Shown here: in pieces, positions 1 through 64,000 of the stretch
How the letters are laid out: each line of letters opens with the position of its first letter
How positions within the stretch are numbered: the stretch's first letter is position 1
DNA from: Rubripirellula sp.
GTDB taxonomy: Bacteria > Planctomycetota > Planctomycetia > Pirellulales > Pirellulaceae
Length of the DNA stretch: 64,000 bases
Direction: 5' to 3'
Assembly: GCA_965216875.1 (NCBI GenBank)
Contig: OZ244207.1
Location: 3,744,001-3,808,000 of the forward strand
Notes under the pieces: generated by a model
Seen by the model: the letters and a program-made list of their open reading frames with translations, nothing else
Database searches by the model: none
What the model was told of the DNA's origin: nothing
Program-made: the position numbers and the translations under genes

Positions 1-72
1 AGCACCCGAGCTGCCCAGGCTCATATCAACACCCCGCCGACCGCTGCCGATGAGACGACCATTGTCGATCCG

Positions 73-3000
73 ATGATCGGCGATTTTGATCGGTACCGAA
101 TCGAACGCGAAGTCGGACGTGGCGGCATGGGCATCGTTTACCAAGCCTATGACCGAAAACTCGACCGGACAGTTGCGCTCAAAGTCCCCAACGCCGAGAC
201 ACGCACCTCTTCACAACGAGATGATGTTGCCAGGCTGTACGAGGAAGCGCGCGCGGCCGCCAAACTTGTCGAGCACCCTCATATTTGTTCGGTGTTCGAC
301 GTCGGTGAACTCGGCGGCACGCACTTCATTTCAATGGCCTTTATCTCGGGGCCTTCCCTCGCTCAACGCTTGCGACAATCGGGGCCGATCGACCCAACAC
401 AGGCGATCGCCATCACCCAACAAATCGCAGAGGCGTTGCAGGCGGCACATGCCCAAGGTGTCGTGCACCGCGACCTCAAACCCGCCAACATCATGCTCAA
501 CGAGCATGGCGAACCGATCATCACCGATTTTGGGTTGGCCACCCATCTCGACAAAACAACGGACGAAAACGAAGAGACGATCATCGCCGGCACTCCGGCT
601 TACATGTCACCGGAACAGGCGGACGGGTGTCTGGCAACGGAAGTTTCCGACATCTACAGCCTCGGTGTCATCTTTTATGAAATGCTGACCGGTCAACGCC
701 CGAACTTCGGCACGACCAACACGCTGCTTTCACAAGCCAAGCAATCCCCGCGCAAGCTACCCAGCCAACTTTCTTCGGACGCGAGCGCCAAGATCGATGC
801 CGTTTGTGAAAAGATGATCGCCATCCGCCCATCGGATCGATTCCAGTCGATGCGGGATGTCGCCGAAGCAATGGAAAGGATCCGCACGCGCCGAACGGGC
901 CGCATCCTTGCGGCCGCCTCCGCTGCCGGGCTGCTGCTTGCGATCCTCGCCGCGATCACGATCTCCGTCGCGACCAACCACGGCGAAGTGAAGCTCGAAT
1001 TTCACGACAAAAAGATCAACGTTGAAATCGACGATGGTCGCTACACCATCGCCGACGCCGGAAAACCCAAGCGGTTCAAACCGGGCAAACACGAACTCAA
1101 GCTACGGGTTGGCGGTCGCACCCTTCCGCTTGGCAAATCGTTCACCTTTTCCGACCAGCTGCACGACGGCACCTATCGCGCTGTCACGACACTTGACGGT
1201 TTGGTGATCGCCGGCAGCCAATTTGACGTCATTCGCGGAAAAAAACACGTGCTGCGAGTCGAACTCGTTAAGAACGAATCGGCGGTGCCTGCGCCACAAG
1301 CCAAGAGTGATATCGATGTGCATCCACGAAAGGTCGTGCCCACGCCATTGGATCAATTAACAAGAGATTCACTTACCGAGGCGCAGCGGTTTGTCGCTGG
1401 AAATGGAAACCCCGACCTAGCGCCCGCAAACCTTGTCGCAGTGTTTGGTGACAGCCGGTGGATGCATTGGCACCATCTGCACCGCAATGCTCTGGCTTTT
1501 GACGCCGACGGCACTCGAATCGCTTCAGCGAGCTGGGACGGAACGGTCGTGGTTCGCAGTGCGGTAACAGGCGATCCCCTCAGCATCCATCACCAGCATG
1601 CGACGATGCCTTCGTCGATCGCTTGGGGTCCCGACAAGTGGACGTTGTTGGTTGGCAGCGCCGATGGCCGAGTCCATTTGCTCGACCTTCGCGATGACAC
1701 ATGGAAAACCCTCAACATGCAACACCATGATGCCGGCGGGGTGATGGCCGTGAGGTTATCGCCTCAAGGAGACTTTGTCGCCTCCAGCGCAGCGTCGACT
1801 TGCTGTTGGTACTCGCTCACCGAAGACCGACTGCTTTATGAAGTGGGCCATCGCAACATTCGCAACACTGCGATCAGCCCTGACGGAACGGCCATCGCAA
1901 CGTGTGGTGGGGACAACAACGTTCGACTTTGGGACCGCGACACTGGCGAACTGTTGTCAAAGTTCCGAGGCGAAGGCGGTCTCATCAACACCGTCGCGTT
2001 CACCCCGGACGGGTCGAGTCTGGCCGTGGGCCTGTGTAATACCAGTCGCACGAACAATGCACGGGTGCGGCTACTTGCCCGCGGCGGTGATCAATGGACT
2101 CGGTCGCTCGTTTCACCTGGCAGCTTTGTGTGGGCGGTCGACTTTAGCGATGACGGCCGGTACTTGGCCGAAGGGCGTGAGTTTGGCTACGTTCATCTCT
2201 GGGACACCGAGACTTGGGAAATCGCCCACTCATTTGACACGACCAATTTTCCCACAAGGCGCGAAAACGGCAAACGGTCCGTGCAGTTCAGCCCCTCTGG
2301 CAATCATCTCGCATCGGCCGGTGCCGACAACGCGATCCACCTATGGAATGTTCAAGGCGAAGTCGTAGGTGAGCCTGTGTTTGGCCGACTTCATTGCACC
2401 GCCGTCAATCACGACGCCAGCCGAATCGCGATCGCGGGGGCCAAAGGAACGTTTCAAATCTGGTCACTCGGCGATGGCAAAACGAGCCAAGTCATCCGTG
2501 GTCATGACAAACTGATTCGGGCAATGGCTTTTTCACCCGATGACGCTCTCTTGGCCACCGCCGGAGACGACGGCTCGATTCAATTCTGGCACCCCGCCAC
2601 GGGAAAACCACATGAAATTGCCCATCCAATTGACGCGGTTGACCCTGAAGATCCCATTTTCGATTTGGCCTTTGACCCGAACCGTCCGCGCGTGACGGTC
2701 GTGCGTCTGAGCGGCGCCGCGCAATGCTGGGATTACGAAACGGGCGTCGAGCAATTTGCCATTTCAAACAAGCGGCTGACAAACGCCTTGTCCGTCGTCT
2801 ACCGACCCGAAAGCAACGAAATGGTCATGGCGGGAACCTCGATTGCCGCTGGCGAAGCAAAGGGCAACGTCTACTTTTGCAACCCAGATACGGGTGCGAT
2901 TCGATTGACCGTTCCGGCCAACTATCCCGTCAAGGACATCGCCGTCGACTCACAAGGGAAACGGCTCGCGTTTGTTTGCGGACAACATTACCTTCAAGAC

Positions 3001-3306
3001 CAGCTGATCACCTCGGACTACATCAGCCAAGTTGTGATGATGAATGCGGACTCGGGGGCGATTCAGTTCACGGGCGACTATCCAGCCGCTTCGGTCGCAT
3101 TTAGCAACGACGGGCGTTCCTTGGTGATCGCTGGATACGACGGCCGAATCCGCAACTTGGACATCGCTTCGAATCGAGTTGAATCGATGCAGATCGGCCC
3201 TGTTGGCGGGATGATCGCCGATGCCGTTTTCGGCCCGAATGATCGACACGTGATCACAACCAACCGAAACGGAACCGCCTACGTGTTGCGCATCGACGGC
3301 GATTGA
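73..3306 (+). CDS. Membrane Ser/Thr (Hanks-type) protein kinase with C-terminal WD40 repeats; may start upstream of the window
   Basis: GRGGMGIVY, VALK, HRDLKPANI, DFG and GTPAYMSPEQ kinase motifs; hydrophobic helix around aa 279-300; many WD40-like repeats (AFSPD...LATAGDDGSIQFW). The frame is also open from base 1. Confidence 0.92.
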   Translation: MIGDFDRYRIEREVGRGGMGIVYQAYDRKLDRTVALKVPNAETRTSSQRDDVARLYEEARAAAKLVEHPHICSVFDVGELGGTHFISMAFISGPSLAQRLRQSGPIDPTQAIAITQQIAEALQAAHAQGVVHRDLKPANIMLNEHGEPIITDFGLATHLDKTTDENEETIIAGTPAYMSPEQADGCLATEVSDIYSLGVIFYEMLTGQRPNFGTTNTLLSQAKQSPRKLPSQLSSDASAKIDAVCEKMIAIRPSDRFQSMRDVAEAMERIRTRRTGRILAAASAAGLLLAILAAITISVATNHGEVKLEFHDKKINVEIDDGRYTIADAGKPKRFKPGKHELKLRVGGRTLPLGKSFTFSDQLHDGTYRAVTTLDGLVIAGSQFDVIRGKKHVLRVELVKNESAVPAPQAKSDIDVHPRKVVPTPLDQLTRDSLTEAQRFVAGNGNPDLAPANLVAVFGDSRWMHWHHLHRNALAFDADGTRIASASWDGTVVVRSAVTGDPLSIHHQHATMPSSIAWGPDKWTLLVGSADGRVHLLDLRDDTWKTLNMQHHDAGGVMAVRLSPQGDFVASSAASTCCWYSLTEDRLLYEVGHRNIRNTAISPDGTAIATCGGDNNVRLWDRDTGELLSKFRGEGGLINTVAFTPDGSSLAVGLCNTSRTNNARVRLLARGGDQWTRSLVSPGSFVWAVDFSDDGRYLAEGREFGYVHLWDTETWEIAHSFDTTNFPTRRENGKRSVQFSPSGNHLASAGADNAIHLWNVQGEVVGEPVFGRLHCTAVNHDASRIAIAGAKGTFQIWSLGDGKTSQVIRGHDKLIRAMAFSPDDALLATAGDDGSIQFWHPATGKPHEIAHPIDAVDPEDPIFDLAFDPNRPRVTVVRLSGAAQCWDYETGVEQFAISNKRLTNALSVVYRPESNEMVMAGTSIAAGEAKGNVYFCNPDTGAIRLTVPANYPVKDIAVDSQGKRLAFVCGQHYLQDQLITSDYISQVVMMNADSGAIQFTGDYPAASVAFSNDGRSLVIAGYDGRIRNLDIASNRVESMQIGPVGGMIADAVFGPNDRHVITTNRNGTAYVLRIDGD

Positions 3307-3432
3307 CTCGAAAAGCGCAGTCGCGCCGACTCAGCCGATTCGACGTGTCCGACGCTTGGTTTCCGCTTCCATCAAATCGCGGTACAACGTGGCCATCTTT
3401 GCGTTTTGTTGTGCTCTTTTGTGTTGGATGTG

Positions 3433-4395
3433 ATGAATCCTGTTGTGTTGATTACCGGCGGCTTGGGGTGTATCGGAGCCGAGACGACGAAATGGCTGCT
3501 TCAAAACAGTGACGCGAAGGTCGTCGTTTCAACTCGTCGTGTGACAAAGGAAAGAGCCGAGCGAGTATTTGGTCCTGTTGCCCAGCCGAGGTTGTCTTGC
3601 GTCGAAGCTGATATCACGGATGCCGACCGAATGCGCGACGTCTTGAGCGAACATCGCGTCACACATGTGGTTCACTTGGTGGGACTGCAGACTCCCGACT
3701 GCAATGCCAACCGCGACCTTGGCCTACAAGTGAATCTGGCTGGCACTCAAAACTTGATCGAATCCATCAAGGAGTTGAATCTGGGTCTTGAACGATTCCT
3801 CTTTGCCAGTTCGATGGCCGTTTACGGCCCGCGGGCAAGTTATCCAGCGGGACGAGTCGCCATGTCGGCGCCGCCCAATCCCGTCAATGTTTATGGTGTT
3901 TGGAAACAAGCGGCTGAGCACGTCTGTCGTTTTTTCTGCGACGACACGGGCGTGCCAACACTATGTGTTCGCCCTGGAGTCCTCTACGGTCCCGGTCGTG
4001 ATGCCGGGCTGACTGCGGCGCCCACCACCGCAATGAAACATCTTGCTAAGGGTTTGCCCTACGAAATCCCCTTCACAACTAGCCAAGACTATTTGTACGC
4101 GCCCGACGTTGGCGCTGCGGTGGGTGGTGCTTTGCTGGAACCCTTTTCTGGCTACGGAGCCTTCACGTTGCCGAGTCATACCGCTGATTCGGTGCGTTTC
4201 GTCGATGCCATGCGATCATCCGCTGTCGCACTCGGGATTGAGGACCAGTTTGCGATCACCATCGGAAACGCCGAAGTTCCCTTCATGCATGACATCGATT
4301 TCCAACCCTTCCTCGATGCGTTCCCCAAGACGCCACACACACCACTCGAGCAGGGTGTGTTGGAATCGATTCGCACATTCCAATCCCAGCTCTGA
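3433..4395 (+). CDS. NAD-dependent epimerase/dehydratase (extended SDR)
   Basis: TGGLGCIG Rossmann motif, SSMAVYG, YxxxK (YGVWK). Confidence 0.88.
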   Translation: MNPVVLITGGLGCIGAETTKWLLQNSDAKVVVSTRRVTKERAERVFGPVAQPRLSCVEADITDADRMRDVLSEHRVTHVVHLVGLQTPDCNANRDLGLQVNLAGTQNLIESIKELNLGLERFLFASSMAVYGPRASYPAGRVAMSAPPNPVNVYGVWKQAAEHVCRFFCDDTGVPTLCVRPGVLYGPGRDAGLTAAPTTAMKHLAKGLPYEIPFTTSQDYLYAPDVGAAVGGALLEPFSGYGAFTLPSHTADSVRFVDAMRSSAVALGIEDQFAITIGNAEVPFMHDIDFQPFLDAFPKTPHTPLEQGVLESIRTFQSQL

Positions 4396-4647
4396 ATCGG
4401 CTCTGAAACGGTGCAGCCTGTAATCGTTGTAACTGGAACAACCTGCTGTGGGAAACCACAAGGGTGTGGTTAGTTGGCGCAATCTCATCACACTTTTGCG
4501 GGGTGCGTTCAGATCGGACCCTATGGTTTGCTCGGACCGAAATCTGTTGTCAGGTTTCAACGTCCCAACAGAAACCGGGGGCACTCTCTGGGCAACCAAA
4601 GACGCGGCACGCTTCGCATCTTTTCTTTGCCGTTAGGGCACCTGCTG

Positions 4648-4663
4648 TGGCACAGCCATCGCA
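4648..4663 (+). promoter_or_regulatory. Putative sigma-54 (-24/-12) promoter upstream of the response regulator/kinase pair
   Basis: TGGCACAGCCATCGCA: GG-N10-GC spacing, about 120 nt before the ATG at 4785. Confidence 0.5.
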
Positions 4664-4784
4664 TCTCGGTTCACCAACAATGTGGTTGATGAATTACCAA
4701 CATCACCTTTAGGGGCAAGTCGCGAGCTTGACGCGGTTTTGGGCAAATGGAAGCCACGCCGAGACAAACCGACTTGGGGCAAAC

Positions 4785-5171
4785 ATGCTACGAGTACTAA
4801 TTGTAGACGACAGCAAATTCATGGCCCGCGGTATGAAATCCGTAGTCGAAGGCCTTGGATTCGAAGTCGTGGATCTAGGGCACGATGGTCAGGAGGGTTT
4901 CGACAAATACCTCCAATACAAGCCCGACGTAACGCTCTTGGACATCACAATGCCTAATGTCTGTGGCATTGAGTGTTTGACGCGAATCATGGAGGCCGAT
5001 GGCGATGCAAGCGTCGTCATGCTTTCGGCAGTTCAAGATCAAGACACCGTTTCACGCTGCCTCGAAATTGGAGCGCGGAGCTTTCTCGCTAAACCGATAC
5101 GCAAGAACGAGCCAGAAGATCTGCAGAAGCTGAAAGAGACAATCGAAAACGCATCGAAAAGCCTAGCGTGA
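4785..5171 (+). CDS. Single-domain CheY-like response regulator
   Basis: LIVDDS, LLDITMP (phospho-Asp), MLSA and FLAKP receiver motifs. Confidence 0.9.
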   Translation: MLRVLIVDDSKFMARGMKSVVEGLGFEVVDLGHDGQEGFDKYLQYKPDVTLLDITMPNVCGIECLTRIMEADGDASVVMLSAVQDQDTVSRCLEIGARSFLAKPIRKNEPEDLQKLKETIENASKSLA

Positions 5172-5177
5172 GCCGCA

Positions 5178-6626
5178 ATGGAAGAGATGATCGAGTATTC
5201 TCGCAAGTTCACTGAAGTCGCTACGAAGAACTTGCAACTTTTTGACATCGAAAGCGATGTCGTCTTGCCCCCGAGCGAAATCAAAGGGGTCGAAACCTCA
5301 CGCGATTTCATCGTCACCGTTCTGTTCACAGGCACGGTCTACGGCGAGTACCTGCTGGCGTTGGATGAAATCACTGCAGCGAGGATCATTGGCCACGAAG
5401 ATGAAATCAACGATGAGAATCGCCAGGAAGTTCGCGACGACATCTGCGACGCACTAAAGGAAATCCTGAACACGATCGTGGGTGAATCGATCGTCGGCGT
5501 CCAAGAACTCCACCCCAAACTGACATTGACCGCACCACGGGTCTGCTTTGGCGAAATCCGTTACCCCGCCTTTCGTACGGCCAAAAGCGTGTTGCGCACC
5601 GACGCGGGCGAGATCGAGTGTTTCTTTTGCCTCGACCTGATGCGATTGACGCTTGCCGATTCCTACGCCCAAGCAATGCAGTCGCTCGAAGATGCCAACC
5701 GACAATTGGAATCCGCCAACGGTCAGCTTCGAGAAGAAATTGACGAACACATTCGCACGCAAAAAGAACGCGACGAATGCCACGATGAACTGGTCGCCGC
5801 GTCACGTCTGGCCGGCATGGCGGAAGTCGCCACCAGTGTGCTGCACAACGTCGGCAATGCACTCAATAGCGTCAACGTTTCAGCCAACCTGATCCGTGAT
5901 CGCATGAGCCGAAGCCCGGTCGAAAACCTTCAAAAGGCTTCCGACATCATCGAACAGAACCAATCCGACCTGGCCCAGTTTCTCGAGAGCGACCAACGGG
6001 GCAAACACTTCCCTGGCTTCTTGAAAAGCATTTCGCACAAGCTCACGAGCGAACGCGATGCTCAGCTTGAGGAAGTGCACGCAATGGCCAAGAACATTGA
6101 CCACATCAAGGAAATCGTCTCCGCCCAACAGCGTTTTGCCCGCAAGGGTGGCGTGGTCGAGACGGTCAACCTGATCGAATTGTTCGAAGACGCGTTGAGC
6201 ATCAGCGACATCAATTTTGAACGTCACGGTATCGAATTGACCAAGGAATTCGAAGACCTGCCGGTGCTGGAAGCGAAAAAACACGACATCCTTCAAATCT
6301 TGATCAACCTGATTCGCAACGCTCGCGACGCCGTCGACCGAAGCAATGCACAGCAGAAACAGATTCGCCTGATCGCAAAGATCGAGGGGGATGAAATCGT
6401 CTTGGCGGTCACCGACAACGGGATTGGTATCTCCGCCGAGGATGAAGCCAAGATCTTCCAGCACGGGTTCACGACCAAAGAAAGCGGTCATGGATTTGGG
6501 CTGCATTCCTGCGCCAATTCGGCGACAGAAATGAATGGTCGAATGTCGTTCTCCAGCGAAGGTGCGGGCAAGGGTGCAACGTTCACGCTGACCCTTCCCA
6601 TCCAAGCCGCATCCATTGCCTGTTAG
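5178..6626 (+). CDS. Cytoplasmic histidine kinase with N-terminal CheX/CheC-like domain
   Basis: N-terminus has D-x3-E-x2-N-x3-G (DALKEILNTIVG); H-box LHNVGNAL, N-box NLIRNARDA, DNGIGI, FTTK, GHGFGL; no TM helix. Confidence 0.85.
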   Translation: MEEMIEYSRKFTEVATKNLQLFDIESDVVLPPSEIKGVETSRDFIVTVLFTGTVYGEYLLALDEITAARIIGHEDEINDENRQEVRDDICDALKEILNTIVGESIVGVQELHPKLTLTAPRVCFGEIRYPAFRTAKSVLRTDAGEIECFFCLDLMRLTLADSYAQAMQSLEDANRQLESANGQLREEIDEHIRTQKERDECHDELVAASRLAGMAEVATSVLHNVGNALNSVNVSANLIRDRMSRSPVENLQKASDIIEQNQSDLAQFLESDQRGKHFPGFLKSISHKLTSERDAQLEEVHAMAKNIDHIKEIVSAQQRFARKGGVVETVNLIELFEDALSISDINFERHGIELTKEFEDLPVLEAKKHDILQILINLIRNARDAVDRSNAQQKQIRLIAKIEGDEIVLAVTDNGIGISAEDEAKIFQHGFTTKESGHGFGLHSCANSATEMNGRMSFSSEGAGKGATFTLTLPIQAASIAC

Positions 6627-6652
6627 CGCTGCGGATTGCGATTCTTGGTGCC

Positions 6653-6746
6653 CGTGAGCCGCTGGCCGTCAGGACTCGGGCCCTTTCCGACGCGCAACGG
6701 GTGTGAAGGCGATGAAGGCCCGGCCGCTAACGCGATCGCGGCTCAG
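6653..6746. repeat. REP-like palindromic repeat (family D: GTGAGCCG...GGCCCGGCCGCTwACGCG...CGGCTCAC)
   Basis: Near-identical copy at 7673-7765; partial copies near 12731, 23032, 23157, 23280, 27500, 31378, 49410 and 49521. Confidence 0.75.
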
Positions 6747-6800
6747 TTGTGGGTGGAAACGCAACTGCAACCCGTACTCGCGCCCAGCCAACTCACACCG

Positions 6801-7229
6801 CTAGGCGTGAATCTCATGGACCGTTGCGAGTTCTTCTTCGTCAACGATCCAACCACGGCACGATTCGGTCTTGCACAGACAGGGGATCGCGGCGTCGGCA
6901 GGCCATGCGTAATCGATGGTCAATTCATCGCCCGCGGCGATCGGGGCGATCGCGTGCAGCCAAAGCTCGGGTGTTTCCGTTTCGGTCCCCCAAACGATCA
7001 GCTCGCAGTTGGGCTCGCAGCTGTGGTTTAAGAAGCGGAACGGCTCGCCGGGGACGAGTGTTTTGGCGTTCCCCAGATCGATGCAGTAGTCCGACTGGTA
7101 ATCTTCGCCATGAACGACCTCGCCGTTGATCTGCGAGATCTCATCTTCAGGCTCAAAGTCTTGCGCGGCAAAAACCGCTTGGCCAACATGGGTTTGGCGA
7201 ATGGTAACGATGTCGTTCAAGGATGGCAT
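6801..7229 (-). CDS. SET-domain protein (putative lysine methyltransferase) with post-SET Cys motif
   Basis: RFLNHSCEPNC, ELTIDY and CLCKTESCRG motifs. Confidence 0.9.
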   Translation of the reverse strand: MPSLNDIVTIRQTHVGQAVFAAQDFEPEDEISQINGEVVHGEDYQSDYCIDLGNAKTLVPGEPFRFLNHSCEPNCELIVWGTETETPELWLHAIAPIAAGDELTIDYAWPADAAIPCLCKTESCRGWIVDEEELATVHEIHA

Positions 7230-7469
7230 TCTGACCGGAATTCCATTTACGGACGGTGACAACAGGTTGGTAATTAACAGGACAAGACGATAGCGCCATC
7301 CCTCGATCTTGTCGAGGACTTTTCCACGCAAACTGACTCGCCACAAACTCAAAAGAAAATCGCGTCCGCAAGAACCGGTTTACAGGCACGATCGGCTCCG
7401 CTGTTTCTTCACTAGCGCCTCGCTTGGAGAGCCCCTGATGGAAGAGCAACGCGCGCGTCACTCACACTC

Positions 7470-7533
7470 GTTCGTAGTACCGAGCCATAGCCGGATTCTT
7501 CAGTCTCATCCGCCCAAGGGCGGGACTGCAAAC
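7470..7533. repeat. REP-like element, family A (GTAGTACCGAGCTTTAGCCGG...CCGCCyAArGGCGGGACTAC)
   Basis: Same element recurs near 12647, 12834, 19011, 21552, 23070, 23195, 32686, 32844, 45345 and 51746, all intergenic. Confidence 0.8.
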
Positions 7534-7672
7534 TGGGACACCAGTACGCGATTCAATCGATCGTCTTCATGAATGGGAAGACGGCAGAAGGAGATGGAGC
7601 CTACTGCAAACCGAGAAGATGCATCGGCTGCGTTCCAGAGATTCCACAGCAAGAGTTGTTTGGGCGGAGCCC

Positions 7673-7765
7673 GTGAGCCGCTGGCCGTCAGGCCTCGGGC
7701 CCTTGCCGACGCGCAGCTTGGGTGAAGGCGAGTAAGGCCCGGCCGCTTACGCGATCGCGGATCAG
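7673..7765. repeat. REP-like repeat, family D copy
   Basis: Aligns with 6653-6746. Confidence 0.75.
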
Positions 7766-7896
7766 CTGTGTGAACTTGGACAAGGATTTCTGCTGGTGGA
7801 AGCGCAATTGCAAACCGTAGCACCACCGAACGGCGTGAAAAAGCGGCTTCACGCAAAGAAGATTGATTGAGCACTGAAAACACGAGGTTTTCAAAG

Positions 7897-7969
7897 TGCC
7901 CCCGCAAGGGCTCGAACCTTGGACCCACGGATTAAGAGTCCGTTGCTCTACCAACTGAGCTACAGGGGC
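7897..7969 (-). tRNA. tRNA-Lys, anticodon CTT (73 nt, CCA not encoded)
   Basis: Reverse complement GCCCCTGTAGCTCAGTTGGTAGAGCAACGGACTCTTAATCCGTGGGTCCAAGGTTCGAGCCCTTGCGGGGGCA forms a cloverleaf; anticodon arm ACGGA-CT CTT AA-TCCGT; GTTCGA T-loop. Confidence 0.96.
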
Positions 7970-8191
7970 TTGTGTCTGTATTTGACACGGCAGGATTGTA
8001 GCAGGTTCGTTTGCCGTGGGAAGAGCCTTGTTGGTAGCGAATATTCGCCTCGAAAAGGGCACAAAAACGAATCAGCTCAATGACTCCCGCACACTGCCCC
8101 AGCCCAACACTCGCAGGTCATGCTCGGCATTGCCGCTACAGCTTGCCACGCTTTGCATGACCTACGAATCAGACAACCAAACCCAAAGGGC

Positions 8192-9676
8192 CTATTCAAT
8201 CAGTTCCTTGCCGGCGAAGGTCAGGTACGCCTTTAGCTTGGCATTGTCGAGGTCCTTTCGGGCAAACGTCAGCACGGAGCCATCGAGCATGAGAGCCATG
8301 ACGATGTCGCGGTCACCAAAGACGCTCGACATCGGATCGTCTTCGTCCAGAACCCAAGGTTCGGGGTTGGCCCACGCCACGGCGGCATCAGCGGGAGCGT
8401 AGATCGCCGCAATCGTGTTGGAGGTCCCATCGATCACGTCACGGAACTTGCGTGGGGGACCATCACCATGCCAAAGCGACCCGGGAAAAACGGGAGCGCG
8501 GAAACGTGTCATCACCGTTCCATTACCTGCATCCAACTGTGGGATGACCGTTTCGACGGGCGTCTTGTTCGCTGCATCGTTCCATGGCTTGTCGAGCTGA
8601 ATCGACTTGTGCAGCGCCGCTTGTTCCATGTAGGGCAACACGGTGACGCGCCAACTGTGCAACGCACGACCTTCGCGGTCGGTCAAACAACGCGGGGGCA
8701 GGTGATCGTTGGTGGCATAGTAGTTGTGCATCGCCAACCCCAATTGCTTGAGGTTGTTGATCACGACCATTCGGTCGGCCGATGCGCGAGCGGGTGCCGA
8801 GAGGTCCTTGGCGAGCTGGCCGATGGTCTCGGGGGCAGCCGACAAGGTGATTGTCGTGGCCGACACAACCACATCGACACTCTTGGCAACTTCCGGCGAA
8901 TTGGCGATGGCGCGGTCAACGACGACCTTGACCCGCTCGGTCGCCTCGGCGTCGGCGGTGTCGATGCTGATACGCACCTGCGGTTCTGGGGGCAGGTTGA
9001 CCGAAACCACGATGCGGTCGATGTCTCGAACCATCTCTTTCGGCGACAGCTGAATCGGTGCGCGATCATCAAGACGATCGGGCCACATCAGCGCCAACTC
9101 TTCGCGTGCCTCTTTGGGCAGTGCGATCACCATCGTGTGATCGAGCCGATCCTGGGCAGAAAGAGGACCGGTCAGATCGGCGCGGTCGACTCCCTTACCG
9201 TCGACCACGCGATCGACCGCCGCGCCGGCCCCACCCACCAGCACGTTGTCACCAGTGTGGACTTTCAAGTCCTTGCGCCCTGAGCCGTTCAGCAGCATTG
9301 CGGCGAGACCTTGCACCATGCTGGTGTTCTCGCAAGGAACAACAAACAGGGGACCACCGTCGGTCACCGACTGCGTCGCGCCGGTCATGTAGACATGTGA
9401 CACGCCAGCGGCCTTGAGCGAGTCAATCAAGCCCTTGCCCATGATCGCTTGCTGTTTCGCGACATCCTTGTTGCCTGCTGGGGACAACTCCAGAGTCCAC
9501 TTTGCGAGTGCTTCAACGTCGATCTTTGTGATATCGATGTCGATGACCCCAAGTGTGCCCGATTCGATGTAGGGCGAAATCCCGTCGCTTTGTTGTGCTT
9601 GTAGTTGTTGTGCATTTCCGTTGACACCGATGGCCAACAAGGCTGCAACCAGAAGTGGAAAACATCGAAGTTTCAT
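8192..9676 (-). CDS. Exported protein with C-terminal DUF1559 domain
   Basis: Signal peptide MKLRCFPLLVAALLAIG; NNLKQLGLAMHNY, HSWRVTVLPYMEQ and DVIDGTSNTI motifs; ATG overlaps the upstream stop (TGATG). Confidence 0.85.
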   Translation of the reverse strand: MKLRCFPLLVAALLAIGVNGNAQQLQAQQSDGISPYIESGTLGVIDIDITKIDVEALAKWTLELSPAGNKDVAKQQAIMGKGLIDSLKAAGVSHVYMTGATQSVTDGGPLFVVPCENTSMVQGLAAMLLNGSGRKDLKVHTGDNVLVGGAGAAVDRVVDGKGVDRADLTGPLSAQDRLDHTMVIALPKEAREELALMWPDRLDDRAPIQLSPKEMVRDIDRIVVSVNLPPEPQVRISIDTADAEATERVKVVVDRAIANSPEVAKSVDVVVSATTITLSAAPETIGQLAKDLSAPARASADRMVVINNLKQLGLAMHNYYATNDHLPPRCLTDREGRALHSWRVTVLPYMEQAALHKSIQLDKPWNDAANKTPVETVIPQLDAGNGTVMTRFRAPVFPGSLWHGDGPPRKFRDVIDGTSNTIAAIYAPADAAVAWANPEPWVLDEDDPMSSVFGDRDIVMALMLDGSVLTFARKDLDNAKLKAYLTFAGKELIE

Positions 9677-11187
9677 CAGTGGTCTCCTTTCTTGAGTTCG
9701 ATATGAAAGACGGTTTGATCGTCGCCAGGCCATTGCGGGGCACGCATGAGCGTTGCCGTTGTCAGCGACGTACGTTGATACACGAAGGGGCCTCGAGCCA
9801 AGGGGTCGTGCCAAGCGGGGACAGGCCGCAAGTCTTCGATCGAAGTTGGCAGTTCATCATCTTCGGCTGCATGCATTCGGAGCGATTCGAGGCAGAGAAG
9901 GAAGTTGCGAGTCTGGTTCGTTCGCACACCCGCACGCCGTGCCGCTGCAATCGCGGGAGTGAACATGATCGCAATCTGTTGCATTTGGTCGGCGGCATTC
10001 ACAGGCTCCATCGACGCCTGACGTTCCTTCGAAAACTCATCGTAGACTTCAGGTGGAAGCAAAGCCCATTTGACCCATCGATCTCGAACGCGGGCCAAAC
10101 TCAAGTGGGTCGCACGCAAAACGGCTTCGGGAGCCGAAAGCTCGTAGGCTCGCTCGCCCCAATCGGTGGACTCGGCCAAAATCTTGCGTGACGCGTCGGC
10201 CATGGTGACGACGTACACGCCCGAAAGCAGCTGAGCATCAATATCACCTTTGCCAAAGCCAGCCGACATCAACGATTGAACTTCATTGGCGAGTTCGCGG
10301 ATGTGTTGACGCGAGACTTCAGGACCAATCGGATCGTCAGACAGTTCCTGAACGGGCTGAATGAATCTTGAGATGAGTACCGATTCGAATTCGATCGAGT
10401 CTCGCGTTTCAAAAAGCCGCGTCTCGGGCAGGCTTGCCAGTGCCCAGTAGAAGTTGGGACACCCCGGTCGTTGGATCGCTTCGAGGACCGAGTCCATCGC
10501 CATGCGTGAAATGGCAAAGCCCACCAAACGCCCAACGAGAAACTCGGTGCTGTGACCGGCAACCTCGGCCAGGCGGAAGCCAAGCCGAACATCATGCTCG
10601 ACGTCCTCCCAACGCTCTTCGACGATCGCAAGTCGAATTCGAAGCCGCAACATCCTCGCGAGCTCACGCATCTCTTGAAATTCAGGCAACAGCGTTGCGA
10701 TCATTTCGGATGCGGAAAGGTTGTCGAGTTGGATGTCGTATTCGAGCCGCATGTGATTCTCGGCCCGTTCAAGTTCGCCGAGCGCCGTCGCCGCAAACTT
10801 GTTTAGGAACTCGCGTACCTCTTCCTTGGGCAATTGGTCCAGGGGCATCTTGGACCACTCGTTGTAGCGATCGGCAACCTCGCGTCTGCCTTTCTCGCTG
10901 TGGCGATTGTTCATCGAGATGATGACAGCGCGATTGACCAACGGCAGCGGGTTGTCATCGAGTCGATCGGCCGGGTCTGGCCAAAACCGATAACGGAGTG
11001 CCGGATCGGGTTCGGCCGCTTGATACAACTGCAGTGTTTTGACTTTGTTCTTGGCTTGATTTGCGTCCGCCTTTGCGTCTCGCAGCGACGGTGCCAAGAG
11101 TTTCTGAGCGTGCAGGTTCACACAGGGTGTCAAACCCATGATCGGAACCAACGCGATCAAAGTTACCAATAGACGTACCTTCATCAT
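9676..11187 (-). CDS. Exported helical hypothetical protein, translationally coupled to the DUF1559 gene
   Basis: 503-aa ORF with signal peptide; SD-like AAGAGGGAG before the ATG. Confidence 0.8.
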   Translation of the reverse strand: MMKVRLLVTLIALVPIMGLTPCVNLHAQKLLAPSLRDAKADANQAKNKVKTLQLYQAAEPDPALRYRFWPDPADRLDDNPLPLVNRAVIISMNNRHSEKGRREVADRYNEWSKMPLDQLPKEEVREFLNKFAATALGELERAENHMRLEYDIQLDNLSASEMIATLLPEFQEMRELARMLRLRIRLAIVEERWEDVEHDVRLGFRLAEVAGHSTEFLVGRLVGFAISRMAMDSVLEAIQRPGCPNFYWALASLPETRLFETRDSIEFESVLISRFIQPVQELSDDPIGPEVSRQHIRELANEVQSLMSAGFGKGDIDAQLLSGVYVVTMADASRKILAESTDWGERAYELSAPEAVLRATHLSLARVRDRWVKWALLPPEVYDEFSKERQASMEPVNAADQMQQIAIMFTPAIAAARRAGVRTNQTRNFLLCLESLRMHAAEDDELPTSIEDLRPVPAWHDPLARGPFVYQRTSLTTATLMRAPQWPGDDQTVFHIELKKGDH

Positions 11188-11258
11188 CTCCCTCTTATTC
11201 ACAGACGAATCCCCTTGCTCAGCAGCCGATGCCGCGAGCCTTGATCTCTAATAACAAC

Positions 11259-11966
11259 TCACTCGTGCGAACCAAAGTCGCGAGCGAGCTCTGGCAGGTC
11301 GACCGCAGCAAGCGGTTTGCCCTCGAGCCGTTTACTCGGCTCTTCTTGGTCGGACTCCGACAGAGGCAGCGCGTGTGCACTGGCAGGTCCAATCCCAAAC
11401 GCATCGAGCCAACCGTGGTCGGACTCTCGATGTGTGACAAGTGTGGCGTGCAGTGGCATCAAGCCGTTGTGTGTGTTTGGCACAAATTGACTGCGGGCCA
11501 CAAGCGGACGAGCCGAGGGCCAGATGTCCGGCGATGGTTCACTTGAACGCTGCTCTGGCTCGGTGGTTTGGTCCGCTTCGACGTCCTCGACAGCTCGTTT
11601 CCCGTCAGGCCTATTTTGAGCACCCGTCTCTTCACGCGGGCTGCCTGAGTCGTCGCGTCCCTCATTGGGGTTCGCAACGTGATCGCTCGCGTTTTCAATC
11701 GGCGAGACCGCGACCATCGTCCCTTGGTCATCACCTCGTCCCAGCATGTAGCCCGCCGGTGCCGCGATCACGGCAAACAACATCGCGGCAGCGGAAACCA
11801 GCCAACCATGACTTGCAGGTCGCGTCTCTTCCGCTCCGGCGCGTCGGCCTGCTTCAAAAAAGAGCTGACTGACATCGATCGATGACGAAGCCGACGCCGG
11901 CACAAACCGCTGCAGCGACTCGGTCAACGCTTCGCTGTCCTCAGGATTTTGAAAGTCGGAATTCAT
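11259..11966 (-). CDS. Putative membrane anti-sigma factor / hypothetical protein
   Basis: Directly follows an ECF sigma; short N-terminal domain (LFFEAGRRA) then one TM helix. Confidence 0.65.
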   Translation of the reverse strand: MNSDFQNPEDSEALTESLQRFVPASASSSIDVSQLFFEAGRRAGAEETRPASHGWLVSAAAMLFAVIAAPAGYMLGRGDDQGTMVAVSPIENASDHVANPNEGRDDSGSPREETGAQNRPDGKRAVEDVEADQTTEPEQRSSEPSPDIWPSARPLVARSQFVPNTHNGLMPLHATLVTHRESDHGWLDAFGIGPASAHALPLSESDQEEPSKRLEGKPLAAVDLPELARDFGSHE

Positions 11967-11976
11967 TTTTGTAGCC

Positions 11977-12495
11977 TCACGATAACGACGACGCATCACC
12001 GCTTAATGCGGACGGCACAGACTCTTGTCCGAACCGTTGTTTCAATGTCTCCAGTCCTCGGCGAAACGTTCGATGTGATTTCGCCCGAGAGCCTCCCACC
12101 ACTTTTGCGATTGCCTCGAAGGTCATCTCGCCCCACAAATGCATCACAATCACTTCACGGTCAGGTGATGGAAGTTGCTGCAGTGCCTGCGTGACCTCGG
12201 CAGCGTCGATCCGTTGCTGGGCCGACATCGCTTCGTGTTCGAACCAAGGTCGATCACAAACCAGCGACTCGCGTTGGCGGCGGCGGCGGCCACTGCGATG
12301 CCATTGCATGAGCCGGTTCCGAGTGACGCGAACGAGCCACGCCATCGGGTCGTCGGGAAGCTTCTTTTCGGTCGCCAGCGAAATGAACGCTTCCTGCACA
12401 GCATCTTCAGCAGGACCACCAATCGATCGTGCAATCAGCAACAATCGATCGGAGTGCTCCTCCCAAAGCTCGGCAAGAAGGTTCGCTTCGATCAC
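11977..12495 (-). CDS. ECF-type RNA polymerase sigma factor
   Basis: AEDAVQEAF (region 2), AWLVRVTRN, LQQLPSPDREVIVMHLWGEMTFEAIA (region 4). Confidence 0.9.
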   Translation of the reverse strand: MIEANLLAELWEEHSDRLLLIARSIGGPAEDAVQEAFISLATEKKLPDDPMAWLVRVTRNRLMQWHRSGRRRRQRESLVCDRPWFEHEAMSAQQRIDAAEVTQALQQLPSPDREVIVMHLWGEMTFEAIAKVVGGSRAKSHRTFRRGLETLKQRFGQESVPSALSGDASSLS

Positions 12496-12633
12496 GACCG
12501 GAAAAATCCCTCACTGGAGCTGGCTCGAACAATCATTCGTTGGTTGTTTGCCACAAGGATGCCACCACTGCCGAGCCGTCTCAGAGAATCGTAAGAAAAG
12601 TTCCAAAAAGTAGTTTAACTGGTGTCGCGCAAC

Positions 12634-12960
12634 GTGAGCCGGAGTGGTTCGTGGTACCGAGCTTTAGCCGGAATCTGCAAGCTCATCCGCCTAAGGGCGG
12701 GACTACAAAAGGTGTCGACCGTGGGGATCAAGGCCCGGCCGCTTACGCGATCACGGCTGATGGGGAGTGGCCAGGCCGCGGAGCGGCGAAGAGCGTGTGA
12801 CCACGGGGACCGTCGGCACAAGGGCCGCTGGCAGTTCGTAGTACCGAGCTTTAGCCGGAATCTGCAAACCCTTCCGCCTAAAGGCGGGACTACAAACACT
12901 AAAGGCGGGACTACAAACAACGAGTCTTAGCCGGAATCTGCAAGCGTTTCCGCCTAAGGG
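12634..12960. repeat. Cluster of REP family A and D copies
   Basis: Two full A copies (about 12647-12709 and 12834-12897), a duplicated CTAAAGGCGGGACTACAAAC, a partial A copy and D arms. Confidence 0.75.
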
Positions 12961-12966
12961 CCAGAC

Positions 12967-13980
12967 CTACAACGGGATGCGGCGGCCTTCGTCTTCACTC
13001 TGCTGGGCGGCGGCGAGGATCGACGCCGCGCGGTAAGCATCATTCAGGTCGCTCATCTTCCGGACCAGGCTGGTGACACTGCGATGAAACTGTGTCAGCA
13101 GCTGCTCGCCAACGGGCAGCTCGGTTTCGAGGGATTCCAGATGACGCCCCGCATCGTCAAACCAAACGAGATTGGAAGGCAAGTCAATGAAGGCCACACC
13201 GCGCTGACACCGAATTTGCAGTGCCGAGGGCGGACGAAAACTAATCGCTTCATGCCACTTCGAGGGAATGTAGCTACCGCAGCTGATCTGCGCGGTCACG
13301 GGAGGCGAATCGTCGGTGCCTGCAAACTGAAGCGACAGACTGCGGTAGTCCGTTTTGCGAATCGCGTCTTCGCCCAACGGATCTTCGCCGAAATGCTGAC
13401 CGGTCGAGACCACACTTTCCGGTTCGCGATCAACGACGTAGCGGCACCAGTCGACCAACTCGACCAATTCGCGATTGGTTGGATCACTCGTCGATTGGCA
13501 CCCCGGCTCGGGTTCGGGAATGCGGCTATGACAAAAGACCAAGCGTGGTTGGCCGAGCCGCGTCGCAATCAGCTCTTTCAGCCGGAGCGTTGCCGGAGCA
13601 AGACGCCTCGGAAACTCCGTCATGAACGCCACGCCCGAGTCTTCAATCGCTTCGCGGACCTTGGCATCCCGCCGCGGGTCAAAATCCAAGTCGGCCGCCC
13701 AGTAGATCGCCTTGCCCGCCTCACACGCGGCAAGCATCGGCAACCAGCCGAGCCAAGATCGCTTCAAGATCATCACTGCGTCGATGTCATGCCTGGAGAC
13801 CAACGCACGAAACCCATCAACGGCATCCGCCTGGAATTCGGCCGCCGAGTTTTCGGCCAATTTGGTCACCGTTGAAAAGACGGCGCGAACATCAAAACGA
13901 TCGTGCAACATCCGCAAAGCGGGGCGATGCCGAGTCTGCCAGGCGTCTCCAAGCCCAATCAATCCGACGCGCAATTTCAT
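12967..13980 (-). CDS. Gfo/Idh/MocA family oxidoreductase-like protein
   Basis: LRVGLIGLG Rossmann start, DIDAV and AGKAIY; the usual EKP motif is missing. Confidence 0.78.
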   Translation of the reverse strand: MKLRVGLIGLGDAWQTRHRPALRMLHDRFDVRAVFSTVTKLAENSAAEFQADAVDGFRALVSRHDIDAVMILKRSWLGWLPMLAACEAGKAIYWAADLDFDPRRDAKVREAIEDSGVAFMTEFPRRLAPATLRLKELIATRLGQPRLVFCHSRIPEPEPGCQSTSDPTNRELVELVDWCRYVVDREPESVVSTGQHFGEDPLGEDAIRKTDYRSLSLQFAGTDDSPPVTAQISCGSYIPSKWHEAISFRPPSALQIRCQRGVAFIDLPSNLVWFDDAGRHLESLETELPVGEQLLTQFHRSVTSLVRKMSDLNDAYRAASILAAAQQSEDEGRRIPL

Positions 13981-14209
13981 CCGCAAACCGCCTGTTCCGA
14001 TGAACTGTCGTACATTTGATAGCAATGTGAAGAAGACATTTTTCTACCCTCCTTGCTTGAGGGTGCAACAATTTGACGCATCGATTTGGTATGCCCCAAG
14101 TCGAGTCAGGAACTTAGTTTAGCGTCCCCGTAGCCGGCCTGAGTATCTGCTTTGCTGAAATTATGTCGCAGGCGGTTTGGCCGAATCTCGATTTTCAGCG
14201 GCGCCACCC

Positions 14210-14237
14210 TTGATGGCCCCAAGGGCATCCCTACAAT
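14210..14237 (+). promoter_or_regulatory. Putative sigma-70 promoter for a long structured leader / thioredoxin-like gene
   Basis: TTGATG-N16-TACAAT. Confidence 0.45.
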
Positions 14238-14244
14238 CCGCCCA

Positions 14245-14520
14245 ACTTAACGCGGATGCCTGACCGGATTGCTTTTGCTAGCTTTCCGAATGTTGCATCT
14301 CAGGAGGGTGCGCCGGGAAGGACCGAGGTTGGTCGTTCCCGTGGAGACTGCACCGAGTTTGCCCAGCTTTCGTAGCGATGTGATGCTGCGGGCAAACCTG
14401 CCAAGGAGCAGGCTGGGCACGACAGGAGTTTCGTTTGACGCCCAAGCGGTCCTAGTTTCATCGATGTGCTGGCATCCAAATCGCCAGCATCTACTGCAAT
14501 CGGCAAGGTGCCGATTCCGC
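14245..14520 (+). ncRNA. Candidate structured 5' leader or sRNA (six consecutive hairpins, GGA in loops)
   Basis: Stems read by eye at 14307-14354, 14357-14397, 14397-14412, 14414-14444, 14467-14489 and 14498-14516; no family recognised. Confidence 0.35.
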
Positions 14521-14555
14521 CTGGGAAGTCTTTCCTTGATTAGAGGGAGTTTGGA

Positions 14556-14954
14556 ATGGTTTCGTTGCTGTTAGCCATGGTGCTTTCAACAGTACCAAGT
14601 GAACAACAAGTGCAACAAAACTACGCGGATGCCTACAAGAAGTCGGTCGCCGAGGGGAAACCACTGATGGTGGTTGTCTCGGCACCTTGGTGCCCTGCTT
14701 GCAATGTCTTGAAGGACACCACGATCCGCTCGATGGCCCAAAATGGCGAATTGGATGAAGTCAGCCTGACGGTCATCAATCGTGACGAAGAGCCTCAGTT
14801 GGCTCAACAATTGACGAAGGGCGACCAGATGTTGCCCCAAATCATTGTCTTCTCTCAGGAAGAGAGCGGCAGTTGGAAACGCCGCCGCCTGACAGGCTAT
14901 CAGCCTCGCCAGCCAATCCGTTCGTTGATTCGACGAGCGCTTGGACGCGGCTAA
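14556..14954 (+). CDS. Exported thioredoxin-like protein (WCPAC)
   Basis: Signal-like N-terminus; GKPLMVVVSAPWCPAC; cis-Pro MLPQ; SD GAGGGAG. Confidence 0.85.
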   Translation: MVSLLLAMVLSTVPSEQQVQQNYADAYKKSVAEGKPLMVVVSAPWCPACNVLKDTTIRSMAQNGELDEVSLTVINRDEEPQLAQQLTKGDQMLPQIIVFSQEESGSWKRRRLTGYQPRQPIRSLIRRALGRG

Positions 14955-15157
14955 GCTAGAAGGCAATTCTGACACGCGGGAGTTCGGCTGGGTTCTCCCG
15001 CGTTTCGGACAAGTTGTTGCCCCATTGGACCAGTGCGGACTAGTAAGGAACGGTCCAGTGATGGACGGTCCGGGAAGGACTGGACCGGTGATGGACGCCC
15101 TTGCGTTGCGGTTGGTACAACGTGGCTGTTGTTTTTATCCACACCCGATGCCGCAGT

Positions 15158-16099
15158 ATGCCCGATCCTGATCAGCCAGCCGAAAACTCGATGTCCATTC
15201 GAATCGGGCACTGGCTGAGCATGATTCGGTTCAGCCACACAATCTTTGCCCTGCCGTTTGCCGCATTGGCGACCGTGATGGCGTTGACGACCGACCTGCC
15301 ATCGGGTCAACGTCCCGATTTGCGAATTCGCGATTTGGTCGGCATCTTGCTCTGCATGGTGCTAGCGCGTAGTGCGGCGATGGCGTTCAATCGACTTGTC
15401 GATCATAAAATCGATGCCGAAAACCCTCGTACCGCTGGCCGACATTTGCCGGCAGGCATCCTTTCGCGAGGCGAAGTGCTCGGCTTCACCCTTGCCTGCA
15501 GCATCGGATTCATCGCAGCGACGGCGATCTTTTTGCCGAATCCCGTTCCACTGATCGCATCGATTCCGGTGCTGGCATTCCTGTGTGGCTACAGCTTGGC
15601 CAAGCGGTTCACTTCGGCCGCTCACCTTTGGCTTGGCGTTGCGCTGAGCCTATCGCCGCTGTGCGCCTGGGTCGCCATACGAGGCCCCGAATCGGTAACC
15701 AATCCAACGGACCTGTTTGCTCCATTGGTTCTCGCAGCAGCGGTTGCCGCCTGGGTGACTGGCTTCGACATCATCTACGCCTGCCAGGACGCCCAGTACG
15801 ACGCGGGGGTTGGGCTGCACAGCATCCCCGCTCGGTTTGGAGTCGCCGGTGCATTGCGAATTGCCGCCGGGTTCCACATGGCGATGCTTGGATTATTGGC
15901 ACTTCTGCCACTGACCGCTGCGGGCTTTGGGATCGCATTTTGGGCGGTTTTGGTCGTGATCACGCTGCTTGTGATTCGCCAACATTGGCTTGTTCGGCCT
16001 GGTGACCTGGGACGGGTCAATGAAGCCTTCTTTCACACAAACGCGGCAATTAGCCTGATTTTGTTGGTCATTGGGACGATCGACTGCTGCCTGATCTGA
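15158..16099 (+). CDS. ubiA: UbiA-family polyprenyltransferase (MqnP-like, futalosine pathway)
   Basis: FSHTIFALPFA, ARSAAMAFNRLVDHKIDAENPRT, FDIIYACQD; multiple TM helices; adjacent to mqnE. Confidence 0.88.
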   Translation: MPDPDQPAENSMSIRIGHWLSMIRFSHTIFALPFAALATVMALTTDLPSGQRPDLRIRDLVGILLCMVLARSAAMAFNRLVDHKIDAENPRTAGRHLPAGILSRGEVLGFTLACSIGFIAATAIFLPNPVPLIASIPVLAFLCGYSLAKRFTSAAHLWLGVALSLSPLCAWVAIRGPESVTNPTDLFAPLVLAAAVAAWVTGFDIIYACQDAQYDAGVGLHSIPARFGVAGALRIAAGFHMAMLGLLALLPLTAAGFGIAFWAVLVVITLLVIRQHWLVRPGDLGRVNEAFFHTNAAISLILLVIGTIDCCLI

Positions 16100-16195
16100 T
16101 CGTCGAAGCCGATTGGTCCCATTTGTGGTGGTTGTCTCCGTCGCTGGTCTGCGGTTCTAATCCTCAGCTTGGACGCCCAAATCAAAGAAACGTGA

Positions 16196-17353
16196 TTGAT
16201 GAACGAAACAGAACGCAACGCCCGTTTTCGCGAGATTCGAGACAAGGTCGAAGCCGATGCGCGACTTTCGCTCGACGATGGCATCTTCCTTTACGACCCT
16301 CAGGTGCCACTGCAAGCGGTCGGCGAATTGGCCAACCTGGTTCGTGAACGCAAGAACGGCAACGTCGGCTATTTCAACATCAACACTCACCTGAACCCGA
16401 CCAACGTTTGCGTCTACCGTTGTCGGTTCTGTGCTTTCCGAAGTGACCTGCGTGACCCCAAGGGTTATGCAATGAACGACGAACAGATTCTTGAGCGCGG
16501 ACGCGAAGCGACCGAAAACGGTTGCACCGAAATGCACATTGTCGGCGGATTGCATCACCAGAAGCCGTACGAATGGTATCGCCATATCATTGAACTGCTG
16601 CATGAGCACTACCCTCAAATCCACTTGAAGGGTTGGACCGCAGTCGAAATCAATTGGTTTGAATTTCAAACCAAGAAATCAATCCGCTGGGTGCTCGAAG
16701 ACTTGAAAGAAGCCGGTCTGGGCAGCATGCCCGGTGGAGGCGCCGAGATCTTTCACCCCGAAGTTCGTGAGCAACTTTGCGAACACAAAGCCAACACGCA
16801 CGCTTGGCTTGATATTCATCGCACGGCTCACGAAGTGGGACTACGCACCAACTGCACGATGCTTTACGGGCATGTCGAAAGTGCGTTCCACCGGATTGAC
16901 CATCTGCTGCGATTGCGGGACCTGCAAGATCAAACGGGTGGCTTCCAGGTTTTCATTCCACTTGCGTTCCATCCTGAAAACACAAAGTTGTCCGACCTGA
17001 AAAAACCATCGGCTTTGACGGACCTGCGGACCATGGCGATCAGTCGCTTGATGCTCGACAACGTGCAACACATCAAGGCGTACTGGATCATGCTCGGCGT
17101 CGAAACGGCTCAAACGGCACTCGCCTACGGAGCCGACGACATTGACGGGACAGTTCGCCACGAGCTGATCTATCACGATGCCGGTGCAACGACGCCACAG
17201 TGTTTGACCGTGGACACGATCAAGAACCTGATCGCCGAAGCGGGTCGGGAGCCGATCGAACGCGATACGGTCTATCGCCGCGTTCACCGCGACCCCAACG
17301 ACTACTCCAAGTGGCATTCAGGCGAATCGGTCGACGCAGCGGTCACGGTATAG
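16196..17353 (+). CDS. mqnE: Aminofutalosine synthase (radical SAM)
   Basis: CVYRCRFC, EMHIVGGLH, MPGGGAEIF, FIPLAFHPENT, HIKAYWIMLG. Confidence 0.92.
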   Translation: MMNETERNARFREIRDKVEADARLSLDDGIFLYDPQVPLQAVGELANLVRERKNGNVGYFNINTHLNPTNVCVYRCRFCAFRSDLRDPKGYAMNDEQILERGREATENGCTEMHIVGGLHHQKPYEWYRHIIELLHEHYPQIHLKGWTAVEINWFEFQTKKSIRWVLEDLKEAGLGSMPGGGAEIFHPEVREQLCEHKANTHAWLDIHRTAHEVGLRTNCTMLYGHVESAFHRIDHLLRLRDLQDQTGGFQVFIPLAFHPENTKLSDLKKPSALTDLRTMAISRLMLDNVQHIKAYWIMLGVETAQTALAYGADDIDGTVRHELIYHDAGATTPQCLTVDTIKNLIAEAGREPIERDTVYRRVHRDPNDYSKWHSGESVDAAVTV

Positions 17354-17385
17354 ACCGTGATGGTTGATGTCACGCGTTGGAACTA

Positions 17386-17429
17386 CCCTCCCACTTGTGG
17401 GAGGGTCGGGCGCTAAAGCCCGGGGAGGG
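17386..17429. repeat. Palindromic REP-like element (CCCTCCCACTTGTGGGAGGG...GGGGAGGG)
   Basis: Nested inverted repeats between convergent genes; single copy in the window. Confidence 0.45.
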
Positions 17430-17503
17430 CCGTGCGAGGCGCTGGCGAGCGTCGAGACGGCGACGCAACTTTTGCGTAGCGACAGGCGACAATGACTGCG
17501 GCC

Positions 17504-18415
17504 TCAATAATGGGCGCGGCATCGGAGCACGAAGGCGTTGTCAAACTCCGTGTTGCCTCGGGCCGACCGGTATTCAAGCTTTCGATCGAATGCAAAGCCT
17601 AGCTCGAGGACTCCGTCGGAGTTTTTTCCGAACGACTTCAACCCGAAGAGGACTCGAATATCGCGATAGGTGGCGTTGTCGTAGGCGCGGTTTTCACGTT
17701 CGATCGCCCAAGTATCACCACCGAGTTCGCCACTGACGTAAAGCGCTTGGCATTCGCCAACACGCATTTGCAACTTGGGTTTGGGGAACACCAATTCCCA
17801 CAGCAGATCATCGTGGGGACGAATCACGAAACCGGCTACAGGCAACAAACTGATGTCGTCTCGATCGAGGACGTCGACACCGAAAAGCGTGATGAAGCGG
17901 TCGTTGTGTTCGTGATAGGTCACCGCATGCCCAGGGTAGCGGACCCCTTTCCGCGCGCTGCCTTCGAAGTCACTGAAGGCCCCGACACCAAACTTCAAGT
18001 CGAGGTAGGTCCGGTGAGTCAGTTGTTTGCGGGCATGGTAGGCCATTTGAAAATCAAACAACCGCGCCGGCATGTCGGAGGGTGAAAGCGGGCCTCCCAT
18101 GAAGTGGAATCCGGTTCCGAAAACGAGCGCAGCATCACTCCCGAGATCAAGCGTCGGAAACGACTCAACGCTGAACCCGCCATACTCATCGCTGGCCAAC
18201 CAAGTCATGTCGCTTTGTGCGGAGTTGTAGCCGAGCCAATCGCCAAAGCGAACGTCATCGCCAGGCTCAGGTTCGTCCGTGTCACCGACACTCACTTCGA
18301 CGCCGCCCACTTCAACTTCGAGTGAAGTTTGCGCAACGTCACCATCTTCACTCGCCATCAAATTGATGCCGACTGCCGTCGACACGAATACAGCCAGAAC
18401 CATTCGTTTGATCAA
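17504..18415 (-). CDS. Exported hypothetical protein, possibly an outer-membrane beta-barrel
   Basis: Signal peptide; alternating amphipathic strands; C-terminal aromatic residue (RAHY). Confidence 0.65.
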   Translation of the reverse strand: MIKRMVLAVFVSTAVGINLMASEDGDVAQTSLEVEVGGVEVSVGDTDEPEPGDDVRFGDWLGYNSAQSDMTWLASDEYGGFSVESFPTLDLGSDAALVFGTGFHFMGGPLSPSDMPARLFDFQMAYHARKQLTHRTYLDLKFGVGAFSDFEGSARKGVRYPGHAVTYHEHNDRFITLFGVDVLDRDDISLLPVAGFVIRPHDDLLWELVFPKPKLQMRVGECQALYVSGELGGDTWAIERENRAYDNATYRDIRVLFGLKSFGKNSDGVLELGFAFDRKLEYRSARGNTEFDNAFVLRCRAHY

Positions 18416-18595
18416 TCCACTGTCTCCACAGAGGGGCTAAGTAGTGTTCGACCCTACTGAAAAACTCTCACGGCGTTCAATGCCGACTCAGCAACGCCGC
18501 GCAAGAGTTGTGGAATTCTGCCTCGGTGGGGCCTTTTGCTGCGCTGTTTCACGACATTTCTTTTGGAATCTGGCCATTTTCGATAGGAAAAAAAC

Positions 18596-18611
18596 TGGCA
18601 CGAATCGTGCA
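18596..18611 (+). promoter_or_regulatory. Putative sigma-54 promoter for small ORF 18705-18914
   Basis: TGGCACGAATCGTGCA: GG-N10-GC. Confidence 0.65.
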
Positions 18612-18704
18612 AGAGGTGTGAAACCAGTCGATCCGAGGGCAGATCGAAATCGTAGAAAGACTGTCCGAGATCAATAACCATCCGAGGTCGAAGGGAGGTG
18701 GGCG

Positions 18705-18914
18705 ATGTCAGATGAAATGTTTGCTCCAGATCGAGATCCGTCGGATCCGACGCCTAAGCAGATCGAAGAACGATCGAAACAGATCCGAAAAAGATGGAGT
18801 CACCGTGTGCTGCAACGGAGGCGAGTCAATCCACTGCACAATTGGTTGCCGCCATTGATCATGACGGTGGAACTTGTGCGCGAGATGAATGCGAGAGAAG
18901 CCGAAAGCGCCTAG
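18705..18914 (+). CDS. Small (69 aa) hypothetical protein
   Basis: Strong SD GGGAGGTG; DPTPKQIEERSKQIRKRWS helix; fills an otherwise empty gap. Confidence 0.65.
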   Translation: MSDEMFAPDRDPSDPTPKQIEERSKQIRKRWSHRVLQRRRVNPLHNWLPPLIMTVELVREMNAREAESA

Positions 18915-18989
18915 TCGATTGCGTTTTCAGCCAATACTTTTCCGCCGAATAGCGGCAAGCTTTTCGTTTGTGTTACTGCCATCACGGGT

Positions 18990-19073
18990 CGTAGCGACCT
19001 TCGCCAGCAGGTTTGTAGTACCGCCCTCAGGCGGCAAGTAGCAAGATTCCGGCTAAAACTCGGGACGACGAAC
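18990..19073. repeat. REP family B half-element plus family A copy (inverted)
   Basis: CGTAGCGACCTTCGCCAG followed by GTTTGTAGTACCGCCCTCAGGCGG...CCGGCTAAAACTCGGGACGACGAAC. Confidence 0.7.
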
Positions 19074-19095
19074 CGTCGCTGGTCGCAAGAACCTT

Positions 19096-19132
19096 AAAAA
19101 AGGCCGCCGACGCTTTGAACACGTCGACGGCC
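19096..19132 (-). terminator. Intrinsic terminator after the C-N hydrolase gene
   Basis: Stem GGCCGCCGACG/CGTCGACGGCC followed by T6 on the minus strand. Confidence 0.7.
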
Positions 19133-19163
19133 CCAAGGCAAATGCGCTTGATCGATTCGCTGA

Positions 19164-20189
19164 TCACTTCAATGCGTATCGTGTTGGATTCAACGCGTCG
19201 GTGACATCTCCCTGAACTTCTTCGGCGTCGAAAGTGACGCGTCCCGATTCGAAGTCGACTCGGTTCATATCGATCACGACGGGATTCAGGCGTTTTGTCG
19301 ATTGGAAAACAATCTTGCCTTCGCTCATGTCGTAATACGTTGTCCAGAGCGTTCCATATTTCCCTTTGGCTTCGGCGTCATAGACGCTGTATTGCCTTTG
19401 TCCTAATGACATGGCGTGCAACAGGTGGCGGCCCTGGACATAAGCAACTGTTGCGTCGGTAGGTGCATCCAGTTCTTGAATCTGGGTCAATGCATTGCTG
19501 ATGCGGACGAATCGGTCTTTTGAGTCGATGTCGCCGGGCATGTTCAAATCACCGCCCCATGGTTTGTAGTTCTCGAGATTCTCGAGTTGCTCGGGGATTT
19601 GCGGAGCATTGGTCATTACCGCTTGGTTTTCGTAGTAGGCGACGTTTCCATCGCGGAATTCAATCACGACAACGTTGCCTTGTCGGTCATTGATTTGGAA
19701 ATGGACGGGCACGTGCTTTTTGCCCTGGTCAGGAATGTCGACGATGCCTGCGTGAAGATCGATGCTCTTTAAGTTTGCGACCGCTTCATCCACCGTGGCG
19801 AATTGGCTGGCCACATAGTCGGTCAGCATGGGCAGGGAGACATCGCCTTTGGTTGGATCACGCTGGTCCTTGGAATAGCCAGCCGTTGAATCGTAGAGCA
19901 GCGCTGCACTCAGACCTGCTTCGTTGTGGGCTTCGATACCGACTTTGCCATGCACTTCGTAAAAGCCGATGTACCCGTATTTGACCGGCAGCTCGTTTCC
20001 GTTGTGCATCTGATAAGCCTGGTCGCGGCCGACTTTGCCAAAGGTCGGATGGACGTCGACGGCCCAATCGGTCGTACGGCTGATGACCGTCCCGTAGTTA
20101 CTTTTGAAAACCGCTCGGCTGCACGCCTCGGCGACAGTGACTGAACCGGCGACGATTGCGACAGCGGTGATGGCGAATAGGCGTTTCAT
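19164..20189 (-). CDS. Exported Ntn hydrolase, choloylglycine hydrolase / penicillin V acylase family
   Basis: Signal peptide ending AEA then nucleophile Cys (CSRA); RTTDW, NEAGL, VMTNAP, PGDIDSKDRFVR. Confidence 0.88.
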   Translation of the reverse strand: MKRLFAITAVAIVAGSVTVAEACSRAVFKSNYGTVISRTTDWAVDVHPTFGKVGRDQAYQMHNGNELPVKYGYIGFYEVHGKVGIEAHNEAGLSAALLYDSTAGYSKDQRDPTKGDVSLPMLTDYVASQFATVDEAVANLKSIDLHAGIVDIPDQGKKHVPVHFQINDRQGNVVVIEFRDGNVAYYENQAVMTNAPQIPEQLENLENYKPWGGDLNMPGDIDSKDRFVRISNALTQIQELDAPTDATVAYVQGRHLLHAMSLGQRQYSVYDAEAKGKYGTLWTTYYDMSEGKIVFQSTKRLNPVVIDMNRVDFESGRVTFDAEEVQGDVTDALNPTRYALK

Positions 20190-20553
20190 CTTATTTCCCC
20201 CGTGTTTCGTTTGTCTTGCGTTGAAAACTACTTACAGATGGCACGACAACCGGCCTGGATTACACGACCGGCAAACTTTTCTTTCGCTCCCTGCGACCCG
20301 CCCCAATGTCAACACCGGTCCCTGCTGAAGAATCGTTAATGCCGTCACACTCGCATCCTTTTCACACGGGATGAAGGCTCTCTGGCGAGCTGGCCGATGC
20401 TTAGGTTGTTCACCCAATCCATCTTCCCTGGCTTGGGACACTGGCCCGCTCAGTGGTCAGCAACCACAACCCTGCCTTCCCAAATCAAGGTTGTGTCCCT
20501 GCGACACTGAACACCAGACATCCTCAAGCCAAAAATCGCGTTTGTCATCATCC

Positions 20554-21456
20554 ATGTCACACACAGAGATCATCGAATCGAGCACCGACGCCGAGCCGGT
20601 CGCCGCGAAGACACCGCGTGTTTCGCGAGCCACGGCCGCTCAGTCGCCGCTGGAAACCTACCTGCGTGAAATCAACGAAACCGCGCTGCTTTCGGCTGAC
20701 GAAGAACTGGAGCTTGCCGAGCGAATCGCTCAAGGCGATGTTCTGGCACGTGACCGAATGGTGCGAGCCAACTTGCGGTTGGTCGTCAACATCGCACGCG
20801 GCTACACCGGCAAAGGCCTCGGACTGCAAGACCTGATCGAGGAAGGCAACCTCGGACTGCTGCGGGCTGTCGAAGGTTTCGATCCAACCGTCGGAACCCG
20901 TTTCAGCACCTACGCAAGTTACTGGATCAAGCAGTCGATCAAGCGAGCCTTGATCAACAGCGCCAAGACGATCCGCATTCCCGCCTACATGGTGGAACTG
21001 CTGAGCAAATGGCGTCGCGCAACGGCACGACTGAGCGAAGAACTGGGACGCACACCGACCAACGAAGAAGTCGCTCGCGTCCTTGGACTGCCCAAGAAGA
21101 AGTTGCCGATCATTCGCAAAGCAATTCGCATCTCCAACTCCACCCCTCAAAGTGATCAAACCGAATCGGGTTGGTCACTGGGCGAAATGGTGATGGACGA
21201 GCGATTGAAGGCTCCCGATGAAGAGATGCTCGACCACGACATCCTTCGCCATGCGATGGAACTGTTGGGCGACCTGGAAGAACGTGAAGCGACCGTCTTG
21301 AAGCTCCGCTTCGGACTGGGGGGAACGGAACCAAAGACACTCAAAGAGATCGGCGCCGAACTCGGCCTGACTCGCGAACGAGTGCGTCAGATCGAAACCG
21401 AGGCATTGCGGCGCCTCGCTGACGGTCTGACCGACCCCCGAGAACGAAGTTTCTAG
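20554..21456 (+). CDS. Sigma-70 family factor (RpoD/RpoS-like, lacking region 1.1)
   Basis: YLREI, ANLRLVVNIA, DLIEEGNLGL, RFSTYASYWIKQ, TLKEIG..LTRERVRQIE. Confidence 0.93.
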   Translation: MSHTEIIESSTDAEPVAAKTPRVSRATAAQSPLETYLREINETALLSADEELELAERIAQGDVLARDRMVRANLRLVVNIARGYTGKGLGLQDLIEEGNLGLLRAVEGFDPTVGTRFSTYASYWIKQSIKRALINSAKTIRIPAYMVELLSKWRRATARLSEELGRTPTNEEVARVLGLPKKKLPIIRKAIRISNSTPQSDQTESGWSLGEMVMDERLKAPDEEMLDHDILRHAMELLGDLEEREATVLKLRFGLGGTEPKTLKEIGAELGLTRERVRQIETEALRRLADGLTDPRERSF

Positions 21457-21537
21457 TGAACGAAGCTTCTAGAGAGCGAAGTTTCTAGTGAACGTAGTTT
21501 CTAGTGAAAGCAGCTTCGAGTGATTGGAGCTTCGAGA
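21442..21537 (+). repeat. Tandem repeat, 16-bp unit (GAACGAAGTTTCTAGT) x6, first unit contains the sigma-factor stop codon
   Basis: Units start at 21442, 21458, 21474, 21490, 21506 and 21522 and degenerate distally. Confidence 0.85.
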
Positions 21538-21551
21538 ACTCTCTGAATCCC

Positions 21552-21615
21552 GTTTGTAGTACCGCCTTTCGACGGACAGGTACAGGGACTGCCGGCTAAA
21601 ACCGGTACTACAAAC
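21552..21615. repeat. REP family A copy (inverted)
   Basis: GTTTGTAGTACCGCCTTT...GCCGGCTAAAACCGGTACTACAAAC. Confidence 0.7.
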
Positions 21616-21658
21616 GGGCAGTCCTCGTCCGAGTGACGAACACCATTCAAACGCGACG

Positions 21659-21697
21659 AAAACGGCATGCCCGCATCCGCTGGGCGTGTCGTTTTTT
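21659..21697 (+). terminator. Intrinsic terminator downstream of the sigma gene
   Basis: AAAACGGCATGCCC/GGGCGTGTCGTTTT stem followed by a T-tract. Confidence 0.7.
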
Positions 21698-21715
21698 GTT
21701 TGTGCACTGCGATGG

Positions 21716-21777
21716 TTCGGGGGATTGTCTGCGACGCTTCGGGGGATTGTCTGCGACGCTTCGGGGGATTGTCTGCG
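21716..21777 (+). repeat. Tandem repeat, 22-bp unit TTCGGGGGATTGTCTGCGACGC x2.8
   Basis: Perfect units at 21716, 21738 and 21760 (partial). Confidence 0.85.
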
Positions 21778-21878
21778 GAGCTGATAGGGGAGTCTGCAAA
21801 ACGACCGGCGAGCGAGTAAAATCAGGTCGCTCGGAACCCACCTCGCATTTCTTGCCACTCCACGGATTGAGTCCACCA

Positions 21879-22919
21879 GTGCCGACTACCCTCCTAAAAC
21901 GATTCTCGTTTGCCTGCCTCGCCGCCCTTGTAATGTTTGGACCTGCCGTCGCTGGCGCTCCCCAAGACGCTCAAAAGAAGCCTGCCGAAGCGAAAAAAGA
22001 AGACGCCAAGCCGGACGATGCGAAGGGGAGAGAGGCTCCCGCCAAGGGCAAAGCCGACGAGAAAAAGGCTGAATCGAAAAAGCCGGCCGAGCAGAAGAAG
22101 CCTGCGGCCAAAGCTGACGACAAGAAACCAGAAAAGAAAAAGGAAGAGCCTCCCAAGCCCGTCTCCGCCTTCCCCGACAAGGCGCTCGAAGCTGCGGTGA
22201 GGGCCGAGGTCTTTGAAAAGCGATACAACGATCAGCCGATCACCAAGGAAGATGTCGCCAACATCTCCCGCGTGGTAGGGCGCGGCAAGAAGATCAAGAA
22301 CCTCGAAGGACTTCAACACTGCAAGGCGTTGATGTTGATCGACCTCGCTGACAACGAAATCGTGGACCTCAAACCGATCCGTGAACTCAAGCGTCTGCAA
22401 TCGGTCAATCTTGCCAACAACAAAGTCAAAGACATCAAACCCATCGCCGACCTAACGGGCATGCAGCTGCTCGATCTCTCCGGCAACGCAATCGAAAACA
22501 TCGATGCACTCAAAAAGATGGAGAACATGCGCAGCCTCTATTTGGCCAACAACCGTTTGACGAAGCTCGACGCGATTTCGGGGCTGTCAAAGATCTGGTC
22601 GCTCGATGCTTCCGGGAATCAATTGTCTGACCTCGGTCCGGTCGGCAAACTCGCATGGCTGACCACACTTGATGTTGCAAAGAATCAGATCAAATCGCTC
22701 GAGCCACTGACCACGCTCGGGGAACTCGACATGTTGCTGGTGGGTGACAACCAAATCAACGACCTCGGCCCACTGGTCGACATGTGCAAGAAGGACGCCG
22801 AAGGCGAGCGACGCTTTGCGCCGTACATGGAAGTTTACCTAGGCAAAAACCCAATCGACGAAAAGAAGAAGGCCGAGCAAGTCAAATCGCTCGAGTCGTT
22901 CGGCGTTGATGTGAAGTAA
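21879..22919 (+). CDS. Exported internalin-like leucine-rich repeat protein
   Basis: Signal peptide from GTG 21879; K/E/A/P-rich linker; FPDKALEAAVR cap; 22-aa LxxLxLxxNxIxD repeats. Confidence 0.88.
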   Translation: MPTTLLKRFSFACLAALVMFGPAVAGAPQDAQKKPAEAKKEDAKPDDAKGREAPAKGKADEKKAESKKPAEQKKPAAKADDKKPEKKKEEPPKPVSAFPDKALEAAVRAEVFEKRYNDQPITKEDVANISRVVGRGKKIKNLEGLQHCKALMLIDLADNEIVDLKPIRELKRLQSVNLANNKVKDIKPIADLTGMQLLDLSGNAIENIDALKKMENMRSLYLANNRLTKLDAISGLSKIWSLDASGNQLSDLGPVGKLAWLTTLDVAKNQIKSLEPLTTLGELDMLLVGDNQINDLGPLVDMCKKDAEGERRFAPYMEVYLGKNPIDEKKKAEQVKSLESFGVDVK

Positions 22920-22927
22920 GCCGATCT

Positions 22928-23304
22928 CGTGGCCACGCTCTGCGTGGTCACGCACTTTCTGGACGCTCCGCGTCCTCTTCGTAGGTCATGCTCCGCATGA
23001 CGAGCGTTCGCAATACGTGCCGGGAATGCAAAGCCCGGCCGCTTACGCGTTCGCGGCTCACCGGGCGCAGTTCGTAGTACCGAGCTTTAGCCGGAATCTT
23101 CAAGCTCTTCCGCCCAAAGGCGGGACGACAAACGGTGTCGACCGTGGGCAGTGCAAAGCCCGGCCGCTTACGCGATCACGGCTCACAGGGCGCAGTTCGT
23201 AGTACCGAGCTTTAGCCGGAATCTTCACGCTCTTCCGCCCAAAGGCAGGACGACAAACGGTGTCGACCGTTGGGATCAAGGCCCGACGCTACGCGTTCGG
23301 CTCA
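22928..23304. repeat. Composite REP cluster (families C, D, A; about 125-bp D+A unit repeated) between convergent genes
   Basis: GTAGGTCATGCTCCGCATGAC near 22982; D+A units near 23030-23145 and 23155-23270; final D arm near 23280-23304. Confidence 0.8.
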
Positions 23305-23320
23305 CCTGTGAGCCACGGCT

Positions 23321-26149
23321 CTACTTTGCGACCAGGTTGACCAAGCGTCCTGGGACAACGATCTGCTTGACAATCGATTTCCCATCGATGGCGGCTTGAA
23401 CTTTCTCATCGGCAAGCGCGGCAGCGATCACCGTATCTTGGTCGGCATCCGGTGCGACGTTGATTTTTGCTTTCACCTTACCGTTGATCTGAACAGGCAA
23501 CTCGATGCTCGATTCGACGAGTGCGGACTCGTCCCACTGCGGCCACGATTGAAGCGAGATCGAACCTTCTTCGCCGAGCGTCTTCCAAAGCTCTTCGGCA
23601 ATGTGTGGTGCGTAAGGCGACAACAACATCAAGAACGTTCGCATCGCTTCCTTGGGACGCTTTTCGCATCGAGTGAAGTGATTGGTGAACTCCATCATCC
23701 GTGCGATCGCCGTATTGAAGCTCATCGATTCGGTGTCTTCGGTCACCTTCTTGATCGTCTGATGCAAAACCCGAAGCTGCTCTTCGTCGCACGCATCGTC
23801 TGAGAGTGCGGGATGGAGCACCAACTCGTCTTCCTTGGTGTCAACAATCATGCGCCAAACGCGATCCAAGAAGTTCTTGACTCCGCCGACGCCCGCCATG
23901 CTCCATGGCTTGGTCGCTTCGAGTGGGCCCATGAACATCTCGTACAAACGCAACGCGTCGGCACCATACTCATCGACCACCTTGTCAGGGTTGACGACAT
24001 TGCCGCGACTCTTGCTCATCTTATGAGCACGACTATCGACGCGAATTTTGTCGTTGTCGACGCGAACGAATCCATCGCCTTTCTTTTCGACATCGTCTTC
24101 GGTGAGTTTCGATGCGGTGACCGAGCCGCCGGCCGAATCGACATACTCTCCTTCCTCATTGCGTTTGACGTCGCTGCTCGAAATCGATTCACCTGCCCCA
24201 TTGGCGTAGCCCGTGAACTCGACTTCGCCAAGGATCATTCCCTGATTAACCAAGCGACCAAACGGTTCAGCAGTGCTGACGTGACCGCGGTCGAAAAGCA
24301 CTTTGTGCCAGAACCGTGAATACAAGAGGTGCAACACAGCGTGCTCGGCGCCCCCGACGTACAAGTCGACGGGCATCCATGACTTTTCCTTTTCAGCGTC
24401 GACAAAGGCTGTGTCATTCTTGGGATCGATGTAGCGAAGGTAGTACCAACATGAACCGGCCCACTGCGGCATCGTGTTGGTTTCGCGACGATAACGTTTG
24501 CCGTCGATCGTGACGTACAACCAGTCATCCCCCGCTTTGGCCAACGGCGGCTCAGGACGCCCATGCGGTTTGTAGTCATCCAAATCGGGCAAGCGGACAG
24601 GCAACTCGCTCGCATCGACGGTCCGCTTGATGCCCGTAGGATTCCCCTCGTCATCCACTTCATGGAGCACGGGGAAGGGTTCGCCCCAGAATCGTTGGCG
24701 GCTGAACAACCAATCACGCAACTTGAAGTTGACCGCACTTTTACCTTGTCCGGCATCGTCAAGCGACTTGGTCACCGCAGCTTTCACATCGTCGGTTTGT
24801 TGTCCGTCGAAGGATCCGCTGTTGATCGCTTCGCCTTTGGCGACAAAGCAAACGTCGCCCGCCAAGATTCCTTCACGTTGCTCGTGATCTTCGGGCGGGT
24901 TCACGACCGGAATGACCTTCAAGTCAAACTGCTTTGCAAACTCAAAGTCACGATCATCGTGCGCCGGCACTGCCATGATCGCTCCGGTGCCGTAGCCAGC
25001 CAAAACGTAATCGGCGACCCAAATCGGAATCGATTCGCCGTTGACCGGGTTGATCGCATAGCCACCGGTGAAGACACCCGTTTTGACCTTGTCATCGGTG
25101 CGCTCGCGGTCACTCTTGAAAGAAGCCTTTTCGCAATACTGCTGGACCTCGTCGGATTGTTCCGACGACGTCAATGCCGCGAGCATCGGGTGCTCGGGCG
25201 AAACAACCATGTAGGTCGCGCCAAAAAGCGTGTCGGGACGCGTCGTGTAAATGCGAAGCGAATCGGTCCCAGGCTCCGCAGGAAATCCGGAATCAGCACG
25301 CGACGCTTGCCAAGCGTCAAAGCTCGCTTTGTCGCCGACGTAAAAATCAACTTCCGCACCGGTGCTGCGGCCGATCCAATCCTGCTGGAGTTTTTTGATG
25401 CCGGTGGGCCATGCCAAGTCGTCCAATCCATCCAACAACCGTTCCGCATAAGCGGTGATGCGAAGCATCCATTGGCGAAGCGGGATTCGTTTGACAGGGT
25501 GTCCGCCACGTTCGCTCTTGCCATCTTGGACTTCTTCGTTGGCGAGCACGGTACCGAGTCCAGGACACCAATTGACGAGCGCATCATCCTGATAGGCCAA
25601 GCGGTGATCGTCGCGATACTTTTCAACTGCCGCGTCACCTTCGGCCGTCACCTCATTGGGAATGGGCAACTCGGAAATCGGTCGTCCCTTTTGCTGGTCG
25701 GCGTCGAACCAGGTGTCGTACAAGACAAGAAAGATCCACTGCGTCCAACGAAAGTATTCTTCGTCGGTCGTCGCCAAGACGCGGTCCCAGTCGTAGCTGA
25801 ATCCAAGCATCTTCAACTGACGGGTGAAGTTGTCGATATTCTTTTGGGTTTGAATCCGTGGGTGTTCGCCCGTCTTGATCGCGTGTTCTTCAGCGGGCAA
25901 TCCAAAGGCGTCGAACCCCATGGGGTGAAGGACGCTTTCACCATTCATGCGAGCGAATCGCGAAACAATGTCGGTCGCGGTGTAGCCCTCGGGGTGTCCA
26001 ACATGAAGCCCGTCGCCGCTTGGATAGGGAAACATGTCCAAGACGTACCGTTTTTTTCCCGTCGGGTGGTCGGGCGTCGCGAACGTTCGGTTGGCCTCCC
26101 AATAGGCTTGCCAGCGAGGTTCGATTTCGGCGGGATTGTAGCGTGGCAT
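23321..26149 (-). CDS. leuS: Leucine--tRNA ligase
   Basis: [14 protein letters not shown] (HIGH), [10 protein letters not shown] editing domain, [17 protein letters not shown]. Confidence 0.98.
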
Positions 26150-26408
26150 CGTGCGTCAGGGCCTGTTGTGTTTCGACCCCATCTGTCGGTGAGAATGGGT
26201 CGGCTGGTGTTGCTTCGGGTTGCTCGGCGGTTTCGACATGCTCATTGGGAGCCAAATTCCGCCTCGTGTGTTCAGCAAAATTCTAAGAAATCGAGCCCGA
26301 CGCGTAAGGTGCGTTGGGGCTGTGAAACTCATTCGGCCCCGGCCGGAGTGCGTTGGGCACGGCAATTTGAGCTTGACCCTTTCGCTCCAGGCTGGCTAAA
26401 GACCGATC

Positions 26409-27416
26409 ATGGTCGTGCGAAGAGCTGTTCTATCGGTATGCGCCGTCGCCGTGGCGTTCCTCGGCGGGTGCCGAATGAGCGCGCCGCTGCACGTCTGGCA
26501 AGAGCCGAAACTCGAGTCGACCGTTGGCAAAAAGGTCGCTCTTTCGCAGATTTCGTCCAGCCCCGATGCGGATTCCAAAGAACTTGGCCAGCGAATTACC
26601 GAGCGAATTGTCGAAACCGCACCGAGTGACCCGGGACGTGCGACTCACTTGGTGCCGGCCGAATCGCTCGAGCAGAAGTCAAAAATCCAACTCGTCTCCA
26701 CTACCGACCAACGGCCCAACGACCTTGCCCTCGCCTCCGTCGCCCGCAAAGAAGGTTACGACTTTGTGCTTCGAGGCGAGATTGTCGAAGACCGCTACGC
26801 CAAGTATCGACAAGATTCGGCGCATCGCCAGGATTCGGCTGAGGAAGAAGACGAAGAAACCGACAAGTCACTGGCGATCTCTTGGCGTCTGACCTCGCTG
26901 ACGGAAAACCGCCCCGCTGGCGGCTCGCCGGTCAGTATCGATGTCGAAACGGCGATCGAGCGTTATCCCGATCTCGGACTCACCACCGACCAAGACACGA
27001 TCCTGGCCGAAGCGATCTCGCGAGAGTCGCTGCGTTTGATTGCTCCGTGGATCGATCGTGAACAAGTGCAGATCGCGATTCCCTATTTATTGCCTGGCAG
27101 TCGCGACGTGCGTCGCGGAAACATCGCCGCGTTGTCAGGCCAATGGCAAGAAGCCGAGCGGATTTGGCAGGGAGCGTATGCGGCGCACCCCTCTCAAGTC
27201 GCAGCCCTCCATAATTTGGCAATCGCAGCAGCGGCTCGCCAAGATTTCTCGACCGCCAAACGTCTCGCTCGCAAGGCCGTCCGTCTTCAACCGACTTGGC
27301 TCAACAAGCACACCCTGGTTTGGGTCGAAGTGCGTCAGCGAGACTACCACGCCGCTTTCGACCTTCCCGATCCGCCCGAAGGCTGGTTCGTAACGAACTC
27401 GAAGGTTGGTTCGTAA
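26409..27416 (+). CDS. Lipoprotein with C-terminal TPR-like helices
   Basis: Lipobox LGGC; AALHNLAIAAAARQDFSTAKRLARKA TPR-like segment. Confidence 0.75.
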   Translation: MVVRRAVLSVCAVAVAFLGGCRMSAPLHVWQEPKLESTVGKKVALSQISSSPDADSKELGQRITERIVETAPSDPGRATHLVPAESLEQKSKIQLVSTTDQRPNDLALASVARKEGYDFVLRGEIVEDRYAKYRQDSAHRQDSAEEEDEETDKSLAISWRLTSLTENRPAGGSPVSIDVETAIERYPDLGLTTDQDTILAEAISRESLRLIAPWIDREQVQIAIPYLLPGSRDVRRGNIAALSGQWQEAERIWQGAYAAHPSQVAALHNLAIAAAARQDFSTAKRLARKAVRLQPTWLNKHTLVWVEVRQRDYHAAFDLPDPPEGWFVTNSKVGS

Positions 27417-27437
27417 CGAACTCGAAGGCTGGTTCGT
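27377..27437 (+). repeat. Tandem repeat, 23-bp unit CGAAGGCTGGTTCGTAACGAACT x2.6 spanning the stop codon
   Basis: Units at 27377, 27400 and 27423. Confidence 0.85.
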
Positions 27438-27632
27438 GAAACGCGAGTGCGGCTGTGGCAACTACGGTTGTTTGTGGATCGTCTGATGATTGCGAGGCTA
27501 GGGCCCGAGGCCTCACAGCCAGCGGCTCAGTGCTTGGGTGTGCAAGGAGCTGTTCGGGACGGACGCGTGATTGCCAACTCTTGATCGATCACGATAATCT
27601 GATCGAGCCCCTTTACCCGTGACGCCCAACGA

Positions 27633-30482
27633 TTGATGAGCAGCAACCAAATCTCGATACGTGGTTGTCGCGTTCACAATCTTCAGAATGTCGATATCGA
27701 CATCCCGCGTGGGAAGCTTGTGGTGGTTTGCGGGCTCTCGGGCAGCGGCAAGACTTCACTCGCACTCGACACGCTGTATGCCGAAGGGCAACGCTGTTAC
27801 ATCGAGAGTTTCTCGGCCTACACGCGTCAGTTCTTGCAGCGTCTGGACAAGCCCGATTGCGACGAGATCAACGGTATCCCCCCCGCGATCGCCGTCACTC
27901 GCGTGAGTGGTTCACGGACCAACCGCAGCACCGTCGCGACATCAACCGAAATCGCCGACCACCTGCGGTTGCTGTTTGCCAAAGTCGCATCGCTTCATTG
28001 TCACAAGTGTGGCCAGCCGGTTCAAAGCGATGACCCGGCCGCGGTCGCAGAAGCAATGACGGCCGCCGCAGCAAAACGAGCAATGGTGGGCTTCTCGGTT
28101 TGGCTTCCAAGTCGAAAGGATGCCAGCGAGATCTTGTTGGGCCTACAGCAGGAAGGTTACCTGCGATTGATCATCGGCGGCGAAACCTTCCACTTGTCCG
28201 ATAGCGACCGCAGTGCGCTGGCCAAAAAGGTGGGACGCAAAGGAACCGAGTGCGTCGTACTCGTCGATCGTCTCGGCGGTGACGCCGACCTCAGTCGCTG
28301 GACAGAATCGCTCGAAACAGCGATGGCCGAAGGGCATGGGCGCGCGGTGATCTTCACGTCAGTGGAGGAATCGACCGACAATGGCGAAAGCCGACGTGTC
28401 GTCGAAATCGATTCTCGGCAATGGCACCGCACCATCGTCAGTCGTGATCGGCGCTGTGATGCGTGCGACATTGATTTCCCCGATCCTGTGCCCCGACTGT
28501 TCAACTTCAACAACCCGCTGGGGGCTTGCCCGACGTGCGAGGGCTTCGGTGATGTCGTCGACGTAGACATGGATCTTGTCGTGCCCGACAAATCGCTCTC
28601 GCTCGCCGAGGGAGCCATAGCACCGTGGACCACTCCCTCTTACGAACATGAACTCGAAGAACTGCTGGAGTTGGCCGATGACTATGAGATTCCGGTTGAC
28701 GTTCCCTACAGCAAACTCAAGAAGAAACATCTCAAACTGATCCAACATGGCGTTCCCGAACGCGACTTTGGCGGCCTCGATGGTTTCTTTGCTTGGCTTG
28801 ATCGCAAAAAATACAAGATGCACATTCGCATCTTCGCCTCGCGTTTTCGCAGCTACCGCCCCTGTCCCGATTGTGGCGGCCGGAGGTTCAAACCGGAAAC
28901 GCTTGCCTACACTGTGGGCGAAAAGAACATCGCACAACTGCTTGAGATGCAAGCGGACGCAGCAACAACATTCTTTGCATCGCTTGACCTTGCCCAGCGT
29001 GAGTCCGACATCGCAGCGGAACCGCTGCAACAAATTGCGGATCGCTTGGGGTACCTACACAAAGTGGGACTCAGCTACCTGCAATTGTGCCGGCCACTGC
29101 GAACACTCTCAGGTGGCGAATACCAACGTGTTGCGTTGACCTCCGCACTCGGAAGCAGCCTGGTCAACATGCTTTACGTGCTCGACGAACCGACGGCAGG
29201 ACTCCATCCATCCGATGTTGAAACACTATCCAAAGCAATTGTGGGCCTGCGCGACCGCGGCAACACCGTCGTTGTCGTCGAACATGACGAAACCATGATC
29301 CGCATGGCCGACCGAGTGATCGAAATTGGACCCGCGGCGGGAACATCGGGCGGCCACGTGATGTTCGAAGGCACCACAAAACAGATGCTGCGCGACAAGA
29401 AGTCGTTGACGGGACAGTTCCTCAACGGCGACCGCGGCTGGACATTGAAGGGGCGTGAACCACGAAAACCACGAGGCTTCATCACCCTTAAAGGGGCACG
29501 TGGACATAACCTGCAAAGCGTCGACGTGGACTTTCCACTCGGAACACTCTGCTTGGTCACAGGCGTTTCGGGAAGCGGCAAAAGCTCGCTGGTTCAAGAC
29601 ACACTTTTTGGCGCGATCGCCCAACGAAAGAATGGCCACAACGCGAAACCGCTGCCCTTCAAGACGATTACCGGGCTAAGCCAAATCGAAGACTGCATGC
29701 TGATTGATCAATCGCCCATCAGCAAGAGTGCGCGCAGCTGTCCGGCGACGTACGTCAAAGCGTTCGATCCGATTCGCAAGGTCTTTGCCGACACCGTTGA
29801 TGCTCGCACCCGAAATTTTGGCGCGGGCCACTTCAGCTTCAACAGCGCGAAAGGGCAGTGCGCAAGTTGCGAAGGCGCTGGATTCCTCGAAATCGACATG
29901 CAGTTCTTGGCGGATGTTTCGATGCAGTGTCCAGCCTGTCGAGGCACGCGTTATCGCGACGACATCTTGGACGTTCATTATCGCGACCGATCGATCGCCG
30001 AAGTTCTCGACATGACGGTCCGAGAAGCTTATTCGTTTTTCCGTGGCTGCGAAAAAGTCCAGCAACGACTCAAACGAATGATTGATGTCGGCCTTGAGTA
30101 CATCACTCTTGGCCAGCCCGGCACAACCCTCTCCAGCGGCGAAGGACAACGATTGAAACTCGCCGCTTTCCTGGCGGCCGCCTCGCGCCGCCGGACACTC
30201 TTCATCATGGACGAACCAACCACGGGACTTCATTTTGCAGACATCGTCCGCCTGGTCGATTGCTTTGACGCGCTGCTTGATGATGGCCATTCGCTGGTGA
30301 TCGTCGAACACAATGCGATGCTGATGGAAGCGGCCGACTACCTGATCGACCTCGGCCCAGGTGCCTCGAGCGAGGGTGGCCAAGTGGTAGCAACGGGAAC
30401 ACCAGCCGAAGTGATGCTGGCAACCAACAGCGAGACCGGAAAGATCCTCCGGGACAAAGCGGTCGACACCGTTTCGAATTGA
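27633..30482 (+). CDS. uvrA: Excinuclease ABC subunit A
   Basis: Two ABC modules (GLSGSGKTS, TLSGGE, LDEPT; GVSGSGKSS, MDEPTTGLH) and CxxC zinc fingers. Confidence 0.95.
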   Translation: MMSSNQISIRGCRVHNLQNVDIDIPRGKLVVVCGLSGSGKTSLALDTLYAEGQRCYIESFSAYTRQFLQRLDKPDCDEINGIPPAIAVTRVSGSRTNRSTVATSTEIADHLRLLFAKVASLHCHKCGQPVQSDDPAAVAEAMTAAAAKRAMVGFSVWLPSRKDASEILLGLQQEGYLRLIIGGETFHLSDSDRSALAKKVGRKGTECVVLVDRLGGDADLSRWTESLETAMAEGHGRAVIFTSVEESTDNGESRRVVEIDSRQWHRTIVSRDRRCDACDIDFPDPVPRLFNFNNPLGACPTCEGFGDVVDVDMDLVVPDKSLSLAEGAIAPWTTPSYEHELEELLELADDYEIPVDVPYSKLKKKHLKLIQHGVPERDFGGLDGFFAWLDRKKYKMHIRIFASRFRSYRPCPDCGGRRFKPETLAYTVGEKNIAQLLEMQADAATTFFASLDLAQRESDIAAEPLQQIADRLGYLHKVGLSYLQLCRPLRTLSGGEYQRVALTSALGSSLVNMLYVLDEPTAGLHPSDVETLSKAIVGLRDRGNTVVVVEHDETMIRMADRVIEIGPAAGTSGGHVMFEGTTKQMLRDKKSLTGQFLNGDRGWTLKGREPRKPRGFITLKGARGHNLQSVDVDFPLGTLCLVTGVSGSGKSSLVQDTLFGAIAQRKNGHNAKPLPFKTITGLSQIEDCMLIDQSPISKSARSCPATYVKAFDPIRKVFADTVDARTRNFGAGHFSFNSAKGQCASCEGAGFLEIDMQFLADVSMQCPACRGTRYRDDILDVHYRDRSIAEVLDMTVREAYSFFRGCEKVQQRLKRMIDVGLEYITLGQPGTTLSSGEGQRLKLAAFLAAASRRRTLFIMDEPTTGLHFADIVRLVDCFDALLDDGHSLVIVEHNAMLMEAADYLIDLGPGASSEGGQVVATGTPAEVMLATNSETGKILRDKAVDTVSN

Positions 30483-30773
30483 TCGACGCGCCACTCAGCG
30501 GACGAGGCCACGAGTCCCTTCGCACGCTTCTTCTCCAGCACCCCTTTCTTCCCAAGACAACTCGCCGTCTCTCTTGCGCGAAACTGCCTCGAAACAAAAC
30601 CATTTAATTCTATATTTTTTAGTTGACAAGCTTTCACCTACCGATACATTCGGCAAAGTCATTGTGGTCACAATGATTGGGGCAGGGCACTTGAGTCACC
30701 AGCGGTGGTTCGCTGGCACCGGCTCGGGTTCCAGACATGCCTCGTTTCACTTTTCTCTTCTAGGGGTAGAAGC

Positions 30774-31238
30774 ATGTTTGATTACTGGGGTAGGTACGTA
30801 CTTGCAGCGACTCTGGCTGCGTTTTGCGTCTCTGGAATTGCTGAAGAGACCAAATCGAAGCGGAGTTCAAAGTCCAAGAAAGCGGTTGAGGAGAAGGTGG
30901 AAGACAAGCTGACCGGACGTCTTCCACGTTATTTCGCATCGCTGGTTGACGAAGACCAGCGATCTGAAATCTACGAGATTCAGGCTGGCTATCTGGAGAA
31001 GATCAGCGAGCTTGAGGCAGAGCTGGCCGAACTTCGTGCTGCACAATTGAAGGAGATCGAGGAAGTCCTCACGTCGACTCAAAAGAAGGCTCTCGACGAT
31101 CTTCGCAGCGGTGACAAGAAGAAGGCAAGCTCGTCCGGGAAAAAGTCGACCTCGTCACGCAAGACGACTTCCAAGTCTTCTTCGTCCAAGAAGACTCCCA
31201 AGTCGTCCTCATCGTCGAAGTCGAAAAAGAAGTCTTGA
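30774..31238 (+). CDS. Exported hypothetical protein with Ser/Lys-rich tail
   Basis: Signal peptide; GRLPRYF, coiled coil, VLTSTQK; basic low-complexity C-terminus. Confidence 0.75.
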   Translation: MFDYWGRYVLAATLAAFCVSGIAEETKSKRSSKSKKAVEEKVEDKLTGRLPRYFASLVDEDQRSEIYEIQAGYLEKISELEAELAELRAAQLKEIEEVLTSTQKKALDDLRSGDKKKASSSGKKSTSSRKTTSKSSSSKKTPKSSSSSKSKKKS

Positions 31239-31377
31239 TCTATCTGGCAGGTCACAGGCCCGGCGGCAATCGCCGTCGGGCCGTTCGAATTCGCAGGCCC
31301 CCGCCAAAAGCCCGGCGCAAGCGTCTTGACGATCACCAATGAGCCTCGGGCCTCTTTTTAGGTAGCTAGCTACGCTC

Positions 31378-31652
31378 ATTGAGCCGCGATCGCGTAAGCG
31401 GCCGGGCCTCTTGATCGCAATTTGCCTCAGTGTTCTCAGACCAAGACCCCGGAACGCAAACATATGCTTCGTGCTTCGTGCTTCGTGCTCGTGCTCAGCA
31501 AAGCGGTGCTCGTAATCGGCTTACCGATTTGCATTCGGTTGAAAAATCGGCGGCTAGCACCTTGCCGCTCAAGGTATCTCGCGCGATCGCGTCAGGAATT
31601 GTCATGCACCGCATGACCTACGGTTCGCATTGTCATGCACAGCATGACCTAC
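31378..31652. repeat. REP family D arm, (TGCTTCG)n heptamer run and family C arms
   Basis: TGAGCCGCGATCGCGTAAGCGGCCGGGCC; TGCTTCG repeated near 31465-31495; two GTCATGCACmGCATGACCTAC copies near 31601 and 31632. Confidence 0.65.
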
Positions 31653-31710
31653 GGTTCAAGTTACAATGCGGTGGTTTGGTTTCCCCATCCCTCCGACCCC
31701 CACCACAGTC

Positions 31711-32565
31711 ATGACGCCTCTTTCACGCCGCCGCTTTCTTGCGCTCAGTTCCGCCGCAGCTGCTGGCGCCACGCTCTTTGACGCCCCGAAGGTCCTCGCG
31801 GCGGCACATGCAGACGATCCGTTTGGCGGGTGGCCGATCGGAATCCAAAGCTATTCACTTCGAAAGTTCGATCTCAATCAAGCCGTGCGCCACATGCACG
31901 GCCTGGGACTTCACTTCGTTGAGTTTTACAGCAAGCACGTTCCCGTCGATTCGACCGATCAACAACTCGCTGACATCAACAAGTTGCTCGGGGATGCCGA
32001 CATTGCGATGAGCTCGCACGGCGTCAATCGCTTCAACGCCAACCATGACGCAAACCGCAAAGTCTTTGAGTTTGCCAAACGGGCTGGTTTGAAGAACATC
32101 ACAGCCAATCCGACACCGGATGCCTTCGAGAGCCTCGATAAGCTGGTTGCCGAGTTTGACATCCGCATTTGCATCCACAATCACGGCCCAGGGTCGAGCT
32201 ACGACAAGATCGATGAGGTGGTCGATGCCGTCAAAGGTCACGATCCGCGCATCGGTGCTTGTATCGACACAGGGCATTTCATCCGCAGCAAAGAAGATCC
32301 AATCGAAGCGATCGAGCGTCTTGGCAAACGTGTGTTTGCATTGCACATCAAGGACGAAGAGAAACAAGAGAAGAAATCGCACAATGTGATCATCGGCAAA
32401 GGGTTTCTCGACGTGGTTGCTCTGTTCAAGACGCTTCGCAAGGTTGGCTTCCCGGCGGACGGGTCCATCTCGCTCGAATATGAAGCAAATCCGGACAACC
32501 CTATCGACGACATCGAACAATGCCTGGTCGTCGCCCGAGACGCCATCGCCAAAGCAGCCGGCTAA
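31711..32565 (+). CDS. Tat-exported sugar-phosphate isomerase/epimerase (TIM barrel)
   Basis: SRRRFL Tat motif; GIQSYSLR, IHNHG, DTGHF, LHIKD, SLEYE. Confidence 0.88.
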   Translation: MTPLSRRRFLALSSAAAAGATLFDAPKVLAAAHADDPFGGWPIGIQSYSLRKFDLNQAVRHMHGLGLHFVEFYSKHVPVDSTDQQLADINKLLGDADIAMSSHGVNRFNANHDANRKVFEFAKRAGLKNITANPTPDAFESLDKLVAEFDIRICIHNHGPGSSYDKIDEVVDAVKGHDPRIGACIDTGHFIRSKEDPIEAIERLGKRVFALHIKDEEKQEKKSHNVIIGKGFLDVVALFKTLRKVGFPADGSISLEYEANPDNPIDDIEQCLVVARDAIAKAAG

Positions 32566-32570
32566 AACGC

Positions 32571-32940
32571 CGTTTGTAGTACCGCCTTCACGCGGAATGC
32601 GTAGCTACCTTCGCCAGAAGGTGGACCGTGCCAGTTCGCGGTTTCCATCACACCACGCTCTGGCGAGCGTAGCTACGGGAACGCCGTTTGTAGTACCGCC
32701 TTCAGGCGGAGAGTGTGAAGATTCCGGCTAAAGCTCGGGACTACGAACGCTGCCAAGCGTAGCTACCTTCGCCAGAAGGTGGAACGTAACAGTTCGGGGT
32801 TTCCATCACACCACGCTCTGGCGAGCGTAGCTACCGGAACGCCGTTTGTAGTACCGCCTTCAGGCGGAGTGTGTGAAGATTCCGGCTAAAGCTCGGGACT
32901 ACGAACTGCGATCACCACGCTCTGGCGAGCGTAGCTACGG
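32571..32940. repeat. BIME-like composite array of alternating REP families A and B (about 158-bp period)
   Basis: B = CGTAGCTACCTTCGCCAGAAGGTGG...CCACGCTCTGGCGAGCGTAGCTACG near 32600 and 32758; A near 32686 and 32844. Confidence 0.85.
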
Positions 32941-33003
32941 TCGAAACGGCTCCGCAGGAGCGTCGCCCTCCCGATGCGGTAGCCCATTGCACGGCACCAA
33001 TCA

Positions 33004-34137
<1,134 letters not shown>

Positions 34138-34164
34138 GGTTGTTGTTTTTGAGAAACAGTTGCT

Positions 34165-34947
34165 TTAGTTTTCGGCGTTGATTCGGCGCGGCGCCAATCC
34201 GATGGCCGCAGCCCGATCACGGAACGATTCGAGCCCGCTGCGTTCGCCGGGTCCCATTCGAAAGTGAAGGTTCTCTGCAAAGTAACGGTGCAAATCTTCC
34301 TTGGTTAGTCCGTGCGACGCAGCGTCGCGACTGGCAATCGCCTCAAGATGATCGATCCCTTCATCACGGCTCGCCTCAAGAATCTCGGCCAAGCCCGCAG
34401 TATCGACTCCCGGACGAGCAACCCACATCGCAAACACGAACGGAAGCTCCGTCCAGCGGCACCAGCGATCACCAAGGTCCCAAATCTCTTGGTACGTCCC
34501 GGCTGGGGGGTGCATCGCTCGATCACCGATCGTCAAAACGGCGTCGGCATCGACGTCATCAGCTGCTTGATTGATCGCAAGAGGAACGGTTTCGGGCCGC
34601 AGCCCGTACATTTCGTGGAGCAGGATTCGGACAAGCGTCGCGCTGGTTCGACTCCCTTCATCAAGAGCGAGACGCTTGATTTTGGAAACCGGAACGTGGC
34701 TCAGCAGCCGCACACTCCAAACTGGCCCACGACAGGCGATCACCGCATCCGAAATGATCGAATAATCATCCGCGCGGAAGTACTCAATCGACGGAATCAG
34801 GGCCACATCGAGGTCATTCTCGCTCAGCCGCCGAGCCAGCACGCTGGGCAAATCGACACTCAGCTCGCCGCAACCCTTCAATCGCTGCGGCAACCCGAAG
34901 ATCAATGGTTTCGTGTTTAGGTAAGAAACGGCACCGATGCGGAGCAT
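34165..34947 (-). CDS. mqnA: Chorismate dehydratase (alternative GTG start at 34971)
   Basis: RIGAVSYLNTKPL, SRTS, IGDRA, DLG..W...T.LPFVFAMW. Confidence 0.92.
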   Translation of the reverse strand: MLRIGAVSYLNTKPLIFGLPQRLKGCGELSVDLPSVLARRLSENDLDVALIPSIEYFRADDYSIISDAVIACRGPVWSVRLLSHVPVSKIKRLALDEGSRTSATLVRILLHEMYGLRPETVPLAINQAADDVDADAVLTIGDRAMHPPAGTYQEIWDLGDRWCRWTELPFVFAMWVARPGVDTAGLAEILEASRDEGIDHLEAIASRDAASHGLTKEDLHRYFAENLHFRMGPGERSGLESFRDRAAAIGLAPRRINAEN

Positions 34948-35251
34948 TGGAATCACCTGACCATTCGTCACTGCGGGAACGTAACACTACGTAGTAAACC
35001 GCACTGGCGAAGCCAGAATAACGTGAAAACCCCGATTTTGACAGTCGCCTGATCGATGCCTACCGAGGGTGTGCTGGACTGCACTCTCCGGCGATCGGCC
35101 TGATTCCAGGGTGAGTGTGCGAGATCACATCCTCGACACAAACGACGAATCAACAGCACCAACGTGCCAGCGTTTTTTGCTCTTCAAATATGAAGCGTCG
35201 CTTCTATGATCAGTCCCTCACTACCGTGACGGGAATCTCAACCAACGCGCA

Positions 35252-35326
35252 TAAAAAAACGAGAGATCCCGGCCACGTCGATTGATGAAACTCCTTTTCA
35301 CAATCGATCATCGGATCTCTCGTCGA
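35252..35326 (-). ncRNA. Candidate small RNA / attenuator hairpin with AGGAG apical loop and U7 tail
   Basis: Perfect 11-bp stem 35259-35269/35313-35323, inner stems TCGATTG/CAATCGA and TGAAA/TTTCA, T-tract on the minus strand, and no minus-strand gene ending just before it. Confidence 0.45.
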
Positions 35327-35506
35327 TTCAAGTTGTAAAGCGTTACAACAGTACGTCAAGAGCGACATTCGCATTGACGCAACGAAATTCGCACCTGTGT
35401 GCTTCTGTTAAGACGAATGATGGGTGCCAACATCAACGCTTCCACTTCATCTGGGCATGCTTGATGCGTTAACTTTGTTTGCTTAGCAACGTCGGCTTCC
35501 AAGCGA

Positions 35507-36940
35507 ATGCGTCAGGACGCAAACGTGATTGAACCTCTACCACAACATCACTTTCATTTTGTCACCGGCAAGCTAGCCGAGACGGCGGTACGTGATGTCG
35601 TCAAAGCATTGGCCGACAAGCACGGCTTTCAGTTTTCGATTGGCGTGATGCCGATCACCGTCGCGGCGTTGATCACGCCACGATGGTTGCGCCGACACCT
35701 TGATGTCCCTGAATCGGCAACTCATGTCGTTGTGCCAGGCTACTGCCAAACAGGAATCGAAGAGTTAACCAACTCGCTCGAAATCCCCGTTATTTGTGGA
35801 CCTAACGACTGTCGCGCCATGGCAGAACTGTTCGGTCAGCCGCGTCCCGAAGATGCATTGGATGATTACGACATCCAGATCATTGCCGAAATCAACCACG
35901 CCCCACGCTTGTCGATCGATCAACTTATCGAAACGGCAATTGGACTCCGTGATGAAGGCGCCGACATGATCGATTACGGTTGTGATCCTGCGATGCCATT
36001 TTCAAAAATCGGTGACGCGATCCAAGCACTGGTCGACCAAGGATTGCGTGTATCGGTCGACACCTTTGACGCCGAAGAAGCAGCAACGGCCACCAAGTAT
36101 GGCGCTGAACTTGTTCTTTCGGTGAACTCGACGAACAAAGAACAAGCTGTCGACTGGGGTGTCGAAGTCGTCGTGATTCCCGACGCAACGGATGACGAAA
36201 AAAGTTTGCACGAAACTGTAAATTTTTTGGTCGGTAAGGGAGTCAACGTCCGTTTGGACCCCATCTTGGAACCGATTGGCGCTGGTCTGACCGCGAGCCT
36301 CTTGCGTTATGCAAAGGTGCGTGACACTTACCCAGACCTTCCGATGATGATGGGCATAGGCAACCTCACCGAACTGACCGATGTCGATTCGGCCGGCATC
36401 AACATGATGTTGCTGGGGATCTGCCAGGAGCTTTCGATTCATAGCGTGTTGACGACCCAGGTCATCAACTGGGCTCGCACCTCGGTGCGTGAATGCGAGA
36501 TCGCACGTCGATTGGTTCGATACAGCGTGCAAAACGGCGTTCCCCCCAAGCGTTTATCCGACGATTTGGTGATGCTTCGCGATGCCAAACTGCGTCCCTA
36601 CACGTCCGAGGCCCTGCTTTCGCTCGCCGAACAGGTCAAAGACAACAACTACCGGCTCTTTGCCCAGGAGGACCAGATTCACTTGATCGCCGCGGGCCTC
36701 GCGCTTTCGGACCAGGATCCCTTTCTGCTGTTCGAGAAACTGATGAACGAAGAGGTTTCCGAGAATGTCGATCCGGGCCACGCGTTTTACCTTGGATACG
36801 AGATGGCCAAGGCAACCATCGCTCTGACGCTCGGCAAACAATACGAACAGGATCGCTCGCTCGACTGGGGGATGCTGACGCGCGAAGAAGACCTGCATCG
36901 GCTCAAACGTCGTCAACGCCAACGACCGAACCAGCAATAG
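35507..36940 (+). CDS. Dihydropteroate-synthase-like protein (Orf20 type, methanopterin/H4MPT biosynthesis)
   Basis: FVTGKLAE, ITVAAL, IIAEI, SVDTF, LDPILEPIG, GIGNLTELTDVDS, HAFYLGYEMAKA..L.LGKQYEQD. Confidence 0.78.
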   Translation: MRQDANVIEPLPQHHFHFVTGKLAETAVRDVVKALADKHGFQFSIGVMPITVAALITPRWLRRHLDVPESATHVVVPGYCQTGIEELTNSLEIPVICGPNDCRAMAELFGQPRPEDALDDYDIQIIAEINHAPRLSIDQLIETAIGLRDEGADMIDYGCDPAMPFSKIGDAIQALVDQGLRVSVDTFDAEEAATATKYGAELVLSVNSTNKEQAVDWGVEVVVIPDATDDEKSLHETVNFLVGKGVNVRLDPILEPIGAGLTASLLRYAKVRDTYPDLPMMMGIGNLTELTDVDSAGINMMLLGICQELSIHSVLTTQVINWARTSVRECEIARRLVRYSVQNGVPPKRLSDDLVMLRDAKLRPYTSEALLSLAEQVKDNNYRLFAQEDQIHLIAAGLALSDQDPFLLFEKLMNEEVSENVDPGHAFYLGYEMAKATIALTLGKQYEQDRSLDWGMLTREEDLHRLKRRQRQRPNQQ

Positions 36941-37030
36941 TGCTTCGCCATCACGGTTCGCTGGCGATGCAAAAACTCTTGCGCAAGCGGCACTGTTCAA
37001 CGGAAATTGGCGTGATACGTTGGTCCGTTC

Positions 37031-38461
37031 ATGTCTGCCTCCAATAACCCATTGCCGCTCGTACGCCGACTTCCATCCGGATTCTCTCTTTCGGATGCAT
37101 TTGCTCGACTTGCCACGCTTCCTGGATGCCTTTGGCTCGATTCAGCATCGCGCGGACCAACCGACAAAATTGGCGGCCACAAACTTGGACGGTATTCCTT
37201 CCTGACGGCCCAACCGGTGCGTTCCTTGACCGCGTCGCCCGAGGATCGCGATCCTTGGCCCGAACTACGTCGCTGGTGTGAAACGCTGCCTACCTGTGAC
37301 GAGGCTGGCCTGCCGCCCTTCCAAGGCGGTATTGCGGGGTTGATCGGGTACGAAGCCGGCGCATGGCTGGAACCGGTTGGATTGGCGCAACAGAACGATT
37401 TGCCCACTCCAGCACTTTCACTCGGTTTGTACGACTGGACAATTGCCGTCGATCACCAATACGAAAACGCTTGGTTGATCAGCCAAGGATTCTCCGAGGA
37501 CCTGGTTCCCGATCCTCAAATCGCAGCCGATCGCGCCGACTGGGTGATGTCGCTGCTCGAGTCGGATGCGGATGACGATCAAGTCCCCCAACGTAACGTC
37601 CAAGGCGAGACGACCGGTGACGTCTCGAGCAATTTCACCAGCGAGCAGTTTCAATCGAGTGTTTCGGAAATCGTTCGCGGCATCCACGACGGTGACTCCT
37701 TTCAAGTCAATCTTGCGCAGCGTCTGTCCTGTGTTTCCAGCGAGCACCCCGCCGAACTCTACCAACGGTTACGGAAAGCGAATCCAGCTCCGTTCGCGGG
37801 CTATTACAGTGCGGCGATCGCGGAACAAGCCAGCGACGATGTGTTCGCAGTGCTCAGCAGTTCCCCTGAAGGTTTTCTGAAAGTTCGCGGACGCACTGTC
37901 GAAACACGCCCGATCAAAGGCACGATCAAACGAACAGGCAACGAAGCCGATGACCGACGACTCGGCCAAGTCCTTCACGAGAGTGAAAAGGATCGTGCGG
38001 AAAACGTCATGATCGTCGACCTGATGCGCAACGACCTGTCACGTGTTTGTGATGACCACAGTGTTCAGGTCGCGCAGCTCTGCGAAGTCGAACGGTACCA
38101 GTTCGTCCAACATTTGGTTTCGGTTGTGACGGGGCGCCTGGCAACGGGATTGAACGTGGTCGATCTGCTCGCTGCCTGCTTTCCAGGTGGCAGCGTGACC
38201 GGAGCGCCCAAGATCGAGGCGATGCGCACCATCGCGCGACTTGAGCCTCACCGACGCGGTCCCTATTGCGGGTCGCTCGGCTACATCAGCTGTAGCGGCA
38301 GCGCCGACTTCAACATCTTGATTCGCACGATCACGGCCGCCCACGGGCACCTTCAAATCCCCGTTGGTGGAGGCATCACCGCGCGCAGCAATCCGGCGGC
38401 GGAAGAAGCCGAAACCTGGGCCAAAGCCAAAGGGATGCTCAAAGCGCTCGCGCCGGAATAG
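37031..38461 (+). CDS. pabB: Aminodeoxychorismate synthase component I (anthranilate synthase I family)
   Basis: GRYSF, FQGG, SSPEGF, TRPIKGT, EKDRAENVMIVDLMRNDL, FPGGSVTGAPK; the PIKGT motif favours PabB over TrpE. Confidence 0.85.
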   Translation: MSASNNPLPLVRRLPSGFSLSDAFARLATLPGCLWLDSASRGPTDKIGGHKLGRYSFLTAQPVRSLTASPEDRDPWPELRRWCETLPTCDEAGLPPFQGGIAGLIGYEAGAWLEPVGLAQQNDLPTPALSLGLYDWTIAVDHQYENAWLISQGFSEDLVPDPQIAADRADWVMSLLESDADDDQVPQRNVQGETTGDVSSNFTSEQFQSSVSEIVRGIHDGDSFQVNLAQRLSCVSSEHPAELYQRLRKANPAPFAGYYSAAIAEQASDDVFAVLSSSPEGFLKVRGRTVETRPIKGTIKRTGNEADDRRLGQVLHESEKDRAENVMIVDLMRNDLSRVCDDHSVQVAQLCEVERYQFVQHLVSVVTGRLATGLNVVDLLAACFPGGSVTGAPKIEAMRTIARLEPHRRGPYCGSLGYISCSGSADFNILIRTITAAHGHLQIPVGGGITARSNPAAEEAETWAKAKGMLKALAPE

Positions 38462-38506
38462 CAAAAATGGTTTTGGTGCGTGCAAGCACACACGCAACGA
38501 TCGGCT

Positions 38507-39478
38507 CTAGCCTGCCGACGCCGCCATGATCAGGAAGAACAACGCGATCGCTCCGAGCACCATCCCGACCACAAGAAAGATCTTGAAGTAGGAAACCGGC
38601 GCCGAACCGACGACAAGTCGCGTATTCTGGCCGCAGATCACCACTCGGTAGAGCTGTTCTTTGTAGCGGTAGGCCAGAACGTAAGCAGGCAAGGAAAGCC
38701 GCCGGGTGATCAATTTTCGTAAGACCACGGAAACGTGAACATTTCGAAAACTCGACCCAGGAACGTGGTTCTGTTGCACACGCGCGGCCGCAATGTTTTG
38801 AATGGCGCCAGCGACCTGTTGCCGAGCTTGCGAGCGTTGCACATCGAACTGTTCAAGCGTCGCATCTTCGGACGCCCCCTCGGGCTGCTCGCGCTGCGTC
38901 GAGAGGTTCAATCCCGGCGTGATGCCGGAGACCTCTTTTTCCGTCAGACCACGCGAGGCCGACACGAGAATGTCATCAAATCGAAGGTTGTTCTGGCCAG
39001 CGTGTGGCGCCCATGCTGACCGACCCGACCCAGCATTCGAGTCAGCTGTCCAACTGACGAATGCGTCGGCGTCAAAGACCCAAGCGACCCACCAAAGCGG
39101 CTTCAAGTGAGTCAACTGGGCCGAGGACACCAAGTCCGCTGGTCGAAACCAACCCAGCGATTTCAGCCACGTGCTCAGCGCAGCACGTGCTTCGTCTTCC
39201 GAAACCGTGAATGGCAAGTAGTGTTCGGTCTGCTCCATCGGGTCTTCGATCGACTCGACTTCCATCACCTCGCCGCAGAACGAACATGAGGGTGCGCGAC
39301 GCTTGGCGTCATAAGCGACTGCGGCACCACACCCGGTGCAACGCAAGATCTGAACGACAAGCGTTTCTTTGTTCGCTTCGTCAGCGACCGGAGCAGCTTG
39401 CCCGCATATTGCGCAGCGCAGGTCGCCATGTTCAAGCGGCGATTCACAACGTTTGCAATGTTCCGTAACGGTGCTCAC
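38507..39478 (-). CDS. Zn-ribbon membrane-anchored hypothetical protein (paralog of 39484-40431)
   Basis: Four CxxC pairs; LP.YVLAYRY...ICGQ motif; C-terminal TM helix; GTG start 5 nt after the upstream stop. Confidence 0.75.
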   Translation of the reverse strand: MSTVTEHCKRCESPLEHGDLRCAICGQAAPVADEANKETLVVQILRCTGCGAAVAYDAKRRAPSCSFCGEVMEVESIEDPMEQTEHYLPFTVSEDEARAALSTWLKSLGWFRPADLVSSAQLTHLKPLWWVAWVFDADAFVSWTADSNAGSGRSAWAPHAGQNNLRFDDILVSASRGLTEKEVSGITPGLNLSTQREQPEGASEDATLEQFDVQRSQARQQVAGAIQNIAAARVQQNHVPGSSFRNVHVSVVLRKLITRRLSLPAYVLAYRYKEQLYRVVICGQNTRLVVGSAPVSYFKIFLVVGMVLGAIALFFLIMAASAG

Positions 39479-39483
39479 TCGAT

Positions 39484-40431
39484 TCAGCCCTGTGAAACGA
39501 CGAGGAAGAAGATAACGATGGCCAGAATGATGCCGACGACAACGGCGATGCTGCAGCCAACCTTCGTGGCCGAGATAGGCACATCGCCGCCAATCCGCCC
39601 CGTCTGGCCGTTGACGAGAATCTGGACGGGCGGTTTGTCTTCGGCATAGCGAACGGCATACGACCAAACGGGCAACAGCACCAGATCGATCACTTCGTGC
39701 GAAAGGCTCGTGCGGTACTGGAGGTTGGAATAGGTGTCGCCAGGCATGAAGTTTTTCAAATAGTTGCCCACCTTGGCAACCGATTCGTCGTGTGCCATTC
39801 GAAAACAATCGTCCTTGGTGCGCGACGCCTCCTCGGCAAGCCACCCCGAAATGAACGACTCTTCAAACCGTCGCATGGCGCGAAGGTCAAACGGCTCGAT
39901 CGCCTCAAGTGCCGGATTGGTGACACCTTTCGAAGCGGACACGATCACGTCCACGACGTAACAACAGTGCTGTCCACTGAGCGGTCGCCATTCGGTTTTC
40001 ACCACCGTACGCGTTCGCGTGACCGTCTTTCCATTGGCATCGGTGGTCGTGTACGTCTCCGTCTCGGTGTAGTTTTCACCGATGCTTGCGGAGTAGTCGG
40101 AATTTGCAACGGCACCATAGAGGTACGCTGGCAAGTAGACACCGCGTGTCAATTCAGGGACTGCGGTCTTGAAGTCCGAACGAACAAAAAAGTGCCGACT
40201 CGCCATCCATTGCCGCACCAACCGAGTTGCGTGTTCGTGATCGACCACAAAGCCGACAAGAAACGTCGGTTTGGGACGATTGGGGGCAGGGGGACGCTGA
40301 ACGATCGAAGGCGAAGCACAATACGGACACATCGCCGTCCGCATGTGTGATTCAACGATCAAATTTGCACCGCACGATTGGCACGAGATCTCAAGTTGTT
40401 CTGATGATTGCGATGCGAGATCGGTCGTCAT
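39484..40431 (-). CDS. Zn-ribbon membrane-anchored hypothetical protein
   Basis: CQSCG...CPYC; GVYLPAYLY; IEPFDL; LLPVWSYA...VNGQTGRIGG; C-terminal TM helix. Confidence 0.8.
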   Translation of the reverse strand: MTTDLASQSSEQLEISCQSCGANLIVESHMRTAMCPYCASPSIVQRPPAPNRPKPTFLVGFVVDHEHATRLVRQWMASRHFFVRSDFKTAVPELTRGVYLPAYLYGAVANSDYSASIGENYTETETYTTTDANGKTVTRTRTVVKTEWRPLSGQHCCYVVDVIVSASKGVTNPALEAIEPFDLRAMRRFEESFISGWLAEEASRTKDDCFRMAHDESVAKVGNYLKNFMPGDTYSNLQYRTSLSHEVIDLVLLPVWSYAVRYAEDKPPVQILVNGQTGRIGGDVPISATKVGCSIAVVVGIILAIVIFFLVVSQG

Positions 40432-40550
40432 GACGCGAGAGTTACCAACAGTTGGCTAGGCGGAAAGGCGGGTGCATGATCGCTGTCGTTGCCAGCGATT
40501 TTGTTAGGCTCGAATCACCCGAAAACGTGTCACAGTTTTTCTAAAAATAC

Positions 40551-43193
40551 CTAATTCGCGGCCTGTTCGCGATCACCTAGCTTGCGACAAAAGAATTCGG
40601 CCTGCCTTCGTTTCGCGTAGGGGTGTCCCGCCGCACCATGCCCCACTCCTGGCATGATCAACTGCTCGAAGTTCTTGTTCGCCTTGATCAACGCATCAAT
40701 CACCTGCATCGTGCTTGCGGGATCGACATTGCGGTCGAGTTCACCCCAGATCAACAACAGATCTCCTTGCAGTTGGTGTGCGCATGTCACGTTGGATTGT
40801 ACTTCGTAGTGGGGGCCAATCGGCCACCCCATCCATTGCTCATTCCACCAAACCTTGTCGACACGATTGTCGTGACAACCACAGTCAGCGACGGCGGCTT
40901 TGTAGAAATTACCGTGCGCGACGAGCGCTCGCATCGCACTTTGCCCGCCCGCCGATCCGCCCCAGATGCCGACACGGCTCAAGTCCATCTCGGGCCGCTC
41001 TTTGGCAGCCGCTTTCATCCATGCAATGCGATCAGCAAAACCACTGTCGCCAAGGTTCTGCCAACACACATCATGAAATGCCTTACTGCGATGACTCGTT
41101 CCCATGCCGTCGATTTTGACGATGATGAACCCGAGGTCCGCCATTTGATAAAGCCCGGTGTGACTGCCGAATCGTTTCGGCACAAATGCTGAATGCGGCC
41201 CAGCATAAATCGCTTCCAACACAGGGTACTTTTTGGACGGATCGAAATGCGTAGGACGAATGATGAAACCGTAGATGTCCGTCTTTCCGTCGCGTCCCTT
41301 TGCAACAAACCGCTCGGGGTACCGCCAACCTGAATCGATCTTTTCGGTGGCGACAGCTCGCTCAAGTTCGACCAGCAACTCACCGGTCCGCGCATCAACG
41401 ATCTGTGTTACCGGCGGAAGATCAACGCGCGAATAAGTGTCGATGATGTACTGCTGGTCAGACGAAAACTCCCATTGGTGATCGCCGTCACCGTGAGTCA
41501 AACGCGTCAGGTGATTTCCGTCAAAGTCGACCCGCACCAAGTGGCGATGGTAAGGGTCTTGACCAGCGTCAATGCCCGAAACCGTTAGCCACACCTGTCG
41601 CGTTTTGGTGTCGACACGCTCGACCGATCGGACCACCCATTGGCCCGATGTGACCGGATGCTTGATTTCACCACTTTCCGCATCGATCAAATAGAGGTGA
41701 TTCCAGCCGCTGCGTTCGCTCATCCATAGGATCTCGTTGGTTTCATCCAAGCAACGCAGGAATTTCTTGTGCGAATAGCAAACGAACGTTTCTGCAGCTT
41801 CATCGATCACGGTTCGCGCGTTTGCGGTGGCTGCGTCGACTTCGATCAACCTCAAGACTTGGTGCCCGCGTTGGTTGTACAGAAACGAAAAACTCGAGCT
41901 GTCTTGGTTCCAACGCAAGTCGGTCAAATGAAAAGGGTTCGAGTAGAGGTCGTCATCAATCGCGACCGGTTCAAAGTCATCGACTCGGAACAAGACGATT
42001 TGCGGTTTGTCGAGCCGGTCGCCCGGCTTGGCGTACCCCATCGTATGAAGCTTGGCATGAATGGAGTCTTTGGGTGAGGATTCGATCAGGTTGATATTCC
42101 GGCGTTGTCCCGGCTTTGTTTTCATCACGACAAACGCCGACGAGTCGGGAGCCCAATGGACTCGGCCGCCGTAGGCATTGTCTTGGGAACCGTCCGAAGT
42201 GATTGCCAATCGCTCCCGCGTCTCGCGATTGAGGCGGACGACGTTGTGATCTTCGAACACGATCTGCCATTTGCCGTCTGGCGAGTTACCAGGTCGACTT
42301 CGTCCATCACGGCGACGCATCGAAAAGGGCTCCGGCTTGGGCGTCTCGGTGTCGACGATGGCAAGTTCACTTGAGGAGCTGGCTACAAACGCGGCGACAT
42401 CGTCGCCCTCTGCGTTGCGAAGCAACCATGCGTGGCCGTCGAACGTGCTCAAACCACGCGTTTGTCGCGCGGGCACCTTGCCGTACGATCGAAGCCCGCC
42501 GCTGGAGTCGACCCAAAAGTATTCCAATGATTGGTCGGTGCGGTTTTCGAATCGAATGTCGGTGCGTTCGCCGCCGTTTCGGCTTCGTTGAACGCGTCCG
42601 CGGGCAACCAAACCCTCACTCCACTCGCCGCTGCCCGATTCGTCAGCCTCTGCTTTCTCAAGTGGCCCCGCTGGCAAAGTGAATTGCCAACTCGAACCGA
42701 ACGTCACGAATCGACAACTGGTGGCGTCATCAGAAAACTTGAGCGAGCGCAAATCGAGTTGCGCAGCGGCCACCCGCTTTCCCGTCGCGTCGGCAAGCGC
42801 TTTGGCAAGACGCTCATCATCGAACGGCACCTTGGGCGAATTGGCATTTGCGAGATCAACCACGACGTAGCGGTGTTGATCGACATCGATTCGCACGCGG
42901 TACCAGAACTTGTCTTGCTTGGGTCCAAACCATGTGAGCTTGAGGTTGTCGCCATAAACGCCACCGCGCGTGCGCGTGCCAGCCGACTGGGCCCATTCGT
43001 ACCGCCGGTCAAAATCGCTCAATCGAGCGGGCGAGGGCAACGAGAACGAAGGGCCGCTGGGGCCATCCGCCAACAGAGTGGGAACGCTCGCGAAAACAAC
43101 GAGACAGACGCGAAGAAGCAGCGTGACAGGGGGCCGTGCACCAGCAGCCGGGGATTGGTTTTCCGGCCTACTTTTTGTTGAGAGTTTGAGCAT
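40551..43193 (-). CDS. Exported S9 (DPP IV / prolyl oligopeptidase-like) peptidase
   Basis: DPP IV beta-propeller (SERSGWNHLY), YAGP, GxSxG nucleophile GGSAGG, Asp (LDRNV) and His (GVGH). Confidence 0.9.
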   Translation of the reverse strand: MLKLSTKSRPENQSPAAGARPPVTLLLRVCLVVFASVPTLLADGPSGPSFSLPSPARLSDFDRRYEWAQSAGTRTRGGVYGDNLKLTWFGPKQDKFWYRVRIDVDQHRYVVVDLANANSPKVPFDDERLAKALADATGKRVAAAQLDLRSLKFSDDATSCRFVTFGSSWQFTLPAGPLEKAEADESGSGEWSEGLVARGRVQRSRNGGERTDIRFENRTDQSLEYFWVDSSGGLRSYGKVPARQTRGLSTFDGHAWLLRNAEGDDVAAFVASSSSELAIVDTETPKPEPFSMRRRDGRSRPGNSPDGKWQIVFEDHNVVRLNRETRERLAITSDGSQDNAYGGRVHWAPDSSAFVVMKTKPGQRRNINLIESSPKDSIHAKLHTMGYAKPGDRLDKPQIVLFRVDDFEPVAIDDDLYSNPFHLTDLRWNQDSSSFSFLYNQRGHQVLRLIEVDAATANARTVIDEAAETFVCYSHKKFLRCLDETNEILWMSERSGWNHLYLIDAESGEIKHPVTSGQWVVRSVERVDTKTRQVWLTVSGIDAGQDPYHRHLVRVDFDGNHLTRLTHGDGDHQWEFSSDQQYIIDTYSRVDLPPVTQIVDARTGELLVELERAVATEKIDSGWRYPERFVAKGRDGKTDIYGFIIRPTHFDPSKKYPVLEAIYAGPHSAFVPKRFGSHTGLYQMADLGFIIVKIDGMGTSHRSKAFHDVCWQNLGDSGFADRIAWMKAAAKERPEMDLSRVGIWGGSAGGQSAMRALVAHGNFYKAAVADCGCHDNRVDKVWWNEQWMGWPIGPHYEVQSNVTCAHQLQGDLLLIWGELDRNVDPASTMQVIDALIKANKNFEQLIMPGVGHGAAGHPYAKRRQAEFFCRKLGDREQAAN

Positions 43194-43296
43194 TTTTCGT
43201 CGCAGCGTGCGGTAGGTGGGTATAACAGCAGGATACACGGATCTGTGTTCCACTTGCTTGATCCCTAAGCTTAATCCGCGACCTTGAGAGGGAGCG

Positions 43297-43824
43297 ATGG
43301 GTGTCTGCATTTACTACCGATCCTGCGAGCCGCTCCATCCGGCGGCCGCTTACGATATCAACCAGCATGTTGATCGGTTGCTTGAACGCTATACCTGGAA
43401 TAGCTGCGAACCGGTGTTGCTGCGGCATTTCCCTGATGGCCACCTTGGCGGGGCGAGCAAGCCCAACTTTGACGAAGACGAGTTTCGTTTCGATGAAGAA
43501 ATGGGTGGCTTGCCCGACGGCAACGTGATGACGCTCGTCGAAGTTCTTTGCGAGTTGTCACGTGATCACGAGGTCGATTGGGATATCGGCGACGACTACA
43601 GTCCCAAACCGATTGGATGCATTCGCAATGGTGTCGCTGATCTCGACTTGATGGAACAACTCGAAACCCTCGACTTGATCGGCGATCTCTTGGAATCCGA
43701 AACCATCGCCCTTGAGGAAGACGACCAGGTTTGGAGCGACGAAGCAATCCGCGATCACGAACTCTCGTGTGACGACGACAACGACGAAGGTCCGCGGTTG
43801 CTCAAATTTCCGAAGCCGGATTGA
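43297..43824 (+). CDS. Acidic hypothetical protein
   Basis: 175-aa ORF with SD GAGGGAG; no recognised domain. Confidence 0.65.
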   Translation: MGVCIYYRSCEPLHPAAAYDINQHVDRLLERYTWNSCEPVLLRHFPDGHLGGASKPNFDEDEFRFDEEMGGLPDGNVMTLVEVLCELSRDHEVDWDIGDDYSPKPIGCIRNGVADLDLMEQLETLDLIGDLLESETIALEEDDQVWSDEAIRDHELSCDDDNDEGPRLLKFPKPD

Positions 43825-43836
43825 AGCATCAAAAGC

Positions 43837-43923
43837 GTAGGTCATGCTCCGCATGACAAGCATTGTCTGTGTAGGTCATGCTCCGCATGACATTCGCTGG
43901 GTGTCATGCGGAGCATGACCTAC
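43837..43923. repeat. REP family C cluster (GTAGGTCATGCTCCGCATGAC x3, last inverted)
   Basis: Directly visible; also near 22982, 31601-31652 and 60124. Confidence 0.8.
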
Positions 43924-43924
43924 T

Positions 43925-44404
43925 TCAGTGTTCGCCGAACTCGAACTTTGACGAGCCACGTGCGCCGTTTGGCAATTGGCCGCGCACGATGATTTCTTCG
44001 GGCGGGTACTTTGACGGGTCGTAGCGTTGACTGCTGCGTTTGTCAGTGAAAACGCGCAGCGGCATCACCAGATCCGTTTCTACTTCGAGTGGCGTTTCGG
44101 TGAACATCAAGTACTGGCCATTGATCTCGATCGCCAGTCTTCCGATTTCGTGATCCGCTTCGTTGGTAATCACCACCACTTCGGTGACCACGGCCCCCTG
44201 ACTGCCTGTCGTATCGACCGGTCGTTTGTCGAGCGACACGGCGACTGGCAAATCAGGACCACCGACCGCGGGCGGGAAGGACTGATAGACCAACAAGCCC
44301 GCAATCACCATCGCAAGCAGACTGAAGACAAGCCCTCGTCGAGAGAGTTGCAACGTGGGCGCAATATTGGGAGGCTGGGTCTGTTCGTTTGGCGAGTCGT
44401 CCAT
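43925..44404 (-). CDS. Single-TM hypothetical protein
   Basis: One TM helix then a beta-rich domain. Confidence 0.65.
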   Translation of the reverse strand: MDDSPNEQTQPPNIAPTLQLSRRGLVFSLLAMVIAGLLVYQSFPPAVGGPDLPVAVSLDKRPVDTTGSQGAVVTEVVVITNEADHEIGRLAIEINGQYLMFTETPLEVETDLVMPLRVFTDKRSSQRYDPSKYPPEEIIVRGQLPNGARGSSKFEFGEH

Positions 44405-44462
44405 TTTGCCATCGTATCGCGTCGACAAGACGGCAAGAAGGAGGCCTCAAAACGCTCGGACT

Positions 44463-45299
44463 TCAGCCCGACTCAAGACGCTTGGCGATTTCCGCGATCG
44501 CCTCGGCGGCGCCGGCCATAAGCGAAATGCCTTGATTGAGAACGTACTCGCGCGGGTTGACTCGAATCAACGTATCGCTGGCTCCGCGAGTCTGGCGTTC
44601 CATCTCGTAACGCACCGTCGGGACGGCCGTGCCGGCACCAAACTCAATGGCCACCATGCGTGTGCCGGGTTCAAAATCGACCAACCAACGCGAGTAGCGA
44701 TCCGTTTGGCGACGCGTTCGGTCTTCTACCCAATGCGCGTCCCCAAACATCAAGACATTCGGGCGAGCGAGACCTCCGCAGTACTTGCACTCGGGCAAGG
44801 GTTCCGCCGCGCGAAAGGTCGCTTCGTCAATCACGACGTCCGTCTCGTTTGCCTCCCAAATCTCGTCGCAACAAGGTTCGGCACACTGCAAGTGATTGAT
44901 CGAACCATGGCATTCCACCACTTGGTCGTCGCGAAAACCGCTGCGTTGGAAATGCCCGTCAACGTTGCTGGTGAAAACGTGACAGCCCAAGCGGCGTTGG
45001 CCGGCAATCTGAAGGAGTTGGGCGAAGCCAGCGTGCGGCTGAGTTGCGTTGTAGAGATTCATTCGGTGACCGTAAAACCCCCACGCCAAAGTTGGGTCAC
45101 GGACAAACCAAACGGGATCTGCCATTTCGTGAAACGACAAACCCAACTTTTCCATCGGCGGGTACGCGCGCCAAAACCCTTTGTCGCCGCGAAAATCGGG
45201 AAGCCCCGAATCGACTCCCATTCCCGCGCCAGCCCCAATCAACAACGCATCGCAATTCGCAATCGCCTCGGCGGCCGCATCGCATTTTTCAGGTTTCAT
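44463..45299 (-). CDS. Sir2/sirtuin-family NAD-dependent deacylase
   Basis: GAGAGMGVDSGLPDFRG, TSNVD, ECHGS, two CxxC-like pairs, RPNVLMFGD, IRVNP. Confidence 0.9.
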   Translation of the reverse strand: MKPEKCDAAAEAIANCDALLIGAGAGMGVDSGLPDFRGDKGFWRAYPPMEKLGLSFHEMADPVWFVRDPTLAWGFYGHRMNLYNATQPHAGFAQLLQIAGQRRLGCHVFTSNVDGHFQRSGFRDDQVVECHGSINHLQCAEPCCDEIWEANETDVVIDEATFRAAEPLPECKYCGGLARPNVLMFGDAHWVEDRTRRQTDRYSRWLVDFEPGTRMVAIEFGAGTAVPTVRYEMERQTRGASDTLIRVNPREYVLNQGISLMAGAAEAIAEIAKRLESG

Positions 45300-45344
45300 G
45301 TTCGCAGAGTATGTGAGGTGGCAGTGTTTTTGTGGTGCCTGTCG

Positions 45345-45406
45345 TTCGCAGTACCGCGGCCTAGCCGGAATCTTGTGCCGCTTCCGCCTAAAGGCGGGAC
45401 TACGAA
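45345..45406. repeat. REP family A copy
   Basis: TTCGCAGTACCGCGGCCTAGCCGGAATCT...CCGCCTAAAGGCGGGACTACGAAC. Confidence 0.7.
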
Positions 45407-45441
45407 CATGAACGCGTTGTTTCTGGCGTCGGTTGAATGAA

Positions 45442-46470
45442 CTAGGACGGCAGGCTGATGCGTTGGACGCGATGATTGTTGCTGTCCAAAACGTGAACGC
45501 GATCATTGGAATCGACAACAATTCCCCAAGGTTGGTTCAGTTGCCCCGGTTCAAAACCTGGGCCACCCCAACTTGCGATGAACTCCCCTTCTGGCGAGAG
45601 ACGCTGAACGCGTTGGTTCTTGTACTCAATCACCAGGACGGTGTCGTCGCCCGCGATCGCAAGGTCATAGGGATAGAAGAACTCGCCCGGCTTCTCCCCT
45701 TGCTTGCCCCAAATATCGATCAACTCGGGAGTCTCGGGGCGAATGTCATAGCGTTGGATTCGATGGTTGCAGGCATCCACGGCCCAAAGGACGTCTCCGC
45801 GAACGACCAAACTTTGTGGGCGAACGAATTTGCCTGGCTCTCGTCCCGTCCCACCCCATTGCGTCAAGAAGTTGCCGTCAGGATCAAACTTCTGGATGCG
45901 ATCCGAGTCACCGTATTCGCCAATGTAGAAGCAGCCGTGGCGATCACAGACCGCATCGGTGACGAAGGCGAACTCGCCGGGTGAATGTCCCGCTGTCCCA
46001 CCAATTTGCTCGCCTTCCTGGAGTTCGCCATCGATGGTGTAGGAAAGCATCCGGTAGTAGTGGGTGTCGGCAACCAACACCCTTGGCTCGCCCGCTTCCT
46101 GTGGCACGACCGCTAGCCCCGTCGGTCGTCCGTTCTTGGTTTGCGGTGTCGACCAAACCCTCAAAAAGTTGCCATCACCATCAAAGACTTGAATGCGTCC
46201 GGTGGTGTCAACGATGTACATGTCGTCGTTGGAATCGATGGTGATCGCGCGGGGCTTGAGGAACCGACCGTCGCTAAAACCTCGGCGTCCCCAAACCAGA
46301 TCAGGGCGACTTCCCAGTCCAACGGGGACGCATCCCGTCGAAAGGGCGCAGGCAGCGGCCATCAAACCGCCCGTCGCCTTTAGAAATCCGCGGCGCGGCA
46401 CGTCGCTCTCGGCAATGCGGTTGGTTGCATCCGCTTGCAGGTTGCCCAATTTGTCGTGCGGCCGGCCCAT
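45442..46470 (-). CDS. NHL-repeat beta-propeller protein, probable Tat lipoprotein
   Basis: RRGFLK Tat motif, STGC lipobox; repeated G..PG.F..P..+A...D..N.R+Q. Confidence 0.85.
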   Translation of the reverse strand: MGRPHDKLGNLQADATNRIAESDVPRRGFLKATGGLMAAACALSTGCVPVGLGSRPDLVWGRRGFSDGRFLKPRAITIDSNDDMYIVDTTGRIQVFDGDGNFLRVWSTPQTKNGRPTGLAVVPQEAGEPRVLVADTHYYRMLSYTIDGELQEGEQIGGTAGHSPGEFAFVTDAVCDRHGCFYIGEYGDSDRIQKFDPDGNFLTQWGGTGREPGKFVRPQSLVVRGDVLWAVDACNHRIQRYDIRPETPELIDIWGKQGEKPGEFFYPYDLAIAGDDTVLVIEYKNQRVQRLSPEGEFIASWGGPGFEPGQLNQPWGIVVDSNDRVHVLDSNNHRVQRISLPS

Positions 46471-46553
46471 TTGGCCTCCTTGTGAACACAAATCTTTCGT
46501 TCGTACAATGAGGACTTTTCATTTTACCGTCTCATCGATCCCCTTTTTCGTCC

Positions 46554-47687
46554 ATGCCCAAGATTCTTGACCTTCAGGCGACGGACGATCCGCGCGATAT
46601 CATCCACCGAACCGTCCAAGCATTGGTCGAAGGCCAGGTGGTTGGATTGCCGACCGATACCGTTTACGGACTCGCTGCCTCCGCACTTTCCGCATCAGCG
46701 GTCGAACGCCTGTGCGAAATCAAACACCGCCTCGATGCTCCGTTGGCCATCTCGGTGGGCAGTCGCGAGGCGGCGGCCGACTTTTGCTGCAATTTTCCGC
46801 TACCGGCTCGACGGCTGAGCTATCGATGCTGGCCAGGCCCGCTGACGATGGTGCTGCCGTGTGACATGGAACAATCGGCAGCCGGCCAGTTGCCCGAATC
46901 GGTCCAAAAACGAATCACGGGCGATCACGACTGCATCGGTTTTCGAGTGGTCGACCACCGTGTTTTGTCACACATTCATCGCTTTTTGTCGGCTCCGTTG
47001 GTGCTTACCAGCGCCAACCTCAGCGGCACCCCAGCCCCGACGACAGCCCCTCCGGTGGCAGAACAATTGGGCGATTCTCTGCCTCTGCTGCTCGATGACG
47101 GCCCAACTCGCTATGGTGGAGCATCGACGGTTGCCCGAATCATCGGCAATCGTCTGGAAGTCTTGCGTGAAGGGGTGATCGAGAAGGCCGCCATGAACCA
47201 GTTCATCAAACCAGTGATCGCGGTCGTCTGCACTGGCAATACCTGCCGCAGCCCAATGGCCGAAACGCTGCTGCGCGAACAGATTCGTGTGCGTTTGGGC
47301 CGTGAAGATGCCGTGCGCGTTTTGTCGGCCGGCGTTGCGGCCATGTCGGGTTCGGGCGCAAGCCCACAAGCGGTTGAAGTGATGGGGCGCCGAGGATTGG
47401 ACCTCACCGGACACGCGAGTCGTCCGCTTGACGACGCTGTGATGAATGTCGCCGATTTGATTTTGACGATGACCCGCGGGCATCGTGCCGCAATTTTGGC
47501 AGCGTGGCCCGACATGCACGATCGCGTTTTTACGCTTCGTCGTGATGGCGGAGACATTACCGATCCTGTTGGGATGCCGGTCGAGGTCTATCAGGAATGT
47601 GCTGATCAGATCGATGGCGAACTGAAAGATTGGCTCGACTCCCTCGGCGACGATTTTTTCCCTGATTCCACCTCGGACCAGGCGTGA
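46554..47687 (+). CDS. Fusion: TsaC/Sua5 threonylcarbamoyl-AMP synthase domain + low-molecular-weight (YwlE-like) phosphatase
   Basis: PTDTVYGL, KHR, WPGPLT, TSANLSG; then VCTGNTCRSPMAE P-loop and DITDPVG. Confidence 0.88.
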   Translation: MPKILDLQATDDPRDIIHRTVQALVEGQVVGLPTDTVYGLAASALSASAVERLCEIKHRLDAPLAISVGSREAAADFCCNFPLPARRLSYRCWPGPLTMVLPCDMEQSAAGQLPESVQKRITGDHDCIGFRVVDHRVLSHIHRFLSAPLVLTSANLSGTPAPTTAPPVAEQLGDSLPLLLDDGPTRYGGASTVARIIGNRLEVLREGVIEKAAMNQFIKPVIAVVCTGNTCRSPMAETLLREQIRVRLGREDAVRVLSAGVAAMSGSGASPQAVEVMGRRGLDLTGHASRPLDDAVMNVADLILTMTRGHRAAILAAWPDMHDRVFTLRRDGGDITDPVGMPVEVYQECADQIDGELKDWLDSLGDDFFPDSTSDQA

Positions 47688-47696
47688 GGTGACAAC

Positions 47697-48155
47697 ATGA
47701 TGACCATTTCCATCGCCAGCGATCATCGCGGCGTCCACATCAAAGCTCGCTTGATCCAAGCGCTCACTGCAGCCGGGTTCACGGTCCTCGATGAAGGCAC
47801 CGATTCAGAAACCGCGGTCGACTACCCCGATTTTGCCAAACAAGTCGCCAAGAAGGTCAGCGATGGTTCAGCCGATCGCGGGATTTTGATCTGCGGTACG
47901 GGAATCGGGATGGCGATCGCAGCGAACAAATTCCCTGGCGTTCGCGCAGCACCCTGTTACGACGAAGTCATGGTCGAAATGAGTCGTCGTCACAATAACG
48001 TCAACATCCTTTGCCTTCCCGGTGACATGATTGGCGAACGTCCCATCGACGACCTCGTCTTGATGTGGCTGAACACCGATTTCGAAGGTGGTCGCCACGA
48101 GTCGCGGCTTGAAAAAATCGCTGCCCTCGAAAAAGCTCAACCCGTCGATCAATAA
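47697..48155 (+). CDS. rpiB: Ribose-5-phosphate isomerase B
   Basis: ASDHRG, VDYPD, ICGTGIGMAIAANK, RRHNN, FEGGRH. Confidence 0.95.
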   Translation: MMTISIASDHRGVHIKARLIQALTAAGFTVLDEGTDSETAVDYPDFAKQVAKKVSDGSADRGILICGTGIGMAIAANKFPGVRAAPCYDEVMVEMSRRHNNVNILCLPGDMIGERPIDDLVLMWLNTDFEGGRHESRLEKIAALEKAQPVDQ

Positions 48156-48196
48156 GCGGATCGATTTGCAACGAGTCGACTGCAGAAGAAAGAAGG

Positions 48197-49246
48197 GTGA
48201 TGTCAGAGCCAGCGCCAAAGCGAACGGTTGATTGGGATTCGTTGATTGGACACGAATCGATCAAGCGCTGGTTGGCCGCCGCAATTACCAAAGGTCGCTT
48301 GGGTGGCTGTTTTCTGCTGGTGGGTCATCCAGGCGTGGGGAAGCGGACGGTTGCTAACTTGCTCGCGCGGACGCTGCTATGCCGCACAAGCGATCCGTCG
48401 ACAATGAGTCCCTGTGGAACGTGTTCGGCATGTGTTCAGGTCGTCGCCGGAACGCATCCCGACATGATTCGAGTCAGCAAACCTGCCGACAAATCAACCA
48501 TTCCGCTCGACCTGCTCATCGGTCCCAAAGACGCTCGCATGCAAGAGGGTTTGTGCCGAGACATTCGACTTCGCCCCATCGCGGGCACTCGCAAGATCGC
48601 GATCATCGAAGACGCCGACTTCTTGAACGAGGAAGGCGCAAACTGCCTGTTGAAAACGCTCGAAGAACCACCCGAGGGCGCACTGATCCTGCTGATCGGG
48701 ACCAGCGAACAGCGACAATTACCAACGATTCGATCGCGTTGCCAAACCTTGCGATTTGCTTCACCGAGCGGCGATTTGGCAGTGCGATTCCTCAAAGAGA
48801 TTCACGGTATCGAAGCGGACGAAGCGCAAATCGCTGACGCCGTCGACACCTCGGGCGGTGACATGCACATCGCGGTCCGTTTGCTCAGCGGCGAAGCGGA
48901 TGAGCTCCGCAGTTCTTTGCAGGCTCAGCTTTCGGCGCCTGCCCCCGACCCGGTTGCGATCAGTCGATTGATCACCAAGCACGTCGATGAAGCTGGAAAA
49001 GAAGCAAGCAAGCGCCGCGGCGCGATGCGTGATGTCTTTTCGATGGCGATCCAACACTACCGAAGCTTGTTGCGAACGGACGCCTCAAACCAAGTCTCCG
49101 ATTCAAAAACCATCGCCCGGCTCGACCGAAGTGTTCGAGCCATGCGAGAGATCGATCGTAGCGCCAACCAATCGACATTGATCGAATGCTATGCCGCCGA
49201 CATCGCTGCTGGCATGACCGGCGACCGCGGCGACATCGGTTCGTAA
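48197..49246 (+). CDS. holB: DNA polymerase III delta-prime subunit
   Basis: GHPGVGK, C...PCGTCSAC, HPD, ANCLLKTLEEPP, LPTIRSRCQ. Confidence 0.9.
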   Translation: MMSEPAPKRTVDWDSLIGHESIKRWLAAAITKGRLGGCFLLVGHPGVGKRTVANLLARTLLCRTSDPSTMSPCGTCSACVQVVAGTHPDMIRVSKPADKSTIPLDLLIGPKDARMQEGLCRDIRLRPIAGTRKIAIIEDADFLNEEGANCLLKTLEEPPEGALILLIGTSEQRQLPTIRSRCQTLRFASPSGDLAVRFLKEIHGIEADEAQIADAVDTSGGDMHIAVRLLSGEADELRSSLQAQLSAPAPDPVAISRLITKHVDEAGKEASKRRGAMRDVFSMAIQHYRSLLRTDASNQVSDSKTIARLDRSVRAMREIDRSANQSTLIECYAADIAAGMTGDRGDIGS

Positions 49247-49260
49247 ATCAAAAGGGGAGT

Positions 49261-49549
49261 GTCCGTAGTGGACGAGGCCACGAGTCCCTGCTGTTGACGA
49301 TTTGCGTCCCGCGGAAAGACCGTAGCTACCTTCGCCAGAAGGTGGTTTCCGCCCGTAGACCGCCCGCCACGATCACCACGCTCTGGCGAGCGTAGCTACG
49401 TCAAATCAAAGGCCCGATGCTAGCGCATACGGCTCACATAATCAGACCGCACCTACCTTCGCGCCCGTAGACCGCCCGCCACGATCACCACGCTCTGGCG
49501 AGCGTAGCTACGTCGAATCAAAGGCCCGATGCTGGCGCATGCGGCTCAC
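49261..49549. repeat. Composite REP cluster: family B+D unit duplicated (about 112-bp period) plus GTAGTGGACGAGGCCACGAGTCC element
   Basis: 49350-49437 closely matches 49462-49549; GGACGAGGCCACGAGTCC also occurs near 30500. Confidence 0.8.
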
Positions 49550-49558
49550 TGGCGAGCA

Positions 49559-49885
49559 TCATTCCAGCGCTCGATCGAGAGCCTCGGCATAACGTTGCTG
49601 CTGCTGGTGTCCGAGCAGCGTTTCAACAACGATGCCGTTTCGAAAGATAAGGACGGTTGGCAGCCGTTGAACTCCATAGCGGTCGGCCAACTCGCGGTGC
49701 TGGTCAACATCTACCTTGGCAACGGTGGCTACCGATTCATATTGCTCGGCAAGTGAGTCGATGACTTGGCCAAGCAATCGGCAGGGCGGACACCATGGCG
49801 CCCAAAAATCGACCAGCACCGGGCGATCCGAATCGATCACCTGCTGCCGAAACGTGGCGTCGGTCAAATCAATCGTTTTGGCCAT
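49559..49885 (-). CDS. trxA: Thioredoxin (WCPPC)
   Basis: PVLVDFWAPWCPPC, AKVDVD, YGVQRLPT; 108 aa. Confidence 0.92.
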   Translation of the reverse strand: MAKTIDLTDATFRQQVIDSDRPVLVDFWAPWCPPCRLLGQVIDSLAEQYESVATVAKVDVDQHRELADRYGVQRLPTVLIFRNGIVVETLLGHQQQQRYAEALDRALE

Positions 49886-49926
49886 CTATTTGCTCCCAGC
49901 TTGAGTGTTCTTTGGCGAAACCTGTT

Positions 49927-49943
49927 AGCAGGGGACGTGCCAA
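49927..49943 (-). promoter_or_regulatory. Sigma-54 promoter driving the thioredoxin gene
   Basis: Minus strand TTGGCACGTCCCCTGCT (GG-N10-GC), 41 nt upstream of the ATG; a sigma-54 activator gene is divergent. Confidence 0.75.
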
Positions 49944-49989
49944 CGACCAAAACAAAGCCGCAAACCGTTTCCCGACAGAGAGTTAGCAC

Positions 49990-50069
49990 TCACGACGCGA
50001 CCGAAACCCCGGTCGCGAACTCTCGTGACTTGTTGAGGTTTCGCGAGGCAGTCGCGATATTTCGTTACA
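49990..50069. promoter_or_regulatory. Candidate upstream activator sites for the adjacent enhancer-binding protein
   Basis: Imperfect palindromes GTCGCGA-ACTC-TCGTGAC and GTCGCGA-TATT-TCGTTAC 40 bp apart, plus GCGACCG-N6-CGGTCGC. Confidence 0.45.
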
Positions 50070-50109
50070 TTCAAAGCAAAGCACTCAGGTGCCTTCCAAC
50101 CGCGCAATC

Positions 50110-51726
50110 ATGGCCATGCCCCCCACAGACCAATGTCCGACCGACGTTTCGTTGTTGAAGCAGTTGCTGCTTGAAATGGCTCAACAGCAGTCGGTTGACC
50201 AGCTTCTTACTTTGGTCGTTGACCGACTCGCACAACTGCCCGATGCAGCACTGGTCCGCGTTTGGCTGGTCGGCCCCGATGACACGTGCGCGATCTGCAA
50301 AAGCGACGACGAAACCCCGAGTCATGACGAATGTTTGCACTTGGTCGCGAGCGAGGGCCGTTCACTTGCGGGCGAGCGTTGGAACCGACTTGATGGCGAT
50401 TTCCATCGCTTTCAAATCGGCGCCCGCAAGGTCGGAATGATCGCGTTGAACGCCCAGCCGATCGAGATCCCCGATACGGTTGCCGACCCCAACTGGATCG
50501 CCTTGCCCGAGTGGGCTGAAGAAGAAAAGATCCGCGCCTTCGGTGGACAACCTTTGATTCACCAAGGACGCGTTCTTGGCGTGTTGGCGGTCTTCACGCG
50601 TGCTTGTCTCGGCGAAGACAACCTGACGTGGATGCGGATGATCGCCGATCATTTGGCCGCCGCGATTTCGATGGCTCGTGCTTTCGAAGAAATCGACAAG
50701 CTTAAACAACAACTCGAACAAGAACGTGATTACCTGCGTGCTGAAGTGCTCCAGGCTCACGCCTTTGGCGAGATCGTCGGTCGCAGTCCCGCGCTGCAGA
50801 ACGTGTTGCAACAGATCGAACTGGTTGCCCCCACCGACGCCAGCGTGCTGGTGCTTGGCGAATCGGGTACTGGCAAAGAGTTGATCGCCCGAGAAATTCA
50901 TCGACGTAGTGAACGAAAGTCGCACCCGATGGTCAAAGTGAATTGCGCCTCGGTTCCGCGGGAGCTCTACGAGAGTGAGTTCTTTGGCCACGAGAAAGGC
51001 GCGTTCACCGGCGCGATCGACAAGCGGACAGGCCGTTTTGAACTCGCCGATGGCGGAACGCTCTTCCTTGACGAGGTGGGTGAAATCCCACTCGCACTCC
51101 AAAGCAAACTCTTGCGAGTGCTACAGGAAGGCGAGTTTGAACGTGTTGGCTCGGGCAAGACGCATCGAGTGGACGTTCGAATCGTTGCGGCAACCAACCG
51201 AGACTTGAAGGAAGAGGTCGCTGCTGGCCGCTTTCGAGAGGACCTCTACTATCGATTGAATGTCTTTCCCATCGAGATTGCGCCACTGCGAGAGCGTCGG
51301 GATGACATCGAATTGCTCGCCGCGCACTTTGTCACTGCCTGCTGCGAAAAGATGCGGCGACCGCATCCACGGATCACGCGTTCGGCCATCCAGCGGCTGA
51401 CCCGATACGGCTGGCCCGGGAACATTCGCGAGCTTCAAAATGTGATCGAGCGCGCCGTGATCACCAGTACGGGCGGCAAACTTGTTGTCGACCTTCCAGA
51501 TGCGGATGACTCGATCGAAGCGATGCCGAGTAGCGTTGTTGTCGAGGAGACCGCAGTGATTTCAGATGCCGATATGCGCCGCCGCGAACGTGACAACCTG
51601 TTGGCTGCCTTGAAAGAGGCATCGTGGAAAATCTCGGGCCCCGATGGAGCGGCCGCGATGCTCGGCATCAAGCCGACCACCTTGACCAGCCGCATGAAGA
51701 AGATGGGAATCAAACGACCAGTTTGA
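50110..51726 (+). CDS. Sigma-54-dependent activator, GAF-AAA+-HTH (FhlA-like)
   Basis: GAF domain; [57 protein letters not shown]. Confidence 0.93.
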
Positions 51727-51745
51727 AGTTCGCAGTTCATCGTTC

Positions 51746-51803
51746 GTTGTACCGGCTTCAGCTGGAATCTTCATCAAGTCCGCCCAAAGGCGGGACGCCA
51801 AAC
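51746..51803. repeat. Degenerate REP family A copy between convergent genes
   Basis: GTTGTACCGGCTTCAGCTGGAATCT...CCGCCCAAAGGCGGGACG. Confidence 0.55.
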
Positions 51804-51810
51804 GAGCCGT

Positions 51811-52938
51811 TCAACGTGTTTCCTCGATCGCTTTTCTCACCGCGTTTTCGTCGATGCCACCAACCAAATCGACGTGGCCAATCTTGGTCGGCAAGATGAA
51901 GCGTAGTTTGCCGTGAGCCACCTTTTTGTCGCGCATCATGACCGGCAACATCTCATCGGCACTTGCGGGTTCAAAGGTGATGGGCAAGCGACATGCTTCA
52001 AGCAGCTTGGTTTGGCGATCCAGCAAGCCTGCGTCGCACATACCGAGGTCGATGGCAAGCCGAGCGGCCATTTGCATCCCGATCGAGATCGCTTCGCCGT
52101 GCAACAGCGTGCCGTAACCGGCAGTCGCTTCGATGGCGTGGCCGAAGGTGTGACCATAATTCAGGATCGCCCGACGTCCGCTCGTTTCACGCTCGTCGGC
52201 TCCGACGACACGCGCTTTGGACTCGCAGCTCTTTGCGATCGCGTGACGCATCGCCGCCTCGTCTCGATCGACCAAAGCGCCCGCGTTGACTTCAAGCCAG
52301 TCGAAGAACTCAGCATCATCGATCACGCCGTATTTGACCACTTCGGCCAAGCCACTGAGATAACTTCGATCGGGGAGCGTCGAAAGGACTTCGGTGCCGA
52401 TCAAGACCGCAGCGGGCTGCCAAAAGGCGCCCACCATGTTTTTTGCCCCGGGAAGGTTGATTCCTGTTTTGCCCCCCACACTGCTGTCGACCATCGCCAG
52501 CAGCGTCGTCGGAACTTGAACAAAGCGAATTCCGCGAGCAAACGAAGCAGCAACGTAGCCGGCCAAATCCCCAGCGACTCCGCCGCCAACGGCGAAGACC
52601 ACACTGCGCCGATCACCACCATGCTCAAGCACCCATTCGAGCAGCCGCTCGAATTCGGCCAGCGATTTAGAAGGTTCGCCCGATGGCACCGTGGTCGACG
52701 CGACACGGATGGCGTCTTGGCCGTGCTTCAACCCCGACAATGTTTTGCAAAGTTGGTTGGCCCACGGATCGGCAACCGCCTCGTCCGAAATCACTAACGC
52801 ATGCGACAAATCGTCCAGGCGATCCGCGATGACGTCGGTGGTACCAGCAAGTTGCCCCGTGATTTTGATCGGATAGCTACGATCACCAATCGGAACTAGG
52901 ACGATTTGGCTCGGGGACTCTTGAGTCGGTGATACCAT
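51811..52938 (-). CDS. aroB: 3-dehydroquinate synthase
   Basis: GGGVAGDLAGY, PTTLLAMVDSSVGGKTG, KNMVGAF, LNYGHTFGHAIE, HGEA, DKK. Confidence 0.95.
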   Translation of the reverse strand: MVSPTQESPSQIVLVPIGDRSYPIKITGQLAGTTDVIADRLDDLSHALVISDEAVADPWANQLCKTLSGLKHGQDAIRVASTTVPSGEPSKSLAEFERLLEWVLEHGGDRRSVVFAVGGGVAGDLAGYVAASFARGIRFVQVPTTLLAMVDSSVGGKTGINLPGAKNMVGAFWQPAAVLIGTEVLSTLPDRSYLSGLAEVVKYGVIDDAEFFDWLEVNAGALVDRDEAAMRHAIAKSCESKARVVGADERETSGRRAILNYGHTFGHAIEATAGYGTLLHGEAISIGMQMAARLAIDLGMCDAGLLDRQTKLLEACRLPITFEPASADEMLPVMMRDKKVAHGKLRFILPTKIGHVDLVGGIDENAVRKAIEETR

Positions 52939-53077
52939 GAATTTGTACGAAGTGGGGTGAATGCGAAACCTGGGAAGTAAGCCATTGCTGGGATCGACCG
53001 CCGGGCGCGATTGACCGCGAGTGCGATCGACTATCAGGGGCTTGCTAGAAAATGTCAAACCTCTGACAACTTAGTCC

Positions 53078-53692
53078 ATGACCGACACATCCATCGAGAC
53101 GGCATCCGACGAACAAGGCTCGAAATTGGCCGACCACGCAGACAAGTACAACGACCCGCGAGCAAAGATCACGCGGCGAGGCGTGCTGATGGGGATCGGT
53201 GTCTTCGTTTTCGCAATGCTCGGGGCTGCCGCCAGCATTACCCTTCGCCGCACACAGGTTGGCGAAACGACCCGGTTTTGGGGCGAAGACACGATCGCGG
53301 CGCTGCGTCTGGGCGAACGGATCAAAATGAGCCCGCGACAAGGCCGAGAGTTCCCCGAAGTCGAGCTGACCGGAACGCCTGGTCTTGGGCATCTACGCCG
53401 CCTCCTTTTGGATGAGCGGAACTTTGATTGGGCGAGCGAAGCGAAGTCCACCGTGCTGGAGCAGGCGGCGGGAAGCGACCCCAAGTTTGTGGTGACGCTA
53501 ACGATCACCGACCCCACGATTCATCGTTTTGACGATGTCCACATCGACCTCGACCTCATCGGGGGCTGGGCGGGGCATCGCGATCAAGCGGCCACCGTGC
53601 AGGTCGCCGAGAGAAAACGGGAAAGCCTGAGACGTTTTCTCACACTGATCATGGACAAAGAAAAGAACCGCTACGACCTCCGCGCGGAGTGA
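53078..53692 (+). CDS. Single-TM hypothetical protein
   Basis: 204-aa ORF with one N-terminal TM helix. Confidence 0.65.
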   Translation: MTDTSIETASDEQGSKLADHADKYNDPRAKITRRGVLMGIGVFVFAMLGAAASITLRRTQVGETTRFWGEDTIAALRLGERIKMSPRQGREFPEVELTGTPGLGHLRRLLLDERNFDWASEAKSTVLEQAAGSDPKFVVTLTITDPTIHRFDDVHIDLDLIGGWAGHRDQAATVQVAERKRESLRRFLTLIMDKEKNRYDLRAE

Positions 53693-53695
53693 GGA

Positions 53696-53771
53696 GTAGC
53701 TACCTTCGCCAGAAGGTGGGAGGGTTGGGCAGGCCTTCTCCACCACCCCACGCTCTGGCGAGCGTAGCTAC
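53696..53771. repeat. REP family B copy
   Basis: GTAGCTACCTTCGCCAGAAGGTGG...CCACGCTCTGGCGAGCGTAGCTACG. Confidence 0.8.
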
Positions 53772-54049
53772 GGAAAGCCCAGACCCGTGTCCTCTTCGGA
53801 AGGGATTTCGACCCGCCCGGCCAGCGTCCGAGTCGCCGCTGGGTACATTTGGACAGACGGTTCGTTCTACCCTCGTAGCCGCCTGACCCGCAGAATCCGA
53901 CTCGCGCGAGGCTTTCGCGGGTGGTTGAGAAGCAAGTTTGGACGCTTCTTGCTGCCGATTATTGGCTTCACCGCCTATAATGGAACCTTCCCTCCTCCCC
54001 CTTTTGTCCTCTTATCGACCGCACAATTCTGTGTGAAACGAGACAATTT

Positions 54050-55618
54050 ATGGCAACGGCCACCGACCCAAATTGGGATGTCGATGACGCGATTCCCGCC
54101 GAACCTGCCGAGGAAGAAAACAACGAACCCGATGCCGATCCCTATCGTCGGTTTCTGTTTTTCCAAGCGACGCCCGCTTGGCTCGTCAGCACGATGGTTC
54201 ATGTATTGATCTTCCTGGTCCTCGGATTGGTCACGATTGCTGACCCGGTCAAGATCGTGAATGTGCTGACCGCCAACAACACAGGCGAAGAAGGTCCAGA
54301 GATTGAAGAGTTCACCATCGACGAAATCGATCCTGGTGAAGTCAGCGAGATGGAAGAGGTCGCTGAGCCGGTCGACGTTTCCGAGCCAGTCGAAATGATC
54401 GAGCCGACTGCGATGGAGCCGATGGAAATCGCAACGGTCGATTTCGAGATGTCGGACCTCGCCGCCGACATGGCACCGACCGCATCGATGCTGCAATCAC
54501 TCTCATCCCTTTCCGCTGCTCCGCTAAGTAGTCGCAGCGCCGACATGAAGAAAAAGTTGCTGCGTGACTACGGCGGCAACGAAAGCAGTGAAGCGGCCGT
54601 CACCAAAGCTTTGAAGTGGTTGTCGCGTCACCAAATGCCGAACGGGGCTTGGACCTACGCGCACAACGTCGTCTGTCGCAACAACTGTGGCGATCCAGGT
54701 GAACCGAACCGTGCCAAGGCAGTCAACGCAGCAACCGCGATGGCGCTGCTTCCGTTCATGGGAGCAGGACAAACGCACATTCAGGGCGAGTACCGCGAGG
54801 TCGTCTTTCGTGGTCTTCGGTTCCTGATTCAAAACGGAAAAGCCGGCAAGAAGAACGGCTTGCCGGTTCTCGACCTCTCGGAAGGTCCGGGCAACATGTA
54901 TTCGCACGGACTCGCAGCCATCGCGCTGTGCGAAGCCTATGCGATGACCGAAGACCCGGAACTGGCCGGACCAGCGCAAGCTGCCCTGAACTTCATTGTC
55001 TACGCCCAGTGCCGCGATGGCGGTTGGCGTTACCGTCCACAACAACCCGATGGCGGCGACACGTCGGTGACCGGTTGGCAAGTGATGGCGCTCAAGAGCG
55101 GTTACATGGGGCACCTGGCCGTTCCGCCACAAACCATTCAAGGATCCATGCTGTTCCTTGATAAAGTGCAATCGAACAACGGTTCACGCTACGGCTACAC
55201 CAAACCTGACACGAGGGTCCGCCAAGCCTGCACTGCGATCGGCTTGCTCTGTCGCATGTACACCGGTTGGGACAAAGATCACCCCGGGATCAAGGCAGGT
55301 GTCAAAGAACTGGCCAAGATTGGTGTCATGAAGAATGACATCTACTACGACTATTACGCGGCCCAGGTGTTACGACATCACGGCGGAGCCGAATGGGACA
55401 AATTCAACATCGAGCTGCGTGATTGGCTCGTTTCGACCCAATCCACCGAAGGTGGTGCTCGCGGCAGCTGGCACTTTCCCAACAGCAGTTCTCATCGAGG
55501 CCCCAAAGAGGGCGGGCGTTTAGCAAGCACGTCGTTCGCGACGATGATTTTGGAAGTTTACTACCGCCATATGCCGTTGTACGCTGATGCGGCAGCCGAA
55601 GAGGATTTCCCGCTGTAG
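54050..55618 (+). CDS. Membrane-anchored protein with prenyltransferase/squalene-cyclase-like repeats
   Basis: TM helix, acidic linker, ALKWLSRHQ..NGAW, MYSHGLA.IALCEAY, Q..DGGWRY, GDTSVTGW, GGRLAST. Confidence 0.82.
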   Translation: MATATDPNWDVDDAIPAEPAEEENNEPDADPYRRFLFFQATPAWLVSTMVHVLIFLVLGLVTIADPVKIVNVLTANNTGEEGPEIEEFTIDEIDPGEVSEMEEVAEPVDVSEPVEMIEPTAMEPMEIATVDFEMSDLAADMAPTASMLQSLSSLSAAPLSSRSADMKKKLLRDYGGNESSEAAVTKALKWLSRHQMPNGAWTYAHNVVCRNNCGDPGEPNRAKAVNAATAMALLPFMGAGQTHIQGEYREVVFRGLRFLIQNGKAGKKNGLPVLDLSEGPGNMYSHGLAAIALCEAYAMTEDPELAGPAQAALNFIVYAQCRDGGWRYRPQQPDGGDTSVTGWQVMALKSGYMGHLAVPPQTIQGSMLFLDKVQSNNGSRYGYTKPDTRVRQACTAIGLLCRMYTGWDKDHPGIKAGVKELAKIGVMKNDIYYDYYAAQVLRHHGGAEWDKFNIELRDWLVSTQSTEGGARGSWHFPNSSSHRGPKEGGRLASTSFATMILEVYYRHMPLYADAAAEEDFPL

Positions 55619-55647
55619 TCTTTCATTGCTCCTGCACGGTGTGTTCC

Positions 55648-56832
55648 ATGATTCGAGTGGTTTGCAGTCTCTCGTTGATGTTCGTGTCGACGATTGCGTT
55701 TGCCCAATTCAAACTTCCGACGGTCGATGAAGCTCTGAAGATCTCGGCCGAAACGGGTAAACCGATTTTCGCGATGGCGGGCCAAGAAACGTGACCGCCT
55801 TGCGTTGCGTTGCTCAAACGGCTCGAAACCGATCGGTCGTTGGCACGCTTTGCGGGACAGTTCGTTCCGCTCAAAATTGTCACAAGCAACAATCCGGACT
55901 GGGCCAAGTGGTCCCGAAAGTACCCGGTCGACGGTAACGGCATCCCTCGACTTTACGTCGTTCGCGCTGATGGCGAAAAACTTTTCGGCGCCGTCGGCTC
56001 ACTTCCCGGTGACAAGCTTCCTCAGATGATGACGGCCGCATTACAAATGTCGGGTCGGCAATTCAACGAAGTCGAAGCAACGGCACTCAAGTCAGCGGGC
56101 GAAAAAGCCAAATCGGAACTGAGCAACAACAATCCCCTTGCCGCCGCACACGCGCTGGCATCCATTTCCAGCCTCGGTGCCCCAGATGAACTGGGCAGCT
56201 TCGCTCGCACCGCGGTCCTTGCCGGGGAAGCGTTCGAAGAATTGCAGAAGCAACTTGAATCGCAAGTCGACGATGCCCAATCGAAACTGTCAGCCAGTGG
56301 TGATCAAGAAACGCTCACCGCACTGGTCAAGATCGCGGAAGCCGAAAACGCCTATTCGCTCTTTCCCAAGCTTCGCAAATCGGCAGGTGGGCTCACACGA
56401 GAGATCAAGAAAGAGAAACCATTGGCAGATCTCTACACTCAAGCGAGTGGCTTGGTCAAAGCCCGCGCGTTGGTTTATTCGCCCAAACGAAACGTCAAAC
56501 TACGTGCGAGTTCGGCCTTTGCCTCGTTGATTCGGCGCTACCCCGGAACAGAAGTTGAAACGCTCGCACGCAAAGACCTTGAAGAGATTGATCCTGATGC
56601 GGCGATCCTCAGCGCCGACACGCCGTCGATGACCGTATCGCCAAACGCATCGAAACCGACCACGTTCCGCACCTGGACTTCCAAGTCGGGGACGTTCGAA
56701 ACCGAAGCGATGTACTTGCAACAGAAATCGGGCAAGGTTCAACTGCAGTTACGCAACGGCCGCAAAATCGTGGCATCGATCGATCAGCTCAGCGAATCCG
56801 ATCAGGCCTACCTCCGAACTCGCATCCAATGA
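55648..56832 (+). CDS. Exported thioredoxin-fold + SHD1-domain protein with in-frame TGA (55792-55794) in a UxxC motif; predicted selenoprotein / UGA-readthrough product (394 aa)
   Basis: ATG 55648 gives a signal peptide then ...VDEALKISAETGKPIFAMAGQET-TGA-PPC-VALLKRL, in frame with the 55810-56832 ORF; cis-Pro GIPRLYVV; C-terminal RTWTSKSG...LSESDQAYL (SHD1). Confidence 0.75.
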
Positions 56833-57074
56833 ACCCCTACGATTCCCCCAACGAACCTCGCGACCCGACCGATCGACCGATCTACCACCACGATCCCGAA
56901 GAACTGGCGGCGCGGCAAAAAGCATTGCTCGTTCGCCTCGGATTGCTGGCCGTCCTGACCACCGTCATTTCGTTGATCGGTATTTTTATCATGGGGCTAG
57001 CCGTTGTCCCCATCTCCATTCTGGTCGCTCTGGTCACGGGGATCCTGTTCACGGTCAAGCCTAAGGATCGGTAG
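56829..57074 (+). CDS. Small membrane protein with N-terminal NPYxSP motif
   Basis: ATGA overlap with the upstream stop; two hydrophobic helices. Confidence 0.7.
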   Translation: MNPYDSPNEPRDPTDRPIYHHDPEELAARQKALLVRLGLLAVLTTVISLIGIFIMGLAVVPISILVALVTGILFTVKPKDR

Positions 57075-57133
57075 CGACAGCCCCTCGCATACGCGCACGT
57101 GAGCTGAGAGTCGGCCGCCACAAACCATCGGCG

Positions 57134-57436
57134 ATGAATCACGATTCCCTTCTGCCGCATCAACGTGACCTACATCGATGTCTTGTCATGGAAGCCAAGC
57201 AGGCTGGCGAAACCACCATCATCTACCGCACCGAGTGGCTAGGCTATCTGCCCTACGGTCAATATCACTGGATCGAGTGCAACGGCGAAACGCTCACGCT
57301 CGACCTGGGCCAAGACTGGGAATTGAGTGACCTGGAACAGCTCGAACGGTTGGGGCTTCTCACCAAACTGAGTGACACGACCGCAAAGGATGACCACACC
57401 GATCGCGCAGTCGTTTACGAAATTCGCGAAGGTTGA
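57134..57436 (+). CDS. Hypothetical protein (100 aa)
   Basis: ATG-initiated ORF filling the gap; normal composition. Confidence 0.55.
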   Translation: MNHDSLLPHQRDLHRCLVMEAKQAGETTIIYRTEWLGYLPYGQYHWIECNGETLTLDLGQDWELSDLEQLERLGLLTKLSDTTAKDDHTDRAVVYEIREG

Positions 57437-57484
57437 AACCGACACCATCCGTTGGCTGCTGGCCGACGGTTGCTGGGCCTTTGG

Positions 57485-58708
57485 TCACTGAACCTCAGGC
57501 TGTCGGGGTTCAAAACGCAGGTTGCGGAATCGGGTATCCCACCCCCACAGCCCAATCTTGCCCGACGCTCGCTCACCAAGCATTTCTTCGACAACCAACA
57601 CGGGCGTTTCGAAATCCTCGACGTACGTAGTGAGTGTTTTCCCGTCGAGTTCGATGCGAACTTTGAACCATTCGTTGACCGTCATCTCAGCGCCCGCTTC
57701 GTACTTGCCGGGAGATTGAGTTCGCAGCGTTCGCCAATCAGCGCCGTCAACACCCTTCGAAACGTATTGGACTGAATTTTGGTGCTTGGCCGTTCCCGAG
57801 TTTTGAGGACGGAAATAGATCAAGTCATAGTTGGACGTATCGGATCCACGGATAGCAATGCCGCTAAAGATATCCGAAGCGATCTCCACTTCGATGACGC
57901 CATCGCCCAGTTCCACACCGGGCAAGTAGGCAACGGTGTTGTCTTGGCCTTTGGTGTGTGCGACACGCTCGCCTTGAAACATCACCGAGTCAATCGTGCC
58001 ATTGACTTCCCGCCAGTCGACGTTGACCAGATCAATCATTTTGCCGGGCTCGATCTTCGCGGCTGGTTTGTTTGGCATCGCCGCAGGTTTGCTCGTTGAT
58101 GCGACGAGCTTTTCAAAGACCACGGTCGAACTGTTCGACACGACCGCAAGTTGTCGATTGTTATCCGCTCGAAACGCGATGTTAGGTTCCAATCGACGGA
58201 CGTTCCCCTCCCAATCGACAAGGGCTTTCCCATCAAGCTTGGCCGCGATCGAAACGCTATCCTCGCCGGCACGAGAAACCTCGACTTCTACCTGATAAGG
58301 TCGACCGTTTTCGAGGGTGCCGGGGCGCACCGAGGTTGGATTGGATTCATCCTTGGAACTCAGCGAGTCGACCCTGGCAAGACCATGCGAATCACCTTTC
58401 CAGCCACCCAGCTCAAGCAACACCTGCGTTTGGCCAAGCGGAAGCACAATTCCCACGAGATCCTCACCCGTTCGTCTGATGAATTGGAACGACACCGTGT
58501 AGGGTAGCGCGATGTCGTAGTCGATCGGACAGATTGATCGGCCGCCGTCCGCGTCACAAACAAGCGTGGTTTCGGTCTGATCCCAACTCCCCACGATGCC
58601 GGTTGACTCGAGATCGATGACCTTGAGCAGGTCGACCTTCGTGCTTTGACCGTGGGCGGAAAAGCAGAACAGGAACGGGAACGTCGCAACCATCAGACGA
58701 ACGAGCAT
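57485..58708 (-). CDS. Exported beta-sandwich protein (DUF1080 / concanavalin-like domains)
   Basis: Signal peptide ending AHG; GVIEVEI, SGIA.R, YFRP.N, WFKVRIELDG, GKIGLW, FRNL. Confidence 0.72.
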   Translation of the reverse strand: MLVRLMVATFPFLFCFSAHGQSTKVDLLKVIDLESTGIVGSWDQTETTLVCDADGGRSICPIDYDIALPYTVSFQFIRRTGEDLVGIVLPLGQTQVLLELGGWKGDSHGLARVDSLSSKDESNPTSVRPGTLENGRPYQVEVEVSRAGEDSVSIAAKLDGKALVDWEGNVRRLEPNIAFRADNNRQLAVVSNSSTVVFEKLVASTSKPAAMPNKPAAKIEPGKMIDLVNVDWREVNGTIDSVMFQGERVAHTKGQDNTVAYLPGVELGDGVIEVEIASDIFSGIAIRGSDTSNYDLIYFRPQNSGTAKHQNSVQYVSKGVDGADWRTLRTQSPGKYEAGAEMTVNEWFKVRIELDGKTLTTYVEDFETPVLVVEEMLGERASGKIGLWGWDTRFRNLRFEPRQPEVQ

Positions 58709-58887
58709 GCATGATCTCCTCGTGCTGAAACCGATCGCAGCCTCGCGGAGTCCCAGCAGTCTATTGAAGCACATCGAAACCCAGCGCAACATCGGCTGGC
58801 ACTACTTATACGAACGAGTCTCCGAGGATCTTGATTGCACCAAATTTCTCGTCATGATGATTTTTATGGGGATCACCCCGTGACGGT

Positions 58888-59406
58888 GTGATCGCTTGGA
58901 GAAATCTGTTGCAATCCGAATCGAGTGCTGAGTCGAACGACGATCGCGCAATCATACGCGCCGGGTTTCGCTATGCGCTGTCGTTGACCCATGACCGGCA
59001 CGATGCCGAAGATCTCGTCCAACAGGCATGCCTCAAGACGTTCCGGTCGCGCGGCAAATTGATCAGCAAACGGTACCTGTTCGTCGCGATTCGCAACCTG
59101 TTCGTTGATCGATGTCGAAAAAAGCAACTCCATCGCGCCGATCTCGACACCGTCGACTTGGCCGACCCGAAGCCCTCTCAATCGGAACGGCTCGAACATC
59201 GCGACGACATCCAAACCATGCTCAGCCTGCTTAGTTACGAGCAGCGCGAGGTGTTGTTTCTCAATTGCGTCGAAGGCTACACCGCCGCCGAAATCGCTGA
59301 AATCACAGGACAACCCCGAGGAACGATCCTGAGTCAATTGGCTCGTGTAAAAAAGAAGCTCGTGGATCGCTTTGGCGATGTGGAGGTGACATGCCATGAC
59401 GATTGA
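58888..59406 (+). CDS. ECF-type RNA polymerase sigma factor
   Basis: RYALSLTHDRHDAEDLVQQA, YLFVAIRNLFVD, QREVLFL..VEGYTAAEIA...PRGTILSQLAR. Confidence 0.9.
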   Translation: MIAWRNLLQSESSAESNDDRAIIRAGFRYALSLTHDRHDAEDLVQQACLKTFRSRGKLISKRYLFVAIRNLFVDRCRKKQLHRADLDTVDLADPKPSQSERLEHRDDIQTMLSLLSYEQREVLFLNCVEGYTAAEIAEITGQPRGTILSQLARVKKKLVDRFGDVEVTCHDD

Positions 59407-60007
59407 CGAGCAAGACGTTGTTGACTTCTATAAGAACGCCGAGCTTGATGACGCACACGTTGATGCCATCCTCGCAAGCGGGCAACATGTCGTCTCGGCG
59501 CGGCGATGGAAACGCATCGCGATCGCTTCGATGGTTGCTTTGGCAGCAACGTTAGTCGTTGTTGTCGGCGTTCTATCACGCAATGCCGATGCTCCTCATC
59601 AAAACGATCAACAACAGGCTGCACGGCCCGACGAGGGTGTCAATGCGGTTGTGCGGCCGAGCGCCGAAGTTGAGCAACCCGCAACGACCTACCGGCTTGC
59701 CGCCTTTCGCAGCCACAATGATCAATGCCCGCATTGTCGCGCCACCGGCGAGCTGTACCAAACGCTGTCGGATCGTTTTGCCGACGCGTCGATCGAATTC
59801 GAAAAGTTTGAGCTTCAAGACCGAGCTCGCCTCGATGACACCAAAGCGAAAATCAAAACACGAGGGCTTGGTGAACTGGTGGAAGGAAAACAGGAGACTG
59901 CGTTCGCCGTCTTGCTGTCGCCAACCGGCAAGGTGTTGCAACGGTTCAAGGGAACGGATGACGTGCAAAGCGTCCAAACCAAGATCGCCAACGTGATCGA
60001 GCAATAA
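59396..60007 (+). CDS. Putative anti-sigma factor with TM helix and extracytoplasmic CxxC thioredoxin-like domain
   Basis: Overlaps the sigma stop, SD GGAGGTG; short cytoplasmic N-terminus, TM helix, AFRSHNDQCPHC, LLSPTGKVLQRFKG. Confidence 0.72.
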   Translation: MTIDEQDVVDFYKNAELDDAHVDAILASGQHVVSARRWKRIAIASMVALAATLVVVVGVLSRNADAPHQNDQQQAARPDEGVNAVVRPSAEVEQPATTYRLAAFRSHNDQCPHCRATGELYQTLSDRFADASIEFEKFELQDRARLDDTKAKIKTRGLGELVEGKQETAFAVLLSPTGKVLQRFKGTDDVQSVQTKIANVIEQ

Positions 60008-60018
60008 CCGAGTTCCCC

Positions 60019-60145
60019 CGTAGCTACGCTCGCCAGAGCGTGGGGTTTTGAAAAACGCTCGACCAACGCATTCCATGTTCTTGCGAAGGTAGCGACGGTT
60101 TGGAAAGGTCAGCCCGCCCCAGATGTCATGCACAGCATGACCTAC
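60019..60145. repeat. REP family B (inverted, degenerate) and family C arm
   Basis: CGTAGCTACGCTCGCCAGAGCGTGG...GCGAAGGTAGCGACG; GTCATGCACAGCATGACCTACG. Confidence 0.7.
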
Positions 60146-60203
60146 GGCAGCTACAATGAACTCCAACCATTTCAAAGCATCTTCCGTTTGTGGGAACGCT
60201 CTG

Positions 60204-61526
60204 ATGCCAACACTCACTCGCTCGTTCGTGCACTGCGTGCTGTTCGTCGCCGCGTGCTTGGCGACTTGCGTCCCTTGCTTTTCGTCCGAGCCGTTTCGAT
60301 ATGACGACACGGGCGACAAGCTTCCGCGGCCGCGTTTTCACAACATCCAAACGGGATTGCCAGGAGGCATCGAGCGTGATGCGTTGCTTTGGGGTATCGA
60401 TCCGACCGGCACATCAAAGTGGAACCTCGGCTGGTTTGTTTACGGGGCCCAGGATTCGCGTAGCATCGCCATCGGATTCAAAGCGGGCACACCCAGCCAG
60501 CTTTATGTTGACTTGAATCGCGACAAAACCTTTCAAGCCGATGAACGGATCAACGCCGATGATCCTGGCGTCGAAAGTTGGCAAACCAAGATCGATGCCG
60601 AATTCGTTACCGAGTCGGGTGACTTTGAAACGGCAACCCGTTCGATTCGCATTCGACGTTTGGGGGACGAGGCGATCCAAATCGCAACAACCGGCGTGAT
60701 GCGAGGCCAAGTCGAGATTGGTGGCACCTCGATCGCCGCAATCCGGATGGATCGTGACAGCAACGGTCGCTGGTTCGACGCTGCCGATCGCATCGTGTTG
60801 GACCTCAATGGTGACGGCAAAGTCGATTCGATCGGCGGCCGTGTCGCCTGTGAATCAATCACGCGGCTGTTCGGAAAACGCTATGTGCTCAAGAGTGATC
60901 AAGTAGGAACGAGTATCGAATTCGACGAACTCGTTGGGACCGGATCGATCGCTCCTCACCTTCCGCTGAAACCGTCCGTCGAGCTGAGCAAATTCAACGC
61001 TTCGCTTGTTTCGCGTGGTGGAGTTCGCGTTGCACTCGAAGGGCTCGAGCCACGAGACGAATGCCCTGTTGGCCATTATCGAATTGAGTCGCTTTCGTTT
61101 GAGGTCACCGAAGCGGATGAGCAATACGAGTTCTTTTTCTACGGGTCGAACCAGTCGAAGTACCCGTTTGAAGTTTCCGATGCCGGTTCGACCAAAGTCG
61201 ACCTGCTGGGCGAATTGAAACTCGGCGGCGGCCAAACGGTGATCCCGCGTCCGGACGGGGCGATGATCACGATCAACCCATCGCTGACCACCACCAGCGG
61301 TCTCTACATGACCGACTGCAAAGCCGAACAACGAGAAAACCGATTGCTCGTTCGAGCGAGACATGGCGACCACGTTTTCGCGACCGCGTCTTCGGGATTC
61401 TCGTGAGGCAGTCTCTGTCCGGTCTCGGTCCGAGTCCCCCAATCTATTGAACCCCTTCACGTCACGTCGTTGCTTCTCTTTGACGGCGGTCCTCTCGCTG
61501 GCCTCTTGCAAAAGGTTGTTCCCTAG
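60204..61526 (+). CDS. Exported protein with in-frame TGA (61404-61406) followed by a 39-aa Cys-containing extension; candidate selenoprotein / UGA-readthrough product (ends at 61406 if TGA is a true stop; alternative ATG 60156)
   Basis: Signal peptide; DxNxD Ca-binding-like loops (DLNRDK, DRDSNG, DLNGDG); ...SSGFS-TGA-GSLCPVSVRVPQ...FDGGPLAGLLQKVVP-TAG, ending 5 nt before the next ATG. Confidence 0.65.
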
Positions 61527-61531
61527 CCTCA

Positions 61532-64000
61532 ATGCGTACTCTCACTCTTGCCGCACTGTCGCTTGTCGCATCTGTTTCGATCGCAAGTGGCGCCTCGCCC
61601 GTGATTCGTGGAGTCGTTACGTCAAAGGATGACTCGTCGAAGATTGCTGATGCCAAAGTGACACTGGTGGCCGGTGCGGGTTGGCTCAAACAGGCCTACG
61701 CCGAACTGAACCCAGAGCAACCGCAAGTCACCTCAGCCTCCGATGCCGACGGAAACTTTTCGTTGCCATTCCCGCAAACCGATCGACGCTTCTTTCTTCC
61801 CGACAAGCATCACCTTGTCGTCACCGCCCCCGGGTTTCAGCCGCATGTCGTCGACTTGCATTACCAGCGCATCAAAGTCAACGTGCCCCTTGAAATCAAG
61901 CTGCGTCGCGGGGAAGGCTCGACGGTCGCAATCGTTTCACCCGAAAACAAGACGCTCGCTGGCGTACGAGTCGCACCTGCAATTGTTGCCGGCCACCGGA
62001 TTCCTTGGTGCGTCGCTCGATCGCTTGCCAACGTGTCTGACGAAAACGGAAAGGTGACGGTTCAAGGATGCGATGCTGAGACATTGGAAGCGGTGTTCCT
62101 TAGCGGCGATGGTGTCGGAAACCAACGGTCTGGGGTTCGCAAGCAAGCAGGCAAAGGAATCGTCGTGGTCCCGGCCCGGACGCGAGAAGTCGTCGGAAAG
62201 GTGATTCCAGCGGACGGAGAAACGATCGACAACTTGGACGCGACACGGCTATTCGTGATTTCGAGACCGGTGGGGGCGAGTGCCCGTGTGACCAATCCCG
62301 ACAACCTTGGTTGGTCCTTCGCTCACCTCGACGCCGCCGGTAACTTTCGATCGCCCGCCCTCAGCCAAGGACAACTGCAACATCTCCTTGCTTGCCCAAG
62401 TGATTTCCCTTTCCGATTTGATGCCGACAAACAGGTCGAACTGTCGGGCGGAGAAGGGGCGTTCGCTTGGGAAATGGAAATGAGCAAACAGGTTCAGCTG
62501 ATCGCAACGATACGCGAAGCCGGAACCGACACACCTCTCGAAGACATCTCGATCGCAAGTTTTGACGGCCGGCTCGAAGACACCTTCACCGACGCAAGCG
62601 GCAAGGCGAGGTTCTTTCGAGTACGAGACCACGTTTCTTACTACCCGCATGACCATACTGGCGTCCTCTATTTTGACGACACCTTTTATCAGAGTTCAAA
62701 AAAGCTGCCTGTCGATGGCGTGCTTGAACTGGAACCACTCACGCTCAACCGCAGCACCGGGTGGCGTGGCAGTGTGGTGGATGCCGACGGAAAACCGGTT
62801 GCCGGCGCGTCGATTGCTTACGAGTTTGGGCAAGAGCGTTTCCTGACCACGCAACACGTCTTTTCAAATCCAGAAGGCGAATTCAGTCTCTTCGGCGTTG
62901 CTGACCAGACGTCCGTAACGCTGCTGGCCAGCAAAGGGAATTCGCTTTCCGAGAAGCGAAGCGTCATCCTGAACTCCGACGAACCGGTCGAACTGGTGAT
63001 CACGCCTCGCAAAACAGCCGTACCAACGGGAAGGGTTGTTGATCTCGATGGTCATCCTGTTGTGGGGATAAGCGTCAACATACGCCGTGGACAAGTCATG
63101 ATCGCCGAGGGCTACAGCTCGGAAGAGCTGATGGAATCGGAATTCTATGATCGTCCGACGACGGCAACGACCAATGACGACGGACTCTTTGAATTCCCAA
63201 AGACCGTTGACTTCAAAGAACGCGTGCAGATTCGAATCAGTGCTCCCGACTTCTTTAAGCTGCACAGTCCCTATGCTGCGGGAAAGCTGATTGGCGACGA
63301 AGCGGAGGTGTCGTCGGTCGGACGCCTGGAATTGGGCGAGTTTCGCATCATGCGCCGCGGTGCTGAAAGCGAAATCCAAGTCGTCGTGAAATCGGAGGCC
63401 GGTGAGGGCATTGCGAATGCGCGGGTCGCCATCGTCGGTGCGCGCGTCGGCACGGTTCGCGGCACAACAGGCGCCAACGGAACAGCATCGTTTCGTGTAC
63501 CGAAAGGGAAAGCAATCGTCGGAATCTCGGCGCCGGGTTACGCACCGTACTTTGCGCCGCTGGCGAACGACGGCGCCGTCGACTGTCGATTGTCAAAGCA
63601 GACATCGCCCATCACAAACTCGATCCGCAACGTAGAACCGGAAACCTTCTTTGATGCTGCGAACCAGGTCTTTGGTGTCGTTGAACCGGTCGTAGTAAAG
63701 AGCAGTCCCATGCATCGGGTTGGGCTGTACATGCAGGGGCTCGCCGCAACCCAACCGGAGCAATTCTTGGCCTACGTCCAGACGGCTGTGGTGCAGAACC
63801 CGCAAGTCGGGCAGTACGCGTTGATGTATGGCGAGCATGCACTTCGGCAGCAACCCGAGATGGTCGAATTGGTGGTCAACAACCCACTGGTCCCAGCGGA
63901 GTACGCTGCGATGTTGCTTACCCAAGCCGCCTCGATGTCGGACGATCCCGACTTGCATGAGGACTTCTTGGGTGAAGCACTTGCGATGGCACGGAAAAAG
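61532..64000 (+). CDS. Large exported protein with repeated carboxypeptidase-regulatory-like (transthyretin-like) domains; truncated by the window end and absent from the ORF track
   Basis: ATG 61532 MRTLTLAALSLVASVSIASGA signal; repeated G.VVD.DGKPVAGA...T+..G.F motifs; no stop found in this frame to 64000. Confidence 0.85.
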   Translation, partial: MRTLTLAALSLVASVSIASGASPVIRGVVTSKDDSSKIADAKVTLVAGAGWLKQAYAELNPEQPQVTSASDADGNFSLPFPQTDRRFFLPDKHHLVVTAPGFQPHVVDLHYQRIKVNVPLEIKLRRGEGSTVAIVSPENKTLAGVRVAPAIVAGHRIPWCVARSLANVSDENGKVTVQGCDAETLEAVFLSGDGVGNQRSGVRKQAGKGIVVVPARTREVVGKVIPADGETIDNLDATRLFVISRPVGASARVTNPDNLGWSFAHLDAAGNFRSPALSQGQLQHLLACPSDFPFRFDADKQVELSGGEGAFAWEMEMSKQVQLIATIREAGTDTPLEDISIASFDGRLEDTFTDASGKARFFRVRDHVSYYPHDHTGVLYFDDTFYQSSKKLPVDGVLELEPLTLNRSTGWRGSVVDADGKPVAGASIAYEFGQERFLTTQHVFSNPEGEFSLFGVADQTSVTLLASKGNSLSEKRSVILNSDEPVELVITPRKTAVPTGRVVDLDGHPVVGISVNIRRGQVMIAEGYSSEELMESEFYDRPTTATTNDDGLFEFPKTVDFKERVQIRISAPDFFKLHSPYAAGKLIGDEAEVSSVGRLELGEFRIMRRGAESEIQVVVKSEAGEGIANARVAIVGARVGTVRGTTGANGTASFRVPKGKAIVGISAPGYAPYFAPLANDGAVDCRLSKQTSPITNSIRNVEPETFFDAANQVFGVVEPVVVKSSPMHRVGLYMQGLAATQPEQFLAYVQTAVVQNPQVGQYALMYGEHALRQQPEMVELVVNNPLVPAEYAAMLLTQAASMSDDPDLHEDFLGEALAMARKK

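Follow-up and report, generated by a model that had tools for sequence, protein, structure and literature searches.

The bacterial SECIS consensus (PMC13188914; E. coli fdhF) is a coding-region hairpin 3′ of the UGA codon, with a short stem and a loop that carries G in its first two positions, then G or U. The bSECISearch model, as summarised in PMC13188914, sets the distance from the UGA to the apical loop at 16–37 nt, and in E. coli work (PMC8659212) 11 nt separate the UGA from the upper stem-loop, a figure that counts against the distal SECIS considered below for gene 1. BSepDB (PMC13326102) counts 57,630 entries for bacterial selenoproteins; it reports a canonical SECIS for 87.4% of them and calls the remainder unexplained. 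Thioredoxin-fold UxxC selenoproteins are represented by PF00085 (Trx), PF13098 (thiol:disulfide interchange) and NF041199 (PMC13188914, table 1), the Trx7/PDZ family NF041199 being listed with CxxU. Among planctomycetes, the genomes P1 and P2 have a full sel set, FwdB and peroxiredoxins, with 13 candidates over the two genomes; two of those listed are thioredoxin-like and carry the entry 'SECIS present: no' (PMC4807772, table S9).

The window analysed here, a stretch of 64,000 nucleotides from Rubripirellula sp., contains two genes with in-frame TGA codons and hydrophobic N-termini of the exported type (best 11-residue Kyte–Doolittle means of 2.27 for gene 1 and 2.59 for gene 2; Table 1), as a preliminary description of this DNA had reported. 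Both codons are kept in many planctomycetes. We consider it highly probable that both codons are read as selenocysteine (Sec) via the SelA/SelB/SelC/SelD of this genome, that the products are two predicted exported redox selenoproteins, and that gene 1 likely uses a hairpin whose loop lies 64 nt downstream; Sec insertion and SECIS function are what we infer from sequence for both genes. The hairpin of gene 2 fits the bacterial consensus, whereas gene 1 departs from it in the distance of its loop and in the separate conserved spacer hairpin in between. Like the thioredoxin-fold UxxC selenoproteins, gene 1 has a thioredoxin-fold UxxC and Cys homologues, to which it adds an export signal, a helical middle and an SHD1 tail; its comparison with the SECIS-less thioredoxins of P1 and P2 is by table description, which gives no sequences. 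The site predicted for Sec in gene 2, a U-G-x-x-C loop on an Ig-like domain, is shared by no listed selenoprotein family. Neither family has an NCBIfam model or a place in the 119-family review table, and neither they nor a distal bacterial SECIS layout are reported in the literature searched. Both genes mark predicted exported protein families that are missing from the catalogues checked.

Table 1. Features of the two loci, in window coordinates.
Feature	Positions	Strand	Basis or remark
Gene 1, read-through product of 394 aa	55648..56832	+	ATG 55648, stop TGA 56830-56832
Gene 1 TGA in frame, predicted Sec at the first CxxC position	55792..55794	+	conserved TGA/Cys alignment
Spacer hairpin of gene 1, 42 nt, +13 to +54 past UGA, A/C-rich loop, conserved loop G absent	55807..55848	+	folding
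Distal SECIS-like hairpin of gene 1, 7-bp stem, +58 to +76	55852..55870	+	folding, covariation
Gene for an ECF sigma factor (context, upstream of gene 2)	58888..59406	+	TIGR02937 72.5 bits, cut-off 42.9
Anti-sigma-like membrane protein, CPHC motif in C-terminal part	59396..60007	+	ORF and motif
Gene 2, read-through product of 440 aa	60204..61526	+	ATG 60204 (or 60156), stop TAG 61524-61526
Gene 2 TGA in frame, predicted Sec of the U-G-x-x-C loop	61404..61406	+	conserved column
Gene 2 proximal hairpin, SECIS-like, with core CUC-GGUCC-GAG	61421..61437	+	covariation, 20 sequences
Large exported neighbour, 1155 aa, extends past window end	61532..64000	+	PF13620 101.8 bits

Selenocysteine machinery and UGA use

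As the preliminary description had noted, the window is free of sel genes; they sit elsewhere in the genome, in a selB-selA-selD operon at C1:325168-330651 (selA match E 2.7e-123; SelB wing-3 domain and selD found) and with selC at C1:7784436-7784530. The tRNA-Sec scores 71.5 bits and has the anticodon UCA. In the ARAGORN default-threshold list, one UCA tRNA occurs among 100 tRNA genes and is called SeC, in agreement with Rfam RF01852; the many low-score UCA calls of a relaxed run were taken as noise. TGA is the stop of 25 of the 47 predicted genes in the window, with an ATGA overlap at 56829 and, on the minus strand, TGATG at 9674-9678, and it ends 2094 of 5645 predicted genes in the genome (our own gene model), in keeping with the earlier view that UGA is context-dependent rather than globally reassigned. 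The signs sought of reassignment (as in code table 4) or of a UGA-to-Cys tRNA, a non-Sec UCA tRNA and genome-wide loss of TGA stops, were both absent.

The same description had offered a suppressor tRNA that inserts Cys or Trp, or else conditional read-through, a proposal to which the alignment of TGA with Cys in homologues and two TGA-bearing genomes without a selA match would be congenial. However, both exceptions are draft genomes (G373 for gene 1, 92% complete; G110 for gene 2, 90% complete), the suppressor search returned only the Sec-type tRNA, and SECIS-type hairpins occur in both genes. In addition, the gene 1 TGA tracks selA, which was detected in 26 of 27 genomes with the TGA form, versus three of eight with the Cys form only, these three belonging to one genus. 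In the gene 2 family, selA is present in 14 of 15 TGA genomes and was not found in the one Cys genome. Non-canonical decoding is very improbable and also unneeded, since selA, selB and selD are encoded here alongside a single UCA tRNA, which is of Sec type. The fallback then left open, new families with an old mechanism, holds as far as the full sel set goes, but not for the SECIS position of gene 1, which is out of the ordinary.

The genome was scanned by coding-score junctions, by a gene model allowing one read-through, and by a hairpin filter. The output was noisy, with 69 TGA read-throughs picked for 77 TAA and 111 TAG controls, so that most of these are adjacent genes. After inspection of 20 loci, 15 were kept and five (L033, L043, L045, L046 and L048) dropped, because the family match did not extend across the TGA or because a motif or hairpin was lacking. 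The resulting approximately 18 candidate selenoproteins, 12 of them with export-type N-termini, are a lower bound, because they were chosen by eye and the gene model missed gene 2 itself. Of the large unannotated exported selenoproteome once suspected, the exported, cysteine-like character of both genes and their truncation in public calls stand, but the size is modest: a very large set is rejected, the count being far under the record of 57–63 (PMC13188914). An N-G-[UG]-N-N pentaloop with at least three pairs at +14 to +32 is found in 12 of the 16 other candidates, versus 12% of 1499 genes ended by a true TGA, and the UGA-to-loop distance in the other selenoprotein genes of this genome is 17–27 nt. 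Gene 1 has no such pentaloop at +14 to +32.

Gene 1 and its distal hairpin

The product of gene 1 comprises an export signal (approximately residues 1–19), a thioredoxin fold with U49-P-P-C52, a helical TPR-like middle and an SHD1 domain. Pfam Thioredoxin_7 (PF13899) matches residues 25–106 (34.9 bits, cut-off 27) and SHD1 matches residues 335–390. In the structure model (pLDDT 86), whose top fold matches are YbbN, DsbH, thioredoxins and SHD1, a helix spans residues 50–61, right after U49. C49, C52 and P100 are invariant across 11 aligned rows, and at the TGA site Cys stands in 10 of 10 full-length homologues aligned. The fold, the U/C-x-x-C at a helix start and the cis-Pro loop are those of a thioredoxin-fold UxxC oxidoreductase. 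Gene 1 most likely encodes a predicted exported thioredoxin, helical and SHD1 protein with U-P-P-C, and from fold and context it would be a redox enzyme with a putative role in thiol–disulfide exchange. YbbN (CnoX) is a cytoplasmic chaperedoxin of E. coli. It is the best Foldseek match of the model (PDB 3qou, E 8.7e-5) and likewise has a thioredoxin domain followed by helical repeats; however, the TM-score is only 0.23–0.28 with 16% identity, and the export signal, Sec and SHD1 domain are particular to gene 1. With the NF041199 model, gene 1 reaches 11.6 bits, the cut-off being 300; a PDZ match is absent, and the motif is UxxC, not CxxU. A conserved neighbour was not found, the upstream gene recurring at 1 of 80 other loci.

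The TGA falls on the catalytic Cys inside a Pfam domain, which it divides, and public gene calls cut the gene, most matches spanning 75–86% of it without a thioredoxin Pfam match. Over 81 distinct loci, the codon at this site is TGA in 65, these being related to one another, TGC or TGT in 14 and GCC in 2, a conservation above chance. It is unchanged in contigs from two sequencing runs, each belonging to a different study, one run possibly being the source of this DNA. A Cys had been placed next to each TGA; it is close by but not adjacent, following three codons later in gene 1 (Q-E-T-U-P-P-C) and four in gene 2 (S-S-G-F-S-U-G-S-L-C). On a quick tree, not the finished search, the Cys state requires 7 changes, at least 3 of them forced by strong branches; included are three Cys genes, nested among TGA genes, that retain the QFVP peptide and have lost the hairpin.

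That hairpin is the distal one. Its loop, AGUUC at 55859-55863, is of the NGUNN type, and the G at 55860 (+66) is invariant in 65 of 65 TGA loci. The fold (−9.9 kcal/mol, z −3.71) is present in 61 of 65 TGA loci versus 1 of 14 Cys loci, and 92% of its cells are paired with 61 two-sided changes, versus 49.5% paired in the Cys forms. Synonymous codons are constrained in the TGA loci: Ala is GCA in 34/34 (35/180 elsewhere), Gly is GGA in 21/21, and Gln is CAG in 49/49 (49/71 elsewhere). In the contig of a related strain, A55857G changes a stem pair from A-U to G-U. The loop lies beyond the canonical 16–37 nt, in a 65-locus alignment that is gap-free; the remaining bSECIS features, G in the first two loop positions, at least 4 pairs and −7.5 kcal/mol or lower, are all found. 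A proximal SECIS is rejected for gene 1, TGA-specific folding being absent at +10 to +36 (z −0.25) as in a control window (z 0.00). Counting the other way, a proximal loop match is found in 7 of 65 TGA loci, with a background of approximately 5%.

Between the UGA and the distal hairpin lies the spacer hairpin (−16.7 kcal/mol, z −2.38). We think it unlikely, though less so than a suppressor tRNA, that this near hairpin is the real SECIS, of a non-G-loop class, and that the distal one serves pausing or mRNA stability, both codons still being Sec. The near hairpin is indeed TGA-specific (synonymous-shuffle z −2.46 in 65 TGA loci versus −0.30 in 14 Cys loci), and its loop at +31 to +36 falls inside 16–37 nt and starts with G in this genome. 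However, its loop sequence and register vary between loci, whereas the distal hairpin combines the invariant G, the NGUNN loop of the lineage and covariation with loss in the Cys forms. Only 55% of spacer cells are paired, against 50% when the register is slid by one; because the register is not fixed, support for the spacer is thermodynamic. No single consensus is obtained for it, RNAalifold recovering only the distal hairpin. The earlier remark that the two downstream hairpins share no obvious sequence applies to the nearest ones, since the nearest in gene 1 is the spacer and the SECIS-like hairpin lies further on; the latter shares the loop type of gene 2.

In the mechanism proposed, the ribosome with UGA in the A site would cover approximately 12 nt. 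The NGUNN-loop hairpin of gene 2 would then stand at the mRNA entry and bind SelB, much as E. coli fdhF does. For gene 1, the stretch from +13 to +54 would fold as a spacer and loop out, and the hairpin at +58 to +76 would be brought near, giving an effective loop distance of 22 nt (12 + 3 + 7), within the range of the other selenoprotein genes. The protein may act as a periplasmic thiol–disulfide reductase or chaperedoxin, in which Sec49 would attack and Cys52 resolve, while the helical and SHD1 parts would bind substrates.

Gene 2 and its Ig-like domain

The product of gene 2 is a predicted exported all-beta protein (model pLDDT 94.5). Behind the export signal come beta-sandwich domains, with three D-x-[DN]-x-[DN]-G/K loops in the protein, and its C-terminal Ig-like domain holds G-F-S-U-G-S-L-C. 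The last domain resembles Ig-like folds with Z 8–9.6; the match to E. coli alpha-2-macroglobulin (Z 8.2, rmsd 2.2, 74 aligned) is tied with other Ig folds. The nearest known counterparts would be Ig-like beta-sandwich domains, macroglobulin (MG) ones among them, and the extracellular sensor parts of BlaR1/M56 proteins. Among 18 homologues scanned, ten long ones are fused behind BlaR1/M56 peptidase domains, and one, a Cys form, has a weak PF01835 (MG2) match (24.7 bits, cut-off 32.8). Foldseek with the whole model gave nothing clear, residues 337–441 alone being well tested. At E 0.1 neither Pfam nor NCBIfam matches gene 2, NCBIfam models gave no meaningful match at E up to 1 to gene 2 and 20 homologues, and the ESM Atlas returned unnamed planctomycete clusters only. 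Assignment to NF049953 'DG' (GUxG) was rejected, as that model gives no gene 2 match in the genome.

The family forms 369 clusters at 50% identity and is usually annotated 40 residues short. Of 153 homologues, 121 end at the TGA column, 22 continue with C-G-x-x-C and 10 are partial or other; at 20 other family junctions the codon is TGA in 19 and TGC in 1, again above chance. Least probable of all the alternatives is that translation truly ends at the TGAs, or that they are pseudogene lesions, with separate or dead ORFs behind them. Public gene calls end or start at the TGAs, and the 39 codons past that of gene 2 score non-coding (−0.02 per codon) in a weak dicodon model; however, the peptide past it is conserved and completes the Ig-like fold, the 22 Cys homologues read through, and the gene 1 TGA divides its domain while being kept in 65 loci.

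The hairpin loop, GGUCC, lies 20 nt past the UGA. Over 20 sequences, 85% of cells are paired with 11 two-sided changes, equalled by 0 of 500 shuffles. By itself the hairpin is weak (−6.5 kcal/mol for 23 nt, z −1.23; −10.8 for 45 nt; bSECIS cut-off −7.5). By loop, distance and covarying stem, it is a predicted ordinary SECIS.

Upstream, the product that follows the ECF sigma factor is a putative anti-sigma protein, for which Pfam and NCBIfam gave no family match above cut-off. The large downstream neighbour, with carboxypeptidase-regulatory-like repeats and a helical C-terminus, adjoins gene 2 in 5 of 8 GFx-type loci versus 0 of 9 FEYG-type loci (tblastn). Gene 2 may present a redox- or metal-reactive U-G-x-x-C loop on the Ig-like domain of a Ca-binding envelope protein, and would work with this neighbour, its probable role being to sense or to relay.

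Meaning for recoding and for the planctomycete envelope

On balance, we lean towards a broader reading, held less firmly than Sec itself: SelB recoding would need spatial, not linear, closeness, with a looped-out spacer and a SECIS approximately 65 nt away, family-wide in one planctomycete order and possibly accounting for part of the 12.6% of catalogued genes that lack a canonical SECIS, and gene 2 would found a phylum-wide non-thioredoxin class, an Ig-like envelope redox sensor. If true, the two-hairpin class escapes the 16–37 nt rule of prediction tools, and gene 1 offers a testable answer for some SECIS-less entries, since its 65 natural examples can be set beside 14 Cys controls. A SECIS could then be placed approximately 20 codons from the active site of recombinant selenoproteins, clear of catalytic residues. 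Planctomycetes are absent from the main text of the 2026 review and of BSepDB, and most of the candidates in this genome are of the exported type. The gene 2 family would put Sec on an Ig-like domain, which is not a known redox fold.

UGA decoding and the Sec machinery

Both genes with an in-frame TGA were borne out by a sequence check (see the table). The preliminary description had proposed that UGA might be decoded non-canonically, by a suppressor tRNA or by read-through. The genome, a single contig of 8.26 Mb, uses TGA as a normal stop in 2094 of the 5645 genes of our own whole-genome gene model, and it carries a selB-selA-selD operon together with a tRNA-Sec, the only UCA-anticodon tRNA among 100 ARAGORN calls at the default threshold. 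Taxon names on matching proteins (Rubripirellula, Pirellulaceae, Planctomycetota) put the genome among the planctomycetes. The TGA form tracks selA. Of the 27 genomes counted as having the TGA form of gene 1 (one of them only because the search flagged '1 TGA'), 26 contain selA, as do three of eight Cys-only genomes, all three from one genus; in the gene 2 family, selA is present in 14 of 15 TGA genomes and was not found in the sole Cys genome. With the sel genes present, tRNA-Sec the lone UCA tRNA and selA so distributed, suppressor decoding is therefore not required.

Features of the genome under study (G000, contig C1) and of the window; + denotes nucleotides after the in-frame UGA
Feature	Position	Strand	Motif or structure
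Gene 1	window 55648-56832		TGA at 55792, QET-U-PPC
Gene 1 distal hairpin	+58 to +76		directly behind spacer; 7-pair stem, loop AGUUC
Gene 2	window 60204-61526		TGA at 61404, SSGFS-U-GSLC
selB, selA, selD operon	C1:325168-330651
tRNA-Sec	C1:7784436-7784530		anticodon UCA
L184, 84-residue acidic ORF	C1:332462-332716		between fwdD-like and fwdB genes; SCHGRALG-U-TF
L044, exported thioredoxin-like gene	C1:1386418	-	CHGISGVF-U-PG
L047, membrane-anchored gene	C1:3179718	-	HVSGNFEIPGFT-U-NN, no nearby Cys

SelD of this genome is encoded as a fusion of 749 codons whose N-terminal part resembles an oxidoreductase; it contains Cys, not Sec. Back to back with the sel operon lie formylmethanofuran dehydrogenase genes (C1:330811-335804), the B subunit gene having an in-frame TGA. 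About 48 tRNA genes, including tRNA-Ile(TAT), form two dense clusters at C1:591000-632638; similar clusters are mentioned in PMC4807772. Two ARAGORN calls at the default threshold (C1:3282034-3282109 and 3442059-3442132), one a tRNA with a CTA anticodon and the other a tRNA with four bases in its anticodon loop, are possibly false or pseudogenes.

Gene 1 and its distal hairpin

Read through its TGA, gene 1 encodes 394 residues comprising a hydrophobic leader, a Thioredoxin_7 domain (matched above cut-off), a helical middle and an SHD1 domain; no NCBIfam model fits in a profile search. The predicted structure (pLDDT 86) best matches YbbN, which is cytoplasmic, DsbH and thioredoxins. Most of the 93 protein matches have their start placed behind the TGA, and the 10 with a thioredoxin Pfam match all contain CxxC. 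At the DNA level, 81 distinct loci comprise 65 TGA, 14 Cys and 2 Ala forms. In homologues L147 and L149, AGSA replaces UxxC, both redox residues are gone and downstream folding is weak. The window holds two further short thioredoxin-like matches (14613-14741, + strand; 49685-49849, - strand), neither with an internal stop.

The hairpin type of the gene 2 family, with an N-G-[UG]-N-N pentaloop and at least three pairs at +14 to +32, follows the TGA in 12 of this genome's 16 candidate selenoprotein genes other than genes 1 and 2, versus 12% of true TGA stops, the remaining four having, by eye, tetraloop or shorter variants. Gene 1 has no such pentaloop hairpin there, although 7 of the 65 TGA loci also show a proximal loop match. 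Instead, a spacer hairpin with a variable, A/C-rich loop occupies +13 to +54, its register varying between loci (55% paired as chosen, 50% after a shift by one), and is followed by the distal hairpin. The latter is found in 61/65 TGA loci versus 1/14 Cys loci, and its pairing reaches 92% in the TGA loci, where 61 changes are two-sided, versus 49.5% and no signal in the Cys forms, although the loci are related and these counts therefore overstate independence. Two third codon positions are constrained: the distal loop G is invariant (65/65 TGA loci), and the base at +63 is A in 61 of 65. Spacer and distal hairpin fold beyond synonymous-shuffle expectation in TGA loci alone (z -2.46 for the spacer and -2.01 for the distal hairpin, versus -0.30 and -0.18 in Cys loci), an excess absent from the proximal and control windows. 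In a quick 79-row tree the Cys state needs seven changes, at least three of them forced; QFVP is still present in three Cys genes that branch from among TGA genes, but their stem is gone.

The ribosome's footprint extends about 12 nt beyond the A site. Were the spacer folded out, the distal loop would be separated from the UGA by 22 nt, as is usual in this genome. PMC13188914 gives a 16-37 nt rule for bacterial SECIS elements, which some genes fail; no distal bacterial SECIS was found in the literature searched. The layout of gene 1 is a well-supported departure from the spacing rule, with SelB binding and Sec insertion predicted; the shifting spacer register, the proximal loop matches and the relatedness of the loci count against it.

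The gene 2 family

Gene 2 has no Pfam or NCBIfam match and is predicted to be all-beta (pLDDT 94.5), with the U motif in an inter-strand loop of the C-terminal Ig-like domain. Its relatives number 369 at the 50% cluster level. Among 153 homologues (the best 149 of these relatives, self left out, plus four from another search), the sequence stops right at the TGA column in 121 and runs on with C-G-x-x-C in 22, the other 10 being partial or of another kind. DNA from 36 loci yielded 20 junctions besides that of gene 2 (19 TGA, 1 TGC), and none in 16 loci. In the family hairpin, which covaries, the loop follows the UGA by 20 nt (85% paired, 11 two-sided changes; 27-63% paired in slid-register controls).

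Two subtypes occur, SSGFx-U-GT/SFC and FEYG-U-GGxCxYSWRVP. A large carboxypeptidase-regulatory-repeat gene adjoins 5/8 GFx-type loci versus 0/9 FEYG-type loci (tblastn); in the window, gene 2 and this large neighbour are preceded by genes for an ECF sigma factor and for a membrane protein with a CPHC motif. BlaR1/M56 peptidase domains precede the fused homologues in 10 of 18 scanned, a set picked largely by length. These fusions and neighbours suggest that the protein may serve in sensing or as a relay within the envelope. The M56-fused homologues P0224, P0239, P0240 and P0242 stop at the TGA column in their protein records, so selenoproteins may include some BlaR1-like signal transducers.

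Of 10 genomes carrying the FEYG subtype, three have the gene about 5 kb or less from selA on the opposite strand (L081, G151:C592; L082, G066:C140; L083, G230:C54), two of them with tRNA-Sec on the same contig. The U-G-x-x-C Ig-like domain is modular at L083, L084 and L085 (four copies in 18 kb in G230, four in 5 kb in G117). The proteins that carry it are short or long, and in some of them membrane segments follow it.

The selenoproteome

The genome holds 18 candidate selenoproteins. Ten have known-family matches spanning the TGA (FwdB, rhodanese, ArsC-like, AhpC/redoxin, deiodinase-like, Rdx, HMA, peroxiredoxin, DUF3179 and CMD); five keep the TGA in relatives, namely genes 1 and 2, the thioredoxin-like L044 and L047, and L184 (C1:332624); and three (C1:3658658, 4039386 and 5002400) rest on coding score and hairpin only. 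L184, with a 7-bp GGUUC hairpin and its TGA kept in 3/5 relatives searched, is probably an unlisted small selenoprotein. L044 has no Pfam or NCBIfam match and keeps its TGA in two G026 paralogues; L047 has no family match and keeps its TGA in 3/5 relatives. Besides a proximal GGGU hairpin, L047 bears an AGUGU hairpin of 9 pairs at +54.

A large exported selenoproteome had been suggested. Export is indicated for 12 of the 18 by hydrophobic N-terminal stretches, whereas the large size is not borne out: against the record of 57-63 given in PMC13188914, 18 makes a moderate-sized set that stands out chiefly for its predicted export.

The fallback in the preliminary description, new families with an old mechanism, holds for the canonical sel machinery and for gene 2, whose predicted SECIS is ordinary, the one exception being the position of the distal hairpin of gene 1. 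Neither family was found in the literature searched, and genes 1 and 2 are apparently two uncatalogued families of predicted exported selenoproteins. The decoding machinery is old; the novelty is the two families and, in gene 1, one departure from the SECIS spacing rule.

What the first reader, a model, noticed from the sequence alone, without database searches (positions are those of the whole stretch)
61380..61531. Second probable recoded UGA: SGFS-[TGA]-GSLC with a SECIS-like GGUC hairpin and an extension that abuts the next gene
Seen: the 60156/60204 ORF stops at TGA 61404-06, but the frame runs 39 more sense codons (GSLCPVSVRVPQSIEPLHVTSLLLFDGGPLAGLLQKVVP) to TAG 61524-26, 5 nt before the next ATG (61532). 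Read-through turns a 125-nt gap into tight operon spacing. A Cys lies four codons after the TGA (UxxxC). A hairpin GG(T)CTCG-GTC-CGAG(T)CC at 61421-61437 puts a G-starting loop 21 nt after the UGA. Established: the E. coli fdhF SECIS has a GGUC-containing apical loop just downstream of UGA. Inference: a non-thioredoxin exported selenoprotein family with a C-terminal U/C redox pair.
Basis: partly seen in the sequence, partly recalled or inferred. Interest (0 to 1): 0.8.

Follow-up and report, generated by a model that had tools for sequence, protein, structure and literature searches.

The report
Hidden exported selenoprotein family of planctomycetes
What gene finders read as this gene's stop codon is almost certainly a selenocysteine codon, which reveals a large, routinely truncated family of exported proteins in planctomycete bacteria that carry a selenium-sulfur pair on an immunoglobulin-like domain and are missing from the selenoprotein lists checked.

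Summary
Confirmed. TGA 61404-06 is almost certainly a Sec codon (inferred, not shown by experiment). The genome has selA, selB, selD and tRNA-Sec. 18 of 19 long homologous loci found by protein search have TGA in this column; the other has Cys. The 39 post-UGA codons are under purifying selection (dN/dS 0.25, against 0.26 upstream) and supply three strands of a predicted Ig/macroglobulin-like domain. The hairpin is weak alone (z -0.2) but covaries across homologs, suppresses synonymous change, and is lost in both Cys forms whose DNA I read; those two genomes lack selB, whereas 36 of 37 TGA carriers have it. The family (113 loci from a capped scan, mostly Planctomycetota) has a signal peptide and a UxxxC loop, and is usually next to a 900-1200-aa CarboxypepD_reg-repeat gene. 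Distant subfamilies use UxxxC, CU, UGC or UU, so Sec nearly always keeps a second Cys/Sec nearby. No Pfam or NCBIfam model matches, and no UxxxC family is in the 119-family catalogue. Most likely a periplasmic reversible Se-S redox site; metal binding is the main rival.

The parts
60204..61526 (+). Full selenoprotein CDS, 440 aa from ATG 60204 (456 aa from the alternative ATG 60156; residue numbers in this report count from 60156)
   Evidence: the database gene call stops at the TGA and is 400 aa from 60204
60204..60284 (+). Signal-peptide-like hydrophobic N-terminus (no dedicated predictor run; end point approximate)
   Evidence: 11-residue hydropathy 2.59; 111 of 119 family proteins have such an N-terminus against 5 of 119 random internal windows
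60750..60818 (+). Conserved acidic motif (D199, G204, D211, D216 invariant; D208, G221 nearly so) of the N-terminal beta domain; Ca2+-binding-like by recalled resemblance only
   Evidence: the domain is shared with AhpC/TSA-redoxin and HEAT/VWA proteins
61209..61523 (+). C-terminal Ig/macroglobulin-like beta-sandwich (residues 352-456) that carries the Sec loop
61404..61406 (+). In-frame UGA, selenocysteine codon (U417)
61416..61418 (+). Cys421 of the UxxxC motif, the only Cys invariant besides the Sec column
   Evidence: 20 of 20 rows; the next best Cys is in 8 of 20
61421..61437 (+). Coding-region SECIS hairpin; conserved core 61424-61434, loop 61427-61431
61407..61526 (+). Post-UGA extension, 39 codons plus TAG; three predicted beta-strands and the conserved F-D-x-G-P-L-x-G motif (61479-61502)
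61532..64000 (+). Conserved operon partner, 1155 aa (runs past the window to G000:C1:3808999): signal-peptide-like start, CarboxypepD_reg beta-sandwich repeats, helical-repeat C-terminus, no conserved Cys

Best explanation
UGA 61404-06 is decoded as selenocysteine by SelB-tRNA(Sec) bound to the hairpin 15-31 nt downstream (strongly supported by comparative genomics; not shown by experiment). The product is a 440-aa exported all-beta protein. Its last domain is an Ig/macroglobulin-like sandwich that is complete only with read-through, and it presents G-F-x-U-G-x-x-C on the loop between two strands (predicted). U417 and C421 most likely form a reversible selenenylsulfide in the periplasm, a thiol-disulfide exchange or redox-switch site (inferred). 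The protein probably works with the co-encoded 1155-aa beta-repeat/helical-repeat protein as scaffold or client (inferred from gene linkage only). I put the Sec codon at about 0.95 and the redox role, given Sec, at about 0.6.
For: Machinery: selA, selB, selD and tRNA-Sec over cut-off in G000. Column: 18 of 19 long non-self matches in 200 family genomes have one TGA here; the 19th has TGT. Of 159 database proteins 140 end at G[FY]x and all 12 that cross the column have Cys. Selection: dN/dS 0.247 for post-UGA codons 13-39 against 0.261 upstream, and dS falls to 0.23 in the hairpin codons against 0.65 and 0.84 (25 disjoint pairs). SECIS: 84% of cells paired, 8 double changes, 0 of 500 shuffles; RNAalifold finds the same core. 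Co-occurrence: selB in 36 of 37 TGA-carrying genomes (the miss is 73% complete); 14 of 14 non-self TGA carriers in an order-level sample have selA, against 133 of 401 over cut-off overall; both Cys-form genomes lack selB and have lost the hairpin. Structure: pLDDT 88; strands 423-428, 436-443 and 450-455 lie after the UGA. Redox pair: C421 invariant; in a distant subfamily the +4 Cys is absent and 28 of 29 TGA genes have instead CU (24), UGC (2) or UU (2). The N-terminal domain is also fused to AhpC/TSA redoxins. Linkage: partner gene on the same strand in 62 of 78 loci; its start is within 25 nt of the read-through stop in 13 of 20 downstream cases, overlapping it in 8.
Against: No experiment, proteomics or RNA evidence. 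This gene's own hairpin is weak (-6.2 kcal/mol isolated; z -0.20; core probability about 0.4), and a slid control matches the covariation score at -1 (0.187 against 0.180). The 113-locus set was found with a pattern that fixes TGA, Cys and RVP, so it cannot test those columns; kin are not independent. I could not measure the U417-C421 distance; the single-domain model puts U at a hairpin tip and C421 further down the strand, which does not prove a Se-S bond. The partner has no conserved Cys, so it is not an obvious disulfide client. One distant member has Sec without a nearby Cys (L224) and one has a single Cys (L246). The fold match is generic (Z 9.5, close to many unrelated Ig folds).
Confidence: 0.58

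Rival explanations
1. Real selenoprotein, but the U/C pair is a soft-metal site (Cu(I), Hg, Zn or Se carrier) on an exported scaffold, in the manner of CxxxC copper chaperones (Sco/SenC, recalled) rather than a disulfide-exchange centre.
For: CxxxC spacing is typical of Cu(I) sites (recalled). A two-chalcogen loop whose spacing varies also fits linear metal coordination. Family genes lie within a few kb of selB or selA in G391, G206, G246 and G737.
Against: No invariant His or Met third ligand in the alignment; no metal transporter recurs among the neighbours scanned (37 and 16 proteins); UU and vicinal CU pairs are typical of redox centres (recalled).
Confidence: 0.2
2. Real selenoprotein acting as the periplasmic sensor module of a signalling system: the oxidation state of the U/C loop is relayed across the membrane.
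For: Five Cys forms are fused behind a BlaR1/M56 transducer domain. In this window an ECF sigma factor and an anti-sigma-like gene with CxxC lie directly upstream.
Against: The M56 fusions fall in one Cys clade; most members are free proteins of about 400-480 aa; I did not see the ECF pair recur upstream (not tested systematically); a palindromic repeat and a 150-200-nt gap separate it from this gene.
Confidence: 0.12
3. Real selenoprotein, but the Se-S bond is only structural: it staples the last Ig domain, and Sec is a tolerated substitute for Cys.
For: Generic Ig-like fold and an exported location where disulfides are common; Cys forms arise at four or more places on the tree.
Against: Sec is the majority state across the phylum and is kept with a costly SECIS constraint; the partner Cys moves between -1, +2 and +4, unlike a fold-stabilising bridge.
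Confidence: 0.06
4. The UGA is read as Cys or by generic leaky read-through, or is a true stop with a decayed tail.
For: The hairpin of this gene is weak alone; gene callers stop here.
Against: The only TCA-anticodon tRNA found is tRNA-Sec; 1743 long ORFs end in TGA; the TGA form tracks selA/selB; purifying selection continues past the UGA; no TAA or TAG was seen in this column among 19 homology-found loci.
Confidence: 0.04

Closest known systems
Bacterial SelB-dependent Sec insertion with a coding-region SECIS (consensus model in PMC13188914, section 5, read)
   Same: In-frame UGA, G-initiated small loop 20-21 nt downstream, 4-bp upper stem, sel genes present, Cys homologs.
   Different: The isolated hairpin (-6.2 kcal/mol) misses the -7.5 threshold unless the neighbouring stem is included (-10.3). 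The recoding mechanism itself is ordinary.
DUF1573 domain selenoprotein (PF07610, motif UGC; listed in PMC13188914 Table 1; its Ig-like fold is recalled)
   Same: Sec followed by Gly and a nearby Cys on a loop of a beta-sandwich; two distant members here have UGC.
   Different: PF07610 does not match this locus; the spacing is UxxxC; the architecture and the partner gene differ.
Thioredoxin-fold UxxC selenoproteins (Trx, Prx-like, TlpA/redoxin)
   Same: U...C pair likely to cycle as a selenenylsulfide; the N-terminal domain also occurs fused to AhpC/TSA domains.
   Different: No thioredoxin fold: all-beta model, no Trx-family hit; three residues, not two, between U and C.
DsbD N-terminal (alpha) domain (recalled, not from a call)
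   Same: Periplasmic Ig-fold domain with a redox-active Cys pair on a hairpin: the best working analogy.
   Different: Not among the top 50 structural matches; no sequence match; different spacing and, by recall, a different hairpin.
Macroglobulin (MG) domains of alpha-2-macroglobulin, TEP1 and complement C3/C4/C5
   Same: Same beta-sandwich: Z 8.0-8.7, e.g. 4zjh rmsd 2.1 A over 73 residues; one of 19 members hits Pfam MG2 at E 3e-5.
   Different: Scores are tied with GH2 and MHC Ig domains; no thioester or bait domain; a shared fold shows no function.

Membership tests
Bacterial selenoprotein gene (Sec-UGA) | Genome encodes SelA, SelB, SelD and tRNA-Sec | tested here: met
Bacterial selenoprotein gene (Sec-UGA) | UGA conserved in homologs and aligned to Cys in others | tested here: met
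   18 of 19 TGA, 1 TGT; 12 of 12 read-through database proteins have Cys; L208 TGT
Bacterial selenoprotein gene (Sec-UGA) | Coding conservation continues after the UGA | tested here: met
   dN/dS 0.25; FDxGPLxG-like motif, not part of the search pattern, in 108 of 115 distinct genes
Bacterial selenoprotein gene (Sec-UGA) | [quoted passage not shown] | tested here: met
Bacterial selenoprotein gene (Sec-UGA) | SECIS energy at or below -7.5 kcal/mol | tested here: inconclusive
   -6.2 isolated; -10.3 with the adjacent stem under constraint; z -0.20
Bacterial selenoprotein gene (Sec-UGA) | Selenium shown in the protein | not testable with these tools
   needs MS or 75Se labelling
Thioredoxin-fold UxxC selenoproteins | UxxC motif in a Trx-family domain (Pfam/NCBIfam match; alpha/beta fold) | tested here: not met
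   UxxxC spacing; no Trx model hit; all-beta model
DUF1573 selenoprotein (PF07610) | PF07610 match over the Sec region | tested here: not met
   10 matches in G000 at E up to 0.1, none at this locus
UGSC-family selenoprotein (NF041046) | NF041046 match | tested here: not met
   one weak match elsewhere (E 0.32)
Hypothetical protein DG selenoprotein (NF049953, GUxG) | NF049953 match | tested here: not met
   four weak matches, none at this locus
DsbD-alpha-like Ig-fold redox domain | Structural match to nDsbD with an equivalent Cys pair | tested here: inconclusive
   not listed in the top 50 rows; an unlisted family is not excluded
Macroglobulin MG domain | MG/Ig beta-sandwich fold | tested here: inconclusive
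   Z 8.0-8.7, tied with other Ig folds; MG2 hit in 1 of 19 members

The most novel reading that the evidence does not exclude
This gene founds a large, uncatalogued superfamily of exported selenoproteins (hundreds of clusters, Planctomycetota and some other phyla) built on a non-thioredoxin Ig/macroglobulin-like domain whose loop carries UxxxC, CU, UGC or a tandem UU diselenide. With a 1000-residue beta-repeat partner it forms a dedicated periplasmic selenium-based redox relay, some forms being wired to M56 transducers or clustered with the sel genes themselves.
Probability: 0.4. Interest if true: 0.85.

Novelty: new variant of a known kind. Interest (0 to 1): 0.7.

Why it matters
The recoding mechanism is known; the family is apparently not. 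140 of 159 database proteins examined are cut at this codon, losing the catalytic pair and three strands of the last domain, so the family has been invisible as a selenoprotein. It adds a Sec motif (UxxxC) and a fold class (Ig/MG-like, exported) not listed among the 119 families of the 2026 review, and its relatives show natural CU, UGC, UU and CxxxC variants on one scaffold, a ready-made series for asking what Sec does better than Cys outside the cytoplasm. It also supports the view that aerobic planctomycetes have a sizeable envelope selenoproteome.

Tried and rejected
Single-sequence SECIS tests do not discriminate. The 'rare CGA codon' argument was dropped: CGA is 23% of Arg codons in this genome. 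No paralog in G000. Pfam and NCBIfam: no family for the protein or, apart from M56-type fusion domains and weak GEVED, MG2 and YmiA hits, for 19 members. PDB sequence search with the profile: one weak hit, E 0.024. Foldseek: none at E 0.001 or better. DsbD-alpha and DUF1573 structures are not among the top VIA-align rows, which does not exclude them. ESM Atlas: only unnamed planctomycete clusters, and one unreliable named hit at 0.81. Complex prediction of a natural Cys form with the helical C-terminal part of its partner gave no verdict (score 0.01); only that half of the partner was tried. Sequencing runs: no RNA holder listed; the contig of run X5 breaks across 61402-61448, so it does not bear on the TGA. 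The search for related loci could not use the alignment. Promoter and terminator scans were at chance level. A second recoded UGA in this window was sought and not found (no homology test of those candidates). The tree is the quick one; the careful search did not finish. Literature searches found no description of the family. Haft and Tolstoy 2025 was not held and is known here only through the review's table; one 'hypothetical' candidate in Table S9 of PMC4807772 cannot be identified and might belong to this family.

Full report
Observation. The frame from ATG 60156/60204 ends at TGA 61404-06 after ...ASSGFS and continues for 39 sense codons to TAG 61524-26, 5 nt before ATG 61532. Cys is the fourth codon after the TGA and the hairpin lies at 61421-61437 as described. 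Residues are numbered from 60156 (U417, C421); 60204 is the likelier start (database call). On its own the hairpin is unremarkable: z -0.20, and the minimum-energy fold has another register; the conserved core has probability about 0.4; my loose bSECIS test passed 65 of 150 TGA, 49 of 150 TAA and 52 of 150 TAG stops sampled from long ORFs.

Machinery. The genome has selA, selB and selD over the curated cut-offs and a tRNA-Sec of 71.5 bits with anticodon TCA. Homologs labelled Pirellulaceae are the nearest named relatives.

Column test. A protein search of 200 family genomes found 15 with matches; of 20 non-self matches 19 are long, and 18 of these carry one TGA, in the same column, G-[FY]-x-TGA-G-...-C...[RG]VP...GP. 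The 19th (G120) has TGT and has lost both the RVP motif and the hairpin. The short match (L038) was left out. Of 159 database proteins, 140 end at G[FY]x, 12 cross the column and all 12 have Cys, 3 end at the column with variant residues and 4 are fragments; 10 of the 12 Cys forms lack RVP. I read the DNA of only two Cys forms (G120, which is P0029, and G931). Among the 78 real loci with titles, 74 are Planctomycetota, 2 Abditibacteriaceae, 1 Armatimonadota and 1 Anaerolineales. That pattern fixes TGA, Cys and [RG]VP, so it cannot test them, but an FDxGPLxG-like motif 25 codons further on, not in the pattern, is present in 108 of 115 distinct genes. The profile finds 379 clusters at E below 1e-30 among 50%-identity representatives.

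Selection and SECIS. Over 25 disjoint pairs, dN/dS is 0.261 for the 60 codons before the UGA and 0.247 for codons 13-39 after it; dS is 0.65 and 0.84 there but 0.23 in codons 1-12. In the 20 homology-found sequences, 84% of stem cells pair, with 8 double changes (0 of 500 shuffles) such as UA to CG or AU at the central pair; slid controls pair 24-56%, though the -1 slide equals the covariation score. RNAalifold independently picks the same three-pair core. In 109 distinct post-UGA sequences the core pairs hold in 108, 108 and 109; common loops are GGUNC, CGUGC and GUGUC. This fits the consensus geometry quoted in PMC13188914 (section 5 read).

Co-occurrence. In 400 order-level genomes at least 90% complete, 15 carry the domain; the 14 with TGA all have selA at E 1e-148 or better, against 133 of 401 over cut-off in the sample, and the one with TGT (G931) has neither selA nor selB. 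G120 keeps a selA-like gene but no selB; the tRNA-Sec matches of both score 47-50 bits, like the tRNA-Ser cross-hit in G000. selB is present in 36 of 37 TGA-carrying genomes tested, the miss being 73% complete. Kin are not independent, so no P value is given. A quick tree of 82 rows (69 Sec, 13 Cys) needs four Sec/Cys changes, all forced by well-supported branches; the direction depends on an unknown root.

Anatomy. 111 of 119 family proteins have a hydrophobic N-terminus against 5 of 119 internal windows. AlphaFold2 (U modelled as C) gives an all-beta protein, pLDDT 87.7. Residues 352-456 form an Ig-like sandwich with generic matches (MHC, GH2, macroglobulin domains; Z up to 9.6). Strands 423-428, 436-443 and 450-455 lie after the UGA, so termination would leave the domain incomplete. 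U417 and C421 lie in the loop between strands 406-413 and 423-428; their distance could not be measured. C421 is the only invariant Cys besides the Sec column. The N-terminal domain with its acidic motifs recurs in large proteins with AhpC/TSA domains (4 of 16 scanned) or HEAT repeats (10 of 16).

Partner. The next gene encodes 1155 aa with CarboxypepD_reg repeats and a helical tail. A homolog lies on the same strand in 62 of 78 loci (43 upstream, 17 downstream, 2 both); many of the 16 others have short flanks. Both Cys-form genomes keep the partner. It has no conserved Cys.

Superfamily. Distant relatives end in YG-U-GGxCxYSWRVP; a capped metagenome scan gave 135 distinct genes, and 34 of the 35 long enough match the family profile at E below 1e-5. 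A third group (hhalign probability 98.6%, E 1.3e-15) lacks the +4 Cys: of 30 loci examined, out of a longer match list, 24 have CU, 2 UGC, 2 UU, 1 Sec without a nearby Cys and 1 a single Cys without TGA. Five Cys forms are fused behind BlaR1/M56 domains. Members lie within a few kb of selB or selA in four genomes.

Mechanism. Supported by computation: Sec insertion, export, a complete Ig-like domain, an obligatory second chalcogen near Sec, operon linkage. Inferred: a reversible selenenylsulfide acting in thiol-disulfide exchange or as a redox switch in the periplasm (0.58 overall), by analogy with UxxC and CU centres and DsbD-alpha (recalled). Rivals: soft-metal site (0.2), sensor module (0.12), structural bond (0.06), no Sec (0.04).

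Novelty. No Pfam or NCBIfam (June 2026) model matches the protein or, outside fused domains and weak hits, 19 diverse members; DUF1573, UGSC and DG models miss the locus. Table 1 of PMC13188914 (abstract, section 5 and two of three parts of section 7 read) lists 119 families, none with a UxxxC motif, though some rows give no motif. Passages of PMC12013277, PMC13326102 and 10.1101/2022.07.06.499078 do not mention planctomycetes. PMC4807772 (passages and Table S9) lists planctomycete candidates of other kinds plus one unidentifiable 'hypothetical'. Eight literature searches found no description. Haft and Tolstoy 2025 and the BSepDB family table were not seen, and their supplements may bear on the claim. 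Earlier notes of this scan describe other unlisted selenoproteins in this genome; none matched this sequence. Verdict: a real Sec codon, ordinary recoding, and an apparently uncatalogued family with a new motif-fold combination; interest 0.7.

Noticed in passing
window 22981-23001, 31601-31652, 43837-43923, 60125-60145: REP-like 21-nt palindromic repeat in 7 copies (0 expected in shuffles); one copy sits just upstream of this gene.
   Followed up: partly
window 58888-60007 (+): ECF sigma factor followed by an anti-sigma-like membrane protein whose C-terminal part has a CxxC, directly upstream of the selenoprotein gene.
   Followed up: no
L216 (G737:C105:82000-101999): Three tandem YG-U paralogs, an AIRS/CMD (selD-like) gene, selA, selB and a GFx-U member within 20 kb. 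Members also lie near selB in G391, G206 and G246.
   Followed up: partly
L237 and L247: Tandem TGA-TGA (putative UU dipeptide) in the same loop, followed by a conserved reading frame.
   Followed up: partly
G120:C36:35637-36995: selA-like gene over cut-off (340 bits) in a genome with no selB match over cut-off; similar mid-scoring selA-like genes are common in the order.
   Followed up: no
G000:C1:591000-632638: Large tRNA gene arrays (about 48 tRNAs in three clusters), including tRNA-Ile(TAT); also an ARAGORN 'tRNA-Pyl' call at 3282034-3282109.
   Followed up: no
G000:C1:4024581-4024778 (-): Weak DUF1573 match containing one in-frame TGA, a possible further selenoprotein.
   Followed up: no
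G000:C1:5006761 (+) and 4039386 (-): In-frame TGAs in MV-U-GGC and GGGG-U-GGGSC contexts, matching earlier notes of this scan.
   Followed up: no
P0083, P0089, P0102, P0118, P0119: Cys forms of the family fused behind BlaR1/M56 peptidase domains.
   Followed up: partly
L081, L115, L122, L133, L145, L149, L150, L156: Family loci whose frame upstream of the Sec codon is short (61-240 codons), probably frameshifts or assembly errors.
   Followed up: no
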